From: Candidatus Falkowbacteria bacterium
GTDB taxonomy: Bacteria > Patescibacteriota > Patescibacteriia > Patescibacteriales > UBA12465
Assembly (NCBI GenBank): GCA_037137655.1
Contig: JBAXJX010000002.1
Span: forward strand, 101,730-165,729
Length of the DNA: 64,000 bases
Direction: 5' to 3'
A program made the translations under genes and the position numbers. Of the stretch, positions 1 through 64,000 are shown piece after piece. The stretch's first letter is position 1, and each line of letters starts with the position of its first letter. The notes under the pieces were generated by a model, which did no database searches, had not been told where the DNA came from, and was given only the letters and a program-made list of their open reading frames with translations.

Positions 1-1
1 T

Positions 2-274
2 GATTTAGATAATACTTTTAAAGATTGTTTAGATATTGCCAAAAAGAAAAATGCGGATTATGCCGATACCGACAATCCTTTTAAAAACTTTGAGATGTCA
101 GCTATAGTCGGAATTGATCCGGCACATGCTATATTGGTTCGTATCAGTGAAAAGTTAGCCCGCATTGGCGGCTTACTTGATCGCGCGGCTGTCGTAGAAG
201 ATGAAAAAATTGAAGACACTTTAGTGGATCTAATTAACTATTGTGCCATTCTAAAAGCATACTTAAAAAAATAA
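2..274 (+). CDS. C-terminal part of a DUF1599-like (nucleotide-modification-associated domain 1) protein; 5' end lies outside the window
   Basis: Open frame from the window edge to TAA 272-274. Translation reads ...KKKNADYADTDNPFKNFEMSAIVGIDPAHAILVRISEKLARIGGLL..., which resembles the DUF1599 pattern as I remember it. Not in the ORF track because it is truncated. Confidence 0.4.
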   Translation, partial: DLDNTFKDCLDIAKKKNADYADTDNPFKNFEMSAIVGIDPAHAILVRISEKLARIGGLLDRAAVVEDEKIEDTLVDLINYCAILKAYLKK

Positions 275-275
275 T

Positions 276-770
276 ATGATAAAACACAAAGAACAGCGTG
301 TTGGTATCTTGGTCGATGTTTCGAACATGTACCATTCCGCTAAAAATCTTTATAATCGCAAAGCGAATTTTAAAGAAATTCTAACTCAAGGTGTTGCTGG
401 CCGAAAATTAATTCGAGCCACCGCCTATGTTGTTACGACTGAAAACAAAGACGAAATGAACTTTTTTGAAGCTCTTAGTCAACAAGGATTTGAAGTTAAA
501 ATGAAAGACTTACAAATTTTTGCTGGTGGCGCTAAAAAGGGTGATTGGGATGTCGGTATCACAATCGATGCCATGAAATTAGCTGATAAACTCGATGTTA
601 TCGTGCTTGTTTCTGGTGATGGCGATTACTTGCCAGCCGTTTCTTATCTCCAAAACAACAAAGGTTGCTTGGTGGAAATTATGGCCTTCCGTAAAACCAC
701 TTCATCAAAATTAATTGAAGAAGCTGATGATTTTATTGACCTTGGTAGTAATAAAAAATTCTTAATATAG
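276..770 (+). CDS. NYN-domain (LabA/DUF88-like) putative RNase
   Basis: VGILVDVSNMYHSAKNLY at the N-terminus and VLVSGDGDYLPAV are typical of LabA-like NYN domains. The ATG lies 1 nt after the upstream stop. Confidence 0.8.
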   Translation: MIKHKEQRVGILVDVSNMYHSAKNLYNRKANFKEILTQGVAGRKLIRATAYVVTTENKDEMNFFEALSQQGFEVKMKDLQIFAGGAKKGDWDVGITIDAMKLADKLDVIVLVSGDGDYLPAVSYLQNNKGCLVEIMAFRKTTSSKLIEEADDFIDLGSNKKFLI

Positions 771-785
771 AAACTGCATTTCAAA

Positions 786-817
786 AACAAGCCTCACTTC
801 GAGGCTTGTTTTTTTGT
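786..817 (+). terminator. intrinsic terminator
   Basis: AACAAGCCTC / GAGGCTTGTT 10-bp stem, 5-nt loop, then a T7 run. Confidence 0.8.
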
Positions 818-906
818 GCAAAAAAAATTTGCTCAAAACAAAAAAGCTTGTTATATTAAAAGCGCAAAAATTGATCTTTAAAAATAAATCTTTAAAATTT
901 TAGGAA

Positions 907-1521
907 ATGAGGAAAGTAATTGAATTTACCAGAATTTTTATTTTACCGCACTGGCGCCAAATAATAAAAGGAGCCAATAGAATTTATCATGAAACTGACA
1001 ATAAACTGTTTAAAGTTACCACAAACAGTAAATGGACTGAGGAAATAATTATAATTGATCCTGGCACAGCCGATGATCACATTGGCCACCGAACTATAAT
1101 GGTAAAGTTTAAAGTTTCTCCCCAAAAAGATATTTTAGAAGTAGTCGGTGGTTTACCACAAAAATATCTCGGCGTGCAATTTTTCAAACATGAAGCCGCT
1201 AAAAGAGAAACTAAAAAAGCTAAAAAATTAATTCCTTCTAAAACAGAGTTTTATTATTTATTACAAAGAGACCTACGCGCTATTGGCCAAATCGCTTTTT
1301 TTCTTCAATTAGAAAATACCAAAACGCCATATCTCAAAGCTCTCTGTCCACCAAATAATAAAGCACTGGTTATGACTAATGACAATTGTTTTGCCTCCAA
1401 AACCCAACGTTATCCCGGATTAAAATTTAAAATTTTTATTCCTAGTAAAGAAGATTGCGAGAGTTGGGGTAATGACAATTGGTTCTTGCCGGTAATTTGC
1501 TACAAAGAAAAAAGATCTTAA
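907..1521 (+). CDS. hypothetical protein
   Basis: 204-aa ORF bounded by terminators on both sides. No motif recognised. Confidence 0.5.
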   Translation: MRKVIEFTRIFILPHWRQIIKGANRIYHETDNKLFKVTTNSKWTEEIIIIDPGTADDHIGHRTIMVKFKVSPQKDILEVVGGLPQKYLGVQFFKHEAAKRETKKAKKLIPSKTEFYYLLQRDLRAIGQIAFFLQLENTKTPYLKALCPPNNKALVMTNDNCFASKTQRYPGLKFKIFIPSKEDCESWGNDNWFLPVICYKEKRS

Positions 1522-1528
1522 ACCACGA

Positions 1529-1556
1529 AGTCCTGTTAAAAAACAGGACTTTTTTA
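1529..1556 (+). terminator. intrinsic terminator
   Basis: AGTCCTGTT / AACAGGACT stem, AAAA loop, T5 run. Confidence 0.8.
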
Positions 1557-1573
1557 TTTCAAAAATTTCACCA

Positions 1574-1605
1574 AATAAAAAAGCCGTTTCTTTGTGAAAC
1601 GGCTT
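1574..1605 (-). terminator. intrinsic terminator for the leftward gene 1617..2186
   Basis: AAGCCGTTTC / GAAACGGCTT stem. On the minus strand it is followed by a T-rich run (plus-strand AAATAAAAA). Confidence 0.65.
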
Positions 1606-1616
1606 ATAATAAAATT

Positions 1617-2186
1617 TTAAATTTGTTTTGTTCTACCATAAGGTTTAAAAACTCGCGGATGATTTCCGGGTGAGCCAAAACCGTGATACTCAAGGAGTCT
1701 AAAAACCACGATACGCAAACCAGTACTATCAGCAGATGGACGATCGTAAACATGAATAGAAAAAACATTCTCCCTATAATTTTGTTCGTCCAAAATTAAA
1801 TTTTCATCCTTTTTACAGAAAAACATAGTTGGCGTAATTCCCGGAGAAAAAAGATAAGAAAATGCTCGACATGCTTCTACAATTTGATGTTGTGATAAAA
1901 TTTTATCATTCATATCACCTGGCAACGCATTAAAAATGTCGAGTAAACTACTGCGACTCAACACTTCATAAATTCCAACGCCAGTTTCTCGTGTCGCAAC
2001 ACCACAACTTGTTAAACCAAACTCTTTAAAACACATATCAATTTCTGGAAAAATTTTATGAGAATTAAAAATAATCGTTTGACCATCTAACGCTGGTAAT
2101 TCTACATAAACATCTCGCCCCATTTCTCCATCACCATCATTAAATCTTCTCAAGACGCATTGCGCCTGATCACTAAGTGCTTTCAT
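1617..2186 (-). CDS. hypothetical protein, distant member of the shared C-terminal module family
   Basis: 189-aa ORF. The C-terminal half (IFNALPGDMNDKILSQHQIVEACRAF...FFCKKDEN...RIVVFRL) loosely parallels 2883..3545 and 26393..26920. Confidence 0.55.
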   Translation of the reverse strand: MKALSDQAQCVLRRFNDGDGEMGRDVYVELPALDGQTIIFNSHKIFPEIDMCFKEFGLTSCGVATRETGVGIYEVLSRSSLLDIFNALPGDMNDKILSQHQIVEACRAFSYLFSPGITPTMFFCKKDENLILDEQNYRENVFSIHVYDRPSADSTGLRIVVFRLLEYHGFGSPGNHPRVFKPYGRTKQI

Positions 2187-2206
2187 CTTCTTCTAATTTT
2201 ACAGGT

Positions 2207-2761
2207 TTAAAACATTTTGTTTTTAATTGCTAAAAAATAATAACTAGTTTCCCAATCACCATTATACCAAGCTAAATCTAATGAGCGCCCTAAATAATTA
2301 TTATTTATAAACGGCACACCAAAATGATTATTGCTACATTTAATAAGTGATCCTAGGGCCACAACTTCATGCGAGCTTTGTGGTGGAATCCCAACAACTT
2401 CATCAAAAGTTAATAATTCTAATAAAGTCGCTGGCCGATAACCAGCCGCCTTTATTTCCGCTAAAATTAAATCGCTACCCAACTCCACACTAAAGTGAAA
2501 TAAGCGCGCCAAAACTTTAACATTATCTTTTTTTGTTTTGCCATCTTCACAACAGCTTCTAACAGCTAGCTCACTATCCACAAAATCATATTTTCCAAAA
2601 ATAATTATGTCATTAACAGTTCGACTATAATTAATTGTAAAAATAATATTTTGCACTGTGAAAATTGTGCCACCATAGTTTTCGTCGGTTTTTTGGAAAT
2701 CCGACTGAGCTCGAGTCATAAAACTCGCCCCCAATAATAACAACAAAGTTATTTTTCTCAT
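2207..2761 (-). CDS. secreted hypothetical protein
   Basis: N-terminal Sec-type signal MRKITLLLLLGASFMTRAQS. The C-terminus reads PATLLELLTF...VVALGS...GVPF...GRSLDLAWYNGDWETSYYFLAIK. No known family recognised. Confidence 0.6.
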   Translation of the reverse strand: MRKITLLLLLGASFMTRAQSDFQKTDENYGGTIFTVQNIIFTINYSRTVNDIIIFGKYDFVDSELAVRSCCEDGKTKKDNVKVLARLFHFSVELGSDLILAEIKAAGYRPATLLELLTFDEVVGIPPQSSHEVVALGSLIKCSNNHFGVPFINNNYLGRSLDLAWYNGDWETSYYFLAIKNKMF

Positions 2762-2882
2762 ATCTTATATATTTTTAATGAACGACTAAATTTCTTATCC
2801 CTCACCTTATAATTAGATAGGTGTTTTGTCAAATAAAAAACCCGCTTCATTATTGAAACGGGGATTTTTTGTTTTTGAAATT

Positions 2883-3545
2883 TTAAACTTTAATACCTAT
2901 TCTATTTGGAACAACCACGTGATGCAAGTCAGTGGCAAACAAAACCACTTCATCAATAAAACGACGAACAAACACATAGAGACCACCGGAATCTACGCAC
3001 ACACCAACCACAAAATATTCATTATCTTTTTTGATTAGAAAAATTGTTGATTTTCCATCACCACCTTGACGTAAGCGATTTGGATATTTTTCACAAAAAC
3101 AAATAATTTGGGCTTGGGTCATTACCAATTTATCCAAATCACTGTTTAAAGAATTAAACACTTCAACAAATTTAGCATCCACTGTTAATTCGAATTCGTA
3201 AACGAATGTTTCTTTCGTAGGTTGATTATTATTGTTTAATCTAAATTTTTTAAAATCCGGATCAATGCCACCTTTAAATATTTCACTGGAATCATAGATT
3301 TTACGTTTACCATCAGTGGCTTCAATTAGTGCTTTTTCAACCATAAATGCGGACAAAAAGATAAACAAGTTGTTTTTCTGATTTTCAACAGGAGCTAAAG
3401 CTTCATTTAAAACTTTTTTTAGAGCTTTCGGATTTTCAATCCAGCCTTGCATCACATCAGAACTAATTTCCGGTAAGCAAGTTGCCACGGTCGCGATAAA
3501 TCTCGCGGTGTGCGCATCATAGGTATTCGCATTTTTAGTTTTCAT
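2883..3545 (-). CDS. hypothetical protein, clear paralog of 26393..26920 in its C-terminal ~110 aa
   Basis: VMTQAQIICFCEKYPNRLRQ...TIFLIKKDNEYFVV...HHVVVP aligns with VTPAQIVRFCEKYPEKLGQ...NIFLIKENEKHVVV...YHIFVP. Confidence 0.65.
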   Translation of the reverse strand: MKTKNANTYDAHTARFIATVATCLPEISSDVMQGWIENPKALKKVLNEALAPVENQKNNLFIFLSAFMVEKALIEATDGKRKIYDSSEIFKGGIDPDFKKFRLNNNNQPTKETFVYEFELTVDAKFVEVFNSLNSDLDKLVMTQAQIICFCEKYPNRLRQGGDGKSTIFLIKKDNEYFVVGVCVDSGGLYVFVRRFIDEVVLFATDLHHVVVPNRIGIKV

Positions 3546-3604
3546 GCGTTTTTTCCTTTCTTTTTTTTAAATAACATTTTTGCTAATTCAACCGAGCAAA
3601 GCGG

Positions 3605-3626
3605 ATAATAATCCCGGGATTATTAT
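3605..3626. repeat. perfect 22-nt palindrome ATAATAATCCCGGGATTATTAT
   Basis: Read directly from the sequence. It lies in the divergent intergenic region between 2883..3545 (-) and pnp (+), about 170 nt upstream of the pnp ATG. Confidence 0.9.
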
Positions 3627-3795
3627 GAATTATATTTATCATGTATTGGAGTAATTGTCAACACTTCATACCTTTACAAATCCAAAAAAACATTATATAC
3701 TAGCCTTGTTTTACAATAAACTGTTTGACCGCCGGATACATAGCACTGTTAGAATGATCTACAGTCTTATAATCTGTCGGCCAAACTCAAAAATT

Positions 3796-6072
3796 ATGCA
3801 AAATAACGAAAAAATCGTTAGCGGCGAGTGGTTAGGCCGAACTCTAACCTTTAAAACTGGTAAATTAGCTAAACAAGCTGATGCGGCCGTTTTAGTACAA
3901 TATGGCGAAACTATCGTTCTAGCAACAGTAGTAGAAGCCAAAACTGAGCGTGATGGTGTAAATTTCTTCCCACTTATGGTGGAATTTGAAGAAAAATTAT
4001 ACGCCGCCGGCATTATTAAAGGCTCTCGTTGGGTTAAACGTGAAGGTCGTCCAACTGATCAATCTGTTTTGACTGGTCGTATGATTGACCGTTCAATTCG
4101 CCCACTTTTTGACCAAAAATCAAAGAAAGATGTCCAAGTTATCACTACTGTTTTATCAGTTGATGGTGTTAACGATTACGATGTTGTAGCTTTAGTAGCT
4201 GCTTCAGCTGTTTTAAGCATCTCTGGTATTAAATGGGATGGCCCAATTGGAGGCATCCGCGTTGGCTTAGTGAACGATGAGATGGTTTTTAATCCAACTT
4301 ACGAACAACAAGCACTTAGCTCTTTAGATTTGATTGTAGCCGGTACTGATAAAAAGGTTATCATGATTGAAGCTGGTGCTAACGAAATTCCTGAAGATAA
4401 AGTTTTGGCCGCTATTATTGCCGGTCAACGCGAAGTTCAAGGTGCTATTAATTTAATCAAAGAATTACAAGCAACTGTTGGTGTTAAAACTAAAACAGCT
4501 ACCGAAAAGTTAGTAAGCACAATCGAAGCTGAAGCTAAAGCTGTTAAAGATGAATTATTAGCTGTGGGTGAAAAATGGTTAAATGAAAATATTAAAACTC
4601 ATTTATTCGATAAAACTTATTATACAAAAAACGAAAGAAAAGCAGCTGTTTATGTTATTAAACAAAATTTAGATGCTTATCTTTTCGCTCAAAATGTCGA
4701 AAAAGCTAATCGCGATTACGTTATTAAATCTTTGGCCGAAGATATGATCGAGGCTGAAGTGACTCGCGCGATTTTAGAAGAAGGTCGTCGTGTTGACGGT
4801 CGTGCTATGAATGAAATTCGTGATTTATCAGCTGATACCGGCTTTTTACCACGTAATCATGGTACTGGTTTATTCTCTCGTGGTGAAACTCAAGTTATGT
4901 CGATCGTCACTTTAGGTGCTCCAGGACTTGAACAAACATTAGAAGGCTTGGAAGGTGTTGTTAAAAAACGCTACATGCATCATTACAACTTCCCACCATA
5001 CTCCGTAGGTGAAGCTAGTCCACTTCGTGGTACTGGTCGTCGTGAAATTGGCCATGGCGCTTTAGCTGAAAAAGCTTTAATTCCAGTATTACCATCAAAA
5101 GAAGAATTCCCTTACACAATTCGCGTGGTTTCTGAAACTTTAGGTTCTAATGGTTCATCTTCTATGGGTTCTACTTGTGGTTCAACTCTAGCTTTAATGG
5201 ATGCTGGTGTTCCAATCAAAAAACACGTTGTTGGTATTGCCATGGGTCTAGCTTCAAACGCTGACATGTCAAAATGGCAAGTTTTAACCGATATTCAAGA
5301 TTTAGAAGATGGTAACGGTGGTATGGATTTCAAAATCACTGGTACTGACGCCGGCTTAACCGCTATTCAATTGGATACTAAAACTACTGGTTTAACAGAA
5401 GAAATTATGAAAATAACTTTTTCTCAAGGCCGTGTTGCTTTAAACCAAATTTTAGAAGTACTTAAGGCTGATATTGCTGGTCCAAAACCAGAATTATCTA
5501 AATATGCTCCACGTATTTTAACTGTTAAAATTGATCCAGAAAAAATCGGAGCCGTTATTGGTTCTGGTGGTAAAACTATTAACAAGTTAGTAGACGAATT
5601 CGAAGTTACTATTGATATTGATGATGATGGTTTAGTGATGATTTGTGGTGTTGATGCTGCTAAATGTGCTTTAGCTAAAAAAGCCGTGGAAGATATCGTT
5701 CACGAATTTGTCGCTGGTGAAATTTACACTGGTAAAGTTACCAGATTAATGGATTTCGGTGCTTTTGTAGAATTAGTAGCTGGCAATGAAGGTTTAGTTC
5801 ACGTTAGTGAAATGGCACCTTACCGTGTTAGTCGCCCAAGTGATTTCTTAACTGTCGGTGATAAAGTTACCGTTAGAATCAAAGAGATCGATGATCAACA
5901 TCGCGTTAATCTAACCATGAAAGGTCAAGATGAAAATCAACATTTATGGAAAGATGAAAAAGGTAAGATGAGTGCTGAGGCTTCATCTGACGGCGGTCGT
6001 GGCGGATTTGGTGGTCGCAGCAACTTTAGTCGTGGCGGAAACGATTCTCGCCCAAGTCGTCCAAGATACTAA
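3796..6072 (+). CDS. pnp: polyribonucleotide nucleotidyltransferase (PNPase)
   Basis: Two RNase-PH-like halves (NGSSSMGSTCGSTLALMDAGVP), a KH motif (GAVIGSGGKTIN) and an S1 domain (GEIYTGKVTRLMDFGAFVEL). Start moved from TTG 3655 to ATG 3796 (MQNNEKIVSGEW). The C-terminus has an RGG-rich tail. Confidence 0.95.
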   Translation: MQNNEKIVSGEWLGRTLTFKTGKLAKQADAAVLVQYGETIVLATVVEAKTERDGVNFFPLMVEFEEKLYAAGIIKGSRWVKREGRPTDQSVLTGRMIDRSIRPLFDQKSKKDVQVITTVLSVDGVNDYDVVALVAASAVLSISGIKWDGPIGGIRVGLVNDEMVFNPTYEQQALSSLDLIVAGTDKKVIMIEAGANEIPEDKVLAAIIAGQREVQGAINLIKELQATVGVKTKTATEKLVSTIEAEAKAVKDELLAVGEKWLNENIKTHLFDKTYYTKNERKAAVYVIKQNLDAYLFAQNVEKANRDYVIKSLAEDMIEAEVTRAILEEGRRVDGRAMNEIRDLSADTGFLPRNHGTGLFSRGETQVMSIVTLGAPGLEQTLEGLEGVVKKRYMHHYNFPPYSVGEASPLRGTGRREIGHGALAEKALIPVLPSKEEFPYTIRVVSETLGSNGSSSMGSTCGSTLALMDAGVPIKKHVVGIAMGLASNADMSKWQVLTDIQDLEDGNGGMDFKITGTDAGLTAIQLDTKTTGLTEEIMKITFSQGRVALNQILEVLKADIAGPKPELSKYAPRILTVKIDPEKIGAVIGSGGKTINKLVDEFEVTIDIDDDGLVMICGVDAAKCALAKKAVEDIVHEFVAGEIYTGKVTRLMDFGAFVELVAGNEGLVHVSEMAPYRVSRPSDFLTVGDKVTVRIKEIDDQHRVNLTMKGQDENQHLWKDEKGKMSAEASSDGGRGGFGGRSNFSRGGNDSRPSRPRY

Positions 6073-6078
6073 TTACTA

Positions 6079-6107
6079 TTGACTTTAAACGATGTTTAAG
6101 TTAATAT
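6079..6107 (+). promoter_or_regulatory. sigma70-type promoter for rpsP
   Basis: TTGACT, 17-nt spacer, TAATAT. Confidence 0.6.
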
Positions 6108-6142
6108 TTTGATAAATTAAAATTAAGAAATTAAGAAAAACT

Positions 6143-6592
6143 ATGTTAACAATCAGATTGTCACAAGTTGGAAAGAAAAACCGCAAGATGTATCGCCTAA
6201 TTATCTCCGAAAAGAGCCGCGATCCATACGGAACTTCTTTGGAAATTTTAGGATCATATAACCCACATTCTAAAGAGTTACAGGTTAAAGGTGATCGCGT
6301 TAATTACTGGATTAGCCAAGGTGCTGGTATGTCCGACACTGCTAATAATTTATTAGTAGAAAAGAATATCATCAAAGGTGAAAAAGTTAAAAACTCTAGC
6401 ATTTCCAAGAAACGTTTAGTAAAAATTGAAAAAGATAAAGAAGTAAAAGCGAAGGCTAAGTCTGACGCTGATGCTAAGGCGAAAGCTGCTGCTGAGGCTG
6501 CTGAACTTGCTGCTGCCGAAGCGAAAGCTGCTGCTGAGGCTCCAGTCGTTGAAGAGGTAAAAAGCGAAGAAACTCCAGCTGAAGTTGCATAA
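6143..6592 (+). CDS. rpsP: 30S ribosomal protein S16 with Ala/Lys/Glu-rich C-terminal extension
   Basis: MLTIRLSQVGKKNRKMYRLIISEKSRDPYG...GSYNP matches the S16 core. About 60 extra residues follow (KAKSDADAKAKAAAEAAELAAAEAKAAAEA). Confidence 0.95.
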   Translation: MLTIRLSQVGKKNRKMYRLIISEKSRDPYGTSLEILGSYNPHSKELQVKGDRVNYWISQGAGMSDTANNLLVEKNIIKGEKVKNSSISKKRLVKIEKDKEVKAKAKSDADAKAKAAAEAAELAAAEAKAAAEAPVVEEVKSEETPAEVA

Positions 6593-6598
6593 TAACAA

Positions 6599-6626
6599 TT
6601 GACTTAAAAAAGGGTTCTGTTATAAT
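6599..6626 (+). promoter_or_regulatory. sigma70-type promoter
   Basis: TTGACT, 16-nt spacer, TATAAT. Confidence 0.6.
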
Positions 6627-6730
6627 AGAAGCAAGTTTGTATTATAAATTACAAACGGAAAATTAATAAAATTTCTTGCAATTTTGATAGACATTTTAAA
6701 TAATCCGTCAATTTGTTGGAAAAAAATCGT

Positions 6731-7114
6731 ATGAAAGACATAGAATTTTTAGAAATGATTGTAAAAGCCATTGTCTCTAATCCAGAGGCTGTTTCCGTAG
6801 AAAGAGTAGTGGACGAAATGGGAGTTCTTTTGAACTTGAAGATCGATCCAACTGACATGGGTTATGTTATTGGCCGTCGTGGTCAAACTGCACAAGCTAT
6901 CCGCACTCTATTAAAGATTGTTGGTGCTAAAAACAACTCACGTGTTAACTTAAAAATCTACGATCCTAATGCTGGCAACAGACCGATGCGAACTGAACAA
7001 CGTCGTGATGACAGACATGATGACGCTAGACATGAAGTTAGACACGAAGTGAGACATGAAAATGTTATCCACGAAGACGTTGACACTTCAGCTATCGACG
7101 ATTTAAAAATTTAA
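6731..7114 (+). CDS. KH-domain RNA-binding protein (YlqC/UPF0109-like) with His/Arg/Asp/Glu repeat tail
   Basis: VIGRRGQTAQAIRTLLKIV is a KH GXXG-type core, and the gene sits in the classical position between rpsP and trmD. Start set to ATG 6731. The tail reads RRDDRHDDARHEVRHEVRHENVIHED. Confidence 0.85.
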   Translation: MKDIEFLEMIVKAIVSNPEAVSVERVVDEMGVLLNLKIDPTDMGYVIGRRGQTAQAIRTLLKIVGAKNNSRVNLKIYDPNAGNRPMRTEQRRDDRHDDARHEVRHEVRHENVIHEDVDTSAIDDLKI

Positions 7115-7140
7115 TTTTTTAAAATCAAAATATATAATAA

Positions 7141-7171
7141 AAACCACATCACAAATGTGGTTTTTATTTTT
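7141..7171 (+). terminator. intrinsic terminator
   Basis: AAACCACAT / ATGTGGTTT stem followed by TTATTTTTT. Confidence 0.75.
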
Positions 7172-7221
7172 TAGCAAAACTGTGTTATTATAAGTTTAAA
7201 TTAAACTTTACAAACAATTAT

Positions 7222-7884
7222 ATGAAATTCAACATCATCACTATTTTTCCCAAGTTACTCGACTCTTATTTCTCAGAGGGGATGATGGCGCGGGCGCTAA
7301 AAAACAAAATTATCGAGTTAAAAACCACAAATTTACGTGATTTTACTGATGATAAACACCAAAGTGTAGATGATACGCCATATGGCGGTGGCGCCGGTAT
7401 GCTTATGAAAGTAGAACCAATTTATAAGGCTCTTAAAAAAATCGCACCACGCCAAAATAAAAATCGCAAAATCATCCTACTATCAGCCCAGGGACAAAAA
7501 TGGAATCAACAATTAGCTAAAAAATATTCCAAACTTGATGAGTTGATTTTTATTTGCGGTCGCTATGAAGGCGTAGATGAAAGAGTTAAAAAAATTATTG
7601 ACGAAGAAATCTCCATTGGTGATTTTGTTCTAACTGGTGGCGAACTTGGCGCCGCCATTATTATTGATTCAGTAGCCCGATTATTACCAGAGGTTTTAGG
7701 CAATATTGAGAGTAGTGTGGACGAGTCTCATTCACAACCTGGCATCTTGGAATACCCCCAATATACCAAACCAGTTGAAATTACTTTAAATAAAAAGAAA
7801 TATAAAGTACCAGAAGTTTTACTCTCCGGTCATCATAAAAACATTGCCGCTTGGCGCGAAAAACAGAAAAAAACCAATAAATAA
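7222..7884 (+). CDS. trmD: tRNA (guanine37-N1)-methyltransferase
   Basis: FNIITIFPKLLDSYF, DDTPYGGGAGMLMKVEP, GRYEGVDERV and LTGGELGA are TrmD hallmarks. Confidence 0.95.
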   Translation: MKFNIITIFPKLLDSYFSEGMMARALKNKIIELKTTNLRDFTDDKHQSVDDTPYGGGAGMLMKVEPIYKALKKIAPRQNKNRKIILLSAQGQKWNQQLAKKYSKLDELIFICGRYEGVDERVKKIIDEEISIGDFVLTGGELGAAIIIDSVARLLPEVLGNIESSVDESHSQPGILEYPQYTKPVEITLNKKKYKVPEVLLSGHHKNIAAWREKQKKTNK

Positions 7885-7904
7885 CTACAACCATCTCCAC
7901 GCTA

Positions 7905-7933
7905 TTGACTTTTTCCAATAAACGTGATATAAT
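7905..7933 (+). promoter_or_regulatory. near-consensus sigma70 promoter
   Basis: TTGACT, 17-nt spacer, TATAAT. Confidence 0.7.
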
Positions 7934-7990
7934 TATTCTTATTCATTAACAATTAAATATTCACTAGTACTCACCAATAAATCAGATATC

Positions 7991-9232
7991 ATGAAAAATT
8001 ATGTAAGTTTAATCAGTTTGGTATTTATTACCATGTTATTAGCGTTTAACTCTTGTAGAAAAGAAGATTTCGCTAAACCAATGAGTAAAAAAATTAATGT
8101 TGACAACAAGGTCGGCGCGGAAAAAACGTTTTCAATAAACTATGAATTTCCTGCTGGCAGTAATTTAAAGTCAATGATCACTGGAGTAATTGATAGTGGC
8201 AGCACTGTCAAATTAGGCACTACCGGAAACATTGCTCTTTGGACGTCACCATCAACAAAATGCGACTGGACTTTAGATGGTGTAAAAATCAACAACAATG
8301 TTGACCAAATTTTAGCCAACCTAACAACAGATCACAAAACCTATTGTGTGGTAGCAACAAAAACTGGCAGCACTGAAAAAGTTACTTTTTACCTTAATGT
8401 TAACACTGACTCAATTGTTAAAGTTATCACTCCTGTTATTACTGGAGCAAATACCTTAATAAGATTAGTTAGTGTTCAAAGCGTTAGTGGTAGTTGGTTA
8501 TTAACTTGGAAAGCGGCAAAACAAATTAGCGCACCAAATTATGCTTATTATTCAAACTGGAGTGGTAATTATCAAAACATGAATAGTTTTGACAAACCAA
8601 CTGTAGTTAGTAGTGATAGTGTAGAATTTGCCTTTTATCTTCCAAACAATGGCTCGTCTAGCACTAGAAGAACTTTTGCCGTAGCAACTGGAAGTGGCTC
8701 TTGGTTTTCAGCCAATAGCGTAAACTGTCCATTCTATGATCAAGCTTATTTTGGTTCTGGCAACAGCACACCCGACAATGTATTTACATTCTACTTTGAC
8801 GGAACGACTGGTACGGTTACTAATGCCGCTAAAACAATCGTTGTTCCTGGACAAAAAACAGTTCCAATCGTTGAACAAACCCCTGGAACTCTTGGTGACA
8901 CCACCAACGCTGTAAACACCGCTCAGATTATCAATGGAAACTTAGTAATTTATATTAAGTTACCAGCTGGCTCAACTGTAGTTTTCCAAAGCTCAGCCAC
9001 CGCCGCAACTGCACCAACAGCCGCTTGGACTAGTTACATAATAACCAGTTCAGTACCCGGAAGTGCTTCATGGTCTAGCGCTACAATTCTAGCTTCTGAT
9101 CTTAACAAGTACAATTGGTGGATTTATGGAACCGGTACTAGCAATGGATACAAAAGCGATCCCAACATGATTAAATCATTATTTTATTTAAAAACAGCTG
9201 GGGCTTGCTACTTGAGTACATTAGGTCGATAG
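7991..9232 (+). CDS. putative surface lipoprotein, paralog A
   Basis: Signal peptide ending LLAFNSC, then conserved DFAKPMSKK. The whole length is collinear with 9407..10627. No known domain recognised. Confidence 0.7.
   Translation: MKNYVSLISLVFITMLLAFNSCRKEDFAKPMSKKINVDNKVGAEKTFSINYEFPAGSNLKSMITGVIDSGSTVKLGTTGNIALWTSPSTKCDWTLDGVKINNNVDQILANLTTDHKTYCVVATKTGSTEKVTFYLNVNTDSIVKVITPVITGANTLIRLVSVQSVSGSWLLTWKAAKQISAPNYAYYSNWSGNYQNMNSFDKPTVVSSDSVEFAFYLPNNGSSSTRRTFAVATGSGSWFSANSVNCPFYDQAYFGSGNSTPDNVFTFYFDGTTGTVTNAAKTIVVPGQKTVPIVEQTPGTLGDTTNAVNTAQIINGNLVIYIKLPAGSTVVFQSSATAATAPTAAWTSYIITSSVPGSASWSSATILASDLNKYNWWIYGTGTSNGYKSDPNMIKSLFYLKTAGACYLSTLGR
8963..9037 (+). repeat. 75-nt near-identical patch shared with 10361..10435
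   Basis: 73/75 nt identical (differences C/T and T/A). It encodes PAGSTVVFQSSATAATAPTAAWTSY in both genes. Flanking sequence is much more diverged. Confidence 0.9.
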
Positions 9233-9252
9233 ATCTTTTAACTTCAATTCAG

Positions 9253-9286
9253 AGCCACATTTCTTTTAGAAATGTGGCTTTTTTAT
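9253..9286 (+). terminator. intrinsic terminator
   Basis: AGCCACATTTCT / AGAAATGTGGCT stem plus a T6 run. Confidence 0.8.
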
Positions 9287-9305
9287 TTTTACCACCACCC
9301 AGCTC

Positions 9306-9334
9306 TTGACAATTATTAATATATAATGTATACT
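9306..9334 (+). promoter_or_regulatory. sigma70-type promoter
   Basis: TTGACA, 17-nt spacer, TATACT. Confidence 0.6.
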
Positions 9335-9406
9335 TAACTATTGCTTAAAAAAGAAAGCATAATTCTTTAACAATTAAAATCAGTATTTAATTTAAATCAG
9401 TAAACG

Positions 9407-10627
9407 ATGAAAAAAGTAGTAAGAGCAGTCGCATTATTATGCGCAGTAGTAACATCAGTTTTTTTTACAAGCTGTAAAAAAGATGGAGATTTTGCCAAAC
9501 CAATGAGTAAAAATATCGTAACACCCAACACTGACGGGTTTTCCGTTTTATACTCGTACAACCCAGGAGGCAGTTTAAAAGCTTTCGGTGACAGTATTTC
9601 TGGAATTATTATTGAAGGTGATACCGTAAAAATGGGTAGCACTGGAAATTTAATCTTAACAACCACTCCAGTTACAAAGTGTAATTGGGTGTTGGACGGA
9701 GACACAATTGCTAAAAATGTTGACCAAGCATTATTAAGTTTAAAAACTAAAAAGGTTTATTCCGTTTCGGTTATAAACGCTTCTAATGCAAAACAAAAGG
9801 TTAACTTTAAAGTAGATGTGGCTAGCGCTCCAGTAGTAATACCACCATTACCAGGAATAAGTAAATTGTTGCGCCTAATCAGTATTGAACAAGGCAGCAC
9901 AACATCACTTTTAACTTGGCGAGCATCAAGACAAAAAACACTAAGCACAACTTACACCTATTTAAGCAATTGGACTTCATGGACCACCGGAACAGCTTTT
10001 TACAATAGTACAATTCTAAGCACCGATTCCATTGAATTTTCTTTTATGATTGATAATTCTGGTTTAGCCAGTGTTAGAAAATCGTTTATGCTTATGCAGA
10101 GTAATGGGACTTGGTTAGTTGCTGATAGCACTGCTTGTCCATTCTACGACCCATTGTTTGATAGTAATCATGATGGAACACCAGACAACGTGTTTAGTTT
10201 CTATTATGATGGAACCAATGCTCACGTCTACGACGCTAACAAATCACTAGTTGTTCCACAGGCCGCACCAATAGCTGCGCCCGGAAAATTAGGCGATGCC
10301 ACTAATGCTGTAAACACCGCTGAAGTAACTGGAGGTAATTTAATTATTTATGTTAAAATGCCAGCTGGTTCAACTGTAGTTTTCCAAAGCTCAGCCACCG
10401 CCGCAACAGCACCAACAGCCGCTTGGACTAGTTACTTATCAACCACCGCTGTTCCCGGAACAACATTCTGGTCTAGCGTTACTGTTCTAGCCACCGATCT
10501 CAACAAATACAATTGGTGGATCTATGGTACCGGAACTGGAGTAACTTACAAAAGCGATGCCAACATGAGTCAATCAGCCTTCTGGATTCCAGCCGCTGGA
10601 GCTTGTGGTGTCTCACTGTTAAAATAA
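9407..10627 (+). CDS. putative surface lipoprotein, paralog B
   Basis: Signal peptide ending VFFTSC, then DFAKPMSKN. Shares with paralog A the motifs TKCxWxLDG, CPFYD, TPDNVFxFYxDGT, DLNKYNWWIYGTGT and a C-terminal AGAC. Confidence 0.7.
   Translation: MKKVVRAVALLCAVVTSVFFTSCKKDGDFAKPMSKNIVTPNTDGFSVLYSYNPGGSLKAFGDSISGIIIEGDTVKMGSTGNLILTTTPVTKCNWVLDGDTIAKNVDQALLSLKTKKVYSVSVINASNAKQKVNFKVDVASAPVVIPPLPGISKLLRLISIEQGSTTSLLTWRASRQKTLSTTYTYLSNWTSWTTGTAFYNSTILSTDSIEFSFMIDNSGLASVRKSFMLMQSNGTWLVADSTACPFYDPLFDSNHDGTPDNVFSFYYDGTNAHVYDANKSLVVPQAAPIAAPGKLGDATNAVNTAEVTGGNLIIYVKMPAGSTVVFQSSATAATAPTAAWTSYLSTTAVPGTTFWSSVTVLATDLNKYNWWIYGTGTGVTYKSDANMSQSAFWIPAAGACGVSLLK
10361..10435 (+). repeat. 75-nt near-identical patch shared with 8963..9037
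   Basis: See 8963..9037. Confidence 0.9.
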
Positions 10628-10646
10628 AAAATACTAAAAACAATAA

Positions 10647-10685
10647 AGCCCTACTTCTTAAATTGAAGTAGGGCTCTTTTATTTT
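10647..10685. terminator. bidirectional intrinsic terminator
   Basis: AGCCCTACTTC / GAAGTAGGGCT stem, A-rich on the left and T-rich on the right. It sits between convergent genes. Confidence 0.8.
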
Positions 10686-10697
10686 AAAATTTTTATA

Positions 10698-11702
10698 TTA
10701 ATTTACAAAATCAAATTCCCAGCCAGAATTATTTTTATTAATTTTTCCGGAAATTAAAAAACCGCTAGCTTTAACATGTCCACCGCCACCAAAAATTTGG
10801 GCCAAGCTAGATAAATTAACATTATTACTGGAAGTGCGTAAATTTACTTTTAGTCTTTGCTCATCATCCTCACGTATAAGCACTACCGCCGAAACATCAA
10901 CTAAGCCACTTAAAAAAGCTACAATTTCACCGAAGATTTCACTATTAATATCAAGTAAACTATTTACCCCAGTGGTCTTTAAAATTTCATCCTTTGTTAA
11001 CACTGACACACCAATATTATATCTTTTATTAATTTTCAAATTATCCAAAGCCAAGCCCCATATTTTCAAAGAATTAATATCTTTATTTTCAGAAAAGCTC
11101 CGCATCATTTTTGGAAATTGAGCACCATGTTCCACTAACTCGGCCACGATTTTTATAGTTGTATCACTGGTTGAGGAATAAGCAAAATTTCCAGTGTCAC
11201 ACAAAATACCTGACATTAAACAATTCGCTAAATTTTTGGTAATTTTTATATTTTGACTTTTTATAAAATTAAAAATTACCTCTGTTGTTGATGATAGCTG
11301 CGCCAATCTAATTTCTAAATCAGCATAATCATCGGTCCTTGGGTGATGGTCAAGCTCAACTACAAATTGATCTTCTCTTCGATTTTTTATATAACTCTCC
11401 AATTGTGTTCGACTAAGCGACCCGCAATCCAACACCACTATTAAATCAAATTCGGAAAAATTAAAATTATCCGGCAAGCTTCCATGAATTAATTCTTCAT
11501 GTGGTAAATAGTGCATTGCCAATTCTTCTTTTTGCGCGGCAAAAGCAAAAAAAGTTTTTTCTAAATTTTTTAGGACCTCAATAATTGCGCCAAGCGAAGA
11601 AATAGCGTCAACGTCCGGATGAACATGTGATACTATTAAAATATTTTTAGCACTTTTTATTTTCGAAAAAAGTAATTCAAATTTTATTAAAAATTCATTC
11701 AT
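10698..11702 (-). CDS. nrnA: DHH/DHHA1 phosphoesterase (NrnA-like oligoribonuclease/pAp phosphatase)
   Basis: SHVHPDVDAISS, LDHHP and GGGGHVKASGF motifs. Start moved to ATG 11702 (MNEFLIKF). Confidence 0.8.
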   Translation of the reverse strand: MNEFLIKFELLFSKIKSAKNILIVSHVHPDVDAISSLGAIIEVLKNLEKTFFAFAAQKEELAMHYLPHEELIHGSLPDNFNFSEFDLIVVLDCGSLSRTQLESYIKNRREDQFVVELDHHPRTDDYADLEIRLAQLSSTTEVIFNFIKSQNIKITKNLANCLMSGILCDTGNFAYSSTSDTTIKIVAELVEHGAQFPKMMRSFSENKDINSLKIWGLALDNLKINKRYNIGVSVLTKDEILKTTGVNSLLDINSEIFGEIVAFLSGLVDVSAVVLIREDDEQRLKVNLRTSSNNVNLSSLAQIFGGGGHVKASGFLISGKINKNNSGWEFDFVN

Positions 11703-11741
11703 AACCACTATACACAAAATGCCCGACTTGGGCATTTTTGT

Positions 11742-12101
11742 TTATTTATCTTTTAGGATTTCTTTTAACTCTTCCTCCTCGGCGGCAATAGCCTTTTCTA
11801 AAATACTAGCCTTTACCTCTGTCGCATCAAAAGTGAAATTTAGTTTTGGTACTCGACCAAGCTTACTATTTTTACGTAGAGTTTGACTTAAAAATCCAGC
11901 CTTCTTACGCAAGACACTCAAAACGGTACCAGCATAAGACGCTGGCAACACTGAAATACCTACTGTTGCATAATTTAAATCCTCAGAACATTTAACAAAA
12001 ACTAAGGTCACCAAAACATTTGGCACACCAATTTCTCGGTTAATAATTTCTGCTAACTTATGCAAAATCAATTCGTTAATTTTATCCAAACGGTCAGACA
12101 T
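11742..12101 (-). CDS. rbfA: ribosome-binding factor A
   Basis: Size, position directly after infB, and the pattern LAEIINREIG...VTLVFVKCSEDLNYATV. Confidence 0.85.
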   Translation of the reverse strand: MSDRLDKINELILHKLAEIINREIGVPNVLVTLVFVKCSEDLNYATVGISVLPASYAGTVLSVLRKKAGFLSQTLRKNSKLGRVPKLNFTFDATEVKASILEKAIAAEEEELKEILKDK

Positions 12102-12102
12102 A

Positions 12103-14079
12103 TTAAATTTTGTTAATAACTTCTTCTTCTTTATAAATGTTTAAAATATCACCTTCCACTACCACTGGCTTACCTTCATATTTCAAACCACATTCCTGAT
12201 CTTTTTCAACCATGTTAACGTCTTGTTTGCCAGATTGAAGTTTTACTAATTTTCCCTTTTCCACAATTTCTTTATCACGAATAACTTCAATAAAAGAATT
12301 GTTTTCAATTACACCATCCAAAACCTTACCACCAATAATTTGAGCTCCAGTTTCTGTTCTAAAAATTGCCAAAACTTTTAAGCGACCCAAATCTTTTCGA
12401 ACATATTCTGGAACAATCATGGCTTGCATTTCCGCTTTAACATATTTAATTAAATCGTAAATAACAGAAAACATTTTTACTTTAACATTTTTTTCTCTAA
12501 TCAAGTTTTCAGTTTGTGGTTGAACTTTAACATTAAAACAAACAATCTGAGCGCCAGAATCTTCTGCTCTTTTTACATCACCCTCACCTACCATGCCCAA
12601 ACTCTTGTTAATTATTTTAACTTTTATTTTATTACTATTAATTTTCAATAATGATTCTTCAATCGCCTCAATTGAACCTAATACATCACTCTTAATTATT
12701 AAGTTTAATTTTAAAATATTATCATCATTTTCCTCGGCTTTAGCGGCCGGTTTATTACTCATAAACAAGTTGGACACTTTTTTAACTTTTATTTTTTCAC
12801 CTTCACCAACACTTAAAACATCACCAACCTCTGGTAACATTTTTAAACCTAAAATTCTAGCCGGTTCTGATGGTCCAGCCGAATCAACTACTTCGCCCTT
12901 GTAACTATACAAAGCTTTAACTTTGCCATAAAAAACATTGTTAAAACATAATTGGTCGCCCACACGAAGTGTACCATTTTGAATTAAGATAGTAGCAATT
13001 GGTCCCGCACCTTTATCAAGTCGGGCTTCAATAATTGTTCCAATTGCATCTGCTTTTGGATTAGCCTTTAAGTTATCCGCCTCAGTTTCAGCTAACAATA
13101 AAACCATATCTAATAATTCATCAATACCTTTTTCATCTTTAGCAGAAATTGGCACACAAATAGTTTTTCCACCCCAATCCTCTGGTGTAATTTTTAGCAT
13201 GGTTGATAATTCTTGTTTGGTGCGATTAACATCAGAGTCTAATTTATCAATTTTATTAATTGCCACAATATATGGAATTTTAGCAGCTTCAATAATTCTA
13301 AAGGCTTCCACTGTTTGTGGTTTTACACCGTCATCAGCTGCCACCACCAAGATAGCAATATCCGCCACTTTTGCACCACGACTACGCATAGCCGTAAAAG
13401 CTTCGTGACCAGGAGTATCAATAAAGGTCATTTTTTTATCCTTTCTTGTTACTTGATAAGCACCGATATGTTGAGTGATGCCACCAGCTTCACCGGCAAT
13501 AACATTAGTTTTTCTAATAGCATCGAGTAATCTAGTCTTACCGTGATCAACGTGCCCCATCACAACAATAACCGGAAAACGATTTTCTAAATTTTCTGGC
13601 TTTTCATCGCTCAGCGCTTTTTCAATCTTATCATTTTCCGAGCTCTTACTCTCATCCTCTGAATTTTCAATTAAACTAACTTCTAAATTTAATTCTTCAC
13701 CAATAATTGAAGCCGTATCAAAATCAATTCTTTCGTTCATAGAGGCGAAAATACCATTCTTCATCAACTCAGAAATAACTTTGTTGATTGGCAGTGTCGC
13801 TAGGGCAGCAAAATCACGAATAGAAATAAAATTAGGAATAGCAACTTTTTTCTTTTCTACTGGAATATCTAAAGCAGTGTCATTAACCTTATTTTTTTCT
13901 GCTTCCTTTTTTAATTTAATTTGTTTTAATAGAACAGGCCACTCTTTTATAATACGACGAGTTGTAAAATTATCAACCTTGATCGCTCTTTGCCCAATAT
14001 TAAAACCCATCTGTGGTAACAAATCTCGTAGTTCCTGCGGATTAACTTTTAAAATTCTAGCTAATTCTGTTATATTCAT
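12103..14079 (-). CDS. infB: translation initiation factor IF-2
   Basis: PVIVVMGHVDHGKTRLLDAIR, DTPGHEAF and NKID GTPase motifs, with full-length IF-2 C-terminal domains. Confidence 0.95.
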   Translation of the reverse strand: MNITELARILKVNPQELRDLLPQMGFNIGQRAIKVDNFTTRRIIKEWPVLLKQIKLKKEAEKNKVNDTALDIPVEKKKVAIPNFISIRDFAALATLPINKVISELMKNGIFASMNERIDFDTASIIGEELNLEVSLIENSEDESKSSENDKIEKALSDEKPENLENRFPVIVVMGHVDHGKTRLLDAIRKTNVIAGEAGGITQHIGAYQVTRKDKKMTFIDTPGHEAFTAMRSRGAKVADIAILVVAADDGVKPQTVEAFRIIEAAKIPYIVAINKIDKLDSDVNRTKQELSTMLKITPEDWGGKTICVPISAKDEKGIDELLDMVLLLAETEADNLKANPKADAIGTIIEARLDKGAGPIATILIQNGTLRVGDQLCFNNVFYGKVKALYSYKGEVVDSAGPSEPARILGLKMLPEVGDVLSVGEGEKIKVKKVSNLFMSNKPAAKAEENDDNILKLNLIIKSDVLGSIEAIEESLLKINSNKIKVKIINKSLGMVGEGDVKRAEDSGAQIVCFNVKVQPQTENLIREKNVKVKMFSVIYDLIKYVKAEMQAMIVPEYVRKDLGRLKVLAIFRTETGAQIIGGKVLDGVIENNSFIEVIRDKEIVEKGKLVKLQSGKQDVNMVEKDQECGLKYEGKPVVVEGDILNIYKEEEVINKI

Positions 14080-14122
14080 AAAATTGTTTTATTTTAAAGT
14101 GTTTTATTAATTATACACTGTA

Positions 14123-14142
14123 AGATAAAGCCTTTTCCACAC
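14123..14142 (+). promoter_or_regulatory. pair of DnaA-box-like 9-mers
   Basis: TTTTCCACA (14123-14131) and TTATCCACT (14134-14142), both close to TTATCCACA. They lie just upstream of a minus-strand extended -10 (TGTATAAT, plus coordinates about 14109-14117) for infB. Confidence 0.4.
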
Positions 14143-14227
14143 CTTATCCACTGTTTTTTATTGTTTAATATTAGCCAAATTAGTAATTTCTGTCTACAAA
14201 AACGTAGACTTATCCAGTAGCGATGCT

Positions 14228-14253
14228 AAAGCCAGCTTTTTGGCTGGCTTTTT
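14228..14253. terminator. hairpin plus T-run (terminator of the tRNA-Ala transcript and/or of a short plus-strand RNA)
   Basis: GCCAGC / GCTGGC stem with A-run on the left and T5 on the right. Confidence 0.5.
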
Positions 14254-14273
14254 AAACTTTTGGATATAAAAAG

Positions 14274-14347
14274 TGGACCATAAGGGACTTGAACCCTTGA
14301 CCTCTTCCATGCCATGGAAGCACTCTAGCCAACTGAGCTAATGGCCC
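14274..14347 (-). tRNA. tRNA-Ala (anticodon GGC)
   Basis: Reverse complement is GGGCCATTAGCTCAGTTGGCTAGAGTGCTTCCATGGCATGGAAGAGGTCAAGGGTTCAAGTCCCTTATGGTCCA. It folds as a cloverleaf with anticodon loop ATGGCAT and the G3:U70 Ala identity pair. No encoded CCA. Confidence 0.9.
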
Positions 14348-14356
14348 AACAGGTAA

Positions 14357-14491
14357 TTAACCTATTCCATTAACTTTATTAAATAGAGTTATAATATAAA
14401 GAATTGTTTCCCAGCACAAAAAGAATGAAAGCAAAAAACCAAAAACAAAACTAATAAAAACTATCATGAAATGTCTGTCCACAATTTTCAT
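14357..14491 (-). CDS. possible 44-aa hydrophobic peptide between two tRNA genes
   Basis: My translation is MKIVDRHFMIVFISFVFGFLLSFFLCWETILYIITLFNKVNGIG. It is below the ORF-track cutoff and has no homology support. Confidence 0.2.
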   Translation of the reverse strand: MKIVDRHFMIVFISFVFGFLLSFFLCWETILYIITLFNKVNGIG

Positions 14492-14607
14492 GAAATTACT
14501 CTGACGATGAAATAAATTTTTTAACATAGAAAGTATTTTTATTATATTATAATATTACTTATATAGTATAATAAAAATAAAAATATTACAATATTTGTGC
14601 CCCCACC

Positions 14608-14679
14608 ACGAATCGAACGTGGATCTAGGACTTAGGAGATCCTTGTTTTATCCATTAAACTACAGGAGCAAATATTCAA
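14608..14679 (-). tRNA. tRNA-Arg (anticodon CCT)
   Basis: Reverse complement is GCTCCTGTAGTTTAATGGATAAAACAAGGATCTCCTAAGTCCTAGATCCACGTTCGATTCGTGGTGGGGGCA. Anticodon loop is CTCCTAA and the T-arm is CCACG/TTCGATT/CGTGG. Confidence 0.85.
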
Positions 14680-14773
14680 CCACTTCATTATATACGTTTT
14701 TAGCATTTTGACAAATTGCAAATATTAGCTTAAAATAAAAATGAAAAATATAATAACAAACTAATAAAAAACT

Positions 14774-15184
14774 ATGTTTAAAAAAGGAAATCAAAATGAA
14801 GTTTTCAGTGATGTTGAAACTATTATTGGTGAATCTATAAAGGTTAAGGGCGATTTTAACGGTAATGGCAATATCGTTATAGATGGCATCCTAGAAGGAT
14901 CATTAAAAACTAAAAGTAATATCTTTGTTGGCGAAAAGGCCAAAATCTCTGGCAGCCTAGAGGCTAGTGAAATAATTATTAATGGCGACATTAATGGTAA
15001 TTTATTAGTTAAGACTTATTTATCCGTTGGCAGCACAGCTACAATTACCGGTGACATTGAATGTGCTCAAATTTCAGTTGAAAAGGGGGCTAAAATAAAT
15101 GGTAAAATTAAAATGTTAAATAATTTGACTAATGTTAGCAAAAAATTAGAAACAACTAATGACTCCGAAGAGAAATCAGAATAG
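14774..15184 (+). CDS. bactofilin-family cytoskeletal protein
   Basis: Repetitive beta-helix pattern: IKVKGDFNGNGNIVIDGILEGSL...ISGSLEASEIIINGDINGNL...ITGDIECAQISVEKGAKINGKI. Confidence 0.85.
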   Translation: MFKKGNQNEVFSDVETIIGESIKVKGDFNGNGNIVIDGILEGSLKTKSNIFVGEKAKISGSLEASEIIINGDINGNLLVKTYLSVGSTATITGDIECAQISVEKGAKINGKIKMLNNLTNVSKKLETTNDSEEKSE

Positions 15185-15204
15185 CCTTTATTCACATTTT
15201 AAAT

Positions 15205-15936
15205 ATGAACCTATTTATATACGACGACTATTTAAATAAATACAAAAAATCCATTACTAACTTAGAGGTTGAGTTGCATAAACTAAATCTAAATGGCAAA
15301 ATTGTTTATTTGGAAAATATAAAAAACATCAACAACCTCATAAACGATGAGATTAATAATGGTGCCAAAACAATTATAGCCGTTGGAAACAACTCAACTA
15401 TACACAAAATCGTAAATGCAATTAGCGATGTTGATAATGAATCTTTAAAGAATATTGCTTTTGGTATTATTCCCCTCGGTGATAATAATTCCATTGCTGA
15501 AGCTTGCGGTATAAAAAATGATAGAATTGCTCCAGAAATAATTTTAGCTCGTCGTATAGAAAGCATTAACATTGCTAAGGCCAATGACCACTATTTTGTC
15601 TCCGAAGCCTATATTAATGCCAAGGGCACCGTTTTAAATATCGATGATTTTTCAATTGATCCAATAAAGGGTGGTGATATTCGAATAATCAACCTGCTTA
15701 GTGAAAAATGTTCTACGAAGAACATTAATTATAGTCCTAAAGATAATATTTTAAATATTTACATTAAAAGCAGAAGTCGGGCAGAAAGCTTTTTACCAAC
15801 CAAATCAGTTACTATTACCAATTCTTCTGGCGAAAAAGTTTTAATTGATAATAGTGTTAAAATGGATACACCAGTAACTATCTCTATTTTAAATAAAAAT
15901 ATTAATTTTATTGTGAGCAAAGAACGAAATTTTTAA
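15205..15936 (+). CDS. diacylglycerol/lipid-kinase-like protein with degenerate catalytic motifs
   Basis: The layout is DAGK_cat-like, but the usual GGDGT reads GNNST (IIAVGNNSTIHKIVNAI) and the GTGND-type loop reads GDNNS (GIIPLGDNNSIAEACGI). Confidence 0.55.
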   Translation: MNLFIYDDYLNKYKKSITNLEVELHKLNLNGKIVYLENIKNINNLINDEINNGAKTIIAVGNNSTIHKIVNAISDVDNESLKNIAFGIIPLGDNNSIAEACGIKNDRIAPEIILARRIESINIAKANDHYFVSEAYINAKGTVLNIDDFSIDPIKGGDIRIINLLSEKCSTKNINYSPKDNILNIYIKSRSRAESFLPTKSVTITNSSGEKVLIDNSVKMDTPVTISILNKNINFIVSKERNF

Positions 15937-15958
15937 ATTTGTTCTACGCAGAACATTT
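15934..15958 (+). repeat. stop-codon-abutting hairpin repeat, copy 1 (TAAATTTGTTCTACGCAGAACATTT)
   Basis: TGTTCT-ACGC-AGAACA hairpin plus TTT. It is identical to 16536..16559 except for one T. Confidence 0.9.
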
Positions 15959-15965
15959 CATCCCT

Positions 15966-16538
15966 ATGAAAAAAACATTAGAAAATTTAACAAAAGCCTA
16001 TGTGGGCGAGTGCCAAGCTAGAAATCGTTACACTTTTTACGCGAAAACCGCGCAACAAGAAGGTTATGAACAATTAGCTGAATTATTTTTATTAACCGCG
16101 CAACAAGAAAAAGCTCACGCTAAAAGATTATTTAAATTTATCCAAGAATTAAAAGAGAATAATGATGAAATTAAGATTGAAACCGGAGTTCCAACCGTTT
16201 TTGGCACTAGCATTGATAATTTAAAAGCGGCTATTGCTGGAGAAACTTATGAAACTGACACTATGTACCCTGAATTTGCAGCTATCGCTCAAGAAGAAGG
16301 TTTGGTTAATATTGCTAGCCACCTTAAATCAATTGCCGTAGCCGAAAGAAATCATAAAGAAAAATACGAACTTTACTTAAACAATATTGAAAAAGGCGAA
16401 GTATTTAAAAAAACCAGTGAAAATACTTGGGTTTGCCGTGAGTGTGGTTATACTTATACCGGTTTAGAGGCACCAAAATCATGCCCATCATGTGATCATC
16501 CACAAGCATTTTATGAAATTCGCAATATGAACTTCTAA
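15966..16538 (+). CDS. rbr: rubrerythrin
   Basis: A ferritin-like four-helix region (EGYEQLAELF...QQEKAHAKR; ...AERNHKEKY) plus a C-terminal rubredoxin motif (CRECG...CPSCDHP). Start moved from TTG 15939 to ATG 15966. Confidence 0.9.
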   Translation: MKKTLENLTKAYVGECQARNRYTFYAKTAQQEGYEQLAELFLLTAQQEKAHAKRLFKFIQELKENNDEIKIETGVPTVFGTSIDNLKAAIAGETYETDTMYPEFAAIAQEEGLVNIASHLKSIAVAERNHKEKYELYLNNIEKGEVFKKTSENTWVCRECGYTYTGLEAPKSCPSCDHPQAFYEIRNMNF

Positions 16539-16559
16539 ATTGTTCTACGCAGAACATTT
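16536..16559 (+). repeat. stop-codon-abutting hairpin repeat, copy 2 (TAAATTGTTCTACGCAGAACATTT)
   Basis: See 15934..15958. Confidence 0.9.
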
Positions 16560-16569
16560 TTAAAACAAT

Positions 16570-16600
16570 AAAGGCTCCGTTAGAACGGAGCCTTTATTTT
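16570..16600. terminator. bidirectional intrinsic terminator
   Basis: AAAGGCTCCGT / ACGGAGCCTTT stem, TAGA loop, T-rich tail. It sits between convergent rbr and yidC. Confidence 0.85.
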
Positions 16601-16622
16601 ATCTTTATGTTTTATTTATTTT

Positions 16623-17369
16623 TTATTTAACCAACTCACCCTCAACTACAGCCGACTTTAATGGCTTGCTAGTTTTAATAATAATCAATTGTTGTAAGGC
16701 GGTTAAAATTGTTACTAAAAACCAATAGAAAGTTAAACCACCAGGTAAAGAAGCGCCAATGAAAATTGTCATTACCGGCATTAAATAGGTCATTTGCTTA
16801 CTCATAATAGCTGCCATATCCTCATCCTCTGATCCAGGAGTCTTAACCTCTGGTCTTTTAGCTAACATCATTTTTGCTTGCCAAAATTGAGCCGCACCAG
16901 CTAAAACCGCTAAATAGATATTTGGTTTAGATAAATCTAAAAAACCAAAAGCCATAAAGTTTATAGCTTCCGGTTTCTGCACAAAAGAGTATAACAATCC
17001 AAGTTTACTAGTAAGGCCGTCACGAAAGACATTAAACACCGCAATTAAGAACGGCAATTGGACCAAAAGTGGCAAACAAGATGAAAATGGATTAATATGA
17101 TGATCTTTATATAATTGCATCGTAGCCGTAGCTTGAGCCTGCTTATCATCCTTAAATCTTTCTTTTATATCTTTAATTTTTGGTTGTAAATCCTGTAAAT
17201 CCTTTTGGGCTTTAATTGATTTTTGAGATAAAGGCCATAAAATCAATCTAATTATTACTGTTAACAGGATAATCGCAATACCAAAATCTTTAAATGAGGC
17301 GTGATTATACAAAAAAACTAAAAGATTTAAAATTGGTTGATAAAATATTACTTGATACAAGTGTTGCAT
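16623..17369 (-). CDS. yidC: membrane protein insertase YidC (short form)
   Basis: Multi-TM protein with PLSQKS..KAQK..LQPK, MQLYKDHHINPFSSCLPLLVQLP and the conserved rnpA-yidD-yidC neighbourhood. Confidence 0.9.
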   Translation of the reverse strand: MQHLYQVIFYQPILNLLVFLYNHASFKDFGIAIILLTVIIRLILWPLSQKSIKAQKDLQDLQPKIKDIKERFKDDKQAQATATMQLYKDHHINPFSSCLPLLVQLPFLIAVFNVFRDGLTSKLGLLYSFVQKPEAINFMAFGFLDLSKPNIYLAVLAGAAQFWQAKMMLAKRPEVKTPGSEDEDMAAIMSKQMTYLMPVMTIFIGASLPGGLTFYWFLVTILTALQQLIIIKTSKPLKSAVVEGELVK

Positions 17370-17398
17370 ATTTTTTATTTAAAATTTAATAAATTTTA

Positions 17399-17665
17399 TT
17401 ATTTAACAGGATCACTGCCACCCTTATTCCATGGATTACAACGCAAGACGCGCCATGAAGCCATAAAGCCACCGATTATTATCCCATGCTTTAGTATAGC
17501 TTGTTTGCCGTATTCTGAACAGGTCGGTTGAAAACGACAAAATCCATGAGGAAAAAACACTTTAAGTGGCCCGTGGTCCATTGATAAAGTTTTTTGGTAA
17601 ATATTAATCAACTTTACTATGAATAAGCGTGGAAAATAAAAAAGGTTTAAAATCTTATTAAGCAT
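17399..17665 (-). CDS. yidD: membrane protein insertion efficiency factor YidD
   Basis: [19 protein letters not shown]...[16 protein letters not shown] is the YidD signature. Confidence 0.9.
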
Positions 17666-17669
17666 ATGT

Positions 17670-18017
17670 TTATACTTTTTTATAAAGCCCGGTTTTTTTA
17701 AAACAAAAATTTAAAGCACTTTTAATTTCATCAAAATTATTAGCTAATATTAGAGGAAAAACAACAATAACACAATCATTGCCCTTATTAAGCAAAAAGA
17801 GCTCGCTTTCTATAGCCGCTCTGATTTGTCTTTTTATTTTGTTTCGAATAACAGCCTTCTTGCTTATTTTAGTTCCAACTAGAATACCAAAACGATTTTC
17901 TTCTAAACTATTAGGGAGATATTTTACCGAAAGAATTTTAGAATAACAAGATCTTCCTTTCTTAAATACCGCATCAAAATCATTATTTTTTGTTAAACGA
18001 TTTTCTCTTTTTAACAT
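17670..18017 (-). CDS. rnpA: ribonuclease P protein component
   Basis: 115-aa basic protein ([15 protein letters not shown]..., [10 protein letters not shown]) directly downstream of rpmH. Confidence 0.85.
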
Positions 18018-18043
18018 TTAGTGTTCTATAAAAACAAACAAAA

Positions 18044-18184
18044 TTATTTGCTTAATACGGCGCGACCCTTATCACGACGACGTTTTAAAACGGCGCGACC
18101 GTCTTTAGTTAGCATTCTTTTCAAAAAGCCGTGCTTTCGTTTAGCTCTTTTCGCGTTTGGCTGGTAGGTTCTCTTTGTTGACAT
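18044..18184 (-). CDS. rpmH: 50S ribosomal protein L34
   Basis: Not in the ORF track (46 aa). My translation is [46 protein letters not shown], a classic L34. Confidence 0.9.
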
Positions 18185-18392
18185 ATCCTTTTACGTTAAT
18201 TATGGTTTATATTTTTTGTAATGATACAATAACACACTTATTTTTAAAGGTCAACTAATAAAATCTTATTATTCCTTTAGTTTATGCACAGTTTATAAAC
18301 AGTTTATAAGAAGCCCAAGGACTTGTTATAAAATGATTTATTTAATATAATAGCAGCAAGTTTAATCAAAACTAAAACTAAAAAAATCCCCT

Positions 18393-19775
18393 ATGAATAA
18401 TGAACAAATTTGGCAAGCCGTTCTTGGAGAGATTGAGATTGGTTTATCAAGGGCCAATTTCATCACCTGGTTTAAAGACACTTTTATATCCGAATTAAGT
18501 AATGAACAGATAGTTATTGGCGTTCCAAGCGAATTTGTTAAACGATGGCTTGAAAATAAATTTTATAAAATCATTAAATCCTCTTTAGAAAAAATTACCG
18601 GGCAAAAAGTCAACACTATTATTTATCGAGTAGAATTAAAAAAGCCCCAATTTCAACAAACAAAAAACATTCCTCTTAATACCACTAAAAACACTGAACA
18701 AAAAGTTGAAGAATCAAACTTTAAACCACTAGATGCTCCAGCAATTAATCGCTTCGGTTTAAACACTCGTTATCTTTTTGAAAATTTTATCGTTGGTCGT
18801 GGCAATGAATTAGCTCACGCAGCTTGTCGCGCCGTTATTAATAATCCTGGCAAAGTTTACAACCCTTTGTTTATTTATGGTGGGGTTGGACTGGGAAAAA
18901 CTCATTTACTTCAAGCCATTGGCAATGAGCTTTCCAAAACTACCAATAAAATTCTTTATACTACTAGTGAAAATTTTACCAATAACTATGTTCAGGCTGT
19001 TAAGACTGGTAAAGGTAAAGAGTTTAAAAATGTTTATCGCAACGTTGATCTTTTATTAGTTGATGATGTGCAATTTATGGGTGGTAAAGATGGTACCCAG
19101 GAAGAATTTTTTCACACTTTTAATGAACTACATCAAGGTAATAAACAAATCATCATGACCTCTGATCGTCCACCAAAATCAATTCCTGCTATTGAAGATC
19201 GTTTAATTTCCCGTTTCGAATCTGGTATGGTAGTTGACGTCGGTAAACCAGACGTTGAAACAAAAATCGCCATTCTTGAAAAGAAGGCGGGTGAAAAAAA
19301 TTATTATTTAGAAAAAGAAATACTTTCTTGTGTGGCTGATAACATTCAAAATAATATCAGAGAACTAGAGGGTGCTCTAAATAAAATTATTGCTTATCAT
19401 GAATTTAACAACACCGCCCCAACCGTTAAAAGTGTTAAAGATATTTTAAGTGATATTACTACTGAGTCAAAATCAAAATCACTTTCACCTCGAGATATCA
19501 TTGATGTTGTTGCCAAATTTTATAATATTAATATTAAGGAGTTAACTGGTGATAGTCGCAAAAAAGATTTAGTTCTGCCACGCCAAGTAGCTGTTTATTT
19601 AATTCGGGAAGAACTCGGCACCTCCTATCCAAGCATTGGTAATGAACTAGGTGGACGTGATCACACCACTGCTATTCACGCTTACAACAAAATATTGCAA
19701 GAGAAAAAAGATAATGAAAGATTGAGTCAAGAATTAAATTCAATTAAACAATTATTTTATTCATACAACAAATAA
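18393..19775 (+). CDS. dnaA: chromosomal replication initiator DnaA
   Basis: NPLFIYGGVGLGKTHLLQAIGN (Walker A), LLVDDVQF, the sensor region, and C-terminal DNA-binding domain motif HTTAIHAYNKI. Confidence 0.97.
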   Translation: MNNEQIWQAVLGEIEIGLSRANFITWFKDTFISELSNEQIVIGVPSEFVKRWLENKFYKIIKSSLEKITGQKVNTIIYRVELKKPQFQQTKNIPLNTTKNTEQKVEESNFKPLDAPAINRFGLNTRYLFENFIVGRGNELAHAACRAVINNPGKVYNPLFIYGGVGLGKTHLLQAIGNELSKTTNKILYTTSENFTNNYVQAVKTGKGKEFKNVYRNVDLLLVDDVQFMGGKDGTQEEFFHTFNELHQGNKQIIMTSDRPPKSIPAIEDRLISRFESGMVVDVGKPDVETKIAILEKKAGEKNYYLEKEILSCVADNIQNNIRELEGALNKIIAYHEFNNTAPTVKSVKDILSDITTESKSKSLSPRDIIDVVAKFYNINIKELTGDSRKKDLVLPRQVAVYLIREELGTSYPSIGNELGGRDHTTAIHAYNKILQEKKDNERLSQELNSIKQLFYSYNK

Positions 19776-20052
19776 TTCTGTTTACATCCTGTTAATAAGT
19801 CCGACTTTCTCTGTTAGTAATTCTGTTTAAAACCCTGTTGACCATTTCTAATGAATTGTTAACAAGTAAGGACATTGCAACTTATCAACAAAGTAACAAA
19901 AAACAATCCCGTATTAATTAATTTTTTATTAACAAGCGAATTCCACACTAAGCCCAGTAAAATTCCAAAAAACACCACCTTATCCACTCTGTCCACTCCC
20001 TTATTATTACTATTAGTAATATATATTATATATAATATAATAAAGAACACTT
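19776..20052. other. probable oriC (DnaA boxes plus AT-rich unwinding element) in the dnaA-dnaN spacer
   Basis: TTATCAACA (19882-19890), TTATCCACT (19980-19988) and an adjacent CTGTCCACT. A 45-nt almost pure A/T stretch runs 20001-20045. Direct repeats TTCTGTTTA-N4/5-CCTGTT occur at 19776-19793 and 19821-19839. Confidence 0.6.
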
Positions 20053-21180
20053 ATGAAATTTATTAGTCTGCAAGAAAATTTAAAACAAGGTTTGCAAATA
20101 GTTAGTCATGTAGTTAGTAAGAATATAAACTTACCAATTCTTAATAATATTTTAGTAAAAGCTAATAAGGGTAATATTGAATTGATAGCTACTAATTTAG
20201 AGATTGGTATTATTCATCAAGTTCGTGGAAAGATTGAGGTTGAGGGTGAATTCACAGTTGACTCTAAAATAATCACTGACTATATAAATTTATTACCAAG
20301 CGCTAAAGTTGAGATTGATAAAAATGATAGTGAAATAAAAGTTGAATGTGAAAACTATAAAACAAAAATAAACATTCAAGAGGCAACTGATTTTCCATTA
20401 TTACCAGTTGTAGCTAAAGACAATCCATTTATTTTAAATCTAAATGATTTTAGAGATGCTCTAAGTCAGGTTCTTTTCTCAGTAGCTAATAATGAAACTA
20501 GATTAGAATTATCAGGAGTATTATTTATTTTTAATGACAATGAAATTACTTTAGTTGGAACTGATAGTTATCGCCTAACAGAAAAGAAAATATTATTAAA
20601 AAATAAAAGTGATAATAATTTTAAAATTATTGTTCCCGCTAAAGCCTTGCAAGAGTTATTTAGAATTTTATCTAGCTTAAAGGAAAAAGAAGATCTTGAT
20701 TCTAGTGGTGATATTTCTATTTGCTTATCGGAAAATCAAATTTTATTTTCTTTTGGTGGCACGGAATTAGTTTCTCGTTTAATTATGGGAAATTTTCCTG
20801 ACTATAAACAAATTATTCCAACTAACTTTAAAACTGAAGTTAAAATTGATAAAAGTTCTTTACTTCGTGCTATTAAGGCTTCAGCGATATTTTCTAAAAC
20901 TGGCATTAATGATGTGACGATGGATTTTAAAAAAGAAGACTCTAAAATTTTCTTGTCATCAATTTCTAGTCAGACTGGTGAAAGTTCAATTGATTTAAAG
21001 GCAGAGATCTCTGGTGACGATAATTCTATGGTGGTTAATTACCGCTATTTGCTCGATGGCTTGAATAATATTGATGGTCCGAACATTGTGATGGAATTAG
21101 TTAATGGTAACACCCCGTGCGTTTTAAAGGCTGAGAAGGATGAGACTTATCAATACATTGTGATGCCAATTAGACAATAA
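20053..21180 (+). CDS. dnaN: DNA polymerase III beta sliding clamp
   Basis: 375 aa immediately after dnaA, with three-domain clamp-like periodicity and C-terminal YIVMPIR. Confidence 0.93.
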   Translation: MKFISLQENLKQGLQIVSHVVSKNINLPILNNILVKANKGNIELIATNLEIGIIHQVRGKIEVEGEFTVDSKIITDYINLLPSAKVEIDKNDSEIKVECENYKTKINIQEATDFPLLPVVAKDNPFILNLNDFRDALSQVLFSVANNETRLELSGVLFIFNDNEITLVGTDSYRLTEKKILLKNKSDNNFKIIVPAKALQELFRILSSLKEKEDLDSSGDISICLSENQILFSFGGTELVSRLIMGNFPDYKQIIPTNFKTEVKIDKSSLLRAIKASAIFSKTGINDVTMDFKKEDSKIFLSSISSQTGESSIDLKAEISGDDNSMVVNYRYLLDGLNNIDGPNIVMELVNGNTPCVLKAEKDETYQYIVMPIRQ

Positions 21181-21194
21181 TTAAAAGTTTTTAA

Positions 21195-21231
21195 AAAAAA
21201 CCTCGCCGTGATGGCGAGGTTTTTTATTTTT
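21195..21231. terminator. bidirectional intrinsic terminator
   Basis: AACCTCGCC / GGCGAGGTT stem flanked by A8 and a T-run, between convergent dnaN and the PBP gene. Confidence 0.85.
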
Positions 21232-21240
21232 TACCGTTAA

Positions 21241-24147
21241 CTAATTAACGTTTAGAGTTATACTGTTACTAGTTTTTTTATTATTATTCCAATCATAGTA
21301 TTCAGCGTAGACTTCGTAAGTTCCAGGACCTGGTGAACTATCCCAAGATAAAGTTATAATTTTATCTGTAACACTAGTTAAACTCTTAATCGGATTAACA
21401 CCACTTGCATCCTTGTAGAATAAATCTACTTTAGTAACCTTTTCATAGTTATTGGTTGCCAGTTGAATGTTAAGTGGAAAGTCGCTAGCACTGGCGATGG
21501 TCCCACTACTTGGACTAATAAGATTTAAGGCTGGTGTATTTTGATAATTATTATCTAGAAGTAAGTTAAACTCTAATGATTTTTCCGTGCAATTGTATGA
21601 CGCATCACAGACCTTAACTTTTAAATTGTAATAACCATTACTTAAAAAGTTTAAAGTTTTATTCATGGTAAATGGAAAAACGCTAGTCTTGTAAGTTAAA
21701 TTATTGTTTATGTAATATTCCACATTAGCGTTATCAGCAATTGATGTGATATTAACTCCAATATTTAATTTACTATCTTTAATAATGTCTTTATCGGCTA
21801 CGCCGGTAATATCAAATTGGGGTGGATTGGTTGGTGCACTATCACCAATTACTAATTTTGATGATGAGGCATAAATATTATTTTTTTGAGCCCAGGTTAA
21901 AACAGCTGATTCCCATAATGGGAATTGTGGATCAATTGATGGGTCACTTGGTTTTGGTCCAAGTGGATCATCTTTGTTCACATAGTATAAAATACAATGT
22001 GGGTTGGTGTATATAACTTCCTTGGTGAGCTCTGGAGGGGTGCTAGAGGTCGCAATAGTATTAGTTTGAGTATTGATGAGGACTTTTCTGTTAACGTTGC
22101 TCTCACCGTCAATTACAGCCTTACCAGTTGTGAGGTCACCTGGATCTTTAAAAGCCTCAACTGGGGTACCAACTAAAACTCGTTTCATGTATTCATTCCA
22201 AATTGGCGCGGCGACGATACTGCCGTCAGAACCTTTCTTCATGGAAACACTAGAATTGTTTCCAACCCAAACGCCGGTAACAAGTGATGGGGTGAAACCC
22301 ATTGTCCAAGCATCTTTAAAGTCGTTAGTAGTTCCAGTTTTAGCAGCAACTAATCTGTCTGGTAATGTTAGGAAATTTTTGGCGCCAAAAATTGGAGTAC
22401 GGGCAGCATTATCAGTTAGGATACTATTTACTTCTTCGGCAATTTTTGGATCAAGGACCATGTCTTTTTGATCTTTGTATTCTTCTAATACTTTTCCATC
22501 TTTATCTTCCACTCTTAAAATACTAGCCACTTGGTGATACTCACCTTCACGGGCAAAAACTCCGAAAGCATTAACATGTTCCAACATTTTAACTTCACCA
22601 CCACCAAGCACTAAGGATAAACCATAACGATCTGGATTAGTTAAGGTAGTGTAGCCAAATTTAGCGGCAAGGTCAGTTACGTTTTTAACTCCAGCTAAAT
22701 AAAGAGCTTTTACAGCCGGAATATTTAATGATCCGGCTAGCGCAGTGCGAATAGAAACTGGGCCACGTTCTTTTAGGTCATAATCATGTGGTTCATATGG
22801 TGTTCCATTGTTGGAGAAGTTGGTGTTAACATCAAAAAGAATGGTGTTTGGTGTATAACCCTTACCAAATAAAGTAGCGTAAACTAGTGGTTTAATTGAT
22901 GAACCTGGTTGACGTAAGCTAGTAGCAATATTAACTTGACCATCAATGCTATCATCGAAATAATCACGTGAACCAACCATGGCTAGAATTTGTCCGGTCT
23001 TTGGATCGATCGAAACTAAAGCAGCATTGCTAGCGTTATATTTAGTTTTGTAATTTTCAGTTTTTTGGGTGATAACTTCTTCGGCAATTTTTTGCTTATA
23101 AAGATCGAGTGTGGTAATAATTTTTAAACCACCCTGCTCAATGGCTTGTTCGCCATATTTTTCAGCTAACTGATCTTTGATATACATGATAAAGTGCGGC
23201 GCAATCATGTTGCTGTCTGGTGGGGCAAATTTAATAACTTCCTTTTTAGCAGTATCAGCTTGATCTTTGGTGATGTAACCTTGTTCCGCCATTAAACCTA
23301 AAATATATTTTTGGCGATCAAGTAATAATTGTTTATTTGGACCATAAGGTGAATAGCGACTCGGAGCTTGTGGCAGAGCGGCTAAAACAGCGGCTTCAGC
23401 AATTGTTAAATCTTTGGCTTGTTTTTTAAAATATTTTTGCGCTGCCGCTTCTACGCCGTAAGCATTAGAGCCGTATGGAATTTCATTTAAGTACATTTGT
23501 AGAATTTCATCTTTACTGAATTTCTGTTCAATTCTGATAGCTAAAATAATTTCCTTTAGTTTGCGGGTAAAAGTTTTTTCATTAGATAAAATTGCGTTCT
23601 TAACAAATTGTTGAGTTAGGGTTGAGCCGCCAGCACTACGACGAAAAATAATATTAGTAATCATGGTGCGAATCATTGCCCAAACGGAAATGCCACCATG
23701 TTTGTAAAAATCTTTATCCTCCACTGAGATTGTTGCTTGCTTAACGTAGTTTGGTAGATCAGATATTTTTACTAAAGTTCTTTTTTGATCACCGGAAATT
23801 TCATAAAGCAAATTTTGGCCAGTGCGATCATATATTTTTGTGCTTTGGGCTACTTCCCGATTAATTAATTGGTTTGGATTTGGTAGACCACTATTAACAA
23901 CTAAAACTAAAATAATAAAACCAATAAGACCAACCAACGCTGCTAGGCCGGTAAATTTTAAAAATTTCTTATTAAGTAGTAGGGCAATAAAAAAATTATG
24001 ATTTGTATTTTTATTTTTTGGTGCTTTTTGTTTTGTTGGTGATGTGGCAACGTGATGTGTTACTACTAAGCGGCGGTGAGCAATTTTGTATTTTTTATTT
24101 TGATTGTTTTGCTTCCAAGAGGAAGTTTGAAAAGTTCTGTTTGGCAT
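21241..24147 (-). CDS. class A penicillin-binding protein (glycosyltransferase plus transpeptidase) with a long C-terminal beta-rich extension
   Basis: GT51 motifs EDKDFYKHGGIS, GGSTLTQQ and RKLKE. Transpeptidase motifs SSIKP, SLN and KTGTT. An N-terminal TM anchor and about 250 extra C-terminal residues. Confidence 0.9.
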   Translation of the reverse strand: MPNRTFQTSSWKQNNQNKKYKIAHRRLVVTHHVATSPTKQKAPKNKNTNHNFFIALLLNKKFLKFTGLAALVGLIGFIILVLVVNSGLPNPNQLINREVAQSTKIYDRTGQNLLYEISGDQKRTLVKISDLPNYVKQATISVEDKDFYKHGGISVWAMIRTMITNIIFRRSAGGSTLTQQFVKNAILSNEKTFTRKLKEIILAIRIEQKFSKDEILQMYLNEIPYGSNAYGVEAAAQKYFKKQAKDLTIAEAAVLAALPQAPSRYSPYGPNKQLLLDRQKYILGLMAEQGYITKDQADTAKKEVIKFAPPDSNMIAPHFIMYIKDQLAEKYGEQAIEQGGLKIITTLDLYKQKIAEEVITQKTENYKTKYNASNAALVSIDPKTGQILAMVGSRDYFDDSIDGQVNIATSLRQPGSSIKPLVYATLFGKGYTPNTILFDVNTNFSNNGTPYEPHDYDLKERGPVSIRTALAGSLNIPAVKALYLAGVKNVTDLAAKFGYTTLTNPDRYGLSLVLGGGEVKMLEHVNAFGVFAREGEYHQVASILRVEDKDGKVLEEYKDQKDMVLDPKIAEEVNSILTDNAARTPIFGAKNFLTLPDRLVAAKTGTTNDFKDAWTMGFTPSLVTGVWVGNNSSVSMKKGSDGSIVAAPIWNEYMKRVLVGTPVEAFKDPGDLTTGKAVIDGESNVNRKVLINTQTNTIATSSTPPELTKEVIYTNPHCILYYVNKDDPLGPKPSDPSIDPQFPLWESAVLTWAQKNNIYASSSKLVIGDSAPTNPPQFDITGVADKDIIKDSKLNIGVNITSIADNANVEYYINNNLTYKTSVFPFTMNKTLNFLSNGYYNLKVKVCDASYNCTEKSLEFNLLLDNNYQNTPALNLISPSSGTIASASDFPLNIQLATNNYEKVTKVDLFYKDASGVNPIKSLTSVTDKIITLSWDSSPGPGTYEVYAEYYDWNNNKKTSNSITLNVN

Positions 24148-24157
24148 ATATTAAAAA

Positions 24158-25066
24158 TTATTTTTTTCGATAATATTTAGCGGCCTCTTCTGGCTCGATT
24201 TGATCAATAACTATTCCCGAACCCAGTTCTATTCCGGCCCAAACGCTACTGCGTGGTTCAATTTTGATGTAAAAATGTTGTTTACCATCACCAATAACAT
24301 CATGGAGAAAATAGTTGAAATCCAATTTTAATTTTCTTAATTTTTTACAAACTAGTTTTAAAATTAGAGCCAATGATTTTATTTCGCTCGTGGTTAATTC
24401 GGTGATAGAGCTGACATGGCGCGCACTAAAAATCCAAAGCTCATAAGGATATTCACTGGCATATGGTGTGAAAGCCACCATATTTTTATCGGAAAAAACT
24501 AGGCGCTTGGAGACGGACTCTTCTTTGATGATGTCGCAGTAAGCGCAACGCTTGTTGTGTTTAAAATATTTTTTTAGAGATTCAAGTTCCTCTTTAACTT
24601 CAGGTGTAATAATACTAGTGGCAAAAATTTGGGAATGAGGATGGATGAGTGAAGCCCCAGCTGCTGCCCCCTGATTTTTAAAACAGGAAATGTATTTTAT
24701 TTTTTTGTTTTTAGAAATTGTTTTACTGCGGCTAATATACATTTTTAAAATTGCCACAATTTGTTCAAGATCCATATTAGCCATTTGCTCAGAGTGTTTT
24801 TGGCTTTCGATAATTACCTCTTGTTCCCCGTAAGACTTAGTGTTATTGGTGCTTACAGCTGGAAATTCATTTTTTACAGAAACAACTGAATTGTTGTTAG
24901 TGAGAATTGTTTTTAAAATTTTACGATCCTTTAAATTGTTTTTACAAAATGGGCAGCTAGAAACAGTTTTATTTTTTTTATTATCACGTGGACGCGCCTC
25001 ACGACCTGGCGCAATAATGGCGTACTTATCAAAGATGTATGATTTTCTAATTTCAGCTTTTTTCAT
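24158..25066 (-). CDS. GalT-like nucleotidyltransferase (HIT superfamily, galactose-1-phosphate uridylyltransferase family)
   Basis: N-terminal CPFC zinc motif and the HPHSQIF histidine-triad-like active site. The substrate is not inferable. Confidence 0.65.
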   Translation of the reverse strand: MKKAEIRKSYIFDKYAIIAPGREARPRDNKKNKTVSSCPFCKNNLKDRKILKTILTNNNSVVSVKNEFPAVSTNNTKSYGEQEVIIESQKHSEQMANMDLEQIVAILKMYISRSKTISKNKKIKYISCFKNQGAAAGASLIHPHSQIFATSIITPEVKEELESLKKYFKHNKRCAYCDIIKEESVSKRLVFSDKNMVAFTPYASEYPYELWIFSARHVSSITELTTSEIKSLALILKLVCKKLRKLKLDFNYFLHDVIGDGKQHFYIKIEPRSSVWAGIELGSGIVIDQIEPEEAAKYYRKK

Positions 25067-25069
25067 TGA

Positions 25070-26242
25070 TTATTTCTTTTCCAAAATAACAATTTCACGC
25101 CACACTTTTTGTCCTTCGCGGCCGTAAATAATTGTTTGACGATCGGTTAGACGTAATTCATTTTTAGCTAGTGGCGCCACAATCTTAAAATTGGATAATC
25201 TAGGGCTCATAGTTTGAAAGCGGTTACCAACATTAAAAACTGGCCAAATCATAACGATATGACCATCATCTTTTAATATTTTTGAGAATTCTGAAATGCT
25301 TTCAGAGTATAATTGTTCTAATTGATTTATTATTTGGCCAATATTATTTTGGCCACGTTGTGGTCCAAGGTATGGTTCGCTGACAATAGCGTCCACGCTT
25401 TTTGGAGCTAATTCTTCGGAAAGTGTGGTGGCGCTACATTCAAAGACACTGACATTTTTTAGAGGACGATTAAATTTTTCTGAGATCCACTCTAAGTTAT
25501 TTCTAGTATCTTCCACGGCCTTCTCCGAAATATCAGAACCAATTAAATGCTCATAGCCCATTAAAAGAGCTTCAGAAATAATTGTGCCGGAGCCGCAAAA
25601 AGCATCTAAAATAGTTGCATCTGGTGCCGCCTTAGCTAGATTAATCATGATTTGGGCGAGTTTTGGTGGTAGCATTCCAGAATAATCATCGCGACTTGGA
25701 CGACCATAATCCCGAAAAGATAATTCTTTAAAAGCTTGAACTGCTAAAGTTTGACCGACAAACATTTTACCGTCATTACATTTTATAATTACAATTTCAG
25801 CCCCCTTTTTAATTAAATGATTTTGTTCGATGATAACACTAGAAAGGTTTTGCTCACGACTAGTTACCAGGCGAGCATTAAAACCACCTTCTTTAATTTC
25901 CTTTTTGATAGTTAAGCCAATTTTTTGGAAATTAAACTTTAAACCGTAAGCGGAAAAGCCAAAATTAAACTTACCTTCGGGACGTAAATTACCGGAAGTG
26001 TTAATAGTTTTGACAACTGCATCCTCTAAGTCAGAGCTTAAATTGGCAATTTCTTCTTTAATTATGCCAAATTTAATTGTGCCACCAAGTCGACGAATAA
26101 GTTTATCAGCATCGATTTCAGCTTCCGATTCCATGAAAAAACATGTAGCATTAGCCAAAAAACCTTCATTTTCTGGATAAAGTGCTCGAATTTCAGCGAC
26201 CGATAAGGCTGGATTGTTTCCTAAAATAAAGTAATATTTCAT
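25070..26242 (-). CDS. SAM-dependent RNA methyltransferase (UPF0020 / Trm11-RlmL-like)
   Basis: LDAFCGSGTIISEALLMG (SAM motif I) and VSEPYLGP (degenerate DPPY-type motif IV), with an N-terminal THUMP-like region. Confidence 0.6.
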   Translation of the reverse strand: MKYYFILGNNPALSVAEIRALYPENEGFLANATCFFMESEAEIDADKLIRRLGGTIKFGIIKEEIANLSSDLEDAVVKTINTSGNLRPEGKFNFGFSAYGLKFNFQKIGLTIKKEIKEGGFNARLVTSREQNLSSVIIEQNHLIKKGAEIVIIKCNDGKMFVGQTLAVQAFKELSFRDYGRPSRDDYSGMLPPKLAQIMINLAKAAPDATILDAFCGSGTIISEALLMGYEHLIGSDISEKAVEDTRNNLEWISEKFNRPLKNVSVFECSATTLSEELAPKSVDAIVSEPYLGPQRGQNNIGQIINQLEQLYSESISEFSKILKDDGHIVMIWPVFNVGNRFQTMSPRLSNFKIVAPLAKNELRLTDRQTIIYGREGQKVWREIVILEKK

Positions 26243-26294
26243 AAGTTTATTGTATAGTTTTTAAAGCTTTTTGGCAATGCCAGCCGGTATGAAG

Positions 26295-26323
26295 TTGACA
26301 TTTTTTAAATCGTGCGTTAAATT
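26295..26323 (+). promoter_or_regulatory. sigma70-type promoter
   Basis: TTGACA, 17-nt spacer, TAAATT. Confidence 0.55.
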
Positions 26324-26392
26324 ATAACAATTCTTTAACAGCTAAATGTTTATTTATATTAATTAAAAACAGTCTTTGGAGGAGACTAAAAC

Positions 26393-26920
26393 ATGGAAAA
26401 AATACATATCCTTACGCCACTATCTTTTGATGAGGCTATGGTCATTGAAAAAATTACGGATAGCCGGTTAGTTCTCGCTAGAGTTGATGACGTTTTTAAA
26501 GCAGGTATTGATTATTATAATTTTGAAAATTGGGCGGATAATTTTGAAAAATGGGAATCTGATAAACCTAATATCGACACTGAAGAAATCGAGGTTAAAG
26601 TATTTAAATTGACTAAATCAGCTAAGTATACCGACATATTCGGTTCATTTCAAAACAGTTTAGATGAGGTTTGTGTCACCCCAGCTCAAATTGTGAGATT
26701 CTGTGAAAAATATCCAGAGAAGCTCGGTCAAAAAGATGAAAATATTTTTCAAGCCAACATTTTCTTGATAAAGGAAAATGAAAAACATGTAGTAGTTCTT
26801 GCATATATGGAATCTTGTGGTCCAAGCGCCAAATTCCACCGCATTGATAATAAAGGTATTTGGAACGCTGATTATCTGTATCATATTTTTGTTCCCGCAA
26901 CTTGCCGCTTAAAAGCGTAA
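26393..26920 (+). CDS. hypothetical protein, paralog of 2883..3545
   Basis: Shares ...F.LT.SAK....F.S....LD...VTPAQIVRFCEKYPEKL...IFLIKENE..VVV...H.FVP with 2883..3545. Confidence 0.65.
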   Translation: MEKIHILTPLSFDEAMVIEKITDSRLVLARVDDVFKAGIDYYNFENWADNFEKWESDKPNIDTEEIEVKVFKLTKSAKYTDIFGSFQNSLDEVCVTPAQIVRFCEKYPEKLGQKDENIFQANIFLIKENEKHVVVLAYMESCGPSAKFHRIDNKGIWNADYLYHIFVPATCRLKA

Positions 26921-26941
26921 TCTCTCGAAAACTGTCCTTAG

Positions 26942-26996
26942 TCTCTTGGATTTTTAGAACTTAATGTTCTGAAAATCCAAGAGATTTTTTATTTTT
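26942..26996 (+). terminator. strong intrinsic terminator
   Basis: 19-bp stem TCTCTTGGATTTTTAGAAC / GTTCTGAAAATCCAAGAGA (one G-U pair), TTAAT loop, T6 run. Confidence 0.9.
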
Positions 26997-27003
26997 AGCG
27001 CCA

Positions 27004-27032
27004 TTGACAATTTTTCCAGCTTTTGTTATATT
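27004..27032 (+). promoter_or_regulatory. sigma70-type promoter
   Basis: TTGACA, 17-nt spacer, TATATT. Confidence 0.65.
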
Positions 27033-27038
27033 GTCCTT

Positions 27039-27176
27039 ACAATTTAAACCTTTCCCACACTCCATTTCTTGGGGTAATTCCGGTTCGACATTTATGTCAT
27101 AGAAATCGGGATTAAAGGTATTCTCAAAATCCCAGTATTTTTAGAGTACCGGGTTTTTATTTTTTATAAATTATTA
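27039..27176 (+). ncRNA. candidate structured 5' leader or small RNA upstream of rpsF (possible S6:S18 autoregulatory leader)
   Basis: Nested pairings read by eye: ACCTTT 27048-53 / AAAGGT 27114-19; CCC 27054-56 / GGG 27108-10; ATTTCT 27064-69 / AGAAAT 27101-06. An inner hairpin is GACA-TTTA-TGTC 27087-98, and there is an unpaired CCG at 27080-82. A terminator-like hairpin follows (CCCAGTA 27131-37 / TACCGGG 27147-53 plus T-run). Confidence 0.4.
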
Positions 27177-27248
27177 AAATTAATATAATTGATTAGGAGG
27201 TTATTATTTATTTATAATAATTTCATGATTAATTTGTTATCGTGACTT

Positions 27249-27758
27249 ATGTCAAAGACCAAAAAGTCCGGACCAGCAAGCTATGAAATTTTGTTTGTGG
27301 TGTCCAATCGTTTCACTGAAGACGAGGCCAAGGTGTGTATCGCCAAGGTAGAAAAATTAATTACCGATAATGACGGTACAATCGTAACTAGTACTTATTG
27401 GGGAAAGAAAAAGTTAGCTTACCCAATCAAGCACGAAACTTATGGTTATTACCAATTAGTAGAGTTTGATTTGGAAGGAAAAAATCTTTCTAAATTAGAT
27501 GAAAAATTGCGTTTAGACAGCGAAATCTTACGTTTTATGATTACAACTAGACTTGTAAAATCAGAAAAACAAATTGAAAAAGAAGAAAAGATTAAAGCTA
27601 AAATTGATTCTAAGAAAACTGCCGTTGCTAAAGAAAAAGCCGAAAAAGCTAGTGCAACCGAAGTAAAGAAACCAAAAAAGGTTACTAAGGAAAAAGTTAA
27701 CATGGAAAACTTAGATGAAAAATTGGAAGGCATTTTAAACGCTAAAGATTTAATTTAA
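27249..27758 (+). CDS. rpsF: 30S ribosomal protein S6 with Lys/Glu-rich C-terminal extension
   Basis: YEILFVVSNRFTEDEA...YWGKKKLAYPIKHETYGYY matches the S6 core. The rpsF-ssb-rpsR order is conserved. The tail reads KSEKQIEKEEKIKAKIDSKKTAVAKEKAEKA... Confidence 0.9.
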   Translation: MSKTKKSGPASYEILFVVSNRFTEDEAKVCIAKVEKLITDNDGTIVTSTYWGKKKLAYPIKHETYGYYQLVEFDLEGKNLSKLDEKLRLDSEILRFMITTRLVKSEKQIEKEEKIKAKIDSKKTAVAKEKAEKASATEVKKPKKVTKEKVNMENLDEKLEGILNAKDLI

Positions 27759-27776
27759 TAAATTAATTTTAAATTT

Positions 27777-28205
27777 ATGAGCTTAAATAAAGCCATGATC
27801 ATCGGAAACTTAACTCGCGATCCAGAAATGCGTACAACGCCAACTGGTCAAAATGTTACTTCTTTCTCGGTGGCTACCAATTCGGTTTGGACTGATCAAG
27901 CAGGTCAAAAACAAAAGAAAGTTGAATTTCATAATGTTGTTGCCTGGAGACGTTTAGCCGAAACTTGTTCTCAATACTTACATAAAGGATCAAAAGTTTA
28001 TATCGAGGGACGACTTCAAAGTCGTGAATGGACTGGTCAGGATGGTGCCAAGCGTTATCGCACAGAAATTGTAGCTGATAACATGGAAATGCTTGATACT
28101 CGTACTGGCGGCCAATCATCTAGTTCTAATAATTTTGATGAATCAGCGGCGGTTGATGAAATTGCTAATGATGAAGAAATTAAAATTGAAGATATTCCAT
28201 TTTAA
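27777..28205 (+). CDS. ssb: single-stranded DNA-binding protein
   Basis: MSLNKAMIIGNLTRDPEMRTTPTGQNVTSFSVATN...FHNVVAWRRLAE is an OB-fold SSB. The acidic C-terminal tip is EIKIEDIPF. Confidence 0.95.
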   Translation: MSLNKAMIIGNLTRDPEMRTTPTGQNVTSFSVATNSVWTDQAGQKQKKVEFHNVVAWRRLAETCSQYLHKGSKVYIEGRLQSREWTGQDGAKRYRTEIVADNMEMLDTRTGGQSSSSNNFDESAAVDEIANDEEIKIEDIPF

Positions 28206-28230
28206 TTTTCTATAAAAACTAATAAATAAT

Positions 28231-28440
28231 ATGATTAAAAAAAATAAAGAATGTCACTTTTGTGCGAATAACACTGAGGTTGATTATAAGGATGTTAGAA
28301 CTTTAAAAAAGTTCATCAACTTTTACCAGAAAATTATTTCAGCACAAAGAACTGGTACTTGTGCTTGGCACCAAAGAAAGTTAACTCAAGCTATTAAACG
28401 TGCTCGTAAAATGGCTTTGGTATCCTTCACTCATAAATAG
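28231..28440 (+). CDS. rpsR: 30S ribosomal protein S18
   Basis: CHFC...VDYKDVRTLKKFI...RTGTCAWHQRKLTQAIKRARKMAL. Confidence 0.9.
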   Translation: MIKKNKECHFCANNTEVDYKDVRTLKKFINFYQKIISAQRTGTCAWHQRKLTQAIKRARKMALVSFTHK

Positions 28441-28465
28441 TTTATAATTAATTTCTGAAAAAATT

Positions 28466-29023
28466 ATGTTGACCATGAGCGAAATAAAACTTGGTAAAGT
28501 TTTGGTTGTTAACGGTGAGCCATACGTGGTTATTAAAACTGAACATAATAAAACTGCTCGTAGTGGTGCTGTATTGAAAGTTAAATTGCGCGGCTTAGTT
28601 AATGGTAGTGTTTTGGAAAATACCTATCAAGGTAATGATAAGGTGGAAGAAGCTGACACTCAAACTAAGAAGGCAAACTATATGTATAAGGATGCTAACG
28701 AAGCTGTCTTTATGGATAATGGCACCTACGAACAATTCATGTTTAATTTGGATGATCTTGGTGATAAGGTACAATTCTTAAAAGAAGGTACTGATGTTGA
28801 CGTGTTGTATTTTAATGATAAACCGGTAGCTATCAACTTGCCAGTAAAAATGGAATTTAAAGTTGTAATGGCTCCGCCAGCAATTAAGGGCAACTCAGTT
28901 GGTAGTGTTACTAAACAAGTTGAACTTGAAACTGGCGCCACAATTAATGTTCCAGTGTTTATTGAAGAAGGTGAAATGATTAGAGTTAATACTGATACTG
29001 GTGAATACGTTGAAAGAGTTTAA
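28466..29023 (+). CDS. efp: elongation factor P
   Basis: NGEPYVVIKTEHNKTARSGAVLKVKLRGL aligns with the EF-P domain I loop. Full three-domain length. Confidence 0.93.
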   Translation: MLTMSEIKLGKVLVVNGEPYVVIKTEHNKTARSGAVLKVKLRGLVNGSVLENTYQGNDKVEEADTQTKKANYMYKDANEAVFMDNGTYEQFMFNLDDLGDKVQFLKEGTDVDVLYFNDKPVAINLPVKMEFKVVMAPPAIKGNSVGSVTKQVELETGATINVPVFIEEGEMIRVNTDTGEYVERV

Positions 29024-29033
29024 AAAGAAATAA

Positions 29034-29067
29034 AAAACACCTGTCACTCGGCAGGTGTTTTTGTTTT
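29034..29067 (+). terminator. intrinsic terminator
   Basis: ACACCTGTC / GGCAGGTGT stem plus TTTTGTTTT. Confidence 0.8.
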
Positions 29068-29093
29068 AAGTGGTCTTTGCTATAATTAAACAT

Positions 29094-30485
29094 ATGATTA
29101 TAATCATTATTTTATTAGCGCTCGCCTATTTGGCGCTTGCAATTTACAATTTAGAATGGGCAGTTTTACTGCTAGTTTTTGCTTTGCCGAGTTATTTGAT
29201 TCGTTTTACTATTTGGCATATTCCCAGTACCGTTTTAGAATTAATGTTGCTTATTTCTTTTGTGGTCTTTTTTGTAAAAGATTTTAAAGCGCGCGGTGCT
29301 AGTCTTAAAACTTATTTTAATAAAGCTAAAACAAAAAGATATCCATTTAGAGTGGAGATTGTTTTATTTTTGTTGGTGGCTTATTTAGCCTTGGCGGTGG
29401 CCGGGTTTTCTAATGATGCTTTGGGTATTTTTAAAGCTTATTTTTTAGAGGCGATTATATTTTATATTTTATATATTAATATTTTTAAAGAGGAATCGGC
29501 CCGCTCCAAAGTTTATTGGTCACTAGCGGCTTCGGCGTTGATAATTTCTTTATTTGGAATTTATCAAAAGTTAAGTGGTCAATTTTTTCCCACAGAATTT
29601 TTAGCAGCCGAAAGGCGTGTCACTTCATTTTTTCCATATCCTAATGCTGTTGGCCTGTATTTAGCCCCAATTGTTTTATTGCTTGGTGGTTTTATAGTGA
29701 AACTTTGGGATGAACGAAAAAATAAAATTGATTTATTTAAAATAAGTGGGCTTAGTTTTGTTGTGTTGATAAGTTTATTAACAATTTTTTTGGCGCAGTC
29801 CGAAGGGGCGCTTGCTGGAATAGCGGTGGCCGTCTTTGCTTGCGCTTTAATTCTCAATAAGACAAGTCGCTATATTGCTCTTGGCTGTACAACGGTATTT
29901 ATTATTATTTTAATGATTAGTCCGGTAGCGTGGAATTACGTTAAAACGAAAGCAATGTTAAACGACTTAACAGGACAGATTCGTAAAGAACAGTGGATTG
30001 AAACTAAAAAAATGTTTTTTGGCTCACCTAAAATCGCTTTACTGGGTACAGGTTTGAATAATTATCAAGCTAGTGTCGCCCCATATCATCAAGCCGGAAT
30101 ATTTCTGAAAAATGATGATCCTAATTGGTTACAAAAAATCCAAAGCGATCCAGTTTATCGAGCTAAAGCTTGGCAGCCAACTGAAATTTACATGTATCCG
30201 CATAACATTTTTTTAAATTTTTGGACGGAACTAGGAGTATTGGGAATGTTGTTGTTTGTTTGGATTTTTGGCCGTTTTTTTGTAGAAAGTGGGAAACTTT
30301 TGGCCTGGAAAAATGTAATTACATCTAGTGATCGCGCCCTGTTAATTGGTTTGACGGGAGCGATGATTGTTGTTATTATTCACGGACTAGTTGATGTGCC
30401 TTATTTTAAAAATGATCTAGCACTTTTATTTTGGTTATTAATAGCACAACTGGGATTATTTAAAATAAAATATTTGAAAAAATAA
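29094..30485 (+). CDS. O-antigen ligase / Wzy-like polytopic membrane protein
   Basis: More than 10 predicted TM helices with a central loop LAQSEGALAG resembling the Wzy_C/O-antigen-ligase region. Start moved to ATG 29094 because a TATAAT box (29081-86) lies inside the longer GTG-initiated ORF. Confidence 0.55.
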   Translation: MIIIIILLALAYLALAIYNLEWAVLLLVFALPSYLIRFTIWHIPSTVLELMLLISFVVFFVKDFKARGASLKTYFNKAKTKRYPFRVEIVLFLLVAYLALAVAGFSNDALGIFKAYFLEAIIFYILYINIFKEESARSKVYWSLAASALIISLFGIYQKLSGQFFPTEFLAAERRVTSFFPYPNAVGLYLAPIVLLLGGFIVKLWDERKNKIDLFKISGLSFVVLISLLTIFLAQSEGALAGIAVAVFACALILNKTSRYIALGCTTVFIIILMISPVAWNYVKTKAMLNDLTGQIRKEQWIETKKMFFGSPKIALLGTGLNNYQASVAPYHQAGIFLKNDDPNWLQKIQSDPVYRAKAWQPTEIYMYPHNIFLNFWTELGVLGMLLFVWIFGRFFVESGKLLAWKNVITSSDRALLIGLTGAMIVVIIHGLVDVPYFKNDLALLFWLLIAQLGLFKIKYLKK

Positions 30486-30486
30486 T

Positions 30487-31179
30487 ATGAAAGTAGTTTT
30501 ACAAAAATTTATCGCGGAGAGAGAGTTTTTTTCTCGTCGCCAAGCTGAAACTTTGATTCGTGAAGGTGGGGTTAAATTGAACGGAAAAATTGCCGCTTTA
30601 GGCGATCGCGCCGATGACGATGATGATGTGGAGATACGAGGTCGCCGGGTGCAAAATTTAGACGTTAACAAAAAGAAAGTTAGCTTTATCTTAAACAAAC
30701 CAATTGGTTATGTTTGTACTACTCGCATGTTTAAAAATGAGAAAAATGTTTTTGATTTGATTGATACTCGGGAAAGATTATTTATTGTTGGTCGCCTAGA
30801 TAAAGATAGTCGTGGTTTAGTGTTGCTGACCAATGATGGTGCTATGGCCCAAAAAATGACTCATCCTAAATATGAATGTCAAAAGACGTATGAAGTTAAA
30901 ATTTCCGGTCCGGAAAAAATTGATGAAGCGCAAATTGATTTTATTGAACGTAATTTTTCTATGGGTGTTAATATTGGCGATGAAGACGGTGTCGCTATTG
31001 CTTACGAAGTTAATTATTTAGGCGATGGTGTTTTTAAAGTAGTTTTAACTCAAGGTAAAAAACGCCAACTACGTCGCATGTTTGGAGCTTTAGGTTATAG
31101 TGTTCTAGACTTAAAACGCACTCAATTGGGCGAATTTAAATTAGGTAATTTACCAGAAGGACAATACAAGAAAGTTTAA
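30487..31179 (+). CDS. pseudouridine synthase, RsuA/RluB family
   Basis: N-terminal S4 domain (SRRQAETLIREGGVKLNG) and catalytic motif GRLDKDSRGLVLLTNDG. Confidence 0.85.
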   Translation: MKVVLQKFIAEREFFSRRQAETLIREGGVKLNGKIAALGDRADDDDDVEIRGRRVQNLDVNKKKVSFILNKPIGYVCTTRMFKNEKNVFDLIDTRERLFIVGRLDKDSRGLVLLTNDGAMAQKMTHPKYECQKTYEVKISGPEKIDEAQIDFIERNFSMGVNIGDEDGVAIAYEVNYLGDGVFKVVLTQGKKRQLRRMFGALGYSVLDLKRTQLGEFKLGNLPEGQYKKV

Positions 31180-31190
31180 GGATAATTATT

Positions 31191-31883
31191 ATGTTAAAAA
31201 GAAAAGGTGGTGCGCTAAAATTTAGTGGTAATACTAACACTGATTTTTTAAAGATTGTGGCCGCCATAACAATGTTGGTCGATCATGTTGGCCGAGTTTT
31301 TTTTCAAAATATATTACTATTTGATATTATTGGTCGCCTTTCATTTCCTCTGTTTGCTTATTGTTTAGCGCTTGGTGCTGGTTATACTAAAAATTTTAAA
31401 AAGTATTTTTTACGCCTTCTAGCTTTTGCTATAATTTCGCAACCCATTTATTCTCTCCTCTTTAATCGACCATTAACACAGCTAAATGTAATCTTTACAT
31501 TACTTTTTGGTTTAATTGCAATTTACGCGCTCCGTGAAAAAAAATATTTTTTGTTTGCCGCCACCTTAATTGGTTCATATTTTTTAGCTGCCGATTATGG
31601 TTTGGACGGGGTTTTGTTAATTTTGATATTTTACATCTTTAAAGATAAGCTTAATATTTTATTGGCCGTTTCTTTCGCCTGGTTAGTGTTGTATTTTGTG
31701 CCACTAGCTAAGCCGGATTTTTACCTAGGTAACGTTGGTTTAAGTGTGGCTGGTTTTGCGGTTTTTAGTTTGATATTTATTGCGCTTAAAACTAATTTCA
31801 AGATTAAATTAAATAAATATTTTTTCTACATTTTCTACCCAGCCCATTTAGCGCTCTTGTATTTAATTCGATTGTTTATATAA
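31191..31883 (+). CDS. TraX-family integral membrane protein
   Basis: LKIVAAITMLVDHVG near the N-terminus and about 6 TM helices fit TraX-like proteins as I recall them. Confidence 0.5.
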   Translation: MLKRKGGALKFSGNTNTDFLKIVAAITMLVDHVGRVFFQNILLFDIIGRLSFPLFAYCLALGAGYTKNFKKYFLRLLAFAIISQPIYSLLFNRPLTQLNVIFTLLFGLIAIYALREKKYFLFAATLIGSYFLAADYGLDGVLLILIFYIFKDKLNILLAVSFAWLVLYFVPLAKPDFYLGNVGLSVAGFAVFSLIFIALKTNFKIKLNKYFFYIFYPAHLALLYLIRLFI

Positions 31884-31902
31884 TGGTTTAGTGAATAATA
31901 TT

Positions 31903-31989
31903 GGAGAGGTGTCTGAGTGGTTGAAGGTACCGCTCTCGAAAAGCGGCAGGGGCGAAAGCTCCTCGGGAGTTCGAATCTCCCCCTCTCCG
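31903..31989 (+). tRNA. tRNA-Ser (anticodon CGA)
   Basis: GGAGAGGTGTCTGAGTGGTTGAAGGTACCGCTCTCGAAAAGCGGCAGGGGCGAAAGCTCCTCGGGAGTTCGAATCTCCCCCTCTCCG. Anticodon stem CCGCT/AGCGG with loop CTCGAAA, a long variable arm, and T-loop TTCGAAT. Confidence 0.92.
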
Positions 31990-32078
31990 CATTGACTCAA
32001 AATCGTCTTTATTCTCAATTTTTGGCAGGTACCCCAAATCCTAGACACTTTCTCTACGAGTTCATATAATGTAAATAT

Positions 32079-32336
32079 ATGAAAAAATCATTCAAAATCT
32101 CAACTGAGACCAAAGAACAAATTCTAAAACGTGTTAAAGAAGAAGGACTGCCGGTGGCTAAGGTAGCTGAAGAACATGGTATTAGTACTGCCACCATCTA
32201 TGGCTGGCTGTCTAAGGGGGTCAAAGCTCAACCCAGTTGGAGTGAACTATCTAAACTAAGAAAGCAAAACCATGAGCTCTTGGCCCTGGTCGGAGAGCTC
32301 ACTATTAGTTTGTCCCAAACTAAAAAAAAGACCTAG
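32079..32336 (+). CDS. IS3-family transposase OrfA (HTH)
   Basis: LPVAKVAEEHGISTATIYGWL helix-turn-helix plus a leucine-zipper-like C-terminus. Confidence 0.85.
   Translation: MKKSFKISTETKEQILKRVKEEGLPVAKVAEEHGISTATIYGWLSKGVKAQPSWSELSKLRKQNHELLALVGELTISLSQTKKKT
32322..32330 (+). promoter_or_regulatory. programmed -1 ribosomal frameshift site (A8G)
   Basis: AAAAAAAAG lies at the end of orfA, and orfB is in the -1 frame relative to orfA (start coordinates 32079 mod 3 = 0, 32339 mod 3 = 2). Confidence 0.7.
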
Positions 32337-32338
32337 TT

Positions 32339-33142
32339 ATGAAACGGGACAATAAGTCCCAGGCAGCCAGAGATATCGGAGTCTCTCGCCAATTATTATA
32401 TTACCACCACAAACAACAGGAGAAGGATTGGAATTTAAAAACTAAAATCGAAACTGCTCTCCACGACCATCCCAGTTATGGGCACAAAAGACTAGCCATC
32501 CATCTGCATATTAACCGGAAGAGAATACTTCGAGTAATGAAACTTTTCGGTCTCCGGCCATATCGCAAAAGAGGTCGGAAATTCAAGTATAATAAGGCGA
32601 TTAGAGATTTAGAATTTCCTAATCTGTTGTTAAATAATATCCCTGAATATCCCAATCATATCTGGGCTAGTGACTTTACTCATATCGCATTTAGAGGAGA
32701 GTGGCTCTATCTAGCTACTATCCTAGATCTCTATACCAGAAAAATAGTCGGCTATAGCGTTCTCACTAGTCACAGCAATGAACTAATTATCAATGCCTTG
32801 CTTTCAGCCGTCTATCATAACCCACCAGCTAAAATACTCCACTCCGACCATGGTTCAGAATATGCTTCTCATGATTATTCTAATATCTGTTTGAATCTCG
32901 GTATTAAACAATCTATGAGCCAACCAGGTTGTCCCTGGGAAAATGGCTATCAGGAGTCATTCTATTCCCAGTTTAAAATAGACTTAGGTGACCCAGATAG
33001 ATTTAACAGTTTAGGAGAACTAGTATATAATATTCATAGAACTATATATCGCTATAATCACACCCGAATCCATACTAAATTAAAAATGCCGCCTGTTTTA
33101 TACAGTCGGCGCTATCAAGAACTCCATAGACAATGTGTCTAA
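32339..33142 (+). CDS. IS3-family transposase OrfB (DDE / rve integrase core)
   Basis: WASDFTHI (D), LHSDHGSEYAS (D) and PWENGYQESF (E). Confidence 0.9.
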   Translation: MKRDNKSQAARDIGVSRQLLYYHHKQQEKDWNLKTKIETALHDHPSYGHKRLAIHLHINRKRILRVMKLFGLRPYRKRGRKFKYNKAIRDLEFPNLLLNNIPEYPNHIWASDFTHIAFRGEWLYLATILDLYTRKIVGYSVLTSHSNELIINALLSAVYHNPPAKILHSDHGSEYASHDYSNICLNLGIKQSMSQPGCPWENGYQESFYSQFKIDLGDPDRFNSLGELVYNIHRTIYRYNHTRIHTKLKMPPVLYSRRYQELHRQCV

Positions 33143-33309
33143 CAAAAGGGGTACCTTCCATAACTCAATTTTGGCACAAAATAGGCCATAGGGCAATTAG
33201 CTGATTTTTGTTGATTTTTTAGGGTTTTTGTGGTAATTTTAGAATATAATACTTAAAAATATGTTTTTAAATTAAAGTTAAAAATAAATAATTATTAAAA
33301 TACAAATTT

Positions 33310-33768
33310 ATGGAAAGCTTAAATGACAAGGTTTGGTATAGACTTCTAAAAGTTATTTTTATAATTACTTTCATTATATGCCAATTTATTGCTTTTTCTT
33401 TGGCTTTACCTCAAAAATACGTTTACAGGTGTGAAAATGGAAAAATAATTCCTTTTTCTCATAATTCTTCCTTGAATGACAATTGGTCTTACAGAGTAGA
33501 TAAAGAATGCGACCCAAATGTTGTTGTTCCCATTTTTGATAAAAATGGAAACTTCATTAATGAAAGTATGAATAATTACGTCTCCAATTACAAGGGTGTA
33601 TATGTGACTGACTATTTAAATTCTTTATGGTTTGCACCCCTCGTCTTCCTGTCTATATGGCTATTTTTCTGGCTTATCTCAAGATTGTTTTTTTATATTT
33701 TTATAAAAGAAAAATTTATTTCTGGTAGATTAGCAAATATAATAAAAGGGATTTTTATTAAAAAATAA
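33310..33768 (+). CDS. hypothetical membrane protein
   Basis: Two hydrophobic helices flank a Cys-containing loop. No homology recognised. Confidence 0.45.
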   Translation: MESLNDKVWYRLLKVIFIITFIICQFIAFSLALPQKYVYRCENGKIIPFSHNSSLNDNWSYRVDKECDPNVVVPIFDKNGNFINESMNNYVSNYKGVYVTDYLNSLWFAPLVFLSIWLFFWLISRLFFYIFIKEKFISGRLANIIKGIFIKK

Positions 33769-33773
33769 ATAAT

Positions 33774-34586
33774 ATGAGCTACCATAGTATAGAATTTGAA
33801 CAGACTGAATGTCCAAATTGTTCTAATCATTCAATCCCATTCAAAAAAAATTTCAAATGTCCTTATTGCGGTCACGCTATTGATGTATATTATGATTTTG
33901 TTTCAGAGGTGGTTAAGGCAATGCTGTGTCACAAGGAAATGTATGGAAGCTTTTTTCCTGATGCCTGGTTTAGTGGTCCAATTGCTGAGCAAATAGAAGG
34001 AGAGATTTTTAATTTTTTTGATGAATTAGAAGAGAAAAAATTAGAAAAAACCAAAGAATTAATCAATAAGACATTAGATGAATTCAAGTATGAATCTGAA
34101 AAATACAAGCAGCATTTTAAAGAAATTATTTTTGCGGTTAATGATCAGTATGAGATAGAATTAAAGAAGAAAAGTAAAACAAAAAGCCATTTTAAAAAAA
34201 TTACGGACAAAATAGACCCTAGGAAAGTTAAAGCTAATATGTTTGTTTTAGAGAGTGAATCTTTTGAAATAGCTGAGGCATATAGTAAGCGTGACAAAGA
34301 AAAGGAAGAATTATTGAAATTTTCAACTCAATCAATAAAAAAAATTGACCAAATTACCGGAATCCCACTGGGATTTTCTCTTGAATTTGTCGCCACTTAT
34401 CCTGACGTACTTTTGTGGTGGAATAGCTTATCTGACGAAAAAACAGGCAATCTTTTAAAAGATTTTGATGAAAAAGACCTTTTAGATGAGAATCAAAAAA
34501 TTAAGCTTAAATATCTAACGATTATTATAGAAGCATATAAAAATACAGGTGCGACACTAGAATGTTCTTGCGGGATATCTGAATAA
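33774..34586 (+). CDS. hypothetical protein with N-terminal zinc ribbon
   Basis: CPNCSNHSIPFKKNFKCPYCGH (CxxC-N13-CxxC) followed by a charged helical region. Confidence 0.5.
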   Translation: MSYHSIEFEQTECPNCSNHSIPFKKNFKCPYCGHAIDVYYDFVSEVVKAMLCHKEMYGSFFPDAWFSGPIAEQIEGEIFNFFDELEEKKLEKTKELINKTLDEFKYESEKYKQHFKEIIFAVNDQYEIELKKKSKTKSHFKKITDKIDPRKVKANMFVLESESFEIAEAYSKRDKEKEELLKFSTQSIKKIDQITGIPLGFSLEFVATYPDVLLWWNSLSDEKTGNLLKDFDEKDLLDENQKIKLKYLTIIIEAYKNTGATLECSCGISE

Positions 34587-34643
34587 TTTAAAAAAAATTG
34601 TAATTTTGAAGACAAAAAAAATAAAAAAAATTAATTTAAATAT

Positions 34644-34853
34644 ATGAAAGTACTTGCAATCTTATTAATATTATTTGGCAGCTTTTGGATTTTTGGCAGG
34701 GTCTTAAATCAGCGAATAATGTTTAATATAGTTAAAGGAAAAATTGAAACCCATGGTTTATTGTATGGTATTTGGTGCTATTTCAGAGGTGAAATATTTG
34801 GTTTTGGATTAGGCATAGGACTGATTATATTAGGCATCTATTTATATAAGTGA
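34644..34853 (+). CDS. small two-TM membrane protein
   Basis: 69 aa with hydrophobic N- and C-terminal helices. Confidence 0.4.
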   Translation: MKVLAILLILFGSFWIFGRVLNQRIMFNIVKGKIETHGLLYGIWCYFRGEIFGFGLGIGLIILGIYLYK

Positions 34854-34866
34854 GGCGGTAAAATAT

Positions 34867-35169
34867 ATGATGAGATTTAGATTAAAAAAGAGGTTTGATG
34901 GATTAAATGAAGACGGATTAACTTTTGAGGATGTTATTATAAATGATGTTAAAAATCATATTGATTCATTTTTTTACTATAGTAAACATATTCTTGATGA
35001 AAATGGCGATATTGAAGCTCTTAACGTGGCTAGTATAGGAAATGCCCGCTTTGTAATTTCTTGTTATTATTATAAATATTTAGATGAATATGTTCCCGGA
35101 GAATTGGCCAAAAAATTAAAAAAGGAAATAGAAGAAAAAATAACATTAGCCAAATTATTACAGGTATAA
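34867..35169 (+). CDS. hypothetical protein
   Basis: 100-aa ORF in an operon-like array. No motif recognised. Confidence 0.4.
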   Translation: MMRFRLKKRFDGLNEDGLTFEDVIINDVKNHIDSFFYYSKHILDENGDIEALNVASIGNARFVISCYYYKYLDEYVPGELAKKLKKEIEEKITLAKLLQV

Positions 35170-35212
35170 TATTTTTAATTATTATTAAAAAAAAGGAGTA
35201 AAAATAAATTAT

Positions 35213-36142
35213 ATGGGATTTTTTAATAAAAAACCAATACTTAAAAAAGAAGATGCCCGACTTCCAATAATTAAAATTCTGGGAATAGTTCTTTTAATTT
35301 TATTATTGATAGTTATAATAAAACCCTCGGTCGTTTTTTCATCTTGGTGGAATCCTTCCAGTTGGAAAATTTTTCAGAGAACAGATATTAAAACTCAAGT
35401 ATTAGAAAAAAGAATATTAGAACTTGAGAGTAAACTTAATATTGCCACAACAACAAATTCCACATCAACTCTTGAAGTTAATGCCACAACAACTTCTGTA
35501 ATAAATAGTGAAGAAAAAAAAGTTATTACAAAGAATGCCACAACAACTTCTGCAACAAATATTGACGAAGAAAAAGTTACTAAAAAAATAGAGCCAAACA
35601 CCTCTGTCCCGACAGTTGATATTTATGCTAAATATAGAGACCCAGTAACTGGAAAAGTAATGACTCCAACAGAATGGGTTGATTATTACGATAAAAAGTG
35701 TGCCAGTCAAGATAAAGTAAGGAGTACAGCCATGAATAGTGATGGAACCATAAGTTGTATTACTTATACTCAGGCATGCCAGGCTAAGTTCGGAATAAAC
35801 AGCTATTCAAGTGGAGATAAAGAATGTAATTGTACGGAGGGGTATGCTTTTGATAGTAATAATAAGTGTTCCGTAATCGATTATAATGCGTTATGTCAGA
35901 AGAAATATGGAGTAAATAGTTATTCGACGGGTAAAAATTCTAGCGGAATTAACACTTGCGGATGTAAGACTGGTTATTTTTTTAATCAATCTGGATCTTG
36001 TCAGTTAAAACAGACAACTGATTATAATAACGCGCCCTATAGACAAGATGGTAATGCGTACAGCCCAGCACAATTAAATGCCATGGATTGTGCTTGGTAT
36101 GGAATTAATTGTCCTACAATAAATGTAAGAATTCTTAATTAA
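35213..36142 (+). CDS. membrane-anchored extracellular protein with Thr-rich and Cys-rich internal repeats
   Basis: N-terminal TM helix. Repeats NATTTSVINSEEKKVITK / NATTTSATNIDEEKVTKK. Two Cys modules: ACQAKFGINSYSSGDKECNCTEGYAFDSNNKCS and ALCQKKYGVNSYSTGKNSSGINTCGCKTGYFFNQSGSCQ. Confidence 0.55.
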   Translation: MGFFNKKPILKKEDARLPIIKILGIVLLILLLIVIIKPSVVFSSWWNPSSWKIFQRTDIKTQVLEKRILELESKLNIATTTNSTSTLEVNATTTSVINSEEKKVITKNATTTSATNIDEEKVTKKIEPNTSVPTVDIYAKYRDPVTGKVMTPTEWVDYYDKKCASQDKVRSTAMNSDGTISCITYTQACQAKFGINSYSSGDKECNCTEGYAFDSNNKCSVIDYNALCQKKYGVNSYSTGKNSSGINTCGCKTGYFFNQSGSCQLKQTTDYNNAPYRQDGNAYSPAQLNAMDCAWYGINCPTINVRILN

Positions 36143-36172
36143 TAAAAATTAATTTGAGCTGTTTATTGATAT

Positions 36173-36634
36173 ATGCCAAACAAAACAATAGAAATGGAAT
36201 ATAAATGGAAGTATAATGAATTATGGCCATACAATGGAATGGTTAACGACCTCTGGAGAGGAGTCCAGGCCGAAGAAAATTATTTAGTTGCCCTCGGTCT
36301 TTTCACATATTCCGAAATATTAGGAAGGATGATTCTTGGCACAATCGGCAAAAAGGGAGGCGGCAGTGGTGCCTTTAGAGAATTTACAGAGAAATATATA
36401 GGTTATTCTTTTGTAGATGAAGCAGAATGGAATGAAATCTTTAATAAATATAGGAATGGATTTGCTCACGAATTTTATATCAAAGAACTAGGGAGCGCAG
36501 TCTACAACGAGGACGGTTCAGCATCTTGCGGAATCGATATTTCCCAGAAACCATATAAAATTTATATTCATTCTTATTTTATTCATTTTACCAAGGGTCT
36601 AGAAAAAGCAATTGATTCAGGGGTGCTAAAATAA
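36173..36634 (+). CDS. hypothetical protein
   Basis: 153-aa ORF, the last gene of the islet. No motif recognised. Confidence 0.5.
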   Translation: MPNKTIEMEYKWKYNELWPYNGMVNDLWRGVQAEENYLVALGLFTYSEILGRMILGTIGKKGGGSGAFREFTEKYIGYSFVDEAEWNEIFNKYRNGFAHEFYIKELGSAVYNEDGSASCGIDISQKPYKIYIHSYFIHFTKGLEKAIDSGVLK

Positions 36635-36684
36635 GAATATTAAACAAATTTAGTGGGAGCAAGACTTAAAACCGTTCCAAGTGC

Positions 36685-36702
36685 GTCCCACCCTCTCCGC
36701 CA
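36685..36702 (+). other. tRNA 3'-end-like fragment (GTCCCACCCTCTCCGCCA), possible att remnant
   Basis: CCTCTCCG (36692-99) equals the acceptor 3' strand plus discriminator of tRNA-Ser at 31982-89, and CCA follows. No matching 5' half lies upstream. Confidence 0.45.
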
Positions 36703-36706
36703 ACAC

Positions 36707-36740
36707 AAAAAAATCTGCCCTACGGCAGATTTTTTTATTT
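36707..36740 (+). terminator. intrinsic terminator (AAATCTGCC stem)
   Basis: AAATCTGCC-CTAC-GGCAGATTT plus a T-run. The stem is the same as at 38005..38036. Confidence 0.85.
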
Positions 36741-36795
36741 TATGACAAGGTGATATAATTAACATGTGCTTATTTATAAACTAAATATTAAATTT

Positions 36796-37530
36796 ATGAC
36801 TTTAAAAAATAAAGTAGCTTTGGTTACTGGCGCGGCCAAAGGTATTGGTCGTGGTATCGCTTTGGCTTTAGCTAAAGAGGGTTATCATGTAGCCATTTCC
36901 GATATTGATGAGGTGGCTTTAAATTCGGTGGCTACCGAAATTACCGACCTTGGCGTTAAAGCTTTGGCGGTAAAATGTGATGTGTCAAAAAAAGTTGAGG
37001 TTGATGTGATGGTGGAAAAAATTGTGGCCGATCTTGGCTCTTTAGATGTCTTGGTGAATAATGCTGGAATTTTTCCATTCGTGGCCTTTAAAGATATGAC
37101 CGAAGAACAATGGGACAAGGTGATGAATGTAAATTTGAAAAGTATTTTTTTATGTTCGCAAGCGGCGGCTAAAGTTTTGCCAAACGGTGGTCGCATCGTT
37201 TCGATTTCTTCCATCGCTTCCATGGTTGGTTTTGCCGGTCTAGCTCATTATTGTGCGACGAAAGGTGGTATTAATGCCATGATCCGAGCTTTAGCCCTGG
37301 AATTGGCGGATAGAAAAATTACAGTAAATGCTGTGGCTCCAGGCGCGATTCAAACTCCAGGCGCGGCTTCCAGCGATGAACAAGTTGCGCAAACTGTGAC
37401 GGCAATTCCACTAGCGCGCATGGGTCAACCGGAAGATATTGCTAATGCCGTAGTTTTCCTAGCTTCCGAACAATCCAGTTATATTACTGGTCAAACCATT
37501 GTCGTTGATGGTGGTTGGACTTTACGCTAA
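36796..37530 (+). CDS. short-chain dehydrogenase/reductase (FabG-like)
   Basis: [16 protein letters not shown] and YCATKGG motifs. Start moved to ATG 36796 ([12 protein letters not shown]). Confidence 0.85.
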
Positions 37531-37532
37531 AA

Positions 37533-38000
37533 ATGACAAAAATAAAATTTTCTATTGCACATAAAGATGAGGAGATGTTAGATCTCGTAAAAAATACTGA
37601 GCATAAAAAATTGGCTCTTTGGGCGATTGCTTGTGCTGAGCGCGTTTTGCCGTATTTTGAAAAAAAATATCCCAAAGATAAGCGTCCGCGAATAGCCATT
37701 GAAACTTTGCAAGCGTGGATAAAAACGGGAATATTTAAAATGGTGGTTATTCGTAAAGCCTCACTGGATTCTCATGTAGCTGCTCGCGAAGTTGGCGAGG
37801 ATAGTGCGGCGCGTTCAGCGGCGCGAGCTGCTGGTCAAGCGGTTGCCACTGCTCATGTTCCTCGACACGCTTATGGTGCGGCGGTTTATGCCCAACAAGC
37901 TATTTTTCGCGCAACTAATTCGGTTGAGGCTGATGTGGCTGCAACTGCAGAGCGTGACTGGCAATATCATCAGCTGTTAAAAATAAAAAATAAGAGTTAA
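37533..38000 (+). CDS. Imm5-like putative immunity protein (all-helical)
   Basis: LALWAIACAERVLPYFEKKYPKDKRPRIAIETLQAWIKTG...AARSAARAAGQAVATAHVPRHAYGAAVYA resembles the Imm-5-type family as I recall it. Start set to ATG 37533, 3 nt after the SDR stop. Confidence 0.5.
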   Translation: MTKIKFSIAHKDEEMLDLVKNTEHKKLALWAIACAERVLPYFEKKYPKDKRPRIAIETLQAWIKTGIFKMVVIRKASLDSHVAAREVGEDSAARSAARAAGQAVATAHVPRHAYGAAVYAQQAIFRATNSVEADVAATAERDWQYHQLLKIKNKS

Positions 38001-38004
38001 ATAT

Positions 38005-38036
38005 AAAAAAAATCTGCCACCAGGCAGATTTTTTAT
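38005..38036. terminator. bidirectional intrinsic terminator (AAATCTGCC stem)
   Basis: AAATCTGCC-ACCA-GGCAGATTT flanked by A8 and T6. Confidence 0.85.
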
Positions 38037-38048
38037 TGGACCATTTGA

Positions 38049-38429
38049 TTAACTGTTTATTGCTTTTTTTACTCTAGCAACAAGATCATCTCGATCGAAT
38101 GGTTTTTTAATATAATCTTTTACACCGGCATCTATTACCTCTTTAATTTTTTTATCTGACAGGTCGAGGGCTGACAGAAAAATTACTTTATAATCTTTTC
38201 TTATTTTGGAAATACGACCAAAAAGATCCCACCCGGAAATATCCGGCATCATTATATCTAAAAGTAATAAGCTGAAATTATCTAATTTGATTTCTTCAAT
38301 GGCCTTAATTCCTTGGTCGACACTTACCACTTCAAAACCTTCTTTTTCTAAAATAGTTTTAACTACAATCAACGTGTCTAATTCATCATCAACGTGCAAG
38401 ATTCTTTTTTTTGCGGTTGTGTTTTTCAT
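38049..38429 (-). CDS. stand-alone receiver-domain response regulator (CheY-like)
   Basis: ILHVDDE..., LLLLDIMMPDISGWDL, ...SALD..., KKPF. At 126 aa there is no output domain. Confidence 0.9.
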   Translation of the reverse strand: MKNTTAKKRILHVDDELDTLIVVKTILEKEGFEVVSVDQGIKAIEEIKLDNFSLLLLDIMMPDISGWDLFGRISKIRKDYKVIFLSALDLSDKKIKEVIDAGVKDYIKKPFDRDDLVARVKKAINS

Positions 38430-38588
38430 AGTTTGACTAGTTTAATAATTAATTTACTCTAATATTACACCCAAAATAAAAAGCTGTAAAGAAATAATAT
38501 ATTTTATATGATGATTAAATTGTCTGTAAAAAACTTTTACAGTTTTTGGTTTTTAATGTAATATTGAAGTAGGTTAAAAAATAATATT

Positions 38589-40586
38589 ATGAATAAGTCT
38601 AGCGAAGATAAAAAGGAAATATTAATTAAAGATCTTAAATTACTTGCCAAAGTTTCTAGTGTGTTGTTGGTGGTATTGGGTGTGCTTGTGATAATTGGGT
38701 GGGTGTATAATATTGGGGTATTAAAAAGTGTTATTCCCGGCCTTATGGACATGAAGGTTAACGCGGCTATTTGTATTATTCTGGTTGGTTTATCTTTATG
38801 TCTTTATCAGTGGGTGGCATCGAAGAGTTATTGGCGTAACAATATTATTAGACTATTTTCCCTGACAATACTTTTTCTTAGTAGTGCGGCAATTTATGAA
38901 TATTTTTCTGGTCAAAATACCGGCTTGGATCAATTAATTATTAAGGAAGCTGCAAACACTATAACAACCGCCGCTCCCGGCCGCATGGCTTTTACGAGTG
39001 CCTTAGGATTTTTATTGACTTGTATAGGGTTGTTTTTTCTTAGTTTTAAAACTACCAAATTTGATAAGTTTATTCAGTTTTTGGCGTTAATTGTGGGTGT
39101 TGATGGTATGATTTGTTTTTTTGCCTATATTTATGGATCAAGTGGCATGATGTTCGGGTTAATATTTAGTACTGCCATGGCCTTGCACGCCGCAATAGCC
39201 TTTATTGTTATAAGTTTTGCACTGTTATTTTCTACAAGTACTGGCTTCATGATTTTTTTAACTGAGTTTAAAAGTGGTAGTATTATCTTTCGAAAACTAT
39301 TACTAATAAGCATTATTATTCCTCTGGCCTTTGGTTGGCTGCAAGTTCAAAATAAAAATATTAATATTTTTGAATTTGAATATACTACCGCCATTATAGT
39401 GGTGATTAATATTATTATTACTTTAATATTTTTAAAATATGAAGCAAAATTTATTAATAGGTATGATGAAATTAATTTGCGCACAGAAGAACAATTAAGA
39501 GAAAATAATTATATACTAAATGAGGCACAAAAAATCACAAATATTGGTAGTTATGTGCTTGATATAAGAGGTGATGTTTGGACTAGTTCGGAAACCTTAG
39601 ATAAAATTTTTGGAATCGATGATAGTTATGAGCACTCTACGGCCACTTGGGTTAATCTAGTTTATCCTGACGATAGAGAGATGATGGCGAATTATTTTAG
39701 CAATGAAGTACTTGGTAAGGGTAAGTTTTTTGATAAGATGTATAGAATTAATAAAGGTGGTGGTACTTGGGTTTATGGTCGGGGGCGATTAGAGTTTGAC
39801 AAAGACGGAAAACCAATTAAAATGATTGGGACGATACAGGATATTACAGAGCAACGACAAACGGAAATTAGATTGATGGCGTTGGATAAATTAAAAGATG
39901 ATTTTTTGTCCACGACGACTCATGAATTGAAAAGTCCTTTAGTGCCAATTAAAGCTCAGGCGCAGTTATTGCTAGCAGGAGATTATGGTAAGCTAACGCG
40001 CAATCAAAAAAGCGCAGTGGAAATGATCTATAAAAACGAGGAGGCTTTACGGGTGTTAACTGGCGATATTTTTGATATCACAAAGATTAGATCGAGTAAA
40101 TTAAAATTAATTTTAGAAAAGAGTAGTGTAGAAAAAATAGTTGCCAGCGCAATTAATAGTGAAAAAAATATAGCTTTAGAAAAGCAAATAACTATTTTAT
40201 TGTTACCAGTTCCTGTGGTACCGCTAATACAAATAGATGTTCCTAGAATTACACAGGTTCTTAATAATTTGTTGGAGAATGCTATTAAATTTTCTCCAGA
40301 AAACAGTAAGGTGACAGTTGAAATTAAAAAAGGTAAAAATGATGTTGTAGTGATGGTGTGCGACAATGGCATTGGAATTGCTCCGGCAAATATTAATAAG
40401 TTGTTTATACCGTTTTCCCAAATTGATAGTGATATCAGTAGGAAATACCGTGGCACTGGATTGGGATTGGCAATTTGCAAAGGGATTGTAGAGGCACACA
40501 AGGGTAAAATATGGATAGAGAGCGAGGGGTTAGGAAAAGGAACAAAGGTGAGTTTTAGCTTGCCTATTAAAACTAAATTAAAATAA
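38589..40586 (+). CDS. sensor histidine kinase (polytopic N-terminal sensor, PAS, HisKA, HATPase_c)
   Basis: About 8 TM helices; a PAS-like region (NEAQKITNIGSYVLD...VYPDDRE); H-box STTTHELKSPL; N/G boxes NLLENAIKFSP, DNGIGI, GTGLGLAICKGIV. Confidence 0.9.
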   Translation: MNKSSEDKKEILIKDLKLLAKVSSVLLVVLGVLVIIGWVYNIGVLKSVIPGLMDMKVNAAICIILVGLSLCLYQWVASKSYWRNNIIRLFSLTILFLSSAAIYEYFSGQNTGLDQLIIKEAANTITTAAPGRMAFTSALGFLLTCIGLFFLSFKTTKFDKFIQFLALIVGVDGMICFFAYIYGSSGMMFGLIFSTAMALHAAIAFIVISFALLFSTSTGFMIFLTEFKSGSIIFRKLLLISIIIPLAFGWLQVQNKNINIFEFEYTTAIIVVINIIITLIFLKYEAKFINRYDEINLRTEEQLRENNYILNEAQKITNIGSYVLDIRGDVWTSSETLDKIFGIDDSYEHSTATWVNLVYPDDREMMANYFSNEVLGKGKFFDKMYRINKGGGTWVYGRGRLEFDKDGKPIKMIGTIQDITEQRQTEIRLMALDKLKDDFLSTTTHELKSPLVPIKAQAQLLLAGDYGKLTRNQKSAVEMIYKNEEALRVLTGDIFDITKIRSSKLKLILEKSSVEKIVASAINSEKNIALEKQITILLLPVPVVPLIQIDVPRITQVLNNLLENAIKFSPENSKVTVEIKKGKNDVVVMVCDNGIGIAPANINKLFIPFSQIDSDISRKYRGTGLGLAICKGIVEAHKGKIWIESEGLGKGTKVSFSLPIKTKLK

Positions 40587-40603
40587 TTATTAATATTAAA
40601 AAT

Positions 40604-41188
40604 ATGGAAAATATGAATTTAATAAAGCCACTGGTTGGCTCTAAATTGCCAGAAATGGAGTTGGATATTTTTTATGCCAACACTATTAAAAAAGTTAAGT
40701 TATCAGATTATAATGGAAAATGGTTAATCCTATTTTTCTATCCAGCAGATTTTACATTTGTTTGTCCAACTGAGTTAAAAGAGTTAGCACTAAATTATGA
40801 AAAATTTCAGGCTCTCGGGGCTGAAGTTGTAAGCGTTAGTACTGATACGGCCTTTGCGCATTGTGCTTGGCATGAAGAATCAGAATCAATTAAGTTGATT
40901 AAGTTTCCGATGGCAGCTGATCCAACAGCTAAGTTGTCTCAAGCGCTAAATGTTTATTTGGAGGATGAAGGTTTGAGTTTGCGCGGTACATTTATTGTTA
41001 ACCCCGAAGGAGTTATTAAGGCTATGGAGGTTCATGATAATAGTATTGGTCGTAGCATTGATGAGTTGGTGCGAAAATTAGAAGCAGCAATATTTGTGAG
41101 TCAACATGGCGGTGAAGTTTGCCCAGTGAATTGGAAGCCGGGTGCTAAAACTTTAAAACCAGGAGTAGATTTAGTGGGAAAAATATAA
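40604..41188 (+). CDS. ahpC: typical 2-Cys peroxiredoxin (AhpC/Prx1 type)
   Basis: FYPADFTFVCPTEL (peroxidatic Cys) and GEVCPVNW (resolving Cys). Confidence 0.9.
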   Translation: MENMNLIKPLVGSKLPEMELDIFYANTIKKVKLSDYNGKWLILFFYPADFTFVCPTELKELALNYEKFQALGAEVVSVSTDTAFAHCAWHEESESIKLIKFPMAADPTAKLSQALNVYLEDEGLSLRGTFIVNPEGVIKAMEVHDNSIGRSIDELVRKLEAAIFVSQHGGEVCPVNWKPGAKTLKPGVDLVGKI

Positions 41189-41208
41189 AATTAATTAAGA
41201 TAAATATT

Positions 41209-41925
41209 ATGATTGAACTAAAAGGTAAAAATGCTTTAATTACTGGATCGAGTCGTGGTGTTGGGCAACAAATTGCTCAAGGCTTGGCGACGCTTGGTTG
41301 TAACGTTATTATTCATGGGCGTACCCCAGAAAGCTGCACTAAAACATTGGAGCTTTTGAAAAAGTACGATGTGCAGGTTTATAGTGTTTATGGTGAACTA
41401 TCCAATGAGTCTAGTGTTAAGGAGTTAATAAAACAAGTAGAAGCATTAAATATTAATATTGATATTTTGTATAACAATGCTGCTATTATGAGTCCGTATC
41501 GAGTTGATTTTTGGAATCATACTTGGGATGACTTTATGGAAAGTTTTAAGGTTAATGTTTGTGCGATGTATTCTTTGTGTGCGGCCTTTATGCCAAAGAT
41601 GATTGAAAATGGTTTTGGCCGAGTTGTTAATTTAACTTCTGGCATAAAAGATCAGCCAGAATTGGCGCCTTATGGTGCATCCAAGTGGGCTGTGAATAAG
41701 TTAACTGATGATCTTGCGGCTAAACTTGTAGACACTAATGTGAAAATAAGCACACTTGATCCAGGTTGGTTACGGACTGATCTTGGTGGGCCGCAAGCTG
41801 ATCACCCAGTAGAAGCGGTTTTGCCTGGCGCTTTGGCTCCGGCCCTAATTGAAAACGATGGTCCAAATGGCCAATTTTTTTCAGCGATTGATCATAAACT
41901 TGATCCAGAATTGTTAAAAAAATAA
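41209..41925 (+). CDS. short-chain dehydrogenase/reductase
   Basis: ALITGSSRGVGQQIA, NNAA and YGASKWAV. Confidence 0.8.
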   Translation: MIELKGKNALITGSSRGVGQQIAQGLATLGCNVIIHGRTPESCTKTLELLKKYDVQVYSVYGELSNESSVKELIKQVEALNINIDILYNNAAIMSPYRVDFWNHTWDDFMESFKVNVCAMYSLCAAFMPKMIENGFGRVVNLTSGIKDQPELAPYGASKWAVNKLTDDLAAKLVDTNVKISTLDPGWLRTDLGGPQADHPVEAVLPGALAPALIENDGPNGQFFSAIDHKLDPELLKK

Positions 41926-41944
41926 TAAAACTAAATAGTCTTTG

Positions 41945-41975
41945 AAAGAGCGGAGCTGTGCTTCGCTCTTTTTAT
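41945..41975 (+). terminator. intrinsic terminator
   Basis: AAAGAGCG / CGCTCTTT stem plus a T-run. Confidence 0.65.
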
Positions 41976-41980
41976 TTAGC

Positions 41981-42009
41981 TTGACTTTTCATTATTTGCG
42001 TTGTATGAT
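41981..42009 (+). promoter_or_regulatory. sigma70-type promoter
   Basis: TTGACT, 17-nt spacer, TATGAT. Confidence 0.6.
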
Positions 42010-42057
42010 TTTACATCGAGCAGTTCTTTTACAGTATTAATTTAAAACCTAGAAACC

Positions 42058-42654
42058 ATGAACCAAATAATTATTTACAGTCTTTTAGCGGTAATTGCCA
42101 TGTTATTGGTAATAATAAAAATTTTAGTAAGAAAGCGAAACCTGGTCAAAATTAAAATGGAAGTGTTAAGTGATCTGGTTAGTGAGAATTCAAAATGCTC
42201 TATTAAAATTTTAGAAAAATTAGTGAAGGTAAATACTTCTGATAAGATTTATTCTGAAATTTTTGTTGAACAAGTGCGCCTTTATTTTGTTCGCTTTTTA
42301 GATGGTGGTGAAATTTTAGATATTTCTAATTATATTTCACAACTCAATAAAAATAATAATCGTTTATTGTGGGTTCTGATGCGAGCAGCTTCTAAAATTT
42401 CGTTACCTCGCTTGGTAAAAATTTACCGTGCTGCTTTGGAGAGTGAATATAATTCTCGCAATAAAGTGTTTCGTGAAACTATGGATTTTATCCTTTGGGT
42501 AATTCTGGAAAATAGTATGCATGACAAGTTTGTTGTGGAATTACGAAAAGGCTTAAATGAACAAAAAATCAGTAATGAAATCCAAAGCTTAATCAAGGCT
42601 GAGATTACTAGGATTGAAAAATCAAAAGAATGGAAAAATAATGACGAAGCCTAA
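42058..42654 (+). CDS. hypothetical N-terminally anchored protein
   Basis: One TM helix followed by a helical region. No motif recognised. Confidence 0.5.
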   Translation: MNQIIIYSLLAVIAMLLVIIKILVRKRNLVKIKMEVLSDLVSENSKCSIKILEKLVKVNTSDKIYSEIFVEQVRLYFVRFLDGGEILDISNYISQLNKNNNRLLWVLMRAASKISLPRLVKIYRAALESEYNSRNKVFRETMDFILWVILENSMHDKFVVELRKGLNEQKISNEIQSLIKAEITRIEKSKEWKNNDEA

Positions 42655-42737
42655 GGAATAATAAAACAAAAAAATAAGAGGACTTAAAAAGCCTCTTTTT
42701 TATTTGGCAAAAATAATAAAAGTGCTAAGATAGGATT

Positions 42738-43355
42738 ATGTTAAATATTTATTTAGCCCGTCACGGGCAAGATGAGGACAATGCTAACGGAATTTTAAAT
42801 GGACATCGTGATACGTCCTTAACGACTCTTGGCTTGGAACAAGCACAAAATTTGGCGGATGAAATTAAAAAAGCTGACCTTAATTTTGATGCTATTTATT
42901 CTTCACCGCTCAAGCGTACCTATAAAACAGCGGAAATAATTGCAACTACTATTGGTGATAATAATGTGAAAATAATACCGGATTTAATTGAGCGCGATTT
43001 TGGCGTGATGACTGGAAAAAGGGTAAGTGAGATTGAAAAACTATGCGCTCCGGATATTATCAAAACTGATATGGTTATGTATTTTTTAAAACCAGATAAG
43101 GCGGAAACATTTCCCAGATTATTAGAGCGCGCCAGGGTGGTTTTAGCTAATATTAAAAAACAATATAAAAATGGTAATATTTTATTAGTAACCAGTGGTG
43201 ATATTGGTAAAATGATTTACGCCGCTTACTATAATTTGGACTGGAAAAAAGTTTTGCAAGAATTTCATTTTGGAAATACTGATTTGTTGATTTTATCTAG
43301 TAATAGTGGTAGTATTAATCATTATGTTGTTACTAATAAACAGTATAATGCTTAG
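42738..43355 (+). CDS. histidine phosphatase family protein (phosphoglycerate-mutase-like)
   Basis: IYLARHGQDEDN (RHG motif), ...GHRDTSLT..G..QA, ...SSPLKRT. Confidence 0.8.
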   Translation: MLNIYLARHGQDEDNANGILNGHRDTSLTTLGLEQAQNLADEIKKADLNFDAIYSSPLKRTYKTAEIIATTIGDNNVKIIPDLIERDFGVMTGKRVSEIEKLCAPDIIKTDMVMYFLKPDKAETFPRLLERARVVLANIKKQYKNGNILLVTSGDIGKMIYAAYYNLDWKKVLQEFHFGNTDLLILSSNSGSINHYVVTNKQYNA

Positions 43356-43432
43356 AAGATTGTTGTAAAATATTAAAATAGTAAAGGTCTTTAAAAATTA
43401 AACATAAAAATATTCCTCGGAGGGGATTAAAA

Positions 43433-44047
43433 ATGGAAAGAACAGAAATTATCGGAATGATTTCCGGCTTAATGGTGGTGTTTGGTGCCAGCTCTTATTT
43501 TTACCGCACTTGGCAGGGGAAAATAATACCGAATATTGTAACCTGGTTATTGTTTTCTTTTATCGAGCTCTCCATCCTTATTAATTATAGGGCTGTTGGA
43601 GCGAGCGATAATCTTTGGCCGGCAGTATTTACATTGTTGGATTCTTTATTGATTACAACCATAATCATTGCAAAATATGGGAGAAAAATTAAGTTGAAAA
43701 GATTTGATTATTTCTGTTTTGCGCTTGGTTTTATTTCTTTGGTGTTGTGGTGGTGTTGGCGAGAAAACCCAGCTTATGCGCAGTATTCTTTGTATGCTGC
43801 AATGTTAGCTGATGTGGCTGCTGGTATCGCGACACTTAATTCGGATCACTCAAATCCGGACGAAGATCGGCCGTTCATGTGGTTGATATTTGCCGCTGCT
43901 TATGGCTTGGATATGTTAGCTATTAAAAAACATGATATCGCTAATTATTCCTTACCAATTTACATGTGTCTGGGGGCGATTATTATTGCCATTCCATTAA
44001 TTCGGTATCGAATAAAAATGAAAATTCCACTAAGGGAGTGGATTTAA
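43433..44047 (+). CDS. hypothetical 6-TM membrane protein
   Basis: Hydrophobicity pattern only. Confidence 0.5.
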   Translation: MERTEIIGMISGLMVVFGASSYFYRTWQGKIIPNIVTWLLFSFIELSILINYRAVGASDNLWPAVFTLLDSLLITTIIIAKYGRKIKLKRFDYFCFALGFISLVLWWCWRENPAYAQYSLYAAMLADVAAGIATLNSDHSNPDEDRPFMWLIFAAAYGLDMLAIKKHDIANYSLPIYMCLGAIIIAIPLIRYRIKMKIPLREWI

Positions 44048-44078
44048 TGAAAGTATTAAACAAAAAAAATAAGAAACC

Positions 44079-44789
44079 ATGAAAGAAAAATTAAAAATTA
44101 TTTTTCGCCAAGCAACCCTGGATGATGTTGACGGACTTGTTACCTTGGAAAAGGAGGTTTGGGGTGTTAACGGCGCCAATTATAATCAACTCGAATCTAG
44201 GATAAAAATATTTCCACAGGGAAATATAATCGCTGTCTGCGACCAACAAGTTGTTGGTTATATTTCATTTGAATATGTTGATAATGTTGTTGACAGTCGA
44301 GATTTTACCTGGGATGATATAACGGATTATGGCTCAATTATTAAAAGTCATAAAGTTAACGGAGAGTATATTTATGGTATAAATATATCGGTGCACCACT
44401 TAATGAATGGTTATGATTTGTTTTTTATTTTGGGTCTCGAAATTTGGATAAATGGGATACTGAATAATAAAAAAGGTGTATTTTTAGGTTCTAGAATACC
44501 TTATTTCGCTAGATACAAAAAAAGTAACCCACTGATAGATGTAAATGATTATGTTGACCTCAAGAGAAATGGAAAATATCTAGACTCAGAATTACGTCTC
44601 TATGAAAGAGATGGATTAAAACCGGTCAAGGTTCTTCCTGGTTATTTTCCAGATCCTGACAGTCTTAATTATGGGGTACTGGTATATCGCAATAATCCAT
44701 TTTATAATTGGCCACTTAAATTTTTTTGGATTTACATAATAAGAAAGATGCCATCAATTCGAAGCACTTTCGCTGTTAAGAAAAAATAA
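44079..44789 (+). CDS. GNAT-like acyltransferase (tentative)
   Basis: IIFRQATLDDVDGLVTLEKEVWG... and QQVVGYISFEY are GNAT-like N-terminal strands. The acetyl-CoA loop is not clearly seen. Confidence 0.4.
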   Translation: MKEKLKIIFRQATLDDVDGLVTLEKEVWGVNGANYNQLESRIKIFPQGNIIAVCDQQVVGYISFEYVDNVVDSRDFTWDDITDYGSIIKSHKVNGEYIYGINISVHHLMNGYDLFFILGLEIWINGILNNKKGVFLGSRIPYFARYKKSNPLIDVNDYVDLKRNGKYLDSELRLYERDGLKPVKVLPGYFPDPDSLNYGVLVYRNNPFYNWPLKFFWIYIIRKMPSIRSTFAVKKK

Positions 44790-44835
44790 ATTTAGTGATA
44801 ATTATTTTTTTGATTCCATTCTACTAAAAAAACAA

Positions 44836-44870
44836 AAGCTTATTCTTTTTTAAGAATAAGCTTTTTTATT
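44836..44870 (+). terminator. intrinsic terminator
   Basis: AAGCTTATTCTT-TTTT-AAGAATAAGCTT plus T6. Confidence 0.85.
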
Positions 44871-44908
44871 TTCTTGTTTTTGTATTCTAAAATTGATATA
44901 ATTCATGT

Positions 44909-47011
44909 ATGACGGATGTCCCTGTGTATTTAATGTTTATTGCATCTTTTTTATCCATTTCAATGATCGCGATGGGTGTTATTGCTGTGGTTAAAAATTT
45001 TAAATCCTTAACTAATAGATTATTTTGTTTATTTTCTATTACATTAGCATTTTGGAATATAGCTAGTTTTTTAGAAAATTTTTTTTATAATTTTAAAGTC
45101 TCCTTATTTTTCTTAAATTTAGATTTTTTCCTTGGTATTTTTGTTTTTTTCTTTGCATTTTTATTTTTATTTAATTTTCCTCAGGAAAATAAAAAAATAA
45201 ATAAATATGTTTTATTATTTTTTATTCCAGTTATTATTAATGTTTATTTATTGATGAATGGTGGGATCATAAGTAATATAGAGCCATTTGGCGGTAAGGT
45301 TATTTTTAAGTTAGGTGCTTGGTTTTGGTTCTATGTTCTTGTGGGAATCCTAAGTGTTTCTAGCAGTGTCGTTTTTCAGTTTATTCAATATAAAAAAAGT
45401 TTTGGCATTAAAAAAGAACAAATAAAATATATTTTATTTGGCACCATCGTTTATTCGGGTGTTATTTTGGTTTTTAACTTCTTTTTACAGAATATGGTCT
45501 CTGGAAATGTTATAATGATGGCAAACTTTAGTTCTGTTATATTAGTTTTTTGTATTTTTTATGCCATTATCCGTTACCGCTTAATGGATATAAAAATTAT
45601 TTTAAGATTGGGCATTGCTTTTACCTTTTTACTATCAATCATTATTGCGGTTTATATGTTAGCCGATTATTTTTTGATGGGCTGGTTAAAAATTAATGGC
45701 TTTCTGGCTTATATTATACCGTCTGTATTAATTACCACCACCTTCATTCCTCTTAAAAGATATTTAGGAAAAGTTACTAATGATGTTTTTTTTAATGGGC
45801 AATATGAGTTTGCTGAGTTAGTTCGAGAAATTGAAAGAAATATTCATCGCGCCAGATTGGATCTCGATCAAACACTGGAGAATGTAAATAGAATTTTAAC
45901 CAATGCTTTACACGCAAAGCGTGGTGCTATTTTAATTTTGAATACAGAGGGTAATTTTGTAACTCGTCAGGCAATTGGTCATGATGCCGCAGATTTAAGA
46001 TTGCGACCAGCTAGTCCAATTGTTAATTACCTTAATGCTTATCATGATAAAATTTTAATCAAAGAGGATATTGAGGGAGAGCGTGATGCCGGTGAAGTAT
46101 CAAAAACAGCCGCCAATGCCATAATAAAAGATATGGATAAAAAAGGTTTTTCTTTGGCTGTACCAATTAAGTTTGAAGATAAATTAATCGGAGTTTATCT
46201 TTTTGGCGAAAAGAAGTCTCACGACACTTTTACGCGTGAAGATTTAGCTTTGTTGCAACACGTTTGTTGGGAAATAAGTTTTGCGGTAGAAAATTCCCGT
46301 TCTTACGAGGAGTTGCAACGCCTAGATGCGGCCAAATCAAATTTTATTTCTGTGGCCTCACATCAACTTCGTACCCCAGTAACAATTAGTCGATGTAATT
46401 TGGAGTTATGTTTTGACTCTAAAATTAAAGCTAAGGAAAAGACTTTTGCCATTACAACGGCTTACGATAGTGTGGTTTTTCTTGGTCGTCAACTCGATCA
46501 ATTGCTTACCGTTCTAGATATCGAAGAGCACGGCGCTTTCGCTATGAAGCAAAAAAATAAAATAGCGGACATTATTAATGAGGTTTTAGAAGCTAATGAA
46601 TTAGGTGTTAAAAATAAAAAATTAAAATTAGAATTGGATATTGATAAAAAGATCAAAGAAATTAATTGTGATAGAGCTAAAATTAAAAATATTTTAAATA
46701 TAGTTATTATTAATGCTATATCTTACAGTTTTGTTGGTGGTAGTATAAGTTTGGCGGTTAAGAAAAGAGAATTTAATAACAAGGCCCAAGTTATTTTTTC
46801 GGTATCTGATAATGGTATTGGCGTTAGTGAGGAGAGTAAGCCGGAAATGTTTAAAAAATTCTTTCGTGGCCAAGAGGCGATTTCCATGTTGCCAAACGGA
46901 CTTGGTTTGGGATTATATATATCAAAAAAACTTATTAGTGTTCACGGTGGTGATATTTGGTTTGAAAATAAAGATCATGGCGTAACTTTTTATTTTTCAT
47001 TGCCGCTCTAA
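44909..47011 (+). CDS. sensor histidine kinase (polytopic N-terminus, GAF-like, HisKA, HATPase_c)
   Basis: About 8 TM helices; a GAF-like region (...GAILILNTEGNFV...LIGVYLFGEKKS); H-box SVASHQLRTPV; DNGIGV; GLGLGLYISKKLISVHGG. Confidence 0.85.
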   Translation: MTDVPVYLMFIASFLSISMIAMGVIAVVKNFKSLTNRLFCLFSITLAFWNIASFLENFFYNFKVSLFFLNLDFFLGIFVFFFAFLFLFNFPQENKKINKYVLLFFIPVIINVYLLMNGGIISNIEPFGGKVIFKLGAWFWFYVLVGILSVSSSVVFQFIQYKKSFGIKKEQIKYILFGTIVYSGVILVFNFFLQNMVSGNVIMMANFSSVILVFCIFYAIIRYRLMDIKIILRLGIAFTFLLSIIIAVYMLADYFLMGWLKINGFLAYIIPSVLITTTFIPLKRYLGKVTNDVFFNGQYEFAELVREIERNIHRARLDLDQTLENVNRILTNALHAKRGAILILNTEGNFVTRQAIGHDAADLRLRPASPIVNYLNAYHDKILIKEDIEGERDAGEVSKTAANAIIKDMDKKGFSLAVPIKFEDKLIGVYLFGEKKSHDTFTREDLALLQHVCWEISFAVENSRSYEELQRLDAAKSNFISVASHQLRTPVTISRCNLELCFDSKIKAKEKTFAITTAYDSVVFLGRQLDQLLTVLDIEEHGAFAMKQKNKIADIINEVLEANELGVKNKKLKLELDIDKKIKEINCDRAKIKNILNIVIINAISYSFVGGSISLAVKKREFNNKAQVIFSVSDNGIGVSEESKPEMFKKFFRGQEAISMLPNGLGLGLYISKKLISVHGGDIWFENKDHGVTFYFSLPL

Positions 47012-47023
47012 TCATTATTGATT

Positions 47024-49066
47024 ATGAAGTTTTCTAATCTTAGTGTTCAACAAAAAATAACTATAGCTGGTTTAACCATTTCTGTGGCTGCCGCTAGTAT
47101 CTTTGCTGCGGTTTGTGTTTATTATTTATTTTTTAATAAAAATAATGATTATGAATCTTTATTTCTGATCATGGTTTTTTTAGCAATCATCTTTTGTATT
47201 CTGTTTGTGGTGATGCTTTTTTTGGTTTTATTTCGTGACAGCGCTCGTGCCAGTAAACGACTTTCTGATGATAAACTTAAATTAATAATTAATGATTCAA
47301 ATTTTAACGTTAGCGTAGATAGTGGTGATGAGACTAATTATTTAGCAAAAACATTTAATTTTGTAGCTGATAATATTCGTGAGCGTGAACAAAAAATTGT
47401 TGAGTATACTTGTAATCTGGAAAGAATGATTGATGAAAAAAACATTGATTTATCGGTGACTAATAAGTTGATAGTTGTAAATGAAAAGAAAATAAAAGAT
47501 ATTCTTCATAATTCTCCGTTTCCATTATTCTTTGTAAATAAAGAGCATAAAGTGGTTTATTGGAGCAGGGCAATGGCGCGCATTACCAATACAAAAGAAG
47601 TTGATTTGTTGGGGGAAAATAATTATTGGAAGGCTTTGTATTTTGAAAAAAGATTGCTTTTGATAGATTTAATTTTGGATAACCGAACGGATGAGATTCA
47701 CAATCTTTACAGGGATGTTAAAAAATCAAAGCTTATTAAGGATGGTTATGAAGTGATTGATTTCTTTCCTAATATTAACGGTGGCACTTGGTTCCATTTT
47801 GCTGCTGCCGCTGTTCGCGATAATTATGGTAAAGTTATTGGTGCCCTGGAAGTTTTTGAGGATATTACTGAATATAAAAAAACAGAAGAGATTGCATCGG
47901 TTGAGAGAATAAAATATGAAGAGATGGTTAATAATGTTCCCGTTGGAATGTATCGTAGCACTTTAGGGTTAAAAGGTAGGTTTACCGAGGTTAATCCTTT
48001 TATGGTGACTTTGACTGAAGCTAACTCAAAAGAGGAGTTATTAAGATATAACATTACTAAGCTTTACAACGATCCGGTAAAACGCCGTGAGATTATAGAT
48101 AGTCATTTATTTGAGGGTTATGTTAAGGATGTGGAAGTGCAGATTAAAACGCTAAAGGGAAACATTAAGTGGGTATCAATAACATCAGCCATGAAAAAAG
48201 ATAGGGGTGGTGAAGTTTATTTCGATGGTATAGTTATGGACATTACTGAACGTAAAAAAGCGGAAGCATCTCAAGTTGAAATATATAAAAAATTAAAAGA
48301 AGTTGATGAAGTAAAAACTGAATTTGTTTCTTTAGCTTCACATCAATTGCGCACCCCACTGTCTAGCATTGGGTGGTATGCGGAGATGTTGTTGTCAGGT
48401 GAGGTTGGAAAGTTAAATAGAAAACAAAGACAGTATGTAAGCGTTTTACAGCAAAGTAGTCGGCGAATGGTAGCGCTAATTAATTCTCTTTTAAATGTTT
48501 CTCGTTTGGAAATGGGTATCTTTATTGTTGAACCTGAACCAATTAATCTAATTGAGAGTGCTCAAGAGATTATTGTTGAATTGGGCCATCAGATTAAAGC
48601 AAAAAAACAGGTTGTAAATAAATTACCACTAAAAAATAAGTTACCATTAATTCAGGCTGATCCAAAATTAATAAGAGTTATTTGGCAAAATTTATTGTCT
48701 AATGCGGTAAAATACACTCCAGCTCAAGGTAAGATTAATGTTAAAGTTCGGGTGGTTGCGGCAGGCGAAATGGTTGGGGGTAAAAAAATTGATAAAGAAG
48801 CCTTTTTAGGTGTAGTGGCCGATTCTGGTATTGGCATCCCTAAGGCGCAACAATATTTAATATTTTCTAAACTGTTTCGAGCTGATAACGTGCGTCTTGG
48901 TGCGGTTGAGGGAACTGGCTTAGGATTGTATATTGTGAAGAAAGTTCTGGATAAATGTGAGGGTGATATTTGGTTTAAGTCAGTGGAGGGTGTTGGAACA
49001 ACATTTTACTTTACCTTGCCTAAAACAGGCATGAAAAGAAAACAGGGCACAAAAAGTTTGACTTAG
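47024..49066 (+). CDS. sensor histidine kinase (2 TM, HAMP-like, tandem PAS, HisKA, HATPase_c)
   Basis: H-box SLASHQLRTPLSS; NLLSNAVKYTP; DSGIGI; GTGLGLYIVKKVL. Two PAS-like segments. Start could be TTG 47018 or ATG 47024. Confidence 0.85.
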   Translation: MKFSNLSVQQKITIAGLTISVAAASIFAAVCVYYLFFNKNNDYESLFLIMVFLAIIFCILFVVMLFLVLFRDSARASKRLSDDKLKLIINDSNFNVSVDSGDETNYLAKTFNFVADNIREREQKIVEYTCNLERMIDEKNIDLSVTNKLIVVNEKKIKDILHNSPFPLFFVNKEHKVVYWSRAMARITNTKEVDLLGENNYWKALYFEKRLLLIDLILDNRTDEIHNLYRDVKKSKLIKDGYEVIDFFPNINGGTWFHFAAAAVRDNYGKVIGALEVFEDITEYKKTEEIASVERIKYEEMVNNVPVGMYRSTLGLKGRFTEVNPFMVTLTEANSKEELLRYNITKLYNDPVKRREIIDSHLFEGYVKDVEVQIKTLKGNIKWVSITSAMKKDRGGEVYFDGIVMDITERKKAEASQVEIYKKLKEVDEVKTEFVSLASHQLRTPLSSIGWYAEMLLSGEVGKLNRKQRQYVSVLQQSSRRMVALINSLLNVSRLEMGIFIVEPEPINLIESAQEIIVELGHQIKAKKQVVNKLPLKNKLPLIQADPKLIRVIWQNLLSNAVKYTPAQGKINVKVRVVAAGEMVGGKKIDKEAFLGVVADSGIGIPKAQQYLIFSKLFRADNVRLGAVEGTGLGLYIVKKVLDKCEGDIWFKSVEGVGTTFYFTLPKTGMKRKQGTKSLT

Positions 49067-49118
49067 ACCTAGTTTTAAGCTAAAGTTTTTGTGTCTTTTT
49101 TATTATTAAAATTTTGAT

Positions 49119-50513
49119 ATGGTATACACTTTAATTAAGGATTTACACAAAAATACAGCCGATTTCATTGATAAAGAGCTTATTGTTGGTGCCTGGGTTC
49201 GGACTGTGCGCAGCTCTAAAGAATTTGCCTTTATGGAGCTTAATGATGGTAGTTTTTTTAAGGGTATTCAGGTGGTGTTTGATACTTCTTTGCCAAATTT
49301 TGCTGAAGCGGAAAAATTAAGTATTGGTTCTTCGGTTGAGGTTCGCGGTATGTTTGTAAAATCAGAAGGTGCTGGGCAGGCATTTGAATTAAAAGCGACA
49401 GCCATTAATATTCTAAATCAAGCGGCGGCTGATTATCCTTTACAGAAAAAAGGTCATAGCATGGAATTCTTACGGACTATTGCTCATTTGCGTGGTCGAA
49501 GTAATACTTTTTCTGCAGTTTTTCGTTTGCGTTCAGCTTTAAGTTTCGCTGTTCATAAATTTTTTCAAGAAGAAGGTTTTAATTATGTACATACCCCAAT
49601 TATTTCTAGTAGTGATGCTGAGGGTGCTGGAGAGATGTTTGGTGTTACAACGTTTAATTTGGATAAAACAATTCCAAAAAATGATAAAGGTGAAGTTGAT
49701 TTTGCACAAGATTTTTTTGGCGCTAAAACCGGTTTAACCGTTAGTGGTCAATTAGAAGCGGAAACTTTAATCAATGGTTTGAATCGTGTTTATACTTTTG
49801 GTCCAACTTTCCGGGCGGAGAATTCCAATACTACGCGTCATGCTTGTGAGTTTTGGATGATTGAACCAGAAATGGCCTTTGCTGAGCTTAAGGATGATAT
49901 GGATTTAGCTGAAAAGATGATCAAATATTTAATTGCTTATATTTTAAAGGCATTACCAGAAGAGATGGAATTTTTTAATAAATTTATTGATACTGGGTTA
50001 CTCGAAAGATTAAATAATGTTTTAAATTCCGACTTTGCCCGTGTGACTTATACTGAGGCTGTGGAATTATTAATTAAGAGTGGTGAAAAATTTGAATATC
50101 CAGTGTCATGGGGAGTTGATTTACAAACTGAACATGAACGCTATATTACTGAAAAGATTTTTAATAAACCAGTATTTCTAACTGATTACCCAAAAGAAAT
50201 AAAAGCTTTTTATATGCGTCAAAATGACGATGGTAAGACTGTGGCGGCGACTGATTTGTTAGTCCCTGGTATTGGTGAAATTATTGGTGGTAGTCAAAGA
50301 GAGGAGCGCTACGAGGTTCTAGAGGCACGCATGAGAGAGATGAACTTAGATCCGGAGGATTATTGGTGGTATATGGATTTGCGTAAGTATGGTTCTGTAA
50401 AACATGCCGGTTTTGGTCTTGGTTTTGAACGGGCCATTATGTATTTTTCTGGGATGGCTAATATTCGTGATGTGATTCCTTTTCCTCGTACTCCAAAAAA
50501 TGCGGAGTTCTAA
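49119..50513 (+). CDS. asnS: asparagine--tRNA ligase
   Basis: Class IIb motifs [25 protein letters not shown] and GFGLGFER, with an N-terminal OB fold. Confidence 0.88.
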
Positions 50514-50529
50514 ATTTGATCAATAAAAA

Positions 50530-50556
50530 AAAGAGAGCCATTTGGCTCTCTTTTTT
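50530..50556. terminator. bidirectional intrinsic terminator
   Basis: GAGAGCC-ATTT-GGCTCTC flanked by an A-run and a T-run. Confidence 0.8.
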
Positions 50557-50566
50557 GTGGCTATTT

Positions 50567-51760
50567 TTAGTTGGTATCTTTTAAGATTTTTATGAAGTAG
50601 TAGCCGGATAAAAATAAGATGGCGATAATTAGGAAAAAATGCGATATTGGTAAATAGGTCAATAGTGATAACGACAAGAGTGAGCCAAAAATATAAGCCA
50701 GTGGTTGGGTGCTGCGGAAAAAATTTATTAGATCAACATGTTTAACGGTTACAATTTTAAAGAAATAAGCTTCACGCATTGCCTCAACTAGAGCGGCGCC
50801 AGTGCGACTAAAAAATAAAATTAATGTCCATATAATTAAATTATCAGACAGTGTTACGGAAAATAAAACAAGTGAAATTATTAAAATTGTTAAACCAACG
50901 GCCATGAGTTTTTTTTCACCAATTTTATCAGCCATTATCCCAGCAGGAATTTCAAAGATAATGAACGGTAGTAGCATTATGGAAAAAATAATACCAAGAC
51001 TAGACCAGGATATACCAAGATCTTGAGTTAAATAGATTGGGACATAAACCACAGCGGTGGCGTAAAATAACTGTAGAATAAAGGCCATAAAAACTATGCC
51101 ACGCAAGTTTTTATTTTGCCAAATATTTTTTAGGGTTTTTTTAAATTCTGATTTTTGGTACTCAAAATGATCCTCTAAGTTTTTACTTTTATTGTGAAAA
51201 ATGACAATAAAGGGAATTAATATTAAGGCTGATAGAATATAGATTGGGCGGTAACCCCAGTTTTTAATAATCAGACCAGAGATGGCCGGAGAGAGTACCC
51301 ACGCCAAGTTCATGGCGGTAAAATAGATGGTGCGTGTTTTGCCGGTGCTTTTTTCCGCGGAAAACCCCTCGACAAAAATATCCATGTTTATTAATAGTAA
51401 ACAGAAACCGGTCCAAAGCGCAGCAAATGAGGCAAAGGCTTGCCAAGCATTTGTTGCTAAGCCCAAGGTAGCTGAAGCGATTAAAGTAAGTACAAGAATA
51501 ATTAAAGAGGTGGTGTAATTAGTTAATTTTTTTATAACTCTAGGAAAAAAGATGATAGCAAAAAAAGCGATGATGTTGGCACCTAGAAAAAATAAGCTCA
51601 CTTGGCCGGTTTTAACAAATTGACCAAGATAACTAGATTCGACATAGGCTGGCAGTGCAGTGGCCAGTGATAAGATAAAGCCAAGAAAATACATAATTTT
51701 CAAGCCAGCTTCTTTTCGCTTATTTTCTTTAGCTGTTTTATATGGACTTAGTTTTTTCAT
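50567..51760 (-). CDS. MFS-type transporter
   Basis: About 12 TM helices in a 6+6 layout. The true start may be internal (the ORF overlaps lgt by 23 nt). Confidence 0.7.
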   Translation of the reverse strand: MKKLSPYKTAKENKRKEAGLKIMYFLGFILSLATALPAYVESSYLGQFVKTGQVSLFFLGANIIAFFAIIFFPRVIKKLTNYTTSLIILVLTLIASATLGLATNAWQAFASFAALWTGFCLLLINMDIFVEGFSAEKSTGKTRTIYFTAMNLAWVLSPAISGLIIKNWGYRPIYILSALILIPFIVIFHNKSKNLEDHFEYQKSEFKKTLKNIWQNKNLRGIVFMAFILQLFYATAVVYVPIYLTQDLGISWSSLGIIFSIMLLPFIIFEIPAGIMADKIGEKKLMAVGLTILIISLVLFSVTLSDNLIIWTLILFFSRTGAALVEAMREAYFFKIVTVKHVDLINFFRSTQPLAYIFGSLLSLSLLTYLPISHFFLIIAILFLSGYYFIKILKDTN

Positions 51761-52586
51761 AAAAGGCTGTTTTTATTAGGATTGCTCCGCTGATAATAAT
51801 TATAAATAGGCTTATGATTTGGGGCCAGCGCCAGTTATTTAAAATTGGCGTCACATCAATTTTTATAAATTCAAGTGAAAATCTCAGAATAGAATATAAA
51901 ATAAAGTACCCGGTAGTTATTATAACGTAATTCTTATAATTTTGCTTGTTCTTTTTAATTAAGTATAATTGTGCGCTAAAAAGAATGATAAAAATTAATA
52001 AATTACCGAGCGATTCATATAAAAAAGTGGGATGAAAAAAATTACTGGAAATATATTCTAGTGGGCGGTTCATTAAATCAATTGGAATTCCCCAGGGAAG
52101 ATTGGTTGGTAGGCCAAATAATTCTTGATTAAAATAATTACCGAAGCGACCAATTGCTTGACCCAGAGCTAGACCCGGAACAATAATGGCAGCAATTTTC
52201 CAAAACTCGATTTTAAAATTTAAGTTATTATCTTTGGTATATTTTTTTATAAAAATAAAAAAAGCAATCAGTCCACCAATTAAGGCTCCGTGAATGGCTA
52301 GTCCGCCCTGCCAAATTTTAAAAACATCAAGTGGATTTTGGAGATAATAATTAAAATTTAAAAAACAGTCATAAATGCGCGCCCCCAGTAAACCGCTAAT
52401 GATTACCCAAAAACCTAAATCAATAATAGTCTCACTTAAAATTTTATAATACCGGGCTAAGTATATAGTTATGATTAGAGCAACACTAATAGCGCTAACC
52501 ATAAAAAGGCCATACCAATAAATATGGAGTGCGCCAAAAGAAGCTAAAATCGGTTGGGGATTAAAGCTGTGCAGGAAATTTATCAT
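51738..52586 (-). CDS. lgt: prolipoprotein diacylglyceryl transferase
   Basis: YWYGLFMV, GARIY, WQGGLAIHGALIGG and GQAIGRFGNYFNQELFG. Confidence 0.9.
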   Translation of the reverse strand: MINFLHSFNPQPILASFGALHIYWYGLFMVSAISVALIITIYLARYYKILSETIIDLGFWVIISGLLGARIYDCFLNFNYYLQNPLDVFKIWQGGLAIHGALIGGLIAFFIFIKKYTKDNNLNFKIEFWKIAAIIVPGLALGQAIGRFGNYFNQELFGLPTNLPWGIPIDLMNRPLEYISSNFFHPTFLYESLGNLLIFIILFSAQLYLIKKNKQNYKNYVIITTGYFILYSILRFSLEFIKIDVTPILNNWRWPQIISLFIIIISGAILIKTAFYEKTKSI

Positions 52587-52607
52587 AAATTTGGAGTTTT
52601 TTTGTTT

Positions 52608-52689
52608 GTGCGGGCGGAGAGACTCGAACTCTCATAGATTGCTCCGCTTGCTCCTAAGGCAAGTGCGTATACCAATTTCGCCACGCCCG
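52608..52689 (-). tRNA. tRNA-Leu (anticodon TAG)
   Basis: Reverse complement is GCGGGCGTGGCGAAATTGGTATACGCACTTGCCTTAGGAGCAAGCGGAGCAATCTATGAGAGTTCGAGTCTCTCCGCCCGCA. Anticodon stem CTTGC/GCAAG with loop CTTAGGA, and a long variable arm. Confidence 0.9.
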
Positions 52690-52742
52690 CAATTTTGTGG
52701 TATAATAATAATAACTAATTAATTTAAAAAAGTAAAATTATT

Positions 52743-55127
52743 ATGAAAAAAACAAATTTTACCAGGTTTTTTAAGGATTTGGGAATAAAGGACGTTCCGA
52801 CCGTTGGTGGCAAAAATGCTTCACTCGGTGAAATGTACCGAACTTTGGCTACGGCTGGCGTTCGCGTTCCGAATGGGTTTGCGACCACGGCAGCGGCTTA
52901 CCAACATTTTTTAATTGCTGGTGGGATTAAAAAACAGATTAAGGACATCTTAAAAGATTTGGATACAAAAGATGTGCGTAATATTTTTGCTCATGGTAAG
53001 GCGGTGCGTGATTTAATTATTCAAACTGAATTGCCGGTCGATTTAACTAAGGAAATAATTTTGTCTTACCGTAAATTGTGCTCAGAATATAAAGTTAAAA
53101 ATTTAGCTGTGGCCGTGAGATCGAGTGCGACGGCCGAGGATTTGCCAGATGCTTCTTTCGCTGGACAACAAGAAACATTCCTAAATATTACTGGTGAAAA
53201 AGAATTGTTGTTAGCAGTACGTAAATGTATTGCTTCTTTATTTACGGATCGCGCTATTTCTTATCGAGCAGATAAAGGTTTTGATCATTTTAAAATTTCA
53301 TTATCTGTTGGTATTCAAAAGATGATTCATTCTAAAGCATCTGGCGTGATGTTTTCGATTGATACGGAATCTGGTTTTAAAAACGCGGCTTTAATCCATT
53401 CGATTTATGGTTTAGGAGAAAATATTGTGCAGGGTCGTGTTAATCCGGATGAATTTTATTATTTTAAACCAACCAAAAAAGTAATCTCGAAAAAATTAGG
53501 TAGCAAGGATGTGAGCATGATTTATAATGCGGATCCAAAAAATCCAGTGAAAAATATTCCAGTTAGTTTAGCGGATCAACAAAAATTTTCTATCACCGAT
53601 AAAGAAATTGCGAAGTTGGGTGAATGGGCGGTGTTAATTGAGAATCATTACAAGAAGGCTATGGACATGGAATGGGCTTTGGATAAGGACGATAAACTTT
53701 ATATTATTCAGGCTCGGCCCGAAACAGTTCAAAGTCAAAGAGATGTTAATATTTTAGAGCGCTATATATTATCTAAAAAATCAGCGGTAGTTGTGAGTGG
53801 CCAAAGTGTTGGTAGTAAAATTGGCACAGGTGTGGTTAATAAAATTTTAAATGTGAAAGACATTACAAATTTTAAACCAGGCCAAGTGTTAGTGACGACT
53901 ATGACTGATCCAGATTGGGAGCCAATTATGAAAATCGCTTCGGCTATTGTGACTAATAGTGGCGGCCGAACTTGTCATGCGGCGATTATTTCTCGTGAGC
54001 TTGGTATTCCATGTGTGGTTGGCACAGCTAACGGCACAACTAAAATAAATTCTGGTGATAAAGTGACGGTGTCTTGTGCGGGCGGTGATGAGGGAATTGT
54101 TTATGAGGGAATTTTGCCATTCAAAGTGGAAAAAACTAATATTAAAAACATTAAACACCCGAACACTAAAATCATGATGAATGCGGCCGAGCCAGATTTG
54201 GCTTTTGCCACTTCATTTATTCCGAATGATGGTGTTGGTTTAGCTCGTTTAGAATTTATTATTAATAATTCGATTAAAGCTCATCCTTTGGCTTTAATTA
54301 ATTTTGATAAATTACAAGATCAAAAAGTTAAAAAACAAATTGCCGTTTTAACTCAAGGTTATAAAGATAAATCCGAATTTTTTGTCGACAAATTAGCGAG
54401 TGGTGTGGCCATGATTGCGGCGGCTTTTTATCCAAAAGATGTGATTGTTCGTTTGTCCGATTTTAAATCTAATGAATATGCCAACTTGCTTGGTGGTCGC
54501 GACTTTGAACCAAAAGAAGAAAATCCGATGATTGGTTATCGTGGTGTCAATCGTTATTATAATCCAAAATTTTTACCAGCCTTTAAATTGGAATGCCGCG
54601 CTTTAAAGAGAGTGCGTGATGAATATGGTTTAAAGAACGTAAAAATTATGATTCCATTTTGTCGTACTATTGAAGAAGGTTTGAAGGTGCAAAAGATTAT
54701 GGCGCAACATGGTTTAGTGCGTGGTAAAAATGATTTGCAAATTTATGTGATGGCCGAAATTCCAGCGAATATTATTTTAGCAGAAGAGTTTGCTAAATAT
54801 TTTGATGGTTTCTCTATTGGCTCCAATGATTTAACTCAGTTAACGTTGGGCATTGATCGTGATTCCAGTACTAGTTTAAATGTGGCTGGTGTGTCAAATG
54901 AAAAAAATGCGGCGGTAACAAAATTGATTACTCAATTAATTGCTAGCGCTAAAAAAACAAAAACTAAAGTTGGAATTTGCGGTCAAGCCCCAAGTGATTT
55001 TCCAGAATTTGCGCAGATGTTAGTAGAACTGGGAATCGATAGTATTTCCTTAATTCCAGATACAGTTCTAAAAACCACTTTAGCGGTTTTGGAAACTGAG
55101 AAAAAATTGAAGAGAAAGAAAAAATAA
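52743..55127 (+). CDS. ppsA: phosphoenolpyruvate synthase (pyruvate, water dikinase)
   Basis: GGKNASLGEM, the swivel His motif GGRTCHAAIISRELGIPCVVG, and a C-terminal PEP-utilising TIM barrel (GSNDLTQLTLG). Confidence 0.9.
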   Translation: MKKTNFTRFFKDLGIKDVPTVGGKNASLGEMYRTLATAGVRVPNGFATTAAAYQHFLIAGGIKKQIKDILKDLDTKDVRNIFAHGKAVRDLIIQTELPVDLTKEIILSYRKLCSEYKVKNLAVAVRSSATAEDLPDASFAGQQETFLNITGEKELLLAVRKCIASLFTDRAISYRADKGFDHFKISLSVGIQKMIHSKASGVMFSIDTESGFKNAALIHSIYGLGENIVQGRVNPDEFYYFKPTKKVISKKLGSKDVSMIYNADPKNPVKNIPVSLADQQKFSITDKEIAKLGEWAVLIENHYKKAMDMEWALDKDDKLYIIQARPETVQSQRDVNILERYILSKKSAVVVSGQSVGSKIGTGVVNKILNVKDITNFKPGQVLVTTMTDPDWEPIMKIASAIVTNSGGRTCHAAIISRELGIPCVVGTANGTTKINSGDKVTVSCAGGDEGIVYEGILPFKVEKTNIKNIKHPNTKIMMNAAEPDLAFATSFIPNDGVGLARLEFIINNSIKAHPLALINFDKLQDQKVKKQIAVLTQGYKDKSEFFVDKLASGVAMIAAAFYPKDVIVRLSDFKSNEYANLLGGRDFEPKEENPMIGYRGVNRYYNPKFLPAFKLECRALKRVRDEYGLKNVKIMIPFCRTIEEGLKVQKIMAQHGLVRGKNDLQIYVMAEIPANIILAEEFAKYFDGFSIGSNDLTQLTLGIDRDSSTSLNVAGVSNEKNAAVTKLITQLIASAKKTKTKVGICGQAPSDFPEFAQMLVELGIDSISLIPDTVLKTTLAVLETEKKLKRKKK

Positions 55128-55139
55128 TTTAACCATAAA

Positions 55140-55169
55140 AAAAGAGCTCCACATTGGAGCTCTTTTTTG
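55140..55169. terminator. bidirectional intrinsic terminator
   Basis: AAGAGCTCC-ACATT-GGAGCTCTT flanked by an A-run and T6. Confidence 0.85.
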
Positions 55170-55175
55170 TGAGGC

Positions 55176-56195
55176 TTAATTTATCTCAATATCGATAAAA
55201 ACAATTTCCGGGAATTCATCTTTTATTTTCTTTTCAATCTTATCAATCTCGCGGCCGACCATGCGGGGCACACGATCCATGAAGTCGACGCAGAATTTCA
55301 TAAACTCATTGTAATCGTCTTTCACTTTTTCATATTCATGATCTAAGAAATCATGTTGATCTAAATACTTCATTAAAGCGGCAGCGTTAAATTCGATATC
55401 ACATTTAATTAAATATTTATTAATATCTACTACGGATGATTTGAAATCTAAAACTTTTTCAATTGTTGGTTCCATTTCTAAAATTTCAATCACTCTTTCT
55501 CTCATATCATCCGGAATAGATTTAGTTAAAAGATAATTGCGATTTTTAGCAATTAAAATTATCGCCATCACACCCAACATTAAACCAATGATAATTGATG
55601 ATATAGCATCCCAATAAATTTTACCGGTAAGATGACTCATCATAATACCAAGTAAGGCAATTAAAACGCCGAGCACGGCCAAGCCGTCTTCATATAATAC
55701 GGCCAGTGTAGTTGGGTCGCCATATTTTAAAATTTTACTCCACTTTTTTTCATGACTTTGTTTTCTTAGATGACGGTAGGCAATATAGAAAGTAATGGAC
55801 TCAATAATAAAAGAAGCTATTAAAATATAAAAAATTATATTATTTAATTTTATGCTTTCTGGGTGCATTAAAATATTTAAACCATGATAAACTGTGATGC
55901 CACAACCTACAAAGAAAATGCCACAAGCAGAAATCAGGGCCCACACAAAACGTTCGCGCCCATAACCATAATTATATTTATCATCGGCTTGTTTAACTGA
56001 TTTTCTAATACCAATCACTAGGAGAAATTGATTACTGGTATCGGCCAGGCTATGCACAGCCTCGGAAAATAAGGCGCTTGAGCCTGATATGAAAAAACCG
56101 AAAAATTTTATACAGCAAATAAAAAGGTTGCCCAAGAAAGCAAATAAAACTGGGATTAAGCCGGATGTTTTAAAGTTGGAGTTTTTATTATTCAT
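55176..56195 (-). CDS. cation diffusion facilitator (CDF) family transporter
   Basis: Six TM helices with SEAVHSLADTSNQ in TM2 and a cytoplasmic C-terminal domain. Confidence 0.75.
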   Translation of the reverse strand: MNNKNSNFKTSGLIPVLFAFLGNLFICCIKFFGFFISGSSALFSEAVHSLADTSNQFLLVIGIRKSVKQADDKYNYGYGRERFVWALISACGIFFVGCGITVYHGLNILMHPESIKLNNIIFYILIASFIIESITFYIAYRHLRKQSHEKKWSKILKYGDPTTLAVLYEDGLAVLGVLIALLGIMMSHLTGKIYWDAISSIIIGLMLGVMAIILIAKNRNYLLTKSIPDDMRERVIEILEMEPTIEKVLDFKSSVVDINKYLIKCDIEFNAAALMKYLDQHDFLDHEYEKVKDDYNEFMKFCVDFMDRVPRMVGREIDKIEKKIKDEFPEIVFIDIEIN

Positions 56196-57870
56196 GTAAG
56201 TATTTTAACATATAAGTGCCTTTTTGTTTATAGCCAAGTTTTTTATAATAACCACGCACGCCAATTCCAGAAATAACTGCTATCTCGGAACATTTATTTT
56301 TGCGCGCAATTTTTTCGGCTTCAGCCATTAATTTTTTACCAAAACCAGCATGTTGAATTTTTTTGTCCCCACCAATTTTAACTAAGACACCGTAAACGTG
56401 AAGTTCGCGGACTAGGGCTGGGGCAATCGGGCTATGATGGTTAACGCGTAAACGACAAAAGCCATAGATTTTTTCTTTATCGGCACTGGAAAAATTAATA
56501 AAATATTCTGTGCCCTCGCCAGCCGCATATTGTGTGACAAAAAGTTTAGCGGCTTTATCACCGCGACTTGGGATTAAGCCATCACGGACCTCGCGACAGC
56601 GAATACAACGACATTTAATGCCTTTTTGCTGAATAACTTGACGTAAGTTAGTTATGAGATTGCCGGCGATGATTGACTCTCCTGGGATGTCGCGAATTAA
56701 ACGAATAATGCGCACATATTCCGGAACAATAACTTTGCATTCGGCAATTAAGTTCTCCAATTCGGCATCGGTATAAGGTTTGTATTTACCTTTTTTCCAC
56801 CATTCATATAATAAACTCCCCTTGGTAACAACAGTGGGATAAAATTTTATTTGATCAGGTTGAAAGTTTGGATTAGAAAATAATTCTTTAAACATTTCCA
56901 AATCTTTGGCCGGGGTTGATCCAGGTAGAGCGGGCATGAAATGATAAGTGACCTTAAAGCCGTAATCACGTAACATTTTTGTGGCTCGCGTAATTTCAGC
57001 GACATTATGACCACGCTGATTTAATTCTAAAATTTTATCATCAATTGCTTGTACACCAATTTCGACACGAGTTGCTCCAAGGTCGCGCATTTGTTCTAAT
57101 TCTTTAGCATTAATATAGTCAGGTCTAGTTTCAAGGGTTAAGCCAATCATGCTATAGGGGGCTTTTTCATTTTTTTTCTGCTCTCGTTTTAATTCGGCTT
57201 GTAAAAACTCCAAACTTAAATTTTGTTTATAAGGTGCTTTAACTTTATTAATAATCCCCTTGGCAACATTTAATTTGTTGTCACCGGTAATTTTATCATC
57301 ACCGCTATCCAAACCTTTTTTAATTTTAGAAAAGTCATTGATTGCGCGAAAACAATTTAAAATATACCAATATTTATATTTGTCCGGTAAATAACTCCAT
57401 GTGCCACCAATTACAATGATTTCAATTTTATTTGGTTCGTGTCCGTTGTTTTCTAGAGCCTTTAATCGCAAAACAGTTTGCTTATAAGGGTCATATTGGC
57501 AGCGAATAGCTCGCATCACGGCCGGTTCATTGGATAGGTAGCTGGTTGGAACATCAGTTTCTTTTGGACAATAAGCACAGTTTCCTGGGCAAGGATATGG
57601 TTTAGTTAATACAGCCACTGGGGCAATACCAGAAAGAGTTCTGATGGCACGTTTACGTAGAAGGTTGCTAGCCAATAACAAATTAGCTCGAGTTTTGGCG
57701 TCGATTTTTTTGGAGGCAAGTAATTGTTTGTGCTCACGTAAAATTTCCGAATTCAACAAGAGGTCGATATCGTATTTTTTAGAAATTTTTCGCTTTAAAT
57801 CAGAAAAATCATCGTAATTTTTAATTTTTTTGAAATCAGCACTTAGTAATTCCAATATTGCTTGGCGCAT
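56188..57870 (-). CDS. elp3: Elp3-like radical-SAM / GNAT fusion (tRNA U34 modification enzyme family)
   Basis: CPGNCAYCP (CX3CX2C radical SAM cluster), the long Elp3-type central region, and a C-terminal GNAT (HAGFGKKLMAEAEKIARKN). The stop overlaps the CDF start by 8 nt. Confidence 0.8.
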   Translation of the reverse strand: MRQAILELLSADFKKIKNYDDFSDLKRKISKKYDIDLLLNSEILREHKQLLASKKIDAKTRANLLLASNLLRKRAIRTLSGIAPVAVLTKPYPCPGNCAYCPKETDVPTSYLSNEPAVMRAIRCQYDPYKQTVLRLKALENNGHEPNKIEIIVIGGTWSYLPDKYKYWYILNCFRAINDFSKIKKGLDSGDDKITGDNKLNVAKGIINKVKAPYKQNLSLEFLQAELKREQKKNEKAPYSMIGLTLETRPDYINAKELEQMRDLGATRVEIGVQAIDDKILELNQRGHNVAEITRATKMLRDYGFKVTYHFMPALPGSTPAKDLEMFKELFSNPNFQPDQIKFYPTVVTKGSLLYEWWKKGKYKPYTDAELENLIAECKVIVPEYVRIIRLIRDIPGESIIAGNLITNLRQVIQQKGIKCRCIRCREVRDGLIPSRGDKAAKLFVTQYAAGEGTEYFINFSSADKEKIYGFCRLRVNHHSPIAPALVRELHVYGVLVKIGGDKKIQHAGFGKKLMAEAEKIARKNKCSEIAVISGIGVRGYYKKLGYKQKGTYMLKYLHE

Positions 57871-57923
57871 ATTTTTGGAGTATAATAATAACGTATAACT
57901 AACAATATAATAATAACAAATTT

Positions 57924-59069
57924 ATGTCAAAAAAATTATTTCTAAAAATCGGTCTTTTTGCCTTAATCGCTCTTGTTTTGCCATTTTCTGCGGCGCGGGC
58001 TTTTGAGGTGCGCAGTGGCGACTCAGTTTATATTCCGAAAGACCAGATTATTTCCGGTAATTTTTATACGGCTGCCTCAAATTTAACAATTGATGGTCAA
58101 ATTTTAGGTGATGTAATTTGTGCCGGGCAAAATGTGGTTATTAACGGTAAGGTTGATGGAGATGTAATTTGTGCTGCTCAAAGCTTAAATATAAACGGTG
58201 AAGTTAATGGTAATGTTCGTGTGGCTGGTAATAATATTGATATTAATGGCGCAGTAGCACGTAATGTTAATCTTATGTCAGCTACAGCACTTATTTCAGC
58301 TAATGCTAAGGTTGGACGTGATATTCTTTTAGCAGTTGATAAAAGTGAATTCCGCGGTACCGTTGGTGGTAGTATTTATGGCGCCGCTAATAATTTATTG
58401 GTAGCCGGTACTGTTGGCGATGGCATTAATGTTAAGATCGGACAATACAATGGTGATAAGAATACGGGTTTAATAATTGCTGATGGCGCTAAAGTTGCTG
58501 GTAATGTTACTTATAGCAGTGAGCAGGAAGCAAAAATAAATAAAGATAATGTTGGCGGTCAAATTGTTCGTCAGGCCGAAAGCCAGGCGCGTCCAAATTT
58601 ATTCTTAGCTTATATTATGAGTCAGTTTTACGCTATTTTCTCAGCTCTACTAGTTGGATTAATAATTGTTAGTTTATGGCGTAAAACCACTATTAAAATT
58701 ACTGATAGAATTAAAACTGATCATTGGGCTTCAATTGGTTGGGGATTTATCTTATTCTTCGTTAGTCCAATTATTTGTATTATTTTAGCTTTAACAGTTA
58801 TTGGTATTCCTCTAGCTTTGATTTTAGCTGGACTTTGGTTGTTGGCAAACTTCGCTTGCAAATTATTAACAGCTATTTTTATTGGTCGTTTAATATTTAA
58901 AAAATTGAAACAAAAAGAAAGCGAAAAATTATTATTAGAAATGACGGTTGGCGTGTTTGTTTGTTGGATGATATTCTCAATTCCAATTTTAGGTTGGATT
59001 GCTTCTTTGTGGGCAATTTGTATGGGTTGCGGCGCCTCTTGGTTGGTGTTTAGAAAAATAGAAAAATAA
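57924..59069 (+). CDS. secreted/membrane-anchored bactofilin-like repeat protein
   Basis: Signal peptide; repeats DGQILGDVICAGQNVVINGKVDGDVICAAQSLNINGEVNGNVRVAGNNIDINGAV; about 4 C-terminal TM helices. Confidence 0.6.
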   Translation: MSKKLFLKIGLFALIALVLPFSAARAFEVRSGDSVYIPKDQIISGNFYTAASNLTIDGQILGDVICAGQNVVINGKVDGDVICAAQSLNINGEVNGNVRVAGNNIDINGAVARNVNLMSATALISANAKVGRDILLAVDKSEFRGTVGGSIYGAANNLLVAGTVGDGINVKIGQYNGDKNTGLIIADGAKVAGNVTYSSEQEAKINKDNVGGQIVRQAESQARPNLFLAYIMSQFYAIFSALLVGLIIVSLWRKTTIKITDRIKTDHWASIGWGFILFFVSPIICIILALTVIGIPLALILAGLWLLANFACKLLTAIFIGRLIFKKLKQKESEKLLLEMTVGVFVCWMIFSIPILGWIASLWAICMGCGASWLVFRKIEK

Positions 59070-59090
59070 AGTTAGCTTATATATAAAGAT

Positions 59091-60452
59091 ATGTTTAATC
59101 CAAGTATTTTTAAAGCTTATGATATTCGTGGTATTTATGGTCAAGATTTTGATGATGACTTTGCTTATCACTTAGGTCTAGCTTACATGTCTTTTCGTAG
59201 CCAAATAGTTCCTGATCGTTGTGGCTTTAAAATTGTTGTCGGGCATGACATGCGTTTATCCTCACCAAGTTTAAAAGAAGCTTTGATTCGAGGTTTGGTG
59301 GCTGGCGGTGCTAATGTGATTGACATTGGTCTTGTTTCCACCCCAACTTTTTATTTTGCAGTGGCTAACTTTTCTTATGATGGTGGTCTTATGATTTCAG
59401 CTTCCCATAATCCGGGGCAGTGGAATGGCTTTAAAGTTGTTTTAGATCATGCTAGACCAGTAAGTGAAAACAATGGTCTGTTAATTTTACGGGATAAAAT
59501 TATTTCGGGAGAAAAAAATATTTGTACTGAAATTGGTAAGGTTACTATTCATAATAATATTTTGGAGGAGCACGTTGCTTATGATATGGAACGATCTGGA
59601 GTTAAAAATATTAAGCCCTTAAAAATTGTAGTTGATACTGCAAATGGTATGGGCGCACAATACCTTGAAGCTGTTCTGGCTAAATTTCCATTAGAAGTTA
59701 TTAAGATGAATTTTAAATTAGATGGTACTTTTCCAGTCCATGAAGCTGATCCACTAAAACCAGAAAATTTAGCCGACCTACAGGCGATGGTTAAAAAGGA
59801 AAAAGCTAACCTGGGTATTAGTACTGATGGTGACGGTGATCGTGTTTTCTTTGTAGATAATAAAGGTAATATAATTAAACAGGCAATAATTCGCGGTTTG
59901 TTAGCCCAAATGTTTTTACGCGATCGACCAGGTGCTAAAATTGGTTATGATGTTCGCCCTGGAAAAATCACTGAAGACATGATTTTGGCGGCCGGTGGCA
60001 TCCCAGTGGTTACTCGTGTTGGTCATTCGTTGATTAAAGAACAAATGATTAAGGAAAATATTTATTTTTCCGGTGAATCGTCTGGGCACTTTTATTTAAA
60101 TATGTCGGTGGGTTGTTTTGAAGCCCCAGTGATTATGATTTTAAAATTACTAGAAGCTTTGTCAGAATCAAAAAAGAGCATGGAAAAATATATTGCGCCT
60201 TATGAAAAATATTTTGCTACTCCGGAAATCAATATTGATGTTCCTGATAAAGATAAAGTATTAAAATCTTTAGCCGCTAAATATAAAGATGGCAAAATCA
60301 CCAAGATTGATGGTTTGTCTGTGACTTATCCGAACTTTTGGTTTAATGTCCGCGCCTCTAATACGGAAAATAAAATTCGGGTAAATATCGAAGCTGTTGA
60401 TGAAGAGATATTAGAGCGTGAAAAAAATAAATTACTAGATCTGATAAAATAA
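59091..60452 (+). CDS. phosphomannomutase/phosphoglucomutase family
   Basis: FKAYDIRG, the active-site loop ISASHNP, and metal loop DGDGDR. Confidence 0.85.
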   Translation: MFNPSIFKAYDIRGIYGQDFDDDFAYHLGLAYMSFRSQIVPDRCGFKIVVGHDMRLSSPSLKEALIRGLVAGGANVIDIGLVSTPTFYFAVANFSYDGGLMISASHNPGQWNGFKVVLDHARPVSENNGLLILRDKIISGEKNICTEIGKVTIHNNILEEHVAYDMERSGVKNIKPLKIVVDTANGMGAQYLEAVLAKFPLEVIKMNFKLDGTFPVHEADPLKPENLADLQAMVKKEKANLGISTDGDGDRVFFVDNKGNIIKQAIIRGLLAQMFLRDRPGAKIGYDVRPGKITEDMILAAGGIPVVTRVGHSLIKEQMIKENIYFSGESSGHFYLNMSVGCFEAPVIMILKLLEALSESKKSMEKYIAPYEKYFATPEINIDVPDKDKVLKSLAAKYKDGKITKIDGLSVTYPNFWFNVRASNTENKIRVNIEAVDEEILEREKNKLLDLIK

Positions 60453-60464
60453 AAGAGCAATAAA

Positions 60465-60497
60465 AAATCGAGCCAGTGTATGGCTCGATTTTTTTTA
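60465..60497. terminator. bidirectional intrinsic terminator
   Basis: AAATCGAGCCA-GTGTA-TGGCTCGATTT flanked by A6 and T8. Confidence 0.85.
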
Positions 60498-60506
60498 TGG
60501 AACCTT

Positions 60507-61589
60507 TTAATAAAGATTATATTTGGAGTTTAAATAATCCTCAACCGCTTTGCGATTGTCAGTATTTAAATTGTTGTTGTACACAATAGTTTCGGCATAA
60601 TTACCAACAGCATTTGAATATAAGTACAGGCCAATATTATCAACGTTCATAGATGTTGCACCAGAAGAGCCACCAACAAGATTACCGTTCTCATAGATAT
60701 TATTTGTTGCCCCATCATAAATAGAGCTAATTATTTTATAGCTTGTCGGAGCTGTATATCCAATAGATAAGTCTTGTCCGGCACCGAAGGTATAAAATTG
60801 TCCACTCTCCAACACTAACCCTTGTCTCAAAAGGTCATTAGATATTAAAGGGAAGCGACTGCCGGAAATATATTTTATTACACTAAATATCGACCACTTA
60901 GAAAGTGATAGCGGGTAATTAAAAAATAATCCATCATTACCATCAAATGATAATACTGATCTATTGTTAAAATTATTATCAACTATAATGGATGGTTTAT
61001 CATCGGTAGTTGCCTGGTTGGCGTTGTTGGCGTTGCCGCTACGATCAAGCCAAGAGCTAATTTTATTATTAGTGTCTTTGGTTATACCATAGTCAGCGCT
61101 AAACCAAAGATTTAATCCAGCTATACTAGCAGGCGAAAAGGCTGGCGTCGGACAAGCGGCTTGACCAATAAAAGCTTGATCAGTGGCACAATGTTCACCC
61201 TTAACTGTCTTGCCAGTGTCATCACCTAAACAATAACTTAGGCGATATTCATCGTCACTGATAAAAGTGTAGTTATATAGATTAGCGGTGCTGGAACAAG
61301 TGCCATCATTTGGTGTTGGCGCTTTAGGCACGCTAGCAAGGTATATATTATTAGTACTAGATCCGCGCAGGACTTGACCGGATATTAGGCTACTTGGGTA
61401 AAAACCTTCATCACGGTGGTATAATTCCAGAGCTTGTTGAATAATAGCAATATCGGCAATACGACGACTATCTCGACTGTTAGCAGAGATTTTGCTGTAA
61501 CTAACGATAGAGATGGTTACCAATAATCCAATGATCCCGATAGATACTAATAGTTCCACTAGAGTGAAGCCTGATTTTTTATTATTCAT
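60507..61589 (-). CDS. type IV pilin-like protein with C-terminal LamG/concanavalin-like domain
   Basis: Prepilin signal KKSGFTLVELLVSIGIIGLL. The C-terminus reads WLDRSGNANNANQ...SVLSFDGNDGLFF, typical of LamG jelly rolls. Start set to ATG 61589 (MNNKKSGFTLVE). Confidence 0.7.
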   Translation of the reverse strand: MNNKKSGFTLVELLVSIGIIGLLVTISIVSYSKISANSRDSRRIADIAIIQQALELYHRDEGFYPSSLISGQVLRGSSTNNIYLASVPKAPTPNDGTCSSTANLYNYTFISDDEYRLSYCLGDDTGKTVKGEHCATDQAFIGQAACPTPAFSPASIAGLNLWFSADYGITKDTNNKISSWLDRSGNANNANQATTDDKPSIIVDNNFNNRSVLSFDGNDGLFFNYPLSLSKWSIFSVIKYISGSRFPLISNDLLRQGLVLESGQFYTFGAGQDLSIGYTAPTSYKIISSIYDGATNNIYENGNLVGGSSGATSMNVDNIGLYLYSNAVGNYAETIVYNNNLNTDNRKAVEDYLNSKYNLY

Positions 61590-61593
61590 AGAT

Positions 61594-62070
61594 TTATTTG
61601 CAATCACGGGAAATTCTCTCGGGCATTTTATATTGATTAACTATTGAACAAGGGAAATTATTTTCACCAGTCCAAAGTACATCCCACTTACCATTGTTTT
61701 TCATGGCTAAGAATATATTGGTTGTATTGTTGGGAGTGGTGGTAGTGTTTACGCTTGCGGCTGTAACTATAAAAACACCATCAGCGAATGTTCCGTCCTC
61801 ATAACTAATAGTGGCGGTAACATTTTTTGGTGATTGATTTATTTTTTGCGCAATTAAATTTTTTATTTCCTCAGTTCGAATGTTAATGTCGTTCCAAGTT
61901 TCTGGTACACGCCCCTCAACTAGTGGCGTTGGTGTAGTGAGATTATTATTTTTATTTTTATTACTCGAGTTGTCCACAGCTGGTTTGGAATTTTTTGTTA
62001 TAAAAAAAATTGCCCCGATGATAACGGCAACTAAAATTATAAAAGCGATAATATATTTTTTTTTGTTCAT
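61594..62070 (-). CDS. hypothetical N-terminally anchored protein
   Basis: Start moved to ATG 62070 (MNKKKYIIAFIILVAVIIGAIFF). The longer ORF would overlap the upstream gene. Confidence 0.5.
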   Translation of the reverse strand: MNKKKYIIAFIILVAVIIGAIFFITKNSKPAVDNSSNKNKNNNLTTPTPLVEGRVPETWNDINIRTEEIKNLIAQKINQSPKNVTATISYEDGTFADGVFIVTAASVNTTTTPNNTTNIFLAMKNNGKWDVLWTGENNFPCSIVNQYKMPERISRDCK

Positions 62071-62085
62071 ATTTTTATTTCTTTG

Positions 62086-62101
62086 AAATCCGAGGAGGAG
62101 C
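62086..62101. repeat. left arm of a 16-nt inverted repeat (AAATCCGAGGAGGAGC)
   Basis: Its reverse complement GCTCCTCCTCGGATTT matches 62446..62461 (GCTCCTCCTCAGATTT) at 15/16 positions. Confidence 0.85.
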
Positions 62102-62116
62102 TTAAAAGAGACTAGA

Positions 62117-62308
62117 CTATTTCTTTTTAGCAGTTTTTTTAGCAGCTGGTTTTTTTGCAGCAACTTTTTTTACTACTTTTTTCACAGCCTTTTTAACAGC
62201 TGGTTTTTTTGCAGCAACTTTTTTTACAGCTTTCACAGCTTTTTTAACAACTTTTTTTGCAGCTGGTTTTTTTGCAGCAACTTTTTTGACAACTTTTTTA
62301 GTAGCCAT
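62117..62308 (-). CDS. histone H1-like Lys/Ala-repeat basic protein
   Basis: The whole protein is MATKKVVKKVAAKKPAAKKVVKKAVKAVKKVAAKKPAVKKAVKKVVKKVAAKKPAAKKTAKKK. The DNA shows three copies of GCTGGTTTTTTTGCAGCAACTTTTTT. Confidence 0.6.
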   Translation of the reverse strand: MATKKVVKKVAAKKPAAKKVVKKAVKAVKKVAAKKPAVKKAVKKVVKKVAAKKPAAKKTAKKK

Positions 62309-62445
62309 ATTTTTAAAACAAAGAGTGTTTTATAAAAAAGGAAAATCGACCTTTATTTTCCTATATCAAAATACTAAAACATTTTTAGTACCTAATAAAG
62401 AAAAATAAATCGTCGCCTCTTAGTAAAAAGAACACGCTCCTCCTC

Positions 62446-62461
62446 AGATTTTAAAGAACTA
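62446..62461. repeat. right arm of the 16-nt inverted repeat (GCTCCTCCTCAGATTT)
   Basis: See 62086..62101. Confidence 0.85.
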
Positions 62462-62528
62462 AAAATATTTTTTTTCTTCCTAAATATATTTTAGCAAATT
62501 TTTAAAAATTATTCAATATTTTTTTGAA

Positions 62529-63017
62529 CTATTTTTTATTTTTAAAATTAAAAGTAACTTCATTGCCGACAGTGATATCATATTTATCAGTGAAGCTAGA
62601 ATTAACTTCCAAAATATAATCAACTGGAAGTTCTGAGGAATAAATAAAAAGTGGATCAGCACCTTCCGGCAAAAGGTTGGCATCAATTTTTACTATTTTA
62701 TTATTATTGATATAGATAATGTCTAAAGGAAAATTCATATTGCGCATTACCATTTCTTCAACTTTTGTTTCTGGAAAAATAAATAACATGCCGCATAGTT
62801 CGCAAATCTTTTTTTGCCCACTTAGGCCTTGATAACGTAGTTGATTGGTATCGGCAATTTGAACATCAATCGTTTGGCCATTTATAACCACGGTATCAGT
62901 TTGATTTTTAAGTAGTGATTGTTCGCGCCAAAAAAATAAACTAATAGTAATGATGAGGCCAATAAAAATTAAGCCAAATATTATTTCTCGCGGCACACCG
63001 TCAAAATTTTTTTTCAT
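62529..63017 (-). CDS. DUF192-domain protein
   Basis: N-terminal anchor, then ...VQIADTNQLRYQGLSG...GMLFIF...MRNMNFPLDIIYI..., as in DUF192/COG1430 proteins. Confidence 0.65.
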   Translation of the reverse strand: MKKNFDGVPREIIFGLIFIGLIITISLFFWREQSLLKNQTDTVVINGQTIDVQIADTNQLRYQGLSGQKKICELCGMLFIFPETKVEEMVMRNMNFPLDIIYINNNKIVKIDANLLPEGADPLFIYSSELPVDYILEVNSSFTDKYDITVGNEVTFNFKNKK

Positions 63018-63028
63018 ATGATTATTTT

Positions 63029-64000
63029 TTAGATTTCATATTTAGTACACATATAATTGTAGAAAAATCTTTTTGTAAATTCAACCATTACTAAATAAAT
63101 TAAAACTAATATTGCAATTATAGCTAAGACTTTTAAGGGTAGGGGGCTAAAGCCAAGATAGGAACCGATAAATGTTTGGCCAATTATTAAACCAATAATT
63201 ACCACAGTTAAAGCTGAGGCGGCTAAATATTTGCTTGGTGATGACTGGAGAAATGGAATTTTTTTAGTACGAATAATATAAATAACTAAAGTTTGAGTGG
63301 CAAGTGATTCAATAAACCAACCGGTTTGAAACAATGATCCGCTAAAAGAAAAAACTTTATAAAGAATGTAAAAAGTTATAATATCAAAAAGCGAGCTGAT
63401 TGGTCCAAACACTATCATAAATTTTTTAATCACTTTCATATCCCAGTGCTTTGGTTTTCTTAAATAGTCAGCATCAACTTGATCGCTAGGTATGGCGAGT
63501 TGGGAGGAATCATAAAGAAAATTATTGACTAAAATTTGTCCTGGCAACATCGGAAAAAATGGTAAATAAAGTGAAGCGGCAATCATGGAAAACATATTGC
63601 CAAAATTAGAACTTAAATTCATCATGATATATTTCATGGTGTTACCAAAAGTTTTGCGACCTTCTAAGACGCCGTCCATTAATTCTTTTAACCCTTTCTT
63701 CATTAAAATAATATCAGCTGTTTCTTTAGCAACATCCACAGCATTATCAACCGAGATACCAACGTCAGCAGTTTTAAGTGATGGTGCGTCATTAATACCG
63801 TCACCCATGTAGCCAACAACATTACCGTTCTTTTTTAAGATTTCAATTATTCTTTCTTTTTGAATTGGTGAGAAGCGGGCAAAAATATTATTATTTATAG
63901 CGATTAAAGATAATGCCTTATCATTCATAGTATCAAGATCAAATTCATCACCCGTCACGATACCTTTAATTTTAATATCTAAATCTTCACAAATCTTCTT
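63029..64000 (-). CDS. mgtA: P-type ATPase, MgtA-like (C-terminal part; the gene continues beyond the window)
   Basis: GDGINDAPSLKTADVGISV hinge motif and an MgtA-type C-terminal TM region (PFFPMLPGQILVNNFLYD). The frame stays open to position 64000. Confidence 0.85.
   Translation of the reverse strand, partial: KKICEDLDIKIKGIVTGDEFDLDTMNDKALSLIAINNNIFARFSPIQKERIIEILKKNGNVVGYMGDGINDAPSLKTADVGISVDNAVDVAKETADIILMKKGLKELMDGVLEGRKTFGNTMKYIMMNLSSNFGNMFSMIAASLYLPFFPMLPGQILVNNFLYDSSQLAIPSDQVDADYLRKPKHWDMKVIKKFMIVFGPISSLFDIITFYILYKVFSFSGSLFQTGWFIESLATQTLVIYIIRTKKIPFLQSSPSKYLAASALTVVIIGLIIGQTFIGSYLGFSPLPLKVLAIIAILVLIYLVMVEFTKRFFYNYMCTKYEI

Follow-up and report, generated by a model that had tools for sequence, protein, structure and literature searches.

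Three hypothetical proteins of a Candidatus Falkowbacteria genome as putative unlinked, no-longer-diversified paralogs of its DGR variable protein

Genes A, B, C and D and the homology among them

The window analysed here, meaning the whole stretch of 64,000 nucleotides, belongs to the 965,192-bp contig of a MAG of Candidatus Falkowbacteria, from which the genes A, B, C and D as well as a further gene T, located outside of the window, all carry WCK37 locus tags. Three of these genes lie next to each other on the minus strand. Gene A (WCK37_03485, positions 2883-3545) encodes a protein of 220 aa, in which a helical head at the N-terminus (aa 1-59, nt 3369-3545) precedes the family domain (aa 60-220). 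Gene C (WCK37_03475, positions 1617-2186) encodes a protein of 189 aa, which consists of the family domain alone and represents a subtype with a KKDEN insertion. Between A and C, and on the same strand, sits gene D (WCK37_03480, positions 2207-2761), whose product of 184 aa starts with a signal-peptide-like N-terminus. Gene B (WCK37_03605, positions 26393-26920) is located on the plus strand and codes for a protein of 175 aa that again comprises the family domain alone. All four genes are present as open reading frames in the ORF listing. In a preliminary description of this DNA, the array was placed next to a DUF1599/NYN pair. The NYN assignment was confirmed (E 4e-35), whereas the DUF1599 match is weak (E 5e-4) and stays under the Pfam cut-off; the gene concerned is cut off by the window edge. 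Neither for D nor for ORF204 or the NYN gene was a homolog found in the related loci L004-L038 that would link them to the family elsewhere.

Pairwise comparison by BLASTP yielded an E-value of 7e-24 for A and B, with 32% identity over 167 aa (A 63-219, B 12-174), and this alignment contains the motifs LDxxVMTQAQIIxFCEKYP, IFLIKxxxE, and HxxVP, which had already been pointed out from the sequence. A and C matched over 101 aa (E 1e-12), whereas the direct comparison of B and C was weak (E 1e-4) and the core of C shows only 17-27% identity to its window paralogs. With the family HMM, all three proteins were recovered from the window (A 1e-79, B 3e-57, C 2.6e-48). Thus, C is a further member, as had been supposed. 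D had been credited with a loosely similar ending, but could be ruled out as a family member, since neither BLASTP against A nor phmmer nor the family HMM (E<=10, filters off) gave a match. Six-frame and family HMM searches did not detect a further family copy in the 64-kb window. The homology of A, B, and C is therefore real, far beyond chance, and absent from D. In the preliminary description, A and B were considered to share a C-terminal region of about 110 aa behind unrelated N-terminal halves. The homology as such holds, but the common unit is longer, with about 160 aa, and spans nearly all of B (aa 4-175) and C (aa 9-189), so that an additional head, of about 59 aa, is confined to A.

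No segment of transmembrane-grade hydrophobicity was found in A, B, C, or T, and no signal peptide in A, B, or C. This points to the cytoplasm as the location of these proteins.

A large Patescibacteria family linked to DGRs

The three proteins had been regarded as orphans, a view that did not survive the database searches. A word-indexed search with A found 32 relatives, and the profile search that had been proposed as a check retrieved, at E<=1e-3, the representatives of 2,405 clusters formed at 50% identity (812 at E<=1e-30). The named sources and genome titles of the relatives are overwhelmingly Patescibacteria/CPR. The family is thus large and not orphan, and it has no Pfam entry. Searches of Pfam, NCBIfam, PHROGs, and PADLOC with A, B, C, D, and ORF204 gave sub-threshold noise only, a Pfam scan of 120 diverse members revealed no recurring family, and a PDB-sequence profile search yielded nothing below E 0.18, so that an already characterised domain was found in none of these resources. 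Also a viral origin was considered and rejected, as the family occurs on only two of 2.9 million IMG/VR contigs, neither of them with an RT in the stretch read.

With regard to architecture, the domain occurs two or three times in tandem in some family members. At least three unrelated kinds of short helical heads occur in the family, together with DnaJ and DUF3536 fusions, so that heads do vary across the wider family, even though B and C are without one. The head of A recurs on the proteins P0026-P0032, whose C-terminal domain differs; a remote homology between the latter domain and the family domain was unsupported (hhalign probability 7%). One member, P0105, consists of a J-domain, followed by a TM helix and the family domain. 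This order implies a putatively extracytoplasmic family domain in P0105, and therefore the cytoplasmic location suggested above may not be general.

The linkage of the family to DGRs became apparent from the gene neighbourhoods. The genes of the homologs P0008 and P0007 immediately precede a gene for bAvd (PF22296) and a gene for an RVT_1 reverse transcriptase. In both cases the last ~115 nt of the gene (VR) are repeated a few hundred bases downstream (TR), whereby at nearly all positions that differ in the TR-VR alignments the downstream copy has an adenine, which mostly belongs to an AAC or AAT codon. This arrangement was followed up in 33 loci outside of the window, which comprise 30 loci from GTDB genomes and three others. 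An RT was present within the 6-8 kb stretch read in 18 of the 33 loci and was accompanied by Avd in 17 of these 18. Such a cassette usually starts with target(+), to which a second target(+) is added in some cases, and continues with TR(+), bAvd(-), and RT(+). In the other 15 loci no RT was present in the stretch read; among them are L026 and L025 with tandem pairs, and the family also contains three-domain fusions. One locus (L016) harbors a decayed family copy just downstream of an active cassette. Across 24 TR-VR pairs, including the own cassette of the window genome (L037), 345 of the 376 mismatches (92%) are located at TR adenines, and this confinement to adenines is the DGR signature of a TR and its VR. 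In line with this, the column entropy of 175 members is highest at the x positions that alternate in EYFVVxVxVxSxGLxVxVxRFxxxxVWxAxxRxRVVVPQL, which coincide with the AAY-encoded positions in the templates. These data show that the family is linked to DGRs. The corresponding scaffold pattern FVVxVxVxSxGLxVxVxR ... VW ... RxRVVxPQL is near-complete in A and partial in B and C, and all three proteins are, as judged from their sequences, members of this large unnamed CPR/Patescibacteria family of DGR variable proteins.

In an active member, the last ~115 nt of the gene constitute the VR, which is periodically overwritten by cDNA from the nearby TR. This cDNA is produced by the bAvd/reverse-transcriptase pair, which misreads adenines, so that about nine AAY codons can each give rise to any of 15 amino acids. 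The result would be one randomised binding face on a conserved alpha/beta scaffold of ~160 aa.

The resident cassette and the tails of A, B and C

A DGR is present in the same genome as A, B, and C. No RT, Avd, or TR-like DNA was found inside the 64-kb window; a search with a Falkowbacteria DGR RT led to the reverse transcriptase P0226 (331 aa) on the 965,192-bp contig, in which the motifs LGNLTSQ and YADD are kept. The cassette is about 460 genes away from the window cluster, as estimated from the locus-tag numbering, and its locus is available from two sister assemblies (L037 and L038), where T with its VR, the TR, bAvd, and the RT are followed by rpsB-tsf. T (WCK37_01175, 219 aa, L037 8526-9185) is the fourth paralog of the genome. 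VR and TR of the T cassette measure 116 nt each and are 86% identical, and the theoretical repertoire encoded by the T template amounts to ~6e14 protein variants. The T VR is identical in L037 and L038, and every 90% cluster comprised one member.

The TR was aligned to the gene tails of T, A, B, and C, and adenine and non-adenine TR sites were scored separately; the comparison used the only TR found for this genome, of which the DNA read consisted of the window (64 kb) plus the DGR locus (~16 kb). T agrees with the TR at 89/90 non-adenine sites (99%) and at 11/26 adenine sites. The activity of the resident DGR is deduced from this 99% match, and the cassette with T is probably the working DGR of the genome. 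The VR-equivalent of A (positions 2907-3014, minus strand, aa 178-213, FVVGVCVDSGGLYVFVRRFIDEVVLFATDLHHVVVP) matches the TR at 62/90 non-adenine sites (69%) and at 7/26 adenine sites and ends with a degenerate 3' boundary motif; we regard it as a putative fossil variable repeat. For the VR-equivalent of B (positions 26789-26896, plus strand, aa 133-168), 52/90 non-adenine sites (58%) and 17/26 adenine sites agree, and the 3' boundary GTTCCCGCAACTT is kept, compared to GTTCCGGCAACTT in T and the TR. The VR-equivalent of C (positions 1641-1766, minus strand, aa 141-182) is the most decayed of the three, with 35/86 non-adenine sites (about 41%) and 7/25 adenine sites, an identity near background at which the DNA alignment is unreliable.

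Each homing event resets the non-adenine positions of a VR to the template. The low non-adenine identity of A, B, and C to the TR therefore means that they have been unserviced by this template for a long time. Since the tails of A, B, and C share only 17-24% amino acid identity with each other in the VR region, a single alternative template could not serve all three either. Also the base composition differs from that of serviced genes: in DGR-linked targets the GC content of the VR is 0.55-0.63 versus 0.45-0.47 in the rest of the gene, whereas the respective values for A, B, and C are 0.37-0.39 and 0.33-0.35. The VR GC content of the three genes has thus almost relaxed to the level of the own gene. 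A, B, and C are not current targets of the one TR found in this genome. The earlier suspicion of a rapidly diversifying accessory family is hence right in spirit, as the family is a DGR target, but it does not apply to A, B, and C themselves.

Taken together, we interpret A, B, and C as DGR-family paralogs that have been duplicated, are unserviced by the genome's template, and now provide fixed-sequence binding domains, a reading to which we give a probability of roughly 0.8. According to this reading, the duplicated copies came to lie outside the service of the cassette, their VRs would have accumulated changes at sites that are restored by homing, and the binding domain that they encode would now be fixed in sequence. 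The three proteins appear to be paralogs of the DGR variable protein of this genome that are unlinked to a cassette and no longer undergo diversification, and they would probably still work as binding proteins with a frozen specificity.

A quite different reading would be that one or more of A, B, and C still serve as active remote targets, for which the resident cassette or a second template elsewhere in the genome would act in trans. For some DGRs, remote targets more than 100 kb away from the RT are documented (PMC5758913), and it would fit that the 3' boundary motif of B is nearly intact and that its 3' flank resembles the one of T. The search for a second TR or RT covered the 64-kb window and the DGR locus of the 965-kb contig. 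However, an active target must match the TR at non-adenine sites, where A, B, and C reach 69%, 58%, and 41% compared to 99% for T, and with VRs as dissimilar as those of A, B, and C each copy would need a separate template. Moreover, just one of the best 120 RT matches came from the 965,192-bp contig, and in the study of Wu et al. remote targets were restricted to DGRs that do not belong to the CPR set (PMC5758913). Continued service is very unlikely. The drift of the VRs could instead indicate that A, B, and C are functionless relics, i.e., decaying duplicates heading for loss. The tail of A carries changes at conserved scaffold positions (W->L, R->H, PQL->PNR), B and C are changed more extensively, and C, which is highly diverged overall, has substitutions even in the core motif (EACRAF instead of FCEK). 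On the other hand, all three ORFs are intact and of full length within a genome streamlined to 965 kb, and the near-invariant core residues (F, QI, FCEK, F.L, P) are largely retained in A and B, the predicted models of which fold confidently (pLDDT 84-87). In addition, members without an RT nearby are common in the family (15 of the 33 loci), including the tandem pairs and three-domain fusions mentioned above, so that such copies are apparently maintained. Overall, loss of function appears improbable to us, though less so than service in trans.

A model in line with the preliminary description, in which variable heads are shuffled onto a constant tail and a dedicated mutagenesis machinery is not involved, can draw on the diversity of heads and fusions in the family and on the recurrence of the A head in front of another C-terminal domain. 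It fails, however, at B and C, which are essentially headless, and at the location of the variability: the programmed hypervariability resides in the last ~36 aa of the supposedly common tail, where the strongest variability falls on adenine-templated codons. Furthermore, more than half of the loci (18/33) do contain an RT, mostly with Avd and with a TR alongside. Head shuffling as the main mechanism is contradicted by these data and has hardly any probability left, whereas modular heads remain a secondary feature of the family.

Origin, predicted fold and comparison with known systems

Outside of the VR, the core identity is 53% between B and T, 46-52% between A and the first targets of cassettes in other genomes, and 32-37% between C and second targets; T is the closest paralog of B, and first targets are the type closest to A. 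B shares with T the unusual C-terminal ending ...FVPATCxLKA as well as a similar 3' flank, and it looks like a duplicate of T. C matches the second target of L006 (E 5e-22), and the subtype with the KKDEN insertion, to which C belongs, represents the second target of two-target cassettes in other genomes. The A-D-C array, in turn, resembles a two-target cassette of the past from which the TR-avd-RT module may have been lost and into which D may have been inserted. In A, eight of the nine codons at AAY-templated positions are still NNY, compared to a background of 0.54; this footprint has a P of about 0.03 for A and is not significant for B. The NNY codons of A might thus be a weak footprint of past adenine mutagenesis. 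Overall, we infer that A, B, and C descended from targets that were once diversified.

AF2 predicted the structure of A with a pLDDT of 83.9, which exceeds 90 for residues 70-215, and that of B with a pLDDT of 86.9 and a pTM of 0.83. Both models agree in an alpha/beta domain, at the end of which a long beta-hairpin is followed by a loop and one last strand. The templated residues of A are distributed over strand one (181, 183, 185), strand two (190, 192, 194), and the loop (198, 200, 203), and conserved V, L, and F residues alternate with the templated positions. From this alternation we infer that one face of the hairpin together with the adjoining loop could form the randomised binding surface, whereas the other face would pack on the core; the hairpin geometry was taken from the secondary structure of AF2 models built on 27-sequence alignments, not from coordinates. 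Foldseek searches of the PDB with the A and B models and of BFVD gave no match at E<=1e-3. The only CTLD among the matches listed (best 50 per search) was human MCL (E 0.86, TMq 0.23), and DGR variable proteins were absent from the best 50 matches listed for the PDB searches with either model. Likewise, Pfam families of the CLec, FGE-sulfatase, or DUF1566 type were detected in 0 of 120 members at E<=0.1. The diversified ~160-aa scaffold may therefore represent a new structural kind, as far as can be told from predicted models.

DGRs and their abundance in CPR genomes are already well known. The targets of the CPR-restricted DGR clade 2 have been described as proteins without recognisable domains, including TM domains (PMC8144416), and CPR VRs were grouped as "unknown VR" classes (UVR1-6) with an undecidable fold (PMC5758913). 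The family presented here resembles these targets in host group, small size, and the lack of a recognisable domain or TM segment (PMC8144416, PMC5758913), and likewise in the C-terminal VR, the association with bAvd and RT, and the adenine-specific TR-VR differences. It fits this published description of CPR targets. Unlinked, non-diversified paralogs such as A, B, and C are not described in these CPR surveys (PMC8144416, PMC5758913). The scattered remote targets of Treponema denticola and other organisms (PMC5758913) are similar to A, B, and C in that several paralogs are combined with a single RT, but true remote targets differ from their TR only at adenines (PMC5758913), which does not hold for A, B, and C.

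According to surveys, all VR-bearing domains with an annotation so far are C-type lectin folds, and Roux et al. presume that uncharacterised VR domains are new variants of it (PMC8144416). As in Mtd of the Bordetella phage BPP-1, TvpA, AvpA, and TaqVP (PMC2408619, PMC5006420, PMC6328139), the family carries its AAY-templated residues C-terminally on a stable scaffold, and the theoretical repertoire of such C-type-lectin-fold variable proteins is comparable in scale to that of T (6e14). However, none of the 120 family members examined had a CLec-type Pfam match, and the variable residues are predicted to alternate on two beta-strands, whereas C-type-lectin-fold proteins display theirs on a loop-rich surface. 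What may be new is a widespread DGR scaffold that might not be a C-type lectin, together with retired copies that are kept beside the active one. Most members would lack a signal peptide or TM helix and might therefore be cytoplasmic. An undescribed non-C-type-lectin scaffold with one-face hairpin display, possibly cytoplasmic members, and the retention of A, B, and C as a germline-like set of fixed specificities beside T is a tentative combination, which we regard as less likely than not.

For the organism, the analysis would make three "hypothetical proteins" interpretable as probable frozen relatives of the protein that the cell purposely hypermutates, and the pair of an active T and retired A, B, and C may be viewed as a natural experiment on what becomes of a variable protein after diversification stops. 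For the family, a sequence profile and two confident models are now at hand for a group of DGR targets with 2,405 cluster representatives. The scaffold could serve as a compact and possibly cytoplasmic base for the DGR-based directed-evolution systems that are under development at present, and a well-populated exception to the C-type lectin fold, if true, would widen the known structural solutions for massive variation.

Gene content between rpsO and pnp

In many bacteria, rpsO, encoding S15, adjoins pnp, encoding PNPase. In the stretch examined here (window 1-6072; L001 7474-14044), the two genes are set apart by a DUF1599-like gene, of which the window start truncates one end, together with a gene for an NYN nuclease, ORF204, the family paralogs C (1617-2186, minus strand) and A (2883-3545, minus strand), as well as D (2207-2761, minus strand), a neighbour that does not belong to the family. 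No homologs of NYN, ORF204, or D were found in the other related loci examined. This stretch looks like a variable insertion hotspot. Further along the window, two ORFs of 413 aa (7991-9232, plus strand) and 406 aa (9407-10627, plus strand), both of which are without a Pfam hit on record, are neighbouring paralogs with 81% nucleotide identity across 281 nt.

Head of gene A and unusual family architectures

The helical head of A (residues 1-59, …TARFIATVATCLPEISSDVMQGWIENPKALKKVLNEAL; window 3369-3545, minus strand) recurs on the proteins P0026-P0032 with 56-72% identity. The C-terminal domain of these proteins, which also comprises about 160 aa, was compared to the family domain by hhalign and yielded a probability of only 7%, i.e., it is a different domain. 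The head of A appears to be a mobile module. Unusual architectures were also seen in the family itself, namely among P0105, P0120, P0033, P0034, and L025 5164-6939. In P0105, a DnaJ domain is connected via a linker rich in S/T/P to a single TM helix, behind which the family domain follows; one protein of the family set carries a DUF3536-type N-terminal domain, and some family proteins harbor three family domains in tandem.

Organization and hosts of the DGR cassettes

The DGR cassette of the window genome itself, which is located outside of the window (L037 8526-10996), is organized in the order target(+), TR(+), bAvd(-), and RT(+), and the same order is present in L005, L006, L012, and L027. 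In this arrangement, avd is encoded antisense and its 3' end directly borders the TR, whereas the start codons of avd and RT are divergent and about 10 nt apart. Consequently, a transcript reaching from the TR to the RT would cross avd in antisense.

Twelve family-bearing loci (L008-L010, L014, L017, L021, L022, L025, L026, L030, L032, and L035) are titled "uncultured Gammaproteobacteria" (TPA MAGs), and several of them contain this same CPR-type DGR cassette. These labels are probably placeholders or mis-assignments. Two virus-classified IMG/VR contigs (L039 and L040) each carry a family member, and no RT was found on them within the stretch read; this would be accounted for either if phages occasionally carry the gene or if the contigs are misclassified and belong to CPR bacteria.

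In another Falkowbacteria genome, a decayed family paralog (L016 8528-9211) is located directly downstream of an active DGR cassette. Thus, retired copies, i.e., paralogs that are no longer diversified, can directly adjoin a working element.
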